The notes beneath the pieces were generated by a model. The model did no database searches. It had not been told where the DNA came from and saw nothing but the letters and a program-made list of their open reading frames with translations. From Nitrospinota bacterium (GTDB lineage Bacteria; Nitrospinota_A; UBA7883; JACRGQ01), in contig JAOUMJ010000012.1 in the NCBI GenBank assembly GCA_029881495.1, positions 36,904 through 68,903 of the forward strand: a stretch of 32,000 nt of DNA, written 5' to 3'. This document shows, in pieces, positions 1 through 32,000 of the stretch; the first letter of the stretch is position 1, and each line of letters opens with the position of its first letter. A program made the translations under genes and the position numbers.

Positions 1-46
1 TTCCTTTATCGGTTCTTTTTTCAACTTTCAATTCAACAATATCCAT
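1..46 (-). CDS. 50S ribosomal protein L25 / Ctc family, N-terminal 15 codons only (continues off the window)
   Basis: Reverse-strand ATG at 46..44 is preceded by GGGAGA. It translates to MDIVELKVEKRTDKG, which resembles L25/Ctc N-termini, and lies directly downstream of prs as in the widespread prs-ctc order. Very little sequence is visible. Confidence 0.5.
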   Translation of the reverse strand, partial: MDIVELKVEKRTDKG

Positions 47-72
47 TGTGATCTCCCTTAAATGATCAAATT

Positions 73-1023
73 TTAATATTCAAAAAGACTGCTTACCGAT
101 TTTGCCAGGTGGATTCTTTTTATCGCCTCGGCAAAAACTTCCGATATATCCAGCACTTTTAGTTTTTTACATTTCTCAACATGGGCTTCCTGCCCGATAG
201 TGTTGGTCGTTATCAGTTCCGTTATCGGCGATCCGTTGATCCTCTCAATCGCCTTCCCCGAAAGCACAGCGTGCGAACAGCATGCCCTTACGGACGCCGC
301 TCCGGCATCCAGAAGAGCGTTCACCCCTTCGGTGAGGGTTCCGGCGGTATCCACCATATCGTCCACGATTATCGCATCCATCCCTTTAACATTTCCTATT
401 ATATTCATCGCCTTCGCCACATTCTTCCCTTCACGGCGTTTGTCGATGATACCGAGCCCGCAATCAAGCTTTTTGGCAAAAGCCCTCGCGCGTTCGACGC
501 CTCCGGCGTCCGGCGAAAACACGACCCTCTCATTCTTGAAATCGATGCTGTTTATATATTCTATAAGAACCGGGGAACCGTACAGATGGTCAACCGGCTT
601 ATCAAAGAATCCCTGTATCTGCCCGGCATGGAGATCCATGAACAGGGCGCGATCCATACCCGCCTGGCATATGATGTCGGCAACGAGGCGCGCGCTTATC
701 GGCGTTCGGCTCTGAACCTTTCGATCCTGCCTGGCGTATCCGAAATAGGGCATAACCGCGGTTATCCTCCTCCCGGAGGCCCGCTTCACTGCATCTATCA
801 GGAGGAGAAGCTCCATCAGGTTGTCGTTAACGGGTGTATTTGTCGACTGGATTATGAACACATCCCCGCCGCGTATATTTTCTTTTATCTGACAAAAAAT
901 CTCGCCATCCGAGAAATTGGAGATCTCACATTCAATGAGCGGCACACCAATTCCAGCGGCAATTCCTTCTGCCAACTTGATATTGGACCTGCCGGCTATT
1001 AGTTTTGGCCCGTCGACATTCAT
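73..1023 (-). CDS. prs: ribose-phosphate pyrophosphokinase (PRPP synthetase)
   Basis: ORF 73..1134 trimmed to the ATG at 1023, because the upstream 37 codons are the translated tRNA gene. Motifs DLHAGQIQGFF, VVFSPDAGGVERA and IIVDDMVDTAGT are typical of Prs. Confidence 0.95.
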   Translation of the reverse strand: MNVDGPKLIAGRSNIKLAEGIAAGIGVPLIECEISNFSDGEIFCQIKENIRGGDVFIIQSTNTPVNDNLMELLLLIDAVKRASGRRITAVMPYFGYARQDRKVQSRTPISARLVADIICQAGMDRALFMDLHAGQIQGFFDKPVDHLYGSPVLIEYINSIDFKNERVVFSPDAGGVERARAFAKKLDCGLGIIDKRREGKNVAKAMNIIGNVKGMDAIIVDDMVDTAGTLTEGVNALLDAGAASVRACCSHAVLSGKAIERINGSPITELITTNTIGQEAHVEKCKKLKVLDISEVFAEAIKRIHLAKSVSSLFEY

Positions 1024-1058
1024 AAAATCTGGTATCCCGCTATAAAAAACATCAATTT

Positions 1059-1133
1059 TGGCTGGGGTGGTAGGATTCGAACCTACGAATGCAGGTACCA
1101 AAAACCTGTGTCTTACCGCTTGACGACACCCCA
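1059..1133 (-). tRNA. tRNA-Gln (anticodon UUG), CCA encoded
   Basis: Reverse strand reads TGGGGTGTCGTCAAGCGGTAAGACACAGGTTTTTGGTACCTGCATTCGTAGGTTCGAATCCTACCACCCCAGCCA. It has a 7-bp acceptor stem, GUC/GAC D stem, CAGGT/ACCTG anticodon stem with loop TTTTGGT (UUG), and a GTTCGAATC T-loop. It closely resembles E. coli tRNA-Gln. Confidence 0.9.
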
Positions 1134-1177
1134 AGAGCTAACAATCGCCCTTAATAATAACGCTATAAAAGCCTTAA

Positions 1178-1239
1178 ATAATAACAGACTTGCAAACAGT
1201 GTCAAATTAAATTGACAAAACCCGGTTCAGGCGTAATTT
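1178..1239. promoter_or_regulatory. candidate divergent sigma70-type promoters with back-to-back -35 boxes
   Basis: The imperfect palindrome tGTCAAattaaaTTGACa (1200..1217) gives two divergent -35 boxes. Minus strand: TTGACA(1205..1200)-N16-TATTAT(1183..1178), upstream of tRNA-Gln/prs. Plus strand: TTGACA(1212..1217)-N16-TAATTT(1234..1239), upstream of the HEAT gene. This is a pattern match only. Confidence 0.3.
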
Positions 1240-1328
1240 TGCGGTTTGGACAATAGACAAAAATCTGCTAAATTATTGTTTTAAGAACACTTATTATATT
1301 TATCCTGTATGCCGAAGAGAATGAGAGA

Positions 1329-2303
1329 ATGGAAATTCATGACCGGATCATAAAAAGCTGCAAGAACGAGGACCCAAACGTTCGCAGGGCCTCGGCAGTA
1401 GCCCTTGGAAATATGGGAATTACACAGGCAAAAGGACCTTTGGCCGCTCTTTTAAAGGATAAATTCCCGGTGGTCAAGGAAGCCGCCATCTACGCTCTTT
1501 CGAAGCTGAACGCAGTGGAGGTAGTGGAACATCTCACAGCGATTCTCAACCCGGAAGACGGCGATGTCAGAAAAGCCATCCTGCAGACCGTCTCCTCCAA
1601 GACCCCTCCACAGGACCAGAAAAGCGAAGAAGAGGCCGCGATGGGGCTTACACCTGAAAAACTACTTGAACAATGGAAGGTGAAGAGGGCCGCGGCGCTT
1701 GCTCTTTGCAAGCTCAACCCGGATATTGCCGTTTCGCCGTTGATTGCGGCCCTTGCCCACGAAAATATCAACGTGAAAATAGCCTCAATAACCGGGCTTG
1801 GAAACATGGAATCGCAGGTCGCGGGGCCGAAACTTCTCGAACTGATAAAGAGCGAAGCGTGGGAGGTGCGCAAGGCAGTGGCAACGGCGCTTGGCAAGAT
1901 CAAATACGAACCGGCCATTGATTCGATCGTTGAACTGCTTAAAGATTCGCGCTTCGCGGTAAGAATTGAAGCAATAATCGCGCTTAACCACTTTAAAACG
2001 CTCGATATCCTGGGACCCCTCTCAAACGTAATTAGCGAAGACGACAACGTGGACGTAAAACGGACCGCGGTGATCGCGCTTGGCAACCTTCAGACGGAGT
2101 ACGCCATACCGTCGCTGACACAGGCATGTTCAGATCCCGCGTGGCAGGTAAGGAAGGCGGCTGTCACCGCGCTGGCTTCGCTAAAGTTCCCGCAAGTCCT
2201 TGATCCGCTGGTCGTCGCGCTAACCGATGAAAACGAGGAAGTGAGCCATGTGGCGGCTCTCGCCTACCCGAAGGTCGCCGCCGCCCTGGAATCCTCAATG
2301 TAA
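1329..2303 (+). CDS. HEAT / PBS-lyase-type repeat protein
   Basis: 324-aa ORF with reiterated units of the form xxVRxxAxxALGxx: DPNVRRASAVALGNMG, WEVRKAVATALGKI, FAVRIEAIIALNHF, VDVKRTAVIALGNL, AWQVRKAAVTALASL. Confidence 0.8.
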   Translation: MEIHDRIIKSCKNEDPNVRRASAVALGNMGITQAKGPLAALLKDKFPVVKEAAIYALSKLNAVEVVEHLTAILNPEDGDVRKAILQTVSSKTPPQDQKSEEEAAMGLTPEKLLEQWKVKRAAALALCKLNPDIAVSPLIAALAHENINVKIASITGLGNMESQVAGPKLLELIKSEAWEVRKAVATALGKIKYEPAIDSIVELLKDSRFAVRIEAIIALNHFKTLDILGPLSNVISEDDNVDVKRTAVIALGNLQTEYAIPSLTQACSDPAWQVRKAAVTALASLKFPQVLDPLVVALTDENEEVSHVAALAYPKVAAALESSM

Positions 2304-2400
2304 GATGAGACCATCTCCATTTTTAAACGGCGGAGTAAATATTAGAAAGTCCGGCTTTCTTCCGGACGGGAAAGACCCTGCCTGGCAGGGATAATATCCA

Positions 2401-3045
2401 ATGGCAAAGAAACATAAAACCGAACTTGACGTCGACCCCACTTCCATACCGGTCACAGAAGAAGAAAAAGTCGAGGAGGCCCCCAAACCCTCTCCTGTCA
2501 AATTTGAGGCCGGAGGAGGAGGAGGAGGAGAAGAAGAAGAAGAAGACGAGGTAAAACCGAAAAGAAAACTTACCAGAAAGGCGATCATCATTCTTGCTGT
2601 CGGCATCAGCGGATTTCTCTCCCTGATAGCAACGATCGTGGCGGGATATTTCTACTTTTCAAAGGAAGAGGAACCCGTTATACAGCAGATCGAGGAACCC
2701 GCAAAGCCCGAGCCTGTGCAGAAAACTCCAGTCACATTCGAAAAGATGATCAATCTCAGCCTTGAACCGTTCATAATCCCTATTGAAAAAAATGGGGAAA
2801 AACGTTTATGGCGCATAGCATTCTCCATACAGCTTAGCAACGAAGAGACTATCGACGAGATTGAGGAGAACTCCTCCATCATACGCGAAGCTATATTCCT
2901 GTTTCTCACGACGCATAACATAGAGGACTTCTCAGACCTGAAGAAAAGGCCACGCACCATCTACGATATGGAGATCCTTCTCGACAGGTCCCTGCAGTCA
3001 GGGAGAGTGAAAAGCATAACGATAACCGAATTCAATATCATGTAG
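2401..3045 (+). CDS. FliL-like single-pass membrane protein with acidic low-complexity N-terminus
   Basis: 214-aa ORF with a G6-E5 tract and one TM helix (AIIILAVGISGFLSLIATIVAGYFYF). The C-terminal region (LEPFIIPIEKNGEKRLWRIAFSIQLSNEETIDEIEENSSIIREAIFLFL...ITEFNIM) aligns by eye with the FliL fold pattern. Not verified by search. Confidence 0.5.
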   Translation: MAKKHKTELDVDPTSIPVTEEEKVEEAPKPSPVKFEAGGGGGGEEEEEDEVKPKRKLTRKAIIILAVGISGFLSLIATIVAGYFYFSKEEEPVIQQIEEPAKPEPVQKTPVTFEKMINLSLEPFIIPIEKNGEKRLWRIAFSIQLSNEETIDEIEENSSIIREAIFLFLTTHNIEDFSDLKKRPRTIYDMEILLDRSLQSGRVKSITITEFNIM

Positions 3046-3066
3046 TTTCGGGGAAGGCTCCGAAAC
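3045..3066. terminator. hairpin between convergent genes (possible bidirectional terminator)
   Basis: GTTTCGG-ggaaggct-CCGAAAC: a 7-bp stem overlapping the stop of the FliL-like gene and 4 nt from the argB stop. There is no clear T-run. Confidence 0.3.
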
Positions 3067-3069
3067 CGC

Positions 3070-4002
3070 TTATCTCACTATCTCCGTTCCGATACCCTTG
3101 TCGGTAAATATCTCAAGCAATACGGAGTGCTTCACCCTTCCGTCGATGATATGGGTTTTCTTTACGCCGGCATCAAGCGCCCTAAAACAGCTTTTCACCT
3201 TGGGCAGCATCCCCCCCTTGATAACCCCCTTTTCGATAAGCTCTTCCACTCGGCTTTCATTCAGATGGCTCAACAGCTCCTTGTCGGAGCCGAGTATCCC
3301 CCTTTCGTCCGTAAGAAGGACAAGCTTTTCCGCCTTCAGCGCGGCGGCTATCTCCCCCGCTACCGTATCGGCGTTGATATTGTAGGTCTCCCCTTTCGAG
3401 CCTACCCCTACCGGCGCTATGACCGGGATGAAATTGTCCTTGTCGATGGTCTCAAGTATCTCCTTGTTTATCTTCGTCACCTTGCCGACCATTCCGATGT
3501 CGATTATCTCCGGCCTGTCGACGTCCGCCGTCCGCTTTTCAATAAGCATCTTTTCGGCTTCTATCAGGCGGCCGTCCTTCCCGCTCAATCCGACGGCGCG
3601 CCCACCTTCGCTCGACAACAGCGAAACTATCTCCTTGTTCACCTTCCCGACGAGAACCATCTCAACCACGTCGATAGTCTCGCCGTCCGACACCCTGTGC
3701 CCGTCCACGAACCGCGTCGGTATCCCCATCTTTTCGAGGGTCTTCCCTATCTGCGGACCGCCGCCATGAACGACCACCGGATTTATTCCAACAAGTTTGA
3801 GAAGAGCCACGTCGCGGGCGAAGCCCTCTTTCAGCCCCTCTTCCACCATCGCGGATCCGCCGTACTTTATGACTACCGTCTTCCCGCTGTACTGCCGTAT
3901 ATATGGAAGCGCCTCTATAAGGACAGCCGCCTTCCCTATCAATTCATTCAGATTCAGTTCACTCATCAGCGCAGTATACACCGCAAACAGTTCGTCTTGC
4001 AT
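3070..4002 (-). CDS. argB: acetylglutamate kinase
   Basis: [39 protein letters not shown] and [15 protein letters not shown] are typical ArgB motifs. An alternative start is the ATG at 3966, preceded by TATACT-N6 (see the leaderless finding). Confidence 0.92.
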
Positions 4003-4059
4003 CCGGAAGAGTGAACATCTCCCACTTCCCCATGCCTCTTCGCCAACATCTCGCGGGGG

Positions 4060-4992
4060 CTATCCTCCCCCCCTCCTCTTCCTTGCGTGCGGGTGGGCGC
4101 TGTCGTATACGTTCATGAGCCTCTCTATCCCTACATGCGTGTACTTCTCCGTGGTGCCAAGCGATGAGTGACCGAGCAGTTCCTGAATGGCGCGGAGATC
4201 GGCCCCTCCGTTCAGCATATGCGTCGCGAATGTGTGGCGTATCATGTGGGGGGTGAGGCGCTTTATTATACCCGCCCTGATGCCGTGCTTCACCACCACC
4301 TCGTAGGTCTGCCTCATCGAGAGCCTCTTTTTCAGTCTGGAGTAAAAGAGCGGGCCGCTATCCTTCCCGTTGCTTTTCATCAGCTCCCTTATCGCAACAG
4401 CCGCCTTTTTGCCGACCGGGATGATCCGCTCCTTGCTCCCCTTACCCATCACCCGGACAAGATTGCCGGTGAGGTCCACATCCTCGGCATTCAATCCCTG
4501 CAGTTCGGCGATGCGTAGCCCGCTCGAATAGAAGAGCTCAAGCATCGCGCGGTCGCGGAGCATCGTCGGCGATCCTTTGTCGGCGCTATCCATTAGCGCG
4601 AACGCTTCATCCACAGAGAGGAACTTCGGCATCTTCTTCGGTTTCTTCGGGAGCGGGACAGCCTCCGCGATGTTCTTCTCCACCATCCCTTCGCGCGCGA
4701 GATAGCGGAAGAAGGCGCGGAGAGCGGAGAGCTTTCTCTCTATGGACGACGGCGCGAGTTTTTTTCTATGAAGCTCCGCCACGAAAGAGCGTACCGCGAT
4801 AACCTCCATCTTCTCGAAATCTATCGCGCCGGAAGTCCCCTTTTTTTCAACCAGCGGACTTTTGAAAGCGAACTCGGCGAACTGCGCGAGATCCTTTCCG
4901 TACGCCTTGGAAGTTTTCGGGGAGAACCCTTTCTCTATGGAGATATGCGTCAGGAATTTTTCAATCTCTTTTGGAATTTTTACCTGTTCCAC
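4060..4992 (-). CDS. xerC: site-specific tyrosine recombinase, XerC/XerD family
   Basis: 310 aa with a GTG start. The C-terminal catalytic region HMIRHTFATHMLNGGADLRAIQELLGHSSLGTTEKYTHV, the RDRAMLELFYSSGLRIAEL box and the N-terminal SAM-like core-binding domain are present. XerC and XerD cannot be told apart by eye. Confidence 0.85.
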   Translation of the reverse strand: MEQVKIPKEIEKFLTHISIEKGFSPKTSKAYGKDLAQFAEFAFKSPLVEKKGTSGAIDFEKMEVIAVRSFVAELHRKKLAPSSIERKLSALRAFFRYLAREGMVEKNIAEAVPLPKKPKKMPKFLSVDEAFALMDSADKGSPTMLRDRAMLELFYSSGLRIAELQGLNAEDVDLTGNLVRVMGKGSKERIIPVGKKAAVAIRELMKSNGKDSGPLFYSRLKKRLSMRQTYEVVVKHGIRAGIIKRLTPHMIRHTFATHMLNGGADLRAIQELLGHSSLGTTEKYTHVGIERLMNVYDSAHPHARKRRGGG

Positions 4993-4998
4993 AGGAAC

Positions 4999-5027
4999 AG
5001 TTTAGGACCAGACCCGGCAACTATCAA
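4999..5027 (-). promoter_or_regulatory. candidate sigma70-type promoter of the recombinase gene
   Basis: Minus strand TTGATA(5027..5022)-N17-TAAACT(5004..4999), with only 6 nt (GTTCCT) before the GTG start at 4992. No Shine-Dalgarno sequence is present. Confidence 0.35.
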
Positions 5028-5054
5028 GAGTGATCGGTCTTCATGCTCATACCT

Positions 5055-5388
5055 GCCACCCCCGCGTATGCGGGGATCCAGATATCACTATCCCGCCGCT
5101 CTTGGTTCCCTTCTTGTCACCCCCGCGTATGCGGGGATCCAGATATCACTATCCCGTCGCTCTTGGTTCCCTTCTTGTCATCCCCACGGAAGCGGGGATC
5201 CAGATATCACTATCCCGTCGCTCTTGGTTCCCTTCTTGTCATCCCCGCGTATGCGGGGATCCAGATATCACTATCCCGTCGCTCTTGGTTCCCTTCTTGT
5301 CACCCCCGCGTATGCGGGGATCCAGATATCACTATCCCGTCGCTCTTGGTTCCCTTCTTGTCATCCCCGCGTATGCGGGGATCCAGAT
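5055..5388 (+). repeat. 61-bp-period tandem array: six 29-nt CRISPR-I-E-like palindromic repeats and five near-identical 32-nt intervening segments
   Basis: Units start at 5055, 5116, 5177, 5238, 5299 and 5360. The repeat is GTCA[T/C]CCCCGCGTATGCGGGGATCCAGAT; unit 1 starts GCCA and unit 3 has CCCCACGGAAGCGGGG. The intervening 32-mer ATCACTATCCCGTCGCTCTTGGTTCCCTTCTT is identical in 4 copies and has one T>C change in the first. No cas genes are in the window. Confidence 0.95.
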
Positions 5389-5453
5389 TTCTAGCATTGG
5401 CGGCGTACACACTGCGAAAATAATTCCGATGCTATCGGGAGAAGAGGAATTAA

Positions 5454-5485
5454 ATGTGCAATACGGTACAAAATTGTATAATTCT
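5454..5485 (+). promoter_or_regulatory. conserved 32-nt upstream motif with TATAAT (paralogue 1)
   Basis: ATGTGCAATACGGTACAAAATTGTATAATTCT matches 29/32 nt with the sequence upstream of the paralogue at 19385..19416. TATAAT lies at 5477..5482, 8 nt before the ATG at 5491, and there is no SD. Confidence 0.45.
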
Positions 5486-5490
5486 CAGCA

Positions 5491-6546
5491 ATGGCTGAAA
5501 TCGACACAGAAAAGCTGAACAGACAGTGGAAACCGGAGGAAGTTTCCAGGAGTGACCTTCGCCTATTCATTTTAGTAGTGATAGGTTTATCTGAAATCTT
5601 TTTATTATCAATTTTTATGGCGGCTACGTCGCCTTTGGAATTTATAGAAAAAAACCCTGCCTTCTCCGACATTTTCAAGAACATCCTGCCTCTTATCCTT
5701 GCCGCGCCGATAGCGCTCCCTATCTGGTACTGGCGGGATCAGAACAAGAAGGCCGATATACAGAACGCCAGAGAGGACCTTATCCAGAAGGATTTTCACG
5801 AAATACAGAAGTGGGCAGTTGGATTGGGTGGCGACAAAAATGAAACCTTGCAGATTGCCGCCATTCATCAACTGAAACCGTTTGCCGTCGGCATACATGG
5901 GGAGAGATTCCAGAGGCCAGCATATGAAATATATTTCTCCCTTCTCCAGTCATGGCCGGAGGAAGAGGTGAATGACGAGACAGTGGTTCCAAACCATATA
6001 CTGGCCATCCACACCGTCTTCCGCGAAGAGGGGAGCAAAATCACAAAAAAGATGAACAGAATAAACCTGGCAAAGGCAGATCTTTCAGGTGCGGATCTCA
6101 GCGGTGTCAACCTCGCAGAAGCCAATCTGCAATCGGCAGAACTATTCAGAGCCAACCTGCAATCGGCAAACCTTATGCTTGCCAACCTGCAATCGGTTAA
6201 TCTTGCTCATGCCAACCTGCAATCGGCAGACCTATCTGGAGCCAACCTGCAATCGGCAAACCTTCGCTATGCCAACCTGCAATCGGCATACCTTTTACTT
6301 ACCAACCTGCAATCGACAGACCTATCTGGAGCCAACCTGCAATCGGCAGAGCTTGAAGGAGCCGAATTCGAAGATAGAGAGATCATCAGGGGTGAAAACT
6401 GGAATAAGGCAGAGTACAGTAAAGGAAAATTGGAAAACCTGCAAAAACTCTACAAGGAATTAAAGGGAAAAGATGAGAAGAATTATTGGGACCCTGAAAG
6501 CGAGAATTACATCTTCCCTCCTCCCATCCACGACAGCAGGGACTGA
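5491..6546 (+). CDS. membrane-anchored pentapeptide-repeat protein (paralogue 1)
   Basis: 351 aa. It has two N-terminal hydrophobic helices (LRLFILVVIGLSEIFLLSIFMAA; ILPLILAAPIALPIWYW) and a conserved middle region (WRDQNKKADIQNA...LQIAAIHQLKPFA). About 20 A(D/N)LxxA-type pentapeptide units follow (ADLSGADLSGVNLAEANLQSA...), then a conserved tail (ENWNKAEY...YWDPE). Confidence 0.85.
   Translation: MAEIDTEKLNRQWKPEEVSRSDLRLFILVVIGLSEIFLLSIFMAATSPLEFIEKNPAFSDIFKNILPLILAAPIALPIWYWRDQNKKADIQNAREDLIQKDFHEIQKWAVGLGGDKNETLQIAAIHQLKPFAVGIHGERFQRPAYEIYFSLLQSWPEEEVNDETVVPNHILAIHTVFREEGSKITKKMNRINLAKADLSGADLSGVNLAEANLQSAELFRANLQSANLMLANLQSVNLAHANLQSADLSGANLQSANLRYANLQSAYLLLTNLQSTDLSGANLQSAELEGAEFEDREIIRGENWNKAEYSKGKLENLQKLYKELKGKDEKNYWDPESENYIFPPPIHDSRD
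6121..6360 (+). repeat. eight in-phase 30-bp tandem DNA repeats inside the pentapeptide-repeat coding region
   Basis: Each unit is an 18-nt core GCCAACCTGCAATCGGCA (exact in 5 of 8 units, 1-2 mismatches in the rest) plus a 12-nt variable part. Each unit encodes ANLQSAxLxx, i.e. two pentapeptides. Confidence 0.9.
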
Positions 6547-6603
6547 CGATCATCCCCACTCCATCCACAAACAGCCACCCTACCGCAAGCATGACAAACC
6601 GCG

Positions 6604-6630
6604 CTGGATCCCCGCCTCCGCGGGGATGAC
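6604..6630 (-). repeat. solitary inverted copy of the 29-nt palindromic repeat
   Basis: Plus strand CTGGATCCCCGCCTCCGCGGGGATGAC is the reverse complement of GTCATCCCCGCGGAGGCGGGGATCCAG. The stem and flanks match the array repeat, but the loop is GGAG instead of GTAT. Confidence 0.8.
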
Positions 6631-6738
6631 AAGAGGACTGGAAACAAATATTCATATAAATTTTATGACAAACCGTGCAGGAGTTCGCTCTCGCGATGTT
6701 GGGTATGACAAGGGGAAGGGGGTGACGCCAGAAGAAAG

Positions 6739-7677
6739 CTAGCGGCAACGGCCTGTGAAGAAGTTCCTTACTCTACCTCTTCTGATGCAGGATCTTATTT
6801 TCTTAACAGCTTCGGACGCCGCATCGCGCCCCGCCTGCACCGCCTCTTCCGCTTTCGAAAAATCGGCCCAGTGAATACCTTTCGTCTTCGGCGTGATTAT
6901 ATAGTCCGCCCCTTCCAGCTGAAGGTTCGCCAATACGCGCCTCGTGACCACGCTCCCCCCAGTTATCACTTCGAGGGAGTTCGTCGGCTCCGGCTCCGGC
7001 TCGTCGTCCTGCATGATATCGACCGCTATCACTATATCCGCCCCCATGATGCGCGCGCGCCTTACCGGGTTCTGTTCTGCCCAGCTCCCGTCTATCAGCA
7101 CCATCCCCGCCATCTTTACGGGGGGGAATATCCCCGGAATAGAACATGATGCGAGTATCGCCTTCTGCACCGACCCCTTTTCAAAATAAAAATTCTTCCT
7201 GGATACAAGGTCCGTGGCGCAACATGAGAAAGGTATCTTGCAGTGGCGGAACTCGAGGTCCGGCACGATGTCCGCGATGTTCCTCTCAAGCACCCCCGCC
7301 GGGAGATACGATACGTTTGTGAGCGAAACGCCGTAGAAGTACGACCTTCTCAGCTTTCTCGATATCTTTCCGAGAAGTCCGTTCAGCACACCCTGTTCAC
7401 CTACCTTCGTGGAGCTGAGGAAATCCATCTTTGCGTCTTCGTAATCGTCGCTTTTGAGGAAATCTATGAATCTTTTTTCGATCTGCTCCGCGACCGGATC
7501 GAGAGCGTACATCCCGCCGATAACCGCGCCGATGCTTGTTCCGGCGATGAGATGGATAGGGATCTTTGCCTTTTCGAGTTCGCTGAGGACCCCAAGATGC
7601 GAAAGACCTCTTGCCGCGCCGCCTCCCAGAGCAAGGCCTACTTTAACGCCGCGAAATATGCCTCCCATAACTACCAA
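6739..7677 (-). CDS. patatin-like phospholipase (RssA-like)
   Basis: Oxyanion/Gly-rich GGGAARG, nucleophile elbow GTSIG and a DGS catalytic Asp region (VLIDGSWAEQNP). The start is TTG at 7677, or ATG at 7668. Confidence 0.85.
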   Translation of the reverse strand: MVVMGGIFRGVKVGLALGGGAARGLSHLGVLSELEKAKIPIHLIAGTSIGAVIGGMYALDPVAEQIEKRFIDFLKSDDYEDAKMDFLSSTKVGEQGVLNGLLGKISRKLRRSYFYGVSLTNVSYLPAGVLERNIADIVPDLEFRHCKIPFSCCATDLVSRKNFYFEKGSVQKAILASCSIPGIFPPVKMAGMVLIDGSWAEQNPVRRARIMGADIVIAVDIMQDDEPEPEPTNSLEVITGGSVVTRRVLANLQLEGADYIITPKTKGIHWADFSKAEEAVQAGRDAASEAVKKIRSCIRRGRVRNFFTGRCR

Positions 7678-7805
7678 TATATTCTATTTGCGCGTGAACC
7701 TGAAAAATAACTGCCCTCAATGGCGGAAGATGATCCTTCCGGGCGTGGACTCAACATAGTTACTCTGTAAAACTGATCCCGTAAAAATCGAGGTATCCGA
7801 CTGCG

Positions 7806-7839
7806 TGAATAATAACGGGCCGGCTGACGCCGGCCCGTT
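7806..7839 (-). terminator. rho-independent-type terminator after the cupin gene (usable on both strands)
   Basis: Perfect 11-bp GC-rich stem AACGGGCCGGC-tgac-GCCGGCCCGTT (7814..7839). On the minus strand it is followed by ATTATT, and on the plus strand the stem runs into TTTT. Confidence 0.55.
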
Positions 7840-7849
7840 TTGCAAAGCG

Positions 7850-8200
7850 TTACGCTCGTTTTTCCATTCCCGCCGGCTGTTTGGTGACCTGCTGGGCTAT
7901 CAGCTTGCCGTCGCCGGAATCGATGAGATCGTGCCATACGTTCTTCGGAGCAAGGAAGGTGCTCCCTGCCTTTACCTTAAGGGTCTCTTCCTTGCCGTCA
8001 TCGAGCTTGAACGTTCCCGTTCCCGCAATGACGGTGAATATCTGATCTCCGGTCGGGTGCCTGTGATATCCAAGCGCCTGTCCGGCCTTGTAATAGTAGA
8101 CATCAAGTGTAAGCGCGTCGGTGGTGATAAGGTTCACCTTCGAGACCGCTCCGTCTGTAAATGCCTTTTTTTCGTTGATATCGTTTTGCTGAATTGCCAT
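7850..8200 (-). CDS. cupin domain protein
   Basis: 116 aa with the cupin motif GYHRHPTGDQIFTVIAGTGTF...GSTFLAPKNVWHDL. GGAGG lies 9 nt upstream of the ATG. Confidence 0.75.
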   Translation of the reverse strand: MAIQQNDINEKKAFTDGAVSKVNLITTDALTLDVYYYKAGQALGYHRHPTGDQIFTVIAGTGTFKLDDGKEETLKVKAGSTFLAPKNVWHDLIDSGDGKLIAQQVTKQPAGMEKRA

Positions 8201-8381
8201 TATTAAAAAGCCTCCAATAGAAAATTTGTGGTTAAACGATTTTACTCTTCTCCGGTTAATTCTTTTTCATGTTTCATTATACCGCCAAAAGGCCGGATAC
8301 AAAAACTTCTTGCCGTGCGAAACCCCTCCTCTTATAGCTGAATTTTTTCGATGCGCCGCCCGGTTGGAGTAAACTGTCTGG

Positions 8382-9446
8382 ATGTCAGAAAGTCGAGTAG
8401 CAATAAAGGCGCAAAACCTGAGGAAGGATTTCTCGGTAGACGAATCGGGCCAGGGATTCCTTGGCAGCGTCAAAGCCCTTTTCAACAGACGGAAGAAAAT
8501 AATACACGCGGTTGAAAACGTCACCTTCTCCATAAACCGGGGGGAGTTCGTCGGATACGTCGGCGAGAACGGCGCCGGAAAATCGACGACCATAAAAATG
8601 CTGACGGGGATACTCGTTCCGACATCAGGCTCGGCCCATGTGAACGGAATTATCCCGTACGAGAACAGGAGACAAAACGCCTTCCGCATCGGGGTGGTGT
8701 TCGGACAGCGCACACAGCTCTGGTGGGATCTCCCGGTCAGGGAATCGTTTGAAATGCTCAGGAACATCTACCGGGTTACGCCCGAAGATTTCAAGACAAC
8801 GATGAAAAGGCTAAACACCGCGCTCGACCTCGATCCGCTACTCCAGATGCCGGTAAGGAAACTGAGCCTCGGGCAGAGGATGAGATGCGACATTGCCGCC
8901 GCATTAATTCACAAACCGGAGATACTTTTTCTCGACGAGCCGACTATCGGCCTTGACGTGGTAGCGAAGGAGAACATACGCACCTTCCTCGCCGAAACGA
9001 ACAGGGAGAACGGCACAACCATAATCCTTACTACGCACGACATGAACGACATTGAAAAACTTTGCCGAAGGATCATCATCCTCGATCAGGGGAAAGTGAT
9101 CTACGACGGAGAGACGGACGCACTGAAAAAGAAGTTCGCGCATGAAAAGGTTCTTGAAGTCGATTTTCACGAAACGGAAAAGGATCTCTCCCGCATACCG
9201 GAACTCTCCATCATCAGGGAGGAAGGGAACAAGAAATGGCTCAAGTTTGAAAACGGGCCCGACCATATAGGCGAGATCATAGGCAAGCTGGCGCAACAGT
9301 ACAGACTGCGGGACATTTCGGTGCGCGAACCGTCCGTTGAAAGCATAATCAGGAACATTTACGAAAAGCGCGTGGCGCTTCCCGAACATGTCGAAACCGA
9401 GACGCAGGACGCGGGAACCGAACCTGTAAAGGGGGCGCGCTCTTGA
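8382..9446 (+). CDS. ABC transporter ATP-binding protein (first gene of a 3-gene ABC-2-type system)
   Basis: Walker A GENGAGKST, signature LSLGQRMR, Walker B ILFLDEPTIGLD and H-loop TTHD, with an extended C-terminal domain. Confidence 0.9.
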   Translation: MSESRVAIKAQNLRKDFSVDESGQGFLGSVKALFNRRKKIIHAVENVTFSINRGEFVGYVGENGAGKSTTIKMLTGILVPTSGSAHVNGIIPYENRRQNAFRIGVVFGQRTQLWWDLPVRESFEMLRNIYRVTPEDFKTTMKRLNTALDLDPLLQMPVRKLSLGQRMRCDIAAALIHKPEILFLDEPTIGLDVVAKENIRTFLAETNRENGTTIILTTHDMNDIEKLCRRIIILDQGKVIYDGETDALKKKFAHEKVLEVDFHETEKDLSRIPELSIIREEGNKKWLKFENGPDHIGEIIGKLAQQYRLRDISVREPSVESIIRNIYEKRVALPEHVETETQDAGTEPVKGARS

Positions 9447-10243
9447 ATCCGTCGCTCTTCCTGAAATTCGTTTCTGTCTCGTTCCAAAAGGAGATCACAT
9501 ACCGCTTTGACTACTTCATGGGGATACTGAACGGATTCCTCTATGTATTCATATTCACATCCGTATGGAAAGCCCTCTACAGCCAGTCGGACGCGACCGC
9601 GCACAACGGCTTTTCCCTCACCGGAATAATCACGTTCGCCGTGATGGCTATGGCGGTGAGGATATCGTTCACGCAGGACGATACGGTTATCTATAAAAAA
9701 GTACAGGACGGCTCCGTCGCCATCGACCTCATCCGTCCGGTATCCTTTTTCTTCATGCACCTCGCGGAGTCGTCGGGACACTCCCTGTTCCACCTCTGCG
9801 CGAGATCGGTACCTATCATTCTCATTTCATCGCTGATCTTCGACATCGAGATACCGGCTGAGGCCCTGCGTCTGCTGACCTTCCTCCTCTCCGCCATCCT
9901 CGGCTACCTCATTCTTTTCATGGTCAACTTCGCGTTCGGTCTCCTTGCCTTCTGGTTCGTGGAGATATTCCCGTTCCTCCTTTTCAAGTACGGAATGCTC
10001 ACCCTTTTCGGAGGGGGGATCGTCCCTATAGACTTTTTCCCCGAGCCGCTGAAGGTGGTAGCGGACTTTCTCCCTTTTCAGCAGGTGCTATACGTCCCGA
10101 CTACAATTCTTATAGGGCACGCGGAGGCAAGTGAACTCCTTCCGATGATCGCAACGCAGTTTGTATGGATATTCACCCTTGCCGCCGTTTGCCGGACGAT
10201 GTGGAGAGCGGGGCAAAACAAGCTGGTGATACAGGGTGGGTAG
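9443..10243 (+). CDS. ABC-2 family transporter permease
   Basis: 266-aa polytopic hydrophobic ORF. Its TTG start overlaps the ATPase stop (TTGA at 9443..9446), implying translational coupling. Confidence 0.75.
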   Translation: MNPSLFLKFVSVSFQKEITYRFDYFMGILNGFLYVFIFTSVWKALYSQSDATAHNGFSLTGIITFAVMAMAVRISFTQDDTVIYKKVQDGSVAIDLIRPVSFFFMHLAESSGHSLFHLCARSVPIILISSLIFDIEIPAEALRLLTFLLSAILGYLILFMVNFAFGLLAFWFVEIFPFLLFKYGMLTLFGGGIVPIDFFPEPLKVVADFLPFQQVLYVPTTILIGHAEASELLPMIATQFVWIFTLAAVCRTMWRAGQNKLVIQGG

Positions 10244-11048
10244 CCCGATGGAAAATTTCCGCGTATACCTTTCCCTCGTAATGACATCAATTCGCGCGAG
10301 GATGGAATACAAGTCGAGTTTTATATTTTATCTCGTGGCGATAATATTCTATTACCTTGGTCAGGTAGGTCTCCTCCTTGTCCTGCTGGCAAAATTCCAG
10401 ACTATCCACGGATGGAGCCTCGGAGAAATGGCTTTCCTCTTCGGGCTTCTCACCTTCGCGCTCGGAATGTCAAACTTCTTTTTCAGCTCTCTTATAAACT
10501 TCGATCAGATGATAATAAACGGCGACTTCGACAGGTACCTTGTCCGCCCGTTGAGTCCGCTGGGCCAGGTGATGGCGTCGAAATTCGAGGCCTCTACCCT
10601 TTCGCACCTGCTCATTGGCATTGCCGCGCTTTACGCAGGTTCCACGATGGTGGACCTCGACTGGACCGCAAGGAAGGCCGCCTTCTTTCCACTGGTTGTG
10701 ATAGGCGGGGTGATGATATCCGGGGCGATACGCCTTTCGGTCACCGCCGTCGCCTTCTGGACCCTTCGCAACCAGTCACTGGTGCATACGATAGTTTTCT
10801 CATCCAGGGAGTTCGTTATCTACCCGGTATCGATCTACAACTTTGGAGTGCAGTTCTTCCTGACATTCGTATTCCCGCTGGCATTCATAAACTTCTACCC
10901 GGCCCACTATTTTCTCGACCGCGCCGGCGACGATCTGCTTCATCCCGCCCTGCAGATGGGAACGCCGCTTGTGGGGGTAATTCTCTTCTCGATCTCGCTT
11001 CTTATCTGGAAAACAGGGATAAACCACTACCAGTCATCGGGGAGTTGA
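10236..11048 (+). CDS. ABC-2 family transporter permease (second membrane subunit)
   Basis: Polytopic hydrophobic ORF. GTG at 10236 overlaps the upstream stop. ATG at 10248 (MENFRVYL...), preceded by GGGTGGG, is an equally plausible start. Confidence 0.75.
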   Translation: MGSPMENFRVYLSLVMTSIRARMEYKSSFIFYLVAIIFYYLGQVGLLLVLLAKFQTIHGWSLGEMAFLFGLLTFALGMSNFFFSSLINFDQMIINGDFDRYLVRPLSPLGQVMASKFEASTLSHLLIGIAALYAGSTMVDLDWTARKAAFFPLVVIGGVMISGAIRLSVTAVAFWTLRNQSLVHTIVFSSREFVIYPVSIYNFGVQFFLTFVFPLAFINFYPAHYFLDRAGDDLLHPALQMGTPLVGVILFSISLLIWKTGINHYQSSGS

Positions 11049-11185
11049 AGCGGCTCCTTGCAGCAGAGCTACTCCTTTCCTGGGCAAAATAAGTAAAACT
11101 AAAGTATTGAATCGTACTTTGCGAAAAGTTTATCCTAGCTCCCTTGAAGGAGAAACGACGGATTCACATCAGGAGGCATAAATCA

Positions 11186-11590
11186 TTGAAGAAAAAAATA
11201 TATCCTAATTACAGCATGCTGGCCATCTTGGCGCTATGCGCGTCCATATCCTTGGCAGGTTGCGGCCTTGAGGACGACGATGATGATGACGATGACAACG
11301 GCGGCGGAAACACCATTGTGAACGTCACTGAATCGTGCGATCTCACCTCGACTCTATCCACTTGCACCGAGTACACAGGTACATATTGGAACTCTGTAAA
11401 TATCACCGCCTCCTGTACCGAAGGGACCGTCGGTATCACCTGCCCTACCTCTGGTTTCGTTGGGAAATGCCTGGTTGATAGCGGTACCAGCACCGAACAT
11501 ATAACTTTCTATTTTCCCGAATACACCGCCGCCGTGGCGGAAACCATCTGCACAGGCACGGAAGGCGGGACATTCACAGCCGCGCCATAA
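11186..11590 (+). CDS. small Cys-rich lipoprotein with poly-Asp tether
   Basis: AGGAGG lies 9 nt upstream of TTG at 11186. The signal peptide is MKKKIYPNYSMLAILALCASISLAGC with lipobox LAGC. It is followed by E-D8-N-G3 and a domain carrying 7 further Cys. No family is recognised. Confidence 0.6.
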   Translation: MKKKIYPNYSMLAILALCASISLAGCGLEDDDDDDDDNGGGNTIVNVTESCDLTSTLSTCTEYTGTYWNSVNITASCTEGTVGITCPTSGFVGKCLVDSGTSTEHITFYFPEYTAAVAETICTGTEGGTFTAAP

Positions 11591-11606
11591 AAGCTTTTCT
11601 AATCCG

Positions 11607-11638
11607 GGGGAGCGGTGAACTCCGCTCCCCTTTTTTTT
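11607..11638 (+). terminator. rho-independent terminator of the lipoprotein gene
   Basis: GGGGAGCGG-tgaact-CCGCTCCCC, a 9-bp perfect stem, followed by T8. Confidence 0.8.
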
Positions 11639-11701
11639 ACCCTCCAAAGGCCTTGAATATCCATATCCTGGGCAGGATCAACCCCGGAACAGGGTGAAAA
11701 C

Positions 11702-11730
11702 TTGACGCGCATTCAGGGCGATTTTATTTA
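11702..11730 (+). promoter_or_regulatory. candidate sigma70-type promoter upstream of the hsp20 remnant
   Basis: TTGACG(11702..11707)-N17-TATTTA(11725..11730). Next come AAGGA (11736..11740) and the TTG start at 11748, 7 nt later. Confidence 0.35.
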
Positions 11731-11747
11731 TTAAAAAGGATGTCGAA

Positions 11748-11942
11748 TTGCAGATTTCCGGCGACAGGCTTACAATAAAAGGGGAGAAGAAGATCGAAAA
11801 GGAGGATAAAAACGGCGATTATTACCGCATGGAAAGAGCCTGCGGATCCTTCTGCCGAGTGGTTCCGCTTCCGGAAACTGCTGAAACCGAAAAAGCGGAA
11901 GCTACTTTCGGCAAGGGTCTCCTGAAAGTCGCGATCCCGTGA
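11748..11942 (+). pseudogene. 5'-truncated Hsp20/alpha-crystallin-domain fragment (C-terminal half only)
   Basis: 64 codons: (L/M)QISGDRLTIKGEKKIEKEDKNGDYYRMERACGSFCRVVPLPETAETEKAEATFGKGLLKVAIP. This matches the distal half of the ACD (L-I-G-E...ER-G-F-R...LP...A...GvL-i-iP). The upstream frame stops at 11703, so the roughly 80 N-terminal residues and the C-terminal IXI tail are missing. Confidence 0.5.
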
Positions 11943-12008
11943 TTGAAAGAGGCCGAGAGCAGATTAAAGCGAGGCGAGATAAGGAAGGAGTGACCGATAC
12001 TTGAAATT

Positions 12009-12094
12009 GGGAGAGAGCTTTTTCAGCCAGTATCCCGCCCCCCCATACCGGGATACATGCCTTCCCCGGGCCTGAAACCCTCTCTCCCTTTTTT
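12009..12094 (+). terminator. compound hairpin plus T6 (terminator-like) downstream of the hsp20 remnant
   Basis: The outer 9-bp perfect stem GGGAGAGAG(12009..12017)/CTCTCTCCC(12080..12088) encloses an inner 8-bp hairpin GTATCCCG(12030..12037)/CGGGATAC(12049..12056). It is followed directly by TTTTTT (12089..12094). Confidence 0.5.
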
Positions 12095-12179
12095 CCGGCA
12101 GATGTACACTATTGAATAAATCAAAAAAATCCTCAAAAAGGAGCCGAACCTGTTGCGCGGAAAGGTGTATAATTCCCCG

Positions 12180-12932
12180 ATGAGAAAAAAACTGATAGCC
12201 GGAAACTGGAAAATGCATATGACGACCGTTGAAACGGGCGACCTCATAGAGGAGATCATTGAAAACATAAAGGATGTTGACGGGGTCGACGTTGTTGTCG
12301 CCCCCCCCTTCACGGCGCTTGAAGCGGCGAGGGAGACGATCGGCTCGGCCAATATCGGCCTCTCCGCCCAGAATATCTTCTGGGAAGAAAAAGGGGCGTT
12401 CACCGGAGAGATATCCGCCCCTATGCTTCTCGACACAGGGTGCGAATGGGTGATAATCGGCCATTCGGAGCGGAGGCAGTATTTCGGCGAAACCGACGAG
12501 ACCGTGAACAAGAAGATCAAGACCGCCATCTCGGCGGGGTTGAAACCTATCGTATGCGTAGGCGAGACGCTGGAAGAGCGGGAAAGCGATAAAACAGACA
12601 GTGTGATAGAGACCCAGCTTGCAGGCGGGCTTTCGGGAATACCGGAGGAGAGCCTCGGCGACATGGTAATTGCCTACGAGCCGGTTTGGGCAATCGGCAC
12701 AGGGAAGACAGCCTCGCCCGCCCAGGCGGAGGAGGTCCACTCCTTCATCAGGAAATGGATATCCGACCATTACTCGGCCGCAACAGCCGATAAAATGAGG
12801 ATACTTTACGGCGGATCGGTAAAACCGGACAATGCGGCGGAGCTGATGTCCCAGCCGGACATAGACGGGGCACTGGTAGGAGGAGCAAGCTTGAAAGCTG
12901 GCGATTTCAGTGCTATCATTCGCGCTTCGTAA
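12180..12932 (+). CDS. tpiA: triose-phosphate isomerase
   Basis: MRKKLIAGNWKMH, catalytic AYEPVWAIGTG and GGASLK. ATG at 12180 is chosen because the TTG at 12153 would add 9 non-conserved residues. TATAAT at 12168..12173 lies 6 nt upstream. Confidence 0.95.
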   Translation: MRKKLIAGNWKMHMTTVETGDLIEEIIENIKDVDGVDVVVAPPFTALEAARETIGSANIGLSAQNIFWEEKGAFTGEISAPMLLDTGCEWVIIGHSERRQYFGETDETVNKKIKTAISAGLKPIVCVGETLEERESDKTDSVIETQLAGGLSGIPEESLGDMVIAYEPVWAIGTGKTASPAQAEEVHSFIRKWISDHYSAATADKMRILYGGSVKPDNAAELMSQPDIDGALVGGASLKAGDFSAIIRAS

Positions 12933-12965
12933 TATTTCTACACTTTAATGAGGATATGATTTGAT

Positions 12966-13346
12966 ATGACCACTGCATTGTTGGTAGTACATGTATTCGC
13001 GGCGCTGTTTATGATATTGATAGTCCTTCTCCAGTCCGGCAAGGGGGCCAGTATGGGTGCCGGTTTTGGCGGCTCTTCACAGACGGTTTTCGGAAGCCGC
13101 GGCCCCGCGAGTTTTCTCGCCAAAGTGACGACCTTCGCCGCTACAGTATTCATGATCACTTCGCTCACGCTATCCGTTTTAGCTTCGAGCTCCAAGAGCA
13201 CATCCGTTGTCGACCAGATTGAAAAACCTGTCGCGCCAATCGAGGAAGAAGGGGGTTTCGACCCATTTGAGGCCGGCAAAGAGGGAATTGACAAAAATCT
13301 GCCCGCCGGGGAATCGGACGAGAAGGGACAGGAAGGTCCTCAATAA
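12966..13346 (+). CDS. secG: preprotein translocase subunit SecG
   Basis: N-terminal VVHVFAALFMILIVLLQSGKGASMGAGFGGSSQTVFG followed by a second TM helix, in the classical position after tpiA. Confidence 0.85.
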   Translation: MTTALLVVHVFAALFMILIVLLQSGKGASMGAGFGGSSQTVFGSRGPASFLAKVTTFAATVFMITSLTLSVLASSSKSTSVVDQIEKPVAPIEEEGGFDPFEAGKEGIDKNLPAGESDEKGQEGPQ

Positions 13347-13351
13347 CAGCC

Positions 13352-14989
13352 ATGCGGATCTTGGCCGTTGCGTTGGCGCTCTTTCTGACGTCGGCCTGTC
13401 AGCCTAAACCTGTTGGCAACGGGAAAAGCTCTTCCCAAAAACCTGCCGAGATATCTACTACACCCGAACATGGGGGAATGCTCGTTGAGGCAAGCATCGG
13501 CGACGCAAGCAACCTCATTGCGATGCTCGCGGGGGACGCGGCATCCCACTCCATTTCCGGCCTGGTAAACGCGGGCCTCGTACGCTACACCCCATCATGG
13601 GAGATAGAAGGGGAGCTTGCCGAATCATTCGAGATATCGAACGGCGGAAAGACTATCACTTTCCATCTCCGCAAGGGGGTTAAATGGCACGACGGCCATC
13701 CGTTCACATCTGCCGACGTCATGTTCGGCTATAAAACAATAATTAATGAGAACACACCTACCGCCTACTCCGAGGACTATCTCCAGGTATCAAAGGCTGA
13801 AGCGCCGGATGATCACACTTTCATAGTGCATTACGACAAGCCTTTCGCTCCGGCCCTCGGTTCATGGGGGAGCCTTACCGTTCTCCCCAAGCACCTTCTT
13901 GAAGGGAAGGATATTACGAAATCGGAATTGACCCGCAAGCCGATAGGCGTAGGCCCCTATAAATTCATCGAATGGAAAACGCAGGAGAAGATAGTCCTCG
14001 AAGCGAATCCCGAATATTTCGAAGGGGAGCCGTTCATAAAACGGTATGTCTTCCGCATCATCCCGGATACGGCAACGCAGTTCCTTGAGCTGAAATCAAA
14101 CGGCATAGACATGATGGGGCTCACCCCGATCCAGTACAAGAAACAGGCAAACACCAGCTTCTTCAATGAAAACTTCCAGAAGTACAGCTATCTTGCCAAC
14201 GGATATGTCTACATGGGGTACAACCTTAAAAGAAAACTTTTCCAGGATGTCCGCGTGCGAAGGGCTATCACCCACGCCATAGACAAGGACGAGATCATTG
14301 AAGGGGCGCTCCTTGGGCTCGGCAAACCTGCCGAAGGGCCGTACAAGCCCGGCATATGGGCCTACAACCCGAACGTGAAAAAACTTGGGTACGATCCCGA
14401 AAAGGCGAAGAGCATCCTGGCCGAAGCGGGGTGGAAAGATACTGACGGCGACGGGATCCTCGACAAGGACGGAAAAAAATTCGAATTCACCATAGTCACA
14501 AATCAGGGGAACGACCAGAGAAAAAAGACCGCTGAGATAATCCAGAGAAGGCTGAAGGAGGTCGGGATAGCGGTGAACATACGGATCATTGAGTGGGCAT
14601 CCTTCATAAAGGAGTTCATCAACAAAAGGGAGTTCGACGCCACTATCCTCGGATGGTCACTTTCGCCCGACCCTGACAATTACGACATCTGGCACTCGTC
14701 CAAAACAAAAGAGGCCGAGTTCAATTTCATATCGTACAAGAACGACGAGGTTGACGCGCTCCTCGAAAAGGGGCGGCGCTCATTCGACCAGGAAGAGAGA
14801 AAAAAGGCCTACTACCGGATACAGGAGATACTGGCGGAAGAACAGCCATACTGTTTCCTCTTTAACTCCGAATCGCTCCCCGTGGTAAGCGCGCGGGTGA
14901 AAGGGATCACCGCCTACCCGACAGGTATCGGATACCGCTGGCCGAACCTCTGGTGGATACCCAAATCACTGCAAAGGTATCAGCCGTAA
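13352..14989 (+). CDS. ABC transporter substrate-binding protein, family 5 (peptide/nickel type), no cognate permease nearby
   Basis: 545 aa. It has a signal peptide ending ...FLTSAC and typical family-5 blocks (ELAESFEISNGGKTITFHLRKGVKWHDGHPFTSADV; GPYKFIEWKTQEKIVLEANPEYF). Confidence 0.85.
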   Translation: MRILAVALALFLTSACQPKPVGNGKSSSQKPAEISTTPEHGGMLVEASIGDASNLIAMLAGDAASHSISGLVNAGLVRYTPSWEIEGELAESFEISNGGKTITFHLRKGVKWHDGHPFTSADVMFGYKTIINENTPTAYSEDYLQVSKAEAPDDHTFIVHYDKPFAPALGSWGSLTVLPKHLLEGKDITKSELTRKPIGVGPYKFIEWKTQEKIVLEANPEYFEGEPFIKRYVFRIIPDTATQFLELKSNGIDMMGLTPIQYKKQANTSFFNENFQKYSYLANGYVYMGYNLKRKLFQDVRVRRAITHAIDKDEIIEGALLGLGKPAEGPYKPGIWAYNPNVKKLGYDPEKAKSILAEAGWKDTDGDGILDKDGKKFEFTIVTNQGNDQRKKTAEIIQRRLKEVGIAVNIRIIEWASFIKEFINKREFDATILGWSLSPDPDNYDIWHSSKTKEAEFNFISYKNDEVDALLEKGRRSFDQEERKKAYYRIQEILAEEQPYCFLFNSESLPVVSARVKGITAYPTGIGYRWPNLWWIPKSLQRYQP

Positions 14990-15026
14990 CGCATATGATG
15001 AACCGCTCCTCCATTGGAAATATCAT

Positions 15027-17346
<2,320 letters not shown>

Positions 17347-17348
17347 TC

Positions 17349-18179
17349 ATGGCACAGCAAAAAACAGTAAAAGTAGGCGAACTTTCCATAGCGAACAACC
17401 TCCCGTTCACCCTTATTGCGGGGCCGTGCGTGATAGAGGACGAAAAGGGGGCGCTCTCCGCCGCCGAAAAACTGAAAAAGATGACCGACGAGCTGAAGAT
17501 CGGGTTCATATACAAATCGTCATACGACAAGGGGAACCGCTCATCCATAGAATCGTTCAGAGGGCTCGGCATGAAGCGGGGCCTCACAATACTTCAAAAA
17601 GTAAAACAGAAATTCGGCATACCTGTCCTCTCCGACATACATAATGAAATGGAGATACCTCAGGCGGCGGAAGTTCTCGACATCATTCAGATACCCGCCT
17701 ACCTCTGCCGTCAGACCGACATCCTCATAGCCGCCGCAAAGACCGGCAGAGTGATAAACGTGAAAAAAGGGCAGTTCCTCGCGCCGGGGGATATGGGGAA
17801 CGTCGTCGACAAGGTTGTGAAGTCGGGCAACGACCGCGTGCTCATTACGGAACGCGGGACGACCTTCGGCTACAACAATCTTGTATCAGACTTCAGGGCT
17901 CTTCCGATAATGGCGGAGACAGGATACCCGGTGATATTCGACGCGACACACTCCGTGCAGTTGCCCGGCGGACAGGGCACAAGCTCCGGCGGCGAGAGAA
18001 GATTCGTAGCCCCGCTCGCGCGCGCCGCGCTTGCTGTCGGCGCGGCAGGAGTTTTCATGGAGGTTCACCCCGATCCCGACAACGCCCCGTGCGACGGCCC
18101 GAACATGCTCAAGCTCAAGGATATGCCAAGGCTCCTCGCCGACCTCCTCGCCATCGACACGATCGCTAAAAAGAAATAG
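17349..18179 (+). CDS. kdsA: 2-dehydro-3-deoxyphosphooctonate aldolase (KDO8P synthase)
   Basis: LIAGPCVIE, KSSYDKGNRSS, IQIPAYLCRQTD and DATHSVQLPGG are typical KdsA blocks. Confidence 0.95.
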   Translation: MAQQKTVKVGELSIANNLPFTLIAGPCVIEDEKGALSAAEKLKKMTDELKIGFIYKSSYDKGNRSSIESFRGLGMKRGLTILQKVKQKFGIPVLSDIHNEMEIPQAAEVLDIIQIPAYLCRQTDILIAAAKTGRVINVKKGQFLAPGDMGNVVDKVVKSGNDRVLITERGTTFGYNNLVSDFRALPIMAETGYPVIFDATHSVQLPGGQGTSSGGERRFVAPLARAALAVGAAGVFMEVHPDPDNAPCDGPNMLKLKDMPRLLADLLAIDTIAKKK

Positions 18180-18194
18180 CAGAAAAGTTTAACA

Positions 18195-18229
18195 AGACCG
18201 TCCATTCATTAACAACGGTTCTCTTTTTT
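18195..18229 (+). terminator. rho-independent terminator after kdsA
   Basis: AGACCGT...ACGGTTCT stem (7 bp with one bulge, 13-nt loop), followed by C-T6. Confidence 0.55.
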
Positions 18230-18253
18230 GCATTGGTAGCACATAGGAAGCGA

Positions 18254-19381
18254 CTACTTTATTACAACTTTAGATACATAATCTCCAATTTCTGGATCCC
18301 AATAGCCGCCTTCGCCGGTTCTCTTTGCTTCTTCGTAAACCTTGCGCAATTCTTCTAGTGCTCCCTTACCGTAAATTGCCTTGTCCCAGTTTTCGGCTTC
18401 CACTACGTGCCTATTATTAAATTTGGCTCCAATAAGTTTTGCCGATTTCAGGTTGGCTAAAGCAATAAATACCGATTGCAGGTTGACTCCTTCAAGGTTT
18501 GTGGATTCCAGGTTGGCTCCCAGAAAATTTGTCGATTTCAGGTTGGCTTCTCTAAGGTCTGCGAATTGCAGGTTGGCTCTTACTAGGGTTGCCGATTGCA
18601 GGTTGGCTCTTATTAGAGATGCCGATTGCAGGGCAGCATCTTCGAGAAATGCCGATTGCAGGTTTGCTTCGTAAAGATTTGCCGATTTCAGCTTGGTTCC
18701 TCTAAGGTGTGCCGATTTCAGATCTACTTTAGAAAGGTGGGCTGATTTCAGTACGGCCCAGTCAAGATTGACACCGTTTAAATTTGCTTTACTCAGATCA
18801 GCTTTTGCCAGACTTATGCCTACCATTTTTTTGGTTATCTCTCCCCCCTCTTCACGGAAGACTGTGTGGATAGCCTTTATGTAATTTTGGACTACGGTAT
18901 CTTCGTCTACCTCTTCCGGTTGCCATGTCTGGAGAAGAGAGAAATATATTTCATATGCAGGTCTTCTGAATCTTTCGCCATGCTTGCCTATGGCAAATGG
19001 CTTCAACTGGTGAATTGCGGCTATCTGCAAGGTCCTCTCCTTATCGCCTTCTATACCTATTGCCCATTTCTGGATCTCGTGAAAATCTTTCTGGATGAGT
19101 TCTTCCTTTGCGTTCTGTATATCGGCCTTTTTATTCTGGTCGCGCCAGTACCAGATAAAAAGTGCTATTGGCGCGGCGGCAAACAAAGGGATGACAACGT
19201 TGAAAGGTTCCGCAAAAAGCTTAACTAGAAAATCCCTCTCGAAATGTATAAGAAGCAGCTCGATGAGACCGATTGCCGTAATGAGAAAAAACCGATAATG
19301 GTCTCTTACAAACAAGAAAGGGACTGATATTCTCTGCCAAATAGCACCCCATTTATCCCGAATGAACTTTCCTGGATTCAT
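18254..19381 (-). CDS. membrane-anchored pentapeptide-repeat protein (paralogue 2)
   Basis: It aligns with the 5491..6546 product over the middle and C-terminal regions (APIALFIWYWRDQNKKADIQNA, LQIAAIHQLKPFA, YWDPE). It carries about 27 pentapeptide units. The start is set to ATG 19381 (MNPGKF...) because the longer ORF (to 19414) would run through the conserved TATAAT motif. Confidence 0.85.
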   Translation of the reverse strand: MNPGKFIRDKWGAIWQRISVPFLFVRDHYRFFLITAIGLIELLLIHFERDFLVKLFAEPFNVVIPLFAAAPIALFIWYWRDQNKKADIQNAKEELIQKDFHEIQKWAIGIEGDKERTLQIAAIHQLKPFAIGKHGERFRRPAYEIYFSLLQTWQPEEVDEDTVVQNYIKAIHTVFREEGGEITKKMVGISLAKADLSKANLNGVNLDWAVLKSAHLSKVDLKSAHLRGTKLKSANLYEANLQSAFLEDAALQSASLIRANLQSATLVRANLQFADLREANLKSTNFLGANLESTNLEGVNLQSVFIALANLKSAKLIGAKFNNRHVVEAENWDKAIYGKGALEELRKVYEEAKRTGEGGYWDPEIGDYVSKVVIK

Positions 19382-19384
19382 GGA

Positions 19385-19416
19385 AGAATTATACATTTTT
19401 GTAGCGTATCGCACAT
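19385..19416 (-). promoter_or_regulatory. conserved 32-nt upstream motif with TATAAT (paralogue 2)
   Basis: Minus strand ATGTGCGATACGCTACAAAAATGTATAATTCT. TATAAT at 19393..19388 lies 6 nt before ATG 19381. Confidence 0.45.
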
Positions 19417-19446
19417 CTTTTCATACTGCTTGATTGCGCATGCCTT

Positions 19447-19458
19447 CACGGGGATGAC
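19447..19458 (-). repeat. decayed half-copy of the palindromic repeat upstream of paralogue 2
   Basis: Plus strand CACGGGGATGAC(AGAGGAGG). Compare GCGGGGATGAC(AAGAGGAC) at 6620..6638 and the reverse complement of array unit 3. The left arm of the palindrome is not conserved. Confidence 0.4.
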
Positions 19459-19497
19459 AGAGGAGGAAGATTGATTCTCTATAGTTAGGAAAAATAA

Positions 19498-20943
19498 TCA
19501 GCTGTCCGCACGGTTCTGCTTGAGGAGTTTGTCGGTCTCCTCTTTCAGCTTCGGGCCGAGGCTCACCTTGTAGACGTGAGGATTCATCAGTCGTCGCATC
19601 GTAGGATGCAACCTCTCCAACTGCAGCGATGCGCGGGCACGGATATCCTTCAACGCCGGAAACTGTACCGTCACCCTACCCCCTTTCATCACCTGTCTGA
19701 GAAGCGGTTCCGCTTCAGCAATTGAATCGTAAAACTTGTTCTGATACTCCATCACCGGATGATACCCCGTAACTCCTTTCGAGAAATCGTGCGCGACACC
19801 TTCCAGCTCCACGATGTCGGCCATCATCTCGTTTTCCGTACCGTAAAGCCTCCAGACCTGTTTAATCCCCGGTAGCGTAGACTTGTTTATATTGTCGCTC
19901 ACTTTCAGCTTCATGTCCCACTTGCCATCGGCATCCTGCAAGGCTGTAAGTTTATAAACGATGGAGAGCGCGGAGGTGCCGTCGCCGGTCACCAGTTTTG
20001 TCCCAACGCCGTAGGAATCGATTTTCGCCCCCTGTATCTTGAGGTCGTGAATGATGTACTCGTCCAGGTCGCTGGAGCCGACGATGATCACATCCTTCAA
20101 TCCCGCGTCGTCGAACATCCTGCGCGCTTCCGCGCTGAGGTACGCCAGGTCGCCGCTGTCTATCCTCACTCCGCGAAGGCGTCCCCCCTCACCCTTCATC
20201 TCAAGCGCGACCTTGATGGCGTTCGGCACACCGCTTTTCAGCGTGTCGTACGTATCCACCAGCAGGATAGAATTCTTCGGATAGATCTTTACGAAACTTC
20301 TGAAAGCCTCAAGTTCGCTGTCGAACGCCATTATCCAAGAGTGCGCCTGCGTCCCGGCCACAGGAATGCCGTACATCTTTCCGGCTTCTACGTTTGAAGT
20401 CCCGGCACACCCTCCGATATACGCGGAGCGGGAGGCGGTCAAGGCGCCGTCCACACCCTGCGCGCGGCGGAGGCCGAACTCCATTACGTTATCCTTCCCC
20501 GCTTCAAGCGATACGCGCGCCGCTTTTGTGGCGATGAGCGACTGGAAATTGAAAATATTCAAAAGCGCAGATTCGACAAGCTGACATTCAGGGAGGGGCG
20601 CTTCCACGCGTAGCAGAGGCTCTCGCGGAAAGACGACACTCCCTTCCGGTATCGCGTGAATGTCGCCGGTGAACTTGAAACTTTTCAGGTACTCCAGGAA
20701 ACCTTTTTCGAAAAAACCGATGCTCCCGATATATTCAATATCCTCATCGGTGAATTTCAGCCCTTCCAGAAATTCAAGAGCATCCTCCATGCCCGCCAGT
20801 AGCGTGTAGCCTCCGTTGAATGGATTTTGCCTGAAGTAAAGATCGAAACATGCCCTCCGCTCCATCATCCCCGACTTCCAGTAACCCTGGAGCATAGTAA
20901 GTTCGTAGAGGTCGGTAAATATCGCGGACTTCGGATGGCTCAC
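19498..20943 (-). CDS. pncB: nicotinate phosphoribosyltransferase
   Basis: 481 aa with the N-terminal FTDLYELTMLQGYW block, and later GTSN and RIDSGDL blocks typical of NAPRTase. Confidence 0.9.
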   Translation of the reverse strand: MSHPKSAIFTDLYELTMLQGYWKSGMMERRACFDLYFRQNPFNGGYTLLAGMEDALEFLEGLKFTDEDIEYIGSIGFFEKGFLEYLKSFKFTGDIHAIPEGSVVFPREPLLRVEAPLPECQLVESALLNIFNFQSLIATKAARVSLEAGKDNVMEFGLRRAQGVDGALTASRSAYIGGCAGTSNVEAGKMYGIPVAGTQAHSWIMAFDSELEAFRSFVKIYPKNSILLVDTYDTLKSGVPNAIKVALEMKGEGGRLRGVRIDSGDLAYLSAEARRMFDDAGLKDVIIVGSSDLDEYIIHDLKIQGAKIDSYGVGTKLVTGDGTSALSIVYKLTALQDADGKWDMKLKVSDNINKSTLPGIKQVWRLYGTENEMMADIVELEGVAHDFSKGVTGYHPVMEYQNKFYDSIAEAEPLLRQVMKGGRVTVQFPALKDIRARASLQLERLHPTMRRLMNPHVYKVSLGPKLKEETDKLLKQNRADS

Positions 20944-20966
20944 ATTCTATCCTCCGGTTGAAGGTA

Positions 20967-21614
20967 TCACGCTATCGCGGAGATATCGTTTTCGGATATC
21001 ATCGCCACTCCGGCCCCTTCCATTTCACGCATCGCGACGGCGACGGAACCTTCAATATCTATTCCCCGGCACGCTTCTCTGATAAGAAAAACTTCATAGC
21101 CAAGCTTTCGGGCGTCGAGCGCGGAGTATTTCACGCAGAAGTCGGTCGCGAGCCCGGCGATGAAGATACGTTTCAGTTTTCGCTCCTTCATGTAACCATG
21201 CAGACCTGTCGGCGTTCTTCTGTCGTTCTCATAAAACGCGGAGTATGAATCGATATCCCTGTGAAAGCCTTTCCTTACTATCAGCTCCGCCATCGGGAGG
21301 TCGAGCCCTTTATGAAACTCGGCGCCAATGCTCCCCTGTACGCAATGAGCCGGCCATAGCGTCTGTTCCCCATATTCGGCAGTGACTGTTTCAAACGGCG
21401 ATTTCCCTTCATGCGACGAGGCGAAGGAGAAATGCCCTTCCGTGTGCCAATCCTGGGTAAGTATCACATGAGGGAGCATCCTGCCGAGACGGTTAACGGA
21501 CGGAACTACGAGGTCCCCTTCATTGACCGCCAGCGCGCCTCCGGGGCAGAAGTCGTTCTGCACATCTACCACGAGCAGAACATCAGATTCTTCGAGAACG
21601 GTTCCAATACCCAT
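20967..21614 (-). CDS. pncA: nicotinamidase / pyrazinamidase (isochorismatase family)
   Basis: LLVVDVQNDFCPGGALAV and FIAGLATDFCV (catalytic Cys). GGAGGA lies 7 nt upstream, and the gene sits immediately upstream of pncB. Confidence 0.85.
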   Translation of the reverse strand: MGIGTVLEESDVLLVVDVQNDFCPGGALAVNEGDLVVPSVNRLGRMLPHVILTQDWHTEGHFSFASSHEGKSPFETVTAEYGEQTLWPAHCVQGSIGAEFHKGLDLPMAELIVRKGFHRDIDSYSAFYENDRRTPTGLHGYMKERKLKRIFIAGLATDFCVKYSALDARKLGYEVFLIREACRGIDIEGSVAVAMREMEGAGVAMISENDISAIA

Positions 21615-21763
21615 TTGCCCATCCTCCGCGGGTCAGCGACAAGATCCGCATCGGCAAATTTTACGAATTAATGCGACCTAACCTGCCAATTCATTTTAAC
21701 TTTTTTGCGGCATGAAAAAAAGGAGCCGAGGACGAAACGGGCGAAAAACTCTACGCGGTTGAA

Positions 21764-22375
21764 TTAATTCTTCCCCTGTTTTTCCTGTATCTTGAGCGCC
21801 CTTAATATATCGGAATTGGTGACATGCCCCGCCTCAAGGAGAATTTCGCCGATCCTTTTTTCCGGTGTCTGCTCTTTTTGAACGGCAAGGGCTTTTTCAA
21901 TATCCTCTTCGGTGACATGTTCCAGGATATATTTCGTCAATATTTCTCCAAAAAGCATCCGCTTTTTTTTCTCTTTTGCCTCGGCTTCCTTCTCCTCCCG
22001 GCTCTCGCTCGTCTGCTCCTCGTCGTCCTCGTACTCGTCATCCTCATCGGTTTCGGCAACATGTTTGCTCAATAGCGCCGCCTTTACGCGATCTGTCGCG
22101 TCGGAAATGCCGTCGACCACGCTGTCGGCGGTTTTCGTAAAAATATCGTAGATGACCTTCAGCACGAACAGGGCTACAAAAATAGCGAGAGGAACAAGAA
22201 CAATGGATACAAGGGCCTTCGCCTGGTCGGTTCTTTCGGCAACAGCACTCTCCGAGCTCTCCAGCTTGCGCCGGAATATCTCCTTTGCCTCGTCCGGCAC
22301 CTCGATGTTTATGGAAAACGGATCGAACTGTGAGATGTTTACAATGATGTCGCTCACAAGTGCAAATTCAGACAT
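21764..22375 (-). CDS. single-pass membrane protein with acidic linker and C-terminal T2SSE_N/MshEN-like motif pair
   Basis: Start set to ATG 22375 (MSEFALV...), preceded by GGGGGGCGGGGAA. It has one TM helix (LVSIVLVPLAIFVALFVLKVIY) and a D/E-rich stretch. The C-terminus is MLFGEILTKYILEHVTEEDIEKALAVQ-KEQTPEK-RIGEILLEAGHVTNSDILRALKIQ. Confidence 0.6.
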   Translation of the reverse strand: MSEFALVSDIIVNISQFDPFSINIEVPDEAKEIFRRKLESSESAVAERTDQAKALVSIVLVPLAIFVALFVLKVIYDIFTKTADSVVDGISDATDRVKAALLSKHVAETDEDDEYEDDEEQTSESREEKEAEAKEKKKRMLFGEILTKYILEHVTEEDIEKALAVQKEQTPEKRIGEILLEAGHVTNSDILRALKIQEKQGKN

Positions 22376-22421
22376 TTCCCCGCCCCCCAAAAAACAAAAG
22401 AACAATTCAGAATATAGGGAG

Positions 22422-22450
22422 ATATTAACCTTTAGCAGTTGATGCTTCAA
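22422..22450 (-). promoter_or_regulatory. candidate sigma70-type promoter for the 21764..22375 gene
   Basis: Minus strand TTGAAG(22450..22445)-N17-TAATAT(22427..22422), about 47 nt upstream of the ATG. Confidence 0.35.
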
Positions 22451-22477
22451 ATGGAATGTGGGAATTGAGTGGAAAAA

Positions 22478-22583
22478 GCATGTAAGAGACTACGGCCTAT
22501 CCCGTCGGAAAAAGCGGTAGGCCGCAGGCAAAAACCAGTTCATTCGTCGAGTCTCTCCGATATGCCCCTAGTCTCATACATGC
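22478..22583. other. nested inverted-repeat structure (candidate structured RNA or complex terminator)
   Basis: The outer stem GCATGTAAGAGACT(22478..22491)/AGTCTCATACATGC(22570..22583) pairs at 13 of 14 positions. The inner hairpin is CGGCCTA(22493..22499)/TAGGCCG(22518..22524). A second AGTCTCT copy (22550..22556) could pair alternatively with 22485..22491. On the minus strand the outer stem is followed by TTTTT. Confidence 0.35.
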
Positions 22584-22715
22584 CAAGAACACCGGAAGGT
22601 GTCCTCCACCTCTTTGTACCATAATTACTGGAAAAACCAAATAGAAAATATACCTATTTTCATATTTATTAATTACTTATGCGAAAATTCATTCGCATGT
22701 TGATAACTGGAACTA

Positions 22716-23693
22716 CTAACTATTTAATATTTCAGCCGCTTCCTTGGCGAAATATGTGAGTATCATATCGGCCCCGGCGCGTTTCATCGAAAGGAGCATC
22801 TCCATCATTACTCTTTTTCCGTCTATCCATCCCTTTTCGGATGCGGCTTTGACCATGGAATACTCTCCGCTGACGTTATAGGCGGCGACCGGGAGCGAGA
22901 ACTCTGATTTGATCCTGAAGATGATATCCATGTATGAAAGAGCCGGCTTTACCATTATGATATCGGCGTTCTCCTGTATATCGAGGAAAACTTCCCTGAG
23001 CGCCTCCCTGCTGTTGGCCGGATCCATCTGGTATGTGGAGCGATCGCCGAACTGTGGCGAAGAATCGCACGCTTCCCTGAACGGCCCGTAAAATGCCGAT
23101 GCGTATTTTGCCGAATATGCCATTATCGGTATCTCACCACACCCCTGGTTATCGAGAGCTTTCCGTATTATCGCCACTCTTCCATCCATCATATCGCTCG
23201 GCGCGACCATATCGGCCCCCGCGTCGGCGTGCGAGAGTGCCATAAGGCCGAGCTGTTCGAGCGTCGGATCGTTCAATATCTTTCCATCCTTCACTATTCC
23301 ACAGTGCCCGTGGGATGTGTATTCATCGATGCAGACATCCGTGATAACGGTAAGTCCGGGAACGGCGTTTTTGATCTCCTTTATCGCCCTTTGCACTTCG
23401 CCGTTCGGGTCAAGCGCGCTTGTGCCCTTCTCATCCTTCTTTTCAGGGATGCCAAAAAGGATTACCGCCGGAATACCGAGGGATGAAACCTCCTTCACTT
23501 CCTTTGCGATGTTGTCTACGGAGAACCTGTAATTCCCCGGCATCGAGGAAATCTCGGTTTTTACCCCTTTGCCGTACGTTATGAAGAGGGGATAAATGAG
23601 GTCGTCCGGCGTTAGAATAGTCTCGCGCACCATTCTTGCCAGGCTAGCGGACGCCCTTGTTCTCCTGCCTCTGTATTCCGGGAATTGCATCAC
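22716..23693 (-). CDS. hemB: porphobilinogen synthase (delta-aminolevulinic acid dehydratase)
   Basis: 325 aa with the Schiff-base lysine context [13 protein letters not shown], the metal-site block [14 protein letters not shown] and [12 protein letters not shown]. Confidence 0.95.
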
Positions 23694-23788
23694 GCAATTC
23701 TAACCTGAAAACGGGATGGAATTAAACCGCGGAATTCAAATTAGCAAAAAAAAGCGGTAACCGTCTCCTTTGGTTATAATACTCCGAC

Positions 23789-24346
23789 ATGGAACAAAAA
23801 TTCAGAAGACCGGAGACCAGGCAGATAATCTACGTCATACTCTTCGCCTTCACCTTCATCATGTTCTGGAAAACCCTTAACCACCGCTCCGCCGAGTATT
23901 ACGAAATGGGGGAAAAAGCTCTTGAGGAGGGGAAAACTCTTCAGGCGATAACATTCTTTGAACGCTCCGCCCTTTACTACACTCCAAACAATCCATACAC
24001 GGATGAGTCCGCCAAAAGGCTGGCCGAGATCGCCAAAGCCAATGGGGAGAACCTCTTTGGAAATCTGTCTGACCATGCCATCAAACGCATAGAAAAACAG
24101 ATCTACCCTTCGTCGATCTCACAACCCGCAGAAAAGGGGGATATCGAAGACGACCTCCCGGGGGGCTTGACGATACCGCACAGACTCGCGATACATGCAT
24201 CCTTTATTCTCTGGGTTGCCGGGATATTCTGGATCTTCAGAAAGGGCTTCACGGCCACCGGTGAAATAAACGTAAAGGAAGCTACAAACGGGCTCTTTAC
24301 ATTTCTAATATCACTATTTGTCTGGCTTTTCCTTCTGGCGGCGTGA
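23789..24346 (+). CDS. membrane protein with TPR-like segment (first gene of the GT-C operon)
   Basis: 185 aa with an N-terminal TM helix, a soluble helical segment (YYEMGEKALEEGKTLQAITFFERSALYY) and two C-terminal TM helices. Its stop overlaps the next start (ATGA at 24343..24346). Confidence 0.6.
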   Translation: MEQKFRRPETRQIIYVILFAFTFIMFWKTLNHRSAEYYEMGEKALEEGKTLQAITFFERSALYYTPNNPYTDESAKRLAEIAKANGENLFGNLSDHAIKRIEKQIYPSSISQPAEKGDIEDDLPGGLTIPHRLAIHASFILWVAGIFWIFRKGFTATGEINVKEATNGLFTFLISLFVWLFLLAA

Positions 24347-26073
24347 TGGGGCTGGCTGTATTTCTTGTCTCCTTTCTCCTCTATTCCTACACCGCCATAC
24401 CGGTCATCTTTTACGAAGACAATCCCGAATTCATAACTACCGCCTATACACTCGGAATCGCGCATCCAAGCGGATACCCGCTAATAAACATTCTCGGAAA
24501 CATCGCAGGACTTCTCCCTTTCGGCAACTTCGCGTACAGGTGCAACATCATGTCGGCGCTGTTCGGCGCTATCGCGGTCTATTTCTTTTTCCGGTGCTCC
24601 TTCACGCTTTCGAAGGAGAAGTTTTTCTCCGGGGCGGCGGCGCTGATATTCATGCTTTCGGGGAACCTCTGGACGCAAAGCTCGATCATGGAAGTCTATA
24701 CTCTCCACTACGCGCTCTTCTTCTCGGTGTTCTGGATATCCCTCTCCGGTCGCCTTATAGACTTCAGGTGGCTGTTGATATCATCTTTCCTGTTCGGTTT
24801 TGCCATCACCAACCACCTCTCGTTCGCCCTCGGCCTGATCCCATTCTCGCTTTTATGGATCGCAAAGAGGAGCGAGTGGCGCTACAGGATGGACATCGGT
24901 AAATTCGGACTCGTTCTCCTCGCTGGTCTCCTTAGCTGGTCGGTTCATCTTTATCTCCCAGCGAGATCGATGTCCGGCACACAAGATATCCTGTTCAGCT
25001 GGGGGAGGATCGATTCGCTTTCGTCTTTCATGGGGAACATCACCGGCTTCATATACTCCGACCTCCCTTTCAACAAAGGGAACATGCAGGACAGGCTGAA
25101 CATAATGATGGATTATTTCTCGAATTTCCCTATCTGGGCATGGGCCATATCCATAGTGCCGTTCGTATTCGGCATAATGAAGATGCTCGCCCTGAGCGTA
25201 TCGGGGAGCCTGGCGTTTCTCCTTGGGATAGTCGCATTCTTCTTCTACTCGCTTCTTCATTATGCCGCCATAGATATCATGATGGTTATACCGTGGGGGC
25301 TAAGCCTTCTGGTAATCTTCTTCGGCATAGCGCGGCTCGGCAATTTCCTTAAAAAGGCGACCGCTTCGGTGCTCACTATACTGGCAATATACATGTACTC
25401 AAACGGCATGTCCGAATACGACCGCCACGAAGATTACACAGCATACGACTACATGGTAGATGTATTTGAAACTGTCCCGCCCGACGGAAGGCTTGAGACA
25501 GTAGCCGGATTCGAAGAGAACTACATCCTTTTCTATTCTACCTTTGGCCCCGCGGCCATTTATCCAAAGACCGGCGAGAGTGAAAACGCTAAGCTGGAGC
25601 CTTTTTTCCCCTATCTTAGCCTGGAGGTAAAAACATCCGCCACATACAGCCTGTTCAACATGGCACACCCTTATTCGGGCAAATACGGCGATATGGCAAT
25701 ATGGAATTACATCCGGTCGTTCAATCTCGACAAGACCCACCTTCGATTCAGGGAGGGGCCGCTTACAAGAAGCGCGTACAAAGGGGCCGTGCTTGCAAGA
25801 ATTGCCGTGCAAAAGGGGCATGCCCTTATGAAAAACGGCGACAAACAGAAAGCCGGATTTTTCTATCAGCTTGCGGCAAAATGGAACACCGTAGGGGTAC
25901 TCAAGGAGGCAACGATTCGCGACAGGTGGGGAGAGACGGACACCTCGATCGCCATGATAGAAGCATCTCTTAAATCCAGGCCAACGACCTACGCCTCCGC
26001 CCTCCTCGCAAAAATCCGCCTGGCAGAAAAAAAGGGGGATAGACCGGCGTTTCTCCCGGACACAAATCTGTAA
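24343..26073 (+). CDS. DUF2723/TMEM260-like polytopic membrane protein (putative GT-C glycosyltransferase) with C-terminal TPR-like region
   Basis: 576 aa. The N-terminal block FYEDNPEFITTAYTLGIAHPSGYPL matches the DUF2723 signature (acidic residue pair followed by G-x-HPPGYPL). Many TM helices follow, then a soluble helical tail. Confidence 0.7.
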   Translation: MMGLAVFLVSFLLYSYTAIPVIFYEDNPEFITTAYTLGIAHPSGYPLINILGNIAGLLPFGNFAYRCNIMSALFGAIAVYFFFRCSFTLSKEKFFSGAAALIFMLSGNLWTQSSIMEVYTLHYALFFSVFWISLSGRLIDFRWLLISSFLFGFAITNHLSFALGLIPFSLLWIAKRSEWRYRMDIGKFGLVLLAGLLSWSVHLYLPARSMSGTQDILFSWGRIDSLSSFMGNITGFIYSDLPFNKGNMQDRLNIMMDYFSNFPIWAWAISIVPFVFGIMKMLALSVSGSLAFLLGIVAFFFYSLLHYAAIDIMMVIPWGLSLLVIFFGIARLGNFLKKATASVLTILAIYMYSNGMSEYDRHEDYTAYDYMVDVFETVPPDGRLETVAGFEENYILFYSTFGPAAIYPKTGESENAKLEPFFPYLSLEVKTSATYSLFNMAHPYSGKYGDMAIWNYIRSFNLDKTHLRFREGPLTRSAYKGAVLARIAVQKGHALMKNGDKQKAGFFYQLAAKWNTVGVLKEATIRDRWGETDTSIAMIEASLKSRPTTYASALLAKIRLAEKKGDRPAFLPDTNL

Positions 26074-26074
26074 A

Positions 26075-27451
26075 ATGACCATAGCCGAAAAATACAAAAA
26101 GCATTCATATGTCATCTCAGCTTTTTCGGCCGTTGCAATAACCATGCTCCTTTTCACAAAAACAATTCCGGGAACTGCCGGCCCCGACACATCCCGCCTT
26201 GCATTAGCCGAATCACTGATAGAAAGAAACAGCTTGTTTATCGACCAATCGTATTTTTCTTATACCGGCGACCATGTAAGAATTGAAGGAAAAAGATTTT
26301 CTGATAAAGCTCCATTGCTGAGCTTTTATCTCGCAATCCCCTATGCCGTGCTGAATAAAGTATTTGGCCTCTCGTTCAGCACAAATCCGCAAACATGCCA
26401 TTACATCCTCACCATCTTCTCAAGCGGCCTCTCCACGCTGGCATTGATGTACTACCTGCTCCTGCTTTTGAGAAGAGAAGGGGTAAGTGACAGCACTATT
26501 TCAATACTCCTGCTGTCAATGTATTACTCAACGATCCTGATGCCATACTCTTTCACCATAAACAACCATACCCCTGCAATAGCGATGATTCTGGCATCGT
26601 GGCACTACTCCAAATCGGGAAAACCGTTTCTTGCCGGGATTATCGCATCCTTCGCCGTAAGCGTGGATTTGGCTTCCGTTTTTATCCTTCTGCCGCTGGT
26701 CTTGTCTGACAGGAACAGAATTAGAATTATAGTCGGAGGCATTCCAGCAGCGTTATTGTTCATGGCATGGAATTTAATGACCGCCGGAAGCATAATCCCC
26801 CACAGCATGCGGCCGGAACTTTTCCAATATGAGGGATCCATCACCGCACCGGCAGTACAGGGCTCCGGGATAATGCATGATAATATTTCCGCCTACTTCC
26901 AGTATCTGTTCCATTATCTTATTGGAAGCAGAGGTCTATTTTTTTATAGCCCCGCCTGCCTCATAGGACTGTACGGCATACTGAAGCACCCGGGGAAATT
27001 CGTATACCCGGCGATCTCAATCCTTCTTTTTATTTTCGGCACGACATTGACCTCGAACAACTACGCAGGGTGGTGCTGGGGGGTCAGATGGCATATCCTT
27101 GCCATCCCGTTTCTCATCTACTCTATACACCCCCTGCTCCAAAAGCCTTCCCCGCTGTTCAAGACACTTTTTACGGTCGCTTTTATCGCAGGTTTTTCGC
27201 TATCCGTACTCGGCTCTAAAGATCCATGGCTGATGACACTGGATGAGGATTCATCACTTGAAGCGAGACTGACCATGAAAAAGAAGTACGTTGAACAGGA
27301 CTACCTTTTCGGCATAGCGTTTGCCGAGAACGGCAAACTCCTCTACGCGGAAAAAAAGTTTGAAGACGCCCTTGGGAGGGATCCCGGTTATGAACCGGCG
27401 AGATCGGCAAAGAAGGCTGTTCGGGCCGAAAGGCTGAAAAGAGGTATCTAG
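26075..27451 (+). CDS. second polytopic membrane protein, ArnT/PMT-like GT-C candidate with C-terminal TPR
   Basis: 458 aa, starting 1 nt after the previous stop. The N-terminal loop DTSRLALAESLIERNSLFIDQS...GKRFSDKAPLLSF resembles the first periplasmic loop of GT-C enzymes. It has about 10 TM helices and a C-terminal TPR-like tail (AEKKFEDALGRDPGYEPA). Confidence 0.5.
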   Translation: MTIAEKYKKHSYVISAFSAVAITMLLFTKTIPGTAGPDTSRLALAESLIERNSLFIDQSYFSYTGDHVRIEGKRFSDKAPLLSFYLAIPYAVLNKVFGLSFSTNPQTCHYILTIFSSGLSTLALMYYLLLLLRREGVSDSTISILLLSMYYSTILMPYSFTINNHTPAIAMILASWHYSKSGKPFLAGIIASFAVSVDLASVFILLPLVLSDRNRIRIIVGGIPAALLFMAWNLMTAGSIIPHSMRPELFQYEGSITAPAVQGSGIMHDNISAYFQYLFHYLIGSRGLFFYSPACLIGLYGILKHPGKFVYPAISILLFIFGTTLTSNNYAGWCWGVRWHILAIPFLIYSIHPLLQKPSPLFKTLFTVAFIAGFSLSVLGSKDPWLMTLDEDSSLEARLTMKKKYVEQDYLFGIAFAENGKLLYAEKKFEDALGRDPGYEPARSAKKAVRAERLKRGI

Positions 27452-27463
27452 CGAAATTCCCGG

Positions 27464-28543
27464 CTAGAGATAGTCGGCATAGCCGCGCCTCTCAATCTCT
27501 TCGACCATCGATTTTATCTCCTGCGCGCGGTCTTTCCTGCATATAAGGAGAGCATCGTCAGTTTCAACAATGATCAGGTTATCAACGCCCAGGAGAGCTA
27601 CAAGCTTTTTTGAATACACCGTGTTTGATTCGGATGAAATTGAAACCAGTTCGCATCCGCTTTTTCTGTTGCCGGTTTCATCAGCTTTCCAGATATCGTC
27701 CAGCGCACTCCACGAACCGACATCGTTCCATGAGAAGTTGGCCGCAATAACCGCGATAACGTCAGCCGACTTTTCCATTACCCCTTTGTCAATAGACACC
27801 GGCTCGATCGAACCATAGAACTCTTCCAGGGAGTCCGCTCCCGCTCCCTGCAGATGGTGTTTCTCAATAGCGGAGTTCAGCTTGGGAAGACAAGCCTTCA
27901 CCCTTGCCATGAAAATATCGGCTCTAAACACGAACATACCGCTGTTCCATAGGTATCGTCCCGATTCCAGATAAAATTTCGCCTTTTTCCGGTTCGGCTT
28001 TTCCATAAATGAACGAACATGGAAATATGATGAATCTATCTTGTTGCTGACTTCGATATACCCGTATCCCGTTTCGGGATAGGTTGGCCTTATTCCGAAT
28101 GTGACTATCATTTTTTTCATTTCTGCCAGTTCAATGGCCGTGTTGATGTCCTCTATAAGTTTCTCCTCTTTTCCGACGACATGATCCGCGGGGAGAACTA
28201 CCATCAAGGCATTTGGATCCTTCTTCAGCAGGATAGAGGCAGGAAAAGCTATTGCCGGAGCAGTGTTCCTCCCTTTCGGTTCAATGATAATGTTTTCCAC
28301 GGGGAGGTCATGGGCGCTTTCCAGAACATGCTTGGAATGGCTTCTCGCGGTTATGATAAATATCCGCTCCTTTGGAATAAGCGGGGAGATCCTTTCGATG
28401 GTCTTGCGGAGAAGGGTTTTGTCCCCGTCAAGAGCTATAAGCTGTTTCGGTTTCGCCTCCCTGGAGAGGGGCCAGAATCGCTTCCCTCTCCCTCCGGCGA
28501 CAATAACTGCGTAAAGAGAATCTTTGTTCAATCGGTTCCCCAA
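27464..28543 (-). CDS. manC: mannose-1-phosphate guanylyltransferase (no isomerase domain)
   Basis: VIVAGGRGKRFWPLS nucleotidyltransferase motif and a length of 359 aa. The start is TTG at 28543; an alternative TTG at 28531 follows GGGGAA. Confidence 0.85.
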   Translation of the reverse strand: MGNRLNKDSLYAVIVAGGRGKRFWPLSREAKPKQLIALDGDKTLLRKTIERISPLIPKERIFIITARSHSKHVLESAHDLPVENIIIEPKGRNTAPAIAFPASILLKKDPNALMVVLPADHVVGKEEKLIEDINTAIELAEMKKMIVTFGIRPTYPETGYGYIEVSNKIDSSYFHVRSFMEKPNRKKAKFYLESGRYLWNSGMFVFRADIFMARVKACLPKLNSAIEKHHLQGAGADSLEEFYGSIEPVSIDKGVMEKSADVIAVIAANFSWNDVGSWSALDDIWKADETGNRKSGCELVSISSESNTVYSKKLVALLGVDNLIIVETDDALLICRKDRAQEIKSMVEEIERRGYADYL

Positions 28544-28740
28544 TATTGCTAAATGATTAATTTCGGATATTACACCAACCTGCGGAATACCACGAAATTA
28601 TAGTTTATTTCCCGCTTTTTAAGTCTGTTTTTTTGACGATCTGAAATATTTACGCCCCTCAGGCGGAACAATCCCGTTCAAAACGGCCTTGTTGCGATCC
28701 CCGTCGCTTGCCGCGCCTCTTCGGCTGATATCCAGTATTG

Positions 28741-29928
28741 TCAATACTCCCTGAAACCGTGCTTGATGAATATTCCGCCAAACACAAACAGAAGCAGAGC
28801 CATACCGATCGAACAGAGAAAACAAGCGATGAAAACCTCCCTGAGATCGCCGAAAAGGAGAACCACGGCCAATAAAGGCGGCCCGATAGTCTGACCAAGG
28901 CGGATGGTCATGCCGTAAAAGGATACCAGAAGGCCCCGGTATTCGGACGGCGACAGACCGGCAACTATGGACTGCACAAGCGGGAGCGTGATCCCCATAC
29001 ATGAGCCGACAAGGAGCATCACCAGGAACAGCCACACCTGCGAAGGGATGTATAGCACCAAAAGAAACGCCGTAGCCAGGAAAAGAAACCCTAAAACCAG
29101 CATAGCCCTTCTGCCGATAAGTTTTTCTATCTGGGACGAAAGAGGGGCGATTATCGCAGACGCGAACGAGGAAGATGCAATATATATCCCGATGGAAAAA
29201 GGGGACATGGAGAAATGATTTCCCATGAAAAACGTAAGGTAGGTGAGAACTCCGCCGTAAAGGAGCACGAATATCAACAGCCCAACCAAAAAGGCAAAAA
29301 TGCTTTTAAATGTGAAGATATACCGCTTTGCATGATTAAAGTATTCCAGGAAATTTTCGCGCTTCTGAAACTCTGGCTCTTTTAAATAAACAATTACGAA
29401 TAACGCAAGCGGCAATCCAAGCCAGAACATTAAAAATGGGGCTTTCCAGCTGACAGTCGCCAGCGTTCCACCAATAAACGGAAAGGCGGCCGTGCCGACC
29501 GAAAGGACAGCCGCGTTCAATCCCATAACCTTGAGCCTTAAGTCTTCATGAAAAAGATCTCCAACCAGAACCGTAGAGATCGCCGGCAGGGCCGCTCCAC
29601 CAATCCCCTGAATGAACCTGAAAGCCACTATCCAGTAGAAATCATCAAGCCAGTAAATAGCGCCCCCTGCGACGCTGAAAATCGTGAGTGAAACCACAAG
29701 GATAGGCTTTCTTCCGATCTTGTCCGCGAGCACTCCGAGAAAAAGAATAAAGAGTACGCCGGGGAGAGTGTAGCTGGAAATAATCAATCCGACTTCAGCG
29801 GGCGTAACGGAAAATTCCGCCCCTATAACCGGGATGACGGGAATAACAAGACTTACGCTTACGATACCGCCCAGCGTTATAGCGAATATGATGTAGAGAT
29901 TTATATCTTTATAAATTGATGTATTCAT
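28741..29928 (-). CDS. MFS transporter
   Basis: About 12 hydrophobic helices and MFS motif A (GVLADKIGRKP). The start is set to ATG 29928 (MNTSIYKD...), because the longer ORF would overlap pgpA extensively. Confidence 0.85.
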   Translation of the reverse strand: MNTSIYKDINLYIIFAITLGGIVSVSLVIPVIPVIGAEFSVTPAEVGLIISSYTLPGVLFILFLGVLADKIGRKPILVVSLTIFSVAGGAIYWLDDFYWIVAFRFIQGIGGAALPAISTVLVGDLFHEDLRLKVMGLNAAVLSVGTAAFPFIGGTLATVSWKAPFLMFWLGLPLALFVIVYLKEPEFQKRENFLEYFNHAKRYIFTFKSIFAFLVGLLIFVLLYGGVLTYLTFFMGNHFSMSPFSIGIYIASSSFASAIIAPLSSQIEKLIGRRAMLVLGFLFLATAFLLVLYIPSQVWLFLVMLLVGSCMGITLPLVQSIVAGLSPSEYRGLLVSFYGMTIRLGQTIGPPLLAVVLLFGDLREVFIACFLCSIGMALLLFVFGGIFIKHGFREY

Positions 29929-30427
29929 GCAGAAATAATTCAACGCCGTACAGCGAAACCAGCGCGTAAATCCCAGCCACAACGTCATCCATCATTACGC
30001 CGACCCCACCCTTGATGTTTTCAAAATTCCTGGCCGGGGGCGGTTTCACGATATCGAAAAAACGAAAGAGGAGGAATCCGGACAAAACAAGGATCGTGAA
30101 GACCTTGTCATCCGCGGCAAAAGAGGTCCCGACAAGAGGAAGATACGTTATCAACTGACCGGCAATCTCATCAATAACAATTTTCCCGCTGTCCTTCTCG
30201 CCGAATATAGTTTCCGCAATGGATGACACCGGAATCCCGATAACCGTTATCGCGAGAGTGATGCCAAAATATGAAAACATGCTCAATTCGTTTATCAGAA
30301 GAAATATTGCAACCCCCACCAGGGAGCCGGCAGTGCCGGAAGCAAAAGGGGAAAATCCAGTCCCAAAACCGCTTGCTATGAGAACTACCGGAATGTTTTT
30401 TGCCGACGATTTACTTCCGGTTTGCAT
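29909..30427 (-). CDS. pgpA: phosphatidylglycerophosphatase A
   Basis: IASGFGTGFSPFASGTAGSLVG and DIVKPPP motifs. The start is set to ATG 30427 (MQTGSKSS...). Confidence 0.8.
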   Translation of the reverse strand: MQTGSKSSAKNIPVVLIASGFGTGFSPFASGTAGSLVGVAIFLLINELSMFSYFGITLAITVIGIPVSSIAETIFGEKDSGKIVIDEIAGQLITYLPLVGTSFAADDKVFTILVLSGFLLFRFFDIVKPPPARNFENIKGGVGVMMDDVVAGIYALVSLYGVELFLHEYINL

Positions 30428-30527
30428 TGGGACAAGTTTAACATAAAGTGAAACCCGGCATGCACGGTTATCTCGATCCGAAGCATAAGATGCGACGAGC
30501 GGATCGCGCACTGATCGGGTTTAAGAT

Positions 30528-30839
30528 TTAATATTTAACCTCAATCCTGGCGAGGTAGGAAACAAGCTCTTCAATGTGACTGGTTATTGCAGCAAGATCG
30601 CTATTTTTTGCCGATTCCTCGATGGCCCCACCGATTTTTGTCAAACCCTCAAATCCGTACCCCCCGCCAGAGCCTTTCATGCTATGACCTGTGATCTTGA
30701 TCACCTCAAAATCCTTTTGGGAAACAGCATCCTTTAAAATGCCAACATCTTTTTGCCGATTTTCCAGGTATGCCGGAATAAGATCGGCCAAATCAGGATC
30801 GGCCTTGATTATTATCGGTGCAGTATCCTTACTATTCAT
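30528..30839 (-). CDS. Hpt (histidine phosphotransfer) domain protein
   Basis: 103 aa with the phospho-His motif HSMKGSGGGYG and a four-helix-bundle-like sequence. AGGAGTGGAG lies upstream of the ATG. Confidence 0.8.
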   Translation of the reverse strand: MNSKDTAPIIIKADPDLADLIPAYLENRQKDVGILKDAVSQKDFEVIKITGHSMKGSGGGYGFEGLTKIGGAIEESAKNSDLAAITSHIEELVSYLARIEVKY

Positions 30840-30930
30840 AACTCCACTCCTAACAAAATCAGGTTTTCAGTTACCAAACTCCCGCTCAACTCCCAGCACT
30901 CAACACCTTCCATCCAGCGCATAGCCAACG

Positions 30931-31902
30931 TCAGCTTTGTGGCTTCAGGCTTTTGAAAACAGCCACCTTATTGCGCCCGCTTTTTTTCGCGTCATACAGA
31001 GCGGCATCCGCATTATTAAGCAGGCTTTCAGCGCCTGAAGCAAGTTCTGGCACTTCAGTGGCCACTCCGATGCTTAACGTGACAACTTTTGATACCTCCG
31101 AATCTTCATGGACAATAGCCGCTTCATGGACTTTCATCCTCGCTTTTTCGGCAATCACAACGGCATGCTCGGCATCGGTATTCGGAAGAACTACCACAAA
31201 TTCCTCCCCGCCATATCTGGCGGCGACATCGCCGGGCCTTTTAAACAGACCTCCTATAATCCCAGCTACCCTGGCAAGACATGTATCCCCTTTCTGGTGA
31301 CCATATGTGTCATTGTACTTTTTAAAATGATCGATATCGATCATCAGAATGGAAATCGGCGTTTTGTTCCTGAAAGACCGCTTCCATTCATTTTCATATG
31401 CCTCATCGAAGTAACGTCTGTTTACGAGGCCGGTCAGAGCGTCATGGGTAGAGATAAACTCCAGTTTTTTATTCGCCTCCTCAAGCTTTACGAGAAGCTC
31501 CTTGCGGCGATCCATTTCGTATTTCAGTTTCAAAGCGGATCTGACCCTTGCCCTCAGCTCGGTTTTCCTTATCGGCTTTTGCACATAATCTATCGCTCCC
31601 GCCTCGAAAGCCCTTTCCAGATCGGATTCATCCGTGCTTGCAGTCACCATGATAATCGGGATATCGGCAAATACAGGCTCCTGTTTGATAAGGAGACAGG
31701 CCTCAATACCATCAATGCCGGGCATCATTATGTCGAGCAGGATTAGATCAAATGAGCGATCAGGTGTTCCGTTTATACCGAGGATTTCAATCGCTTCGGA
31801 GGCGGAGGGAGCGGTGAAGATCGTTGAACCTTCCAATTTTTTCAGCACTTCTTCCAGCAAAAATCGGCTGTCCTTGGAATCATCAACCAGCAGTATCTTC
31901 AA
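30931..31902 (-). CDS. response regulator with GGDEF output (diguanylate cyclase)
   Basis: REC domain (KILLVDD, DLILLDIMMPGIDG, MVTAS, K in VQKP), a coiled linker, then a GGDEF domain (RYGGEEFVVVL). The start is TTG at 31902, 5 nt after GGAGG. Confidence 0.9.
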   Translation of the reverse strand: MKILLVDDSKDSRFLLEEVLKKLEGSTIFTAPSASEAIEILGINGTPDRSFDLILLDIMMPGIDGIEACLLIKQEPVFADIPIIMVTASTDESDLERAFEAGAIDYVQKPIRKTELRARVRSALKLKYEMDRRKELLVKLEEANKKLEFISTHDALTGLVNRRYFDEAYENEWKRSFRNKTPISILMIDIDHFKKYNDTYGHQKGDTCLARVAGIIGGLFKRPGDVAARYGGEEFVVVLPNTDAEHAVVIAEKARMKVHEAAIVHEDSEVSKVVTLSIGVATEVPELASGAESLLNNADAALYDAKKSGRNKVAVFKSLKPQS

Positions 31903-32000
31903 AATGCCTCCACGGATTTTTTATTGTCATGGTCAGTTTTGGGATAACGACGAACAATCATCCCGGACACCCCCAAGCCTAACATAAATCTCAGAATAAT

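Follow-up and report, generated by a model that had tools for sequence, protein, structure and literature searches.

A CRISPR-shaped tandem array in a Nitrospinota genome: a probable short minisatellite of NTS/SRM-type DNA hairpins

The 61-bp tandem array at positions 5055-5388 of a Nitrospinota contig is probably a short minisatellite built on a DNA hairpin of the NTS/SRM type. It is not to be read as an adaptive immune array of the CRISPR kind, because its unit is made from a dispersed hairpin that has already been described. All positions refer to the window, i.e. the whole 32-kb stretch of DNA that was analysed.

NTS, or "Ssn-related motif" (SRM), designates the single-stranded DNA targets of small SsnA-type GIY-YIG nucleases. 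The motif is multi-copy, dispersed and mostly intergenic in genomes; Ssn binds and cuts it only as single-stranded DNA and on one strand, and the cognate ssn, a small single-domain GIY-YIG (cd10448), is often flanked by it (Chenal et al. 2025, Nat Commun 16:2388, PMC11893778).

Results

Architecture of the array

The array occupies 5055-5388 on the plus strand and consists of six 29-nt hairpin repeats starting at 5055, 5116, 5177, 5238, 5299 and 5360, alternating with five near-identical 32-nt inserts. Its period is exactly 61 bp, as originally predicted: the coordinates agree with Tandem Repeats Finder (5057-5388, period 61, 5.4 copies, 96% matches, zero indels), and the repeat pattern was matched in none of 100 shuffled sequences. 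On the plus strand, each unit comprises a G-free pyrimidine leader, a GTCAY arm, an 8-bp stem (ATCCCCGC/GCGGGGAT), a 4-nt loop and an ATCCAG arm. The hairpin of the unit folds well on either strand.

The original prediction had also pointed out that the putative spacers are uniform while the repeats vary, and both observations hold when the copies are compared one by one. Insert 1 (5084-5115, ATCACTATCCCGCCGCTCTTGGTTCCCTTCTT) carries the single SNP, a C at 5096 that is a T in the others; inserts 2-5 (5145-5176, 5206-5237, 5267-5298 and 5328-5359, spanning 5145-5359 in alternation with repeats 3-5) all read ATCACTATCCCGTCGCTCTTGGTTCCCTTCTT. The last ~8 nt of each insert (CCCTTCTT) form the G-free pyrimidine leader, as found before other NTS copies.

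Among the repeats, copies 1, 2 and 5 have a C at position 5 where copies 3, 4 and 6 have a T. Repeat 1 (5055-5083, GCCACCCCCGCGTATGCGGGGATCCAGAT) is an edge copy beginning with GCCAC, its T2 being replaced by C. Repeat 2 (5116-5144), of the GTCAC form, is identical to repeat 5 (5299-5327), and repeat 4 (5238-5266), of the GTCAT form, has the 8-bp stem and 4-nt loop as single-stranded DNA. Repeat 3 (5177-5205, variant GTCATCCCCACGGAAGCGGGGATCCAGAT) departs by three changes (CCCCACGGAAGCGGGG) that break its hairpin: as DNA it folds at -6.5 kcal/mol (z -0.86), compared with -10.3 kcal/mol (z -3.25) for the canonical unit. The terminal repeat 6 (5360-5388) is followed by unrelated flanking sequence. 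The array thus has a repeat at both ends, and its insert is unrelated to both flanks.

Local alignments with shuffled controls gave p values of 0.16-0.97, which led us to reject a decayed repeat or a copied flank as the source of the insert; inserts of 60-62-bp arrays compared likewise with their repeat or flank reached p<0.05 in 1 of 26 cases. Since the insert is not a decayed repeat copy, a second Tandem Repeats Finder row with a 29-bp period (50% matches) is noise.

A seventh copy and the neighbouring genes

The repeat had been taken to be limited to the array; this needs correction. A solitary seventh copy, inverted, lies at 6604-6630 on the minus strand (leader cctctt followed by GTCATCCCCGCGGAGGCGGGGATCCAG), in an intergenic position ~1.2 kb from the array. 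Its loop is GAG, unlike that of the array copies. In the 52 kb of genome covered by the window and 10 kb on each side, no further copies were found beyond the array and this one; seven copies in 52 kb do not mark the genome as rich in NTS elements. No additional hairpin copy occurs in three contigs from related strains. Contigs of such strains end before reaching the array position.

A pentapeptide-repeat gene (5491-6546, plus strand) follows the array and encodes a probable membrane protein with a predicted hydrophobic N-terminal stretch. The seventh copy is located 58 bp past its stop codon, so that array and inverted copy bracket the gene in an NTS -> gene <- NTS arrangement. On the other side, xerC (4060-4992, minus strand) is divergent, starts 63 bp from the array and shows no sign of belonging to the element. 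The NCBI accessions of XerC and the pentapeptide protein are consecutive, hence no CDS is annotated between them.

All three plus-strand frames are open across the array. A coding array was considered and rejected: the product of the longest frame has no Pfam match, and NCBI annotates no gene there. Translation of the hairpin yields a spurious peptide of the V-I-P-A-Y-A-G-I-Q type. Promoter-like sites occur only outside the array and are directed away from it, at a frequency not above chance. The array probably sits between two divergent promoters, judging by consensus-level matches that are no better than chance. It is unlikely to encode a protein or to be an RNA gene.

The repeat has the form of an Ssn target

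Of the 28 positions of the NTS consensus CGTCATTCCCGCGMAVGCGGGAATCYRG, the array repeat matches 23, and its two mismatches in the stem are compensatory. By its sequence, the unit has the published form of an Ssn target, differing from the Neisseria NTS consensus in one compensatory stem pair and in the loop. The GTC upstream of the palindrome and the C directly after it, both reported to be critical for Ssn cleavage and binding (Chenal et al. 2025, Nat Commun 16:2388, PMC11893778), are present in the array repeat. The published degenerate SRM pattern matches five of the six array copies, against 0.2 matches expected per window. The pattern is permissive. Repeat 1 and the seventh copy do not match it, but both fit the strict core GTCAYCCCCGCG-N3-GCGGGGATCCAG.

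The likeness to the NTS/SRM elements of Chenal et al. 2025 extends beyond these determinants: both are oriented hairpins of ~28 nt (CGTCAT, stem, loop, stem, ATCYRG), intergenic, with copies that bracket genes and a wide phylogenetic spread. The array differs in having a C-G stem pair where Neisseria has T-A, a compensatory change common elsewhere, and a TAT or GAG loop. Its host is a Nitrospinota MAG, and its phased direct tandem copies with identical fillers are an arrangement not described in the text of that paper. Neither the window nor the 10 kb on each side of it yielded an ssn (GIY-YIG) gene.

A hairpin family dispersed across phyla

Searches with the hairpin core only returned more than 170 loci from many phyla. 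Genome contigs gave at least 120 of them (Proteobacteria, Planctomycetota, Omnitrophota, Patescibacteria, Cloacimonadota and others); 52 viral contigs were matched as well. Although the GTCAT arm was not part of the query, it is present in 154 of the 204 matches listed (75%), and in 119 of the same 204 listed matches an inverted partner lies no more than 120 nt away. Ssn-like GIY-YIG ORFs adjoin such hairpins at 17 of the fetched loci, one of them confirmed as PF01541.

Solitary members of the family are preceded by a pyrimidine leader, with C (66%) or T (30%) at position -1 and few G at positions -5 to -9. This leader is common to the solitary members, the insert end in the window and the seventh copy. 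Tandem arrays made of NTS and a near-identical filler are frequent in metagenomes, with periods of 47, 53, 59, 60, 71 and 75 bp.

Two other classes of repeats invite comparison. In Neisseria, NIMEs are dRS3 repeats alternating with RS elements, which their own authors called 'spacer' regions, and as of 2007 they had not been observed outside that genus (Bentley et al. 2007, PMC1797815). Like the NIME arrays of that study, the present one alternates a 20-bp palindrome (here ATCCCC-N8-GGGGAT) with filler, lies next to genes and differs in copy number and length, there between strains, here between two assemblies. In contrast, NIME fillers belong to more than 100 families of 19-214 bp, whereas a single 32-nt filler is repeated here, and dRS3 (ATTCCC-N8-GGGAAT) is not exactly matched. 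From its sequence, the array is NIME-like but not a strict NIME member.

The RAYT-mobilised REP/BIME/REPIN elements share with the NTS family short intergenic hairpins, often in inverted doublets, that act as single-stranded DNA, together with a linked small dedicated nuclease gene flanked by repeats. REPs begin with a GTAG-type tetranucleotide. They are species-specific, whereas the NTS family is nearly identical across phyla, and their partner is a Y1 (HUH) transposase instead of a GIY-YIG nuclease.

A recurrent 61-bp spacing

The original prediction regarded the 29+32 geometry as canonical for type I-E CRISPR. The resulting 61-bp spacing turns out to recur at many other loci of the repeat family and is probably not an accident of a single locus. 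Metagenome loci were selected by a single criterion, the presence of two direct NTS cores at a distance of 47-77 bp. Among them, direct pairs whose insert is unrelated to either flank numbered 18 at exactly 61 bp and ~2 at any other period. The two repeats of a 61-bp pair are copies of each other: loop positions are identical in 0.83-0.89 of pairs, against 0.29-0.33 between loci. The stretch that they share runs from position 1 to position 28 and no further on either side (0.67 vs 0.26 at position 28, 0.39 at position 29, 0.44 vs 0.42 at position -1). Family-wide, the 61-bp pairs correspond to a 28-bp duplication with a 33-bp insert, which is the geometry of a type I-E integrase product. In viral contigs, where a few periods dominate, only 1 of 17 loci showed the 61-bp spacing; loci selected without spacing bias (for single hairpins) gave only 17 pairs and did not replicate the peak.

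Discussion

Origin of the 61-bp unit

We favour an NTS/SRM minisatellite whose seed would have been two direct hairpin copies 61 bp apart. Unequal recombination or replication slippage between the hairpins may then have multiplied a unit made of the hairpin, ~24 nt of filler and the leader. This model leaves the exact 61-bp spacing of the seed unaccounted for.

A rather unlikely answer to that point invokes type I-E Cas1-Cas2, for which an NTS hairpin would have stood in as an off-target repeat; the integrase would have duplicated 28 bp and inserted 33 bp before unequal recombination amplified the product. It competes with the minisatellite model only over the first origin of the 61-bp unit. 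Off-target Cas1-Cas2 integration leading to neo-CRISPR loci is documented (Nivala, Shipman & Church 2018, cited in bioRxiv 10.1101/148544, PMC7054753). Such loci resemble ours in that a genomic sequence akin to a repeat is found on both sides of an insert of spacer size, at a distance from cas genes, and the family-wide 28+33 signature fits them as well; they differ from the window array in that the insert ends here look like native leaders of the element and the role of an integrase is putative.

The excess of exactly 61-bp pairs, with mutually copied repeats and identity bounded at 28 bp, is what such integration would produce. A 28+33 unit with arms of 5+6+4+6+7 reproduces the geometry of type I-E in E. 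coli, where spacers are canonically 33 bp long and the K-12 CRISPR-I array itself repeats every 61 to 62 bp. The ruler motifs of type I-E are contained in inverted repeats that NTS has as well. Two homologous loci (L278 and L292) hold different 33-nt inserts, and the window array is repeat-bounded with an insert foreign to both flanks. In one contig (L252), an NTS-ssn cassette lies between cas1e and casE, so a I-E system and NTS-ssn do co-occur; a tblastn search with E. coli K-12 Cas proteins against ~315 fetched loci returned this contig only.

Several observations argue in the opposite direction. The window insert ends in CCCTTCTT, similar to the native leader CCTCTT of the solitary copy, which makes at least this end element DNA and not a foreign spacer. 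Across the 18 pairs, the last insert base is C in 13, and the last 10 nt are partly depleted in G like native leaders. The upstream copy falls short of a full 28-bp repeat in 3 of 18 pairs, being a long-loop variant (L252) or a 3' half only (L199 and L219). Position 29, whose G derives from the PAM in type I-E, is a G in 8 of 18 pairs, no excess over the solitary copies (0.41), and C at position -1 is likewise no different from solitary family members. To this are added the failure of the peak to replicate in viral contigs, the 52 kb around the window array without a cas gene, and the missing protospacer: the insert, sought in IMG/VR (as a 26-mer), INPHARED phages, PLSDB plasmids and all fetched DNA, matched nothing outside the arrays. 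In the window array, identical inserts mask the boundaries of any duplication. Altogether, we give only about one chance in four to the proposal that NTS/SRM hairpins are natural off-target landing sites of type I-E Cas1-Cas2 that yield the 61-bp peak, the Nitrospinota array being one amplified neo-CRISPR seed.

Copy number in two assemblies

A second assembly from the same Nitrospinota population contains three repeats instead of six, exactly units 1, 2 and 6, with 0 mismatches over 5,054 bp of left flank and 2 SNPs over 11,158 bp on the right; the seventh copy is found in both assemblies. This difference of exactly 183 bp implies amplification of the unit, with a copy number that is either unstable or mis-assembled. 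Collapse of a de Bruijn graph could explain it without biology, given that units 2 and 5 are identical, and the shorter form is just what their collapse would leave. The ENA contig name (k141_...) points to an assembly with k=141, less than the 334-bp array length. An artefact, in which short reads from a repeat longer than the k-mer were wrongly assembled into tandem copies or into a wrong number of them, is nonetheless improbable: at least three phased repeats are present in both assemblies, the window holds four distinct repeat sequences, and comparable arrays appear in many independent metagenome assemblies. Among the four is the unique unit 3, missing from the second assembly, which collapse or expansion of other units cannot create.

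Readings as a CRISPR relic or as a binding array

The original prediction offered a decayed or orphan I-E array in which one repeat-spacer unit was amplified. Amplification in 61-bp steps stands, as the three and six repeats of the two assemblies attest; the I-E ancestry does not, and we consider it very improbable. Its appeal is understandable. Like E. coli K-12 CRISPR-I, the array combines a 29-nt repeat and a 61-bp period (29+32 nt here) with a CCCCGC/GCGGGG stem, a 4-nt loop, a 5-nt 5' arm, an 8-nt 3' arm and a repeat at each end, and its more degenerate copy is at the end distant from the AT-richer flank. The likeness to the type I-E repeat GAGTTCCCCGCGCCAGCGGGGATAAACCG, read from the K-12 array, is real but moderate: the stem and the 5/8 arm geometry are the same, for an overall identity of 18 of 29. 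However, the palindrome is dispersed at hundreds of unrelated sites without 61-bp phasing, usually single or in inverted doublets, with a solitary copy only 1.2 kb away, and for this reason the orphan-array reading is unsupported. The 3' handle is AUCCAGAU, unlike the AUAAACCG of type I-E, the inserts are all the same bar one SNP, and no leader is recognisable. The absence of cas genes, originally noted for the 32 kb, extends to 10 kb on either side. An Rfam search of the array at E<=10 placed no CRISPR-DR model on the repeats and found no other credible family, and the insert is unmatched in viral contig, phage and plasmid collections.

Equally remote is a functional RNA or protein-binding array, be it a structured 5' leader for the pentapeptide gene or xerC, a minus-strand CsrA-type sponge or a set of XerC core sites, all of which, apart from the leader for xerC, had been put forward originally. 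The divergent intergenic location adjoining xerC and a hairpin that folds well on both strands would suit it. For the sponge, the only matches are weak RsmY-like ones on the minus strand, at 12-14 bits against a gathering score of 57, and of the four GGA motifs, two are placed within the stem or at its base instead of in a loop. Candidate promoters flank the array and point outward, not above chance. As to recombination, a phage recombinase of Neisseria is known to act on dRS3, the palindrome contained in NTS; that enzyme, however, is a phage transposase and not a tyrosine recombinase. The neighbouring Xer-family protein is an ordinary, housekeeping-like XerC, and the same hairpin is found in many unrelated contexts with nothing to indicate Xer dependence.

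Possible effect and significance

If the array is, as we favour, an NTS/SRM minisatellite, its likely effect would be at the DNA level. Whenever the plus strand becomes single-stranded, during transformation, replication or repair, a cognate Ssn would meet six cleavage sites beside the pentapeptide gene, and exposure to Ssn may render the locus prone to recombination. Without a cognate enzyme, the array would be selfish or neutral DNA.

For genome annotation, a class of CRISPR-shaped false positives receives a checkable identity: pyrimidine leader, GTCAY, stem, ATCCAG. For the study of NTS and Ssn, the motif is extended to Nitrospinota, and Neisseria is no longer the only setting for phased tandem arrays and for NTS -> gene <- NTS brackets. 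Should the pairs of 28-bp repeats around 33-bp inserts be the work of a CRISPR integrase, dispersed hairpins would be a testable source of new arrays, and the Nitrospinota locus may be a natural snapshot of a dispersed repeat giving birth to CRISPR-like arrays or, alternatively, a sign of a historical relation between NTS and I-E repeats. If no CRISPR integrase is involved, the NTS family would have a ruler-based copying mechanism of its own.

A tandem hairpin array upstream of a pentapeptide-repeat gene

The sequence GTCA[T/C]CCCCGCGTATGCGGGGATCCAGAT occurs six times in the window, starting at positions 5055, 5116, 5177, 5238, 5299 and 5360 of the plus strand, with a spacing of exactly 61 bp. 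Tandem Repeats Finder counts 5.4 copies with 96% matches and zero indels, and the repeat pattern is absent from every shuffle of the window. The five 32-nt inserts are all the same but for a C at position 5096 in insert 1. Copy 1 starts with GCCAC, and the stem of copy 3 is broken by three substitutions: folded as DNA, this copy reaches −6.5 kcal/mol (z −0.86) versus −10.3 kcal/mol (z −3.25) for the canonical unit. As sequence comparison relates the insert neither to the repeat nor to either flank, the array is a [repeat-insert]x5-repeat structure placed between unrelated sequence.

The surroundings are ordinary chromosome of a Nitrospinota MAG. Around the array lie tRNA-Gln, prs, genes for a HEAT-repeat and a FliL-like protein, argB, xerC (4060-4992, minus strand) and a pentapeptide-repeat gene (5491-6546, plus strand), beyond which follow patatin, an ABC transporter, TIM, SecG, CTP synthase, KdsA, HemB and others. 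XerC and the pentapeptide protein have consecutive NCBI accessions, hence no gene is annotated between them. The only promoter-like sites, at 5027-4999 (minus) and 5397-5424 (plus), lie outside the array, face away from it and are not above chance.

All three plus-strand frames are open across the array (mechanical ORFs 4768-5394, 5030-5518 and 5043-5423, 126-208 aa), and the hairpin translates as V-I-P-A-Y-A-G-I-Q, a peptide type seen in spurious 'hypothetical proteins'. We rejected a coding region: the 126-aa ORF at 5043-5423, the one ORF examined, gave no Pfam hit, and the NCBI annotation lists no CDS there. Farther upstream, tRNA-Gln(TTG) (1059-1133, minus) sits just upstream of prs, whose called start is 1023; a mechanical 353-aa ORF (73-1134) overruns this tRNA.

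The repeat is a member of the NTS/SRM family

We scanned one genome per species with the hairpin core and its first 3' bases only, CCCCRCGNNNGCGGGGATCCAG. This returned at least 120 loci, those listed falling in Alpha-, Beta- and Gammaproteobacteria, Planctomycetota, Omnitrophota, Patescibacteria, Cloacimonadota, Gemmatimonadota and other groups; the same query found 52 viral contigs. Although outside the query, the exact GTCAT arm is present in 154 of the 204 listed matches, most others being one base off, and 119 of the 204 have an inverted partner at most 120 nt away. The hairpin is thus a conserved, dispersed and oriented element.

Chenal et al. 2025 (PMC11893778) define the Neisseria Transformation Sequence (NTS) as CGTCATTCCCGCGMAVGCGGGAATCYRG, which contains the classical dRS3 palindrome, along with a "Ssn-related motif" (SRM) that is degenerate. 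SsnA is one of the small single-domain GIY-YIG proteins; its binding and cutting of the NTS hairpin require ssDNA and are confined to one strand, and across many bacteria the motif often flanks ssn genes (PMC11893778). The window repeat is identical to NTS at 23 of 28 positions, its two stem differences amounting to one compensatory change from T-A to C-G. It has both the GTC before the palindrome and the C after it, bases stressed in that paper, and the SRM pattern matches five of the six array copies (0.2 expected). NTS-type hairpins adjoin an Ssn-like ORF of about 95 aa in 17 of the loci fetched; one of these ORFs was confirmed as PF01541. In Rhodopseudomonas pentothenatexigens, NTS-like hairpins lie in each unit of two longer tandem repeats, one of 310-313 bp (5398-7118 of the fetched locus, 5.5 copies) and one of 170 bp (108-539, 2.5 copies).

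The window repeat agrees with that of the E. coli K-12 genome at 18 of 29 positions, with an identical stem and equal arm lengths, and K-12 array periods are 61 to 62 bp, compared with 61 bp here. The original prediction correctly saw six copies spaced by 61 bp with the same inserts, as coordinates, Tandem Repeats Finder and shuffles bear out; its suggested affiliation of the repeat with the type I-E CRISPR family was wrong, given the dispersed element and the NTS and SRM matches.

A seventh copy and a pyrimidine leader

A looser pattern search revealed a seventh hairpin copy on the minus strand at 6604-6630, cctctt followed by GTCATCCCCGCGGAGGCGGGGATCCAG, which differs from the array copies in the loop and the last two bases. 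Found in both assemblies of the locus, it lies between the pentapeptide gene, whose stop codon is 58 bp away, and the convergently oriented patatin gene. Together with the array upstream, it brackets the gene as NTS(x6) -> gene <- NTS, an arrangement also described around Neisseria genes (PMC11893778). The window's two paralogous pentapeptide-repeat genes (5491-6546, plus; 18254-19414, minus) have 30- and 90-bp tandem periodicity in the DNA of their repeat regions (6109-6354 and 18423-18721); only the first is bracketed.

The leader CCTCTT resembles the end of the array insert, CCCTTCTT. The same leader also precedes solitary copies in other genomes, with C (66%) or T (30%) at position −1 and few G at positions −5 to −9. 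The last 8 or so bases of the "spacer" are thus part of the element.

Copy number differs between two assemblies

The locus is also present in an ENA assembly, on a contig of 362 kb; its left flank aligns over 5,054 bp with 0 mismatches, and its right flank has 2 SNPs in 11,158 bp. There, the array consists of repeats 1, 2 and 6 only and is 183 bp shorter, exactly three units; the two assemblies represent two very close strains or populations. The SNPs, at 7748 and 15819, are the only ones over 16.2 kb of flanks; at both, the window has G where the ENA contig has A. Since units 2 and 5 have the same sequence, the three-repeat form would result from recombination or slippage between the two, and equally from a de Bruijn-graph shortcut. 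Artefactual expansion alone does not account for the longer array, in which unit 3 is unique. A [repeat-insert]x5-repeat structure is what two direct copies spaced by 61 bp would yield through unequal exchange.

Related arrays and a recurrent 61-bp period

In JGI metagenomes, at least 119 loci have two direct NTS cores at a distance of 47-77 bp. Many of those listed are short tandem arrays with near-identical fillers and varied periods: 53 bp x6 in L200, 47 bp x3 in L194, 75 bp in L253, 71 bp in L183 and L187, 59-60 bp in L218, L274 and L287, among others. Some, such as L287, stand directly upstream of an ssn gene. The closest described arrangement to the window array is the neisserial intergenic mosaic element (NIME), in which dRS3 copies are interleaved with RS "spacer" segments and length varies from strain to strain (PMC1797815); the window array, by contrast, repeats a single filler and has a variant stem.

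In L230, L211, L198 and L264, some fillers contain the hairpin 5' half alone (GTCATTCCCGCG) and then a pyrimidine leader before the full hairpin, reminiscent of a template switch across the stem during replication. The filler end of L230, TCCCTTCTT, is the same nine bases as in the window insert. 'Tight' tandems of leader and hairpin without filler, with 29-36-bp periods, occur in L185, L222, L242, L226 and L191.

Among the listed JGI loci, 22 have a 61-bp period, versus 3-4 for most other periods in the 47-77-bp range and up to 8 at 59-60 bp. We split the pairs by the likeness of insert to flank: the "unrelated insert" class has 18 pairs with a 61-bp period and 59 for the remaining 30 periods together (about 2 each), whereas tandem-type pairs are only mildly enriched there. 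The 18 pairs come from at least 14 samples. Within each, one repeat is a copy of the other (loop identity 0.83-0.89, versus 0.29-0.33 between loci), sharing a segment from the G of GTCA through one base past CCAG. Identity is 0.67 at position 28 (background 0.26), 0.39 at position 29 and 0.44 versus 0.42 at position −1; these boundaries delimit a 28-bp duplication plus a 33-bp insert. Almost all arrays with unrelated inserts (L251, L263, L270, L268, L193) have a 61-bp period. The peak was not reproduced in a small viral set nor in a spacing-unbiased set.

Discussion

A type I-E integrase acting at the NTS hairpin could have made the 61-bp unit, an origin that we consider unlikely. The E. coli enzyme, whose spacers are 33 bp, gives products with just this geometry of a 28-bp duplication and a 33-bp insert; its ruler motifs lie within inverted repeats, which NTS shares; and new arrays from off-target integration have been reported, as cited in PMC7054753 and bioRxiv 10.1101/148544. 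Two more observations agree with this origin. The homologous loci L278 (~3930-4620) and L292 (reverse strand, ~1740-2430 in reverse-complement coordinates) contain different 33-nt inserts. They come from one sample and align on both flanks; their unit number also differs, and in L278 a 34-bp stretch of leader plus hairpin is duplicated and 42 nt are deleted internally. L252 (Ga0073928_10139325), the sole cas match in about 315 fetched loci, is a type I-E operon fragment (1-1972) with an NTS-ssn(GIY-YIG)-NTS cassette between casE (1898-1299) and cas1e (734-3; 351.7 bits, cutoff 215.6); two long-loop SRM variants are there too.

However, insert ends resemble native NTS leaders: a C precedes the downstream repeat in 13 of the 18 pairs, as in solitary copies, the last 10 nt are partly G-depleted, and the window insert ends likewise. 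In three of the 18, the upstream copy falls short of the full 28-bp repeat (a long-loop variant in L252, the 3' half only in L199 and L219). Position 29 is G no more often than it is in solitary copies, and no protospacer was found for the insert in the viral, phage and plasmid collections or the fetched DNA; inserts as decayed hairpin cores were also ruled out. For these reasons, and because the 61-bp peak was not reproduced in the two further sets, integration is not adopted as the main explanation.

As a CRISPR array, the feature shows none of the defining properties tested; its inserts are the same apart from one base. The window plus 10 kb on each side has no cas genes, nor any GIY-YIG gene. 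An array of Xer sites and an RNA sponge are both very unlikely.

The window feature is real: a tandemly amplified, NIME-like NTS/SRM-type hairpin unit in a Nitrospinota chromosome. That one unit had been amplified, as originally predicted, is supported by the same inserts and the exact three-unit difference between assemblies; the geometry was also rightly held meaningful, its 61-bp period recurring across NTS pairs in JGI loci. By analogy with the published NTS/Ssn family, the array likely acts at the DNA level: next to the pentapeptide gene it would provide a cluster of sites for strand-specific cutting by a single-strand nuclease, and repeats prone to recombination. Across the NTS family, the 28 + 33 rule is the part worth following up.
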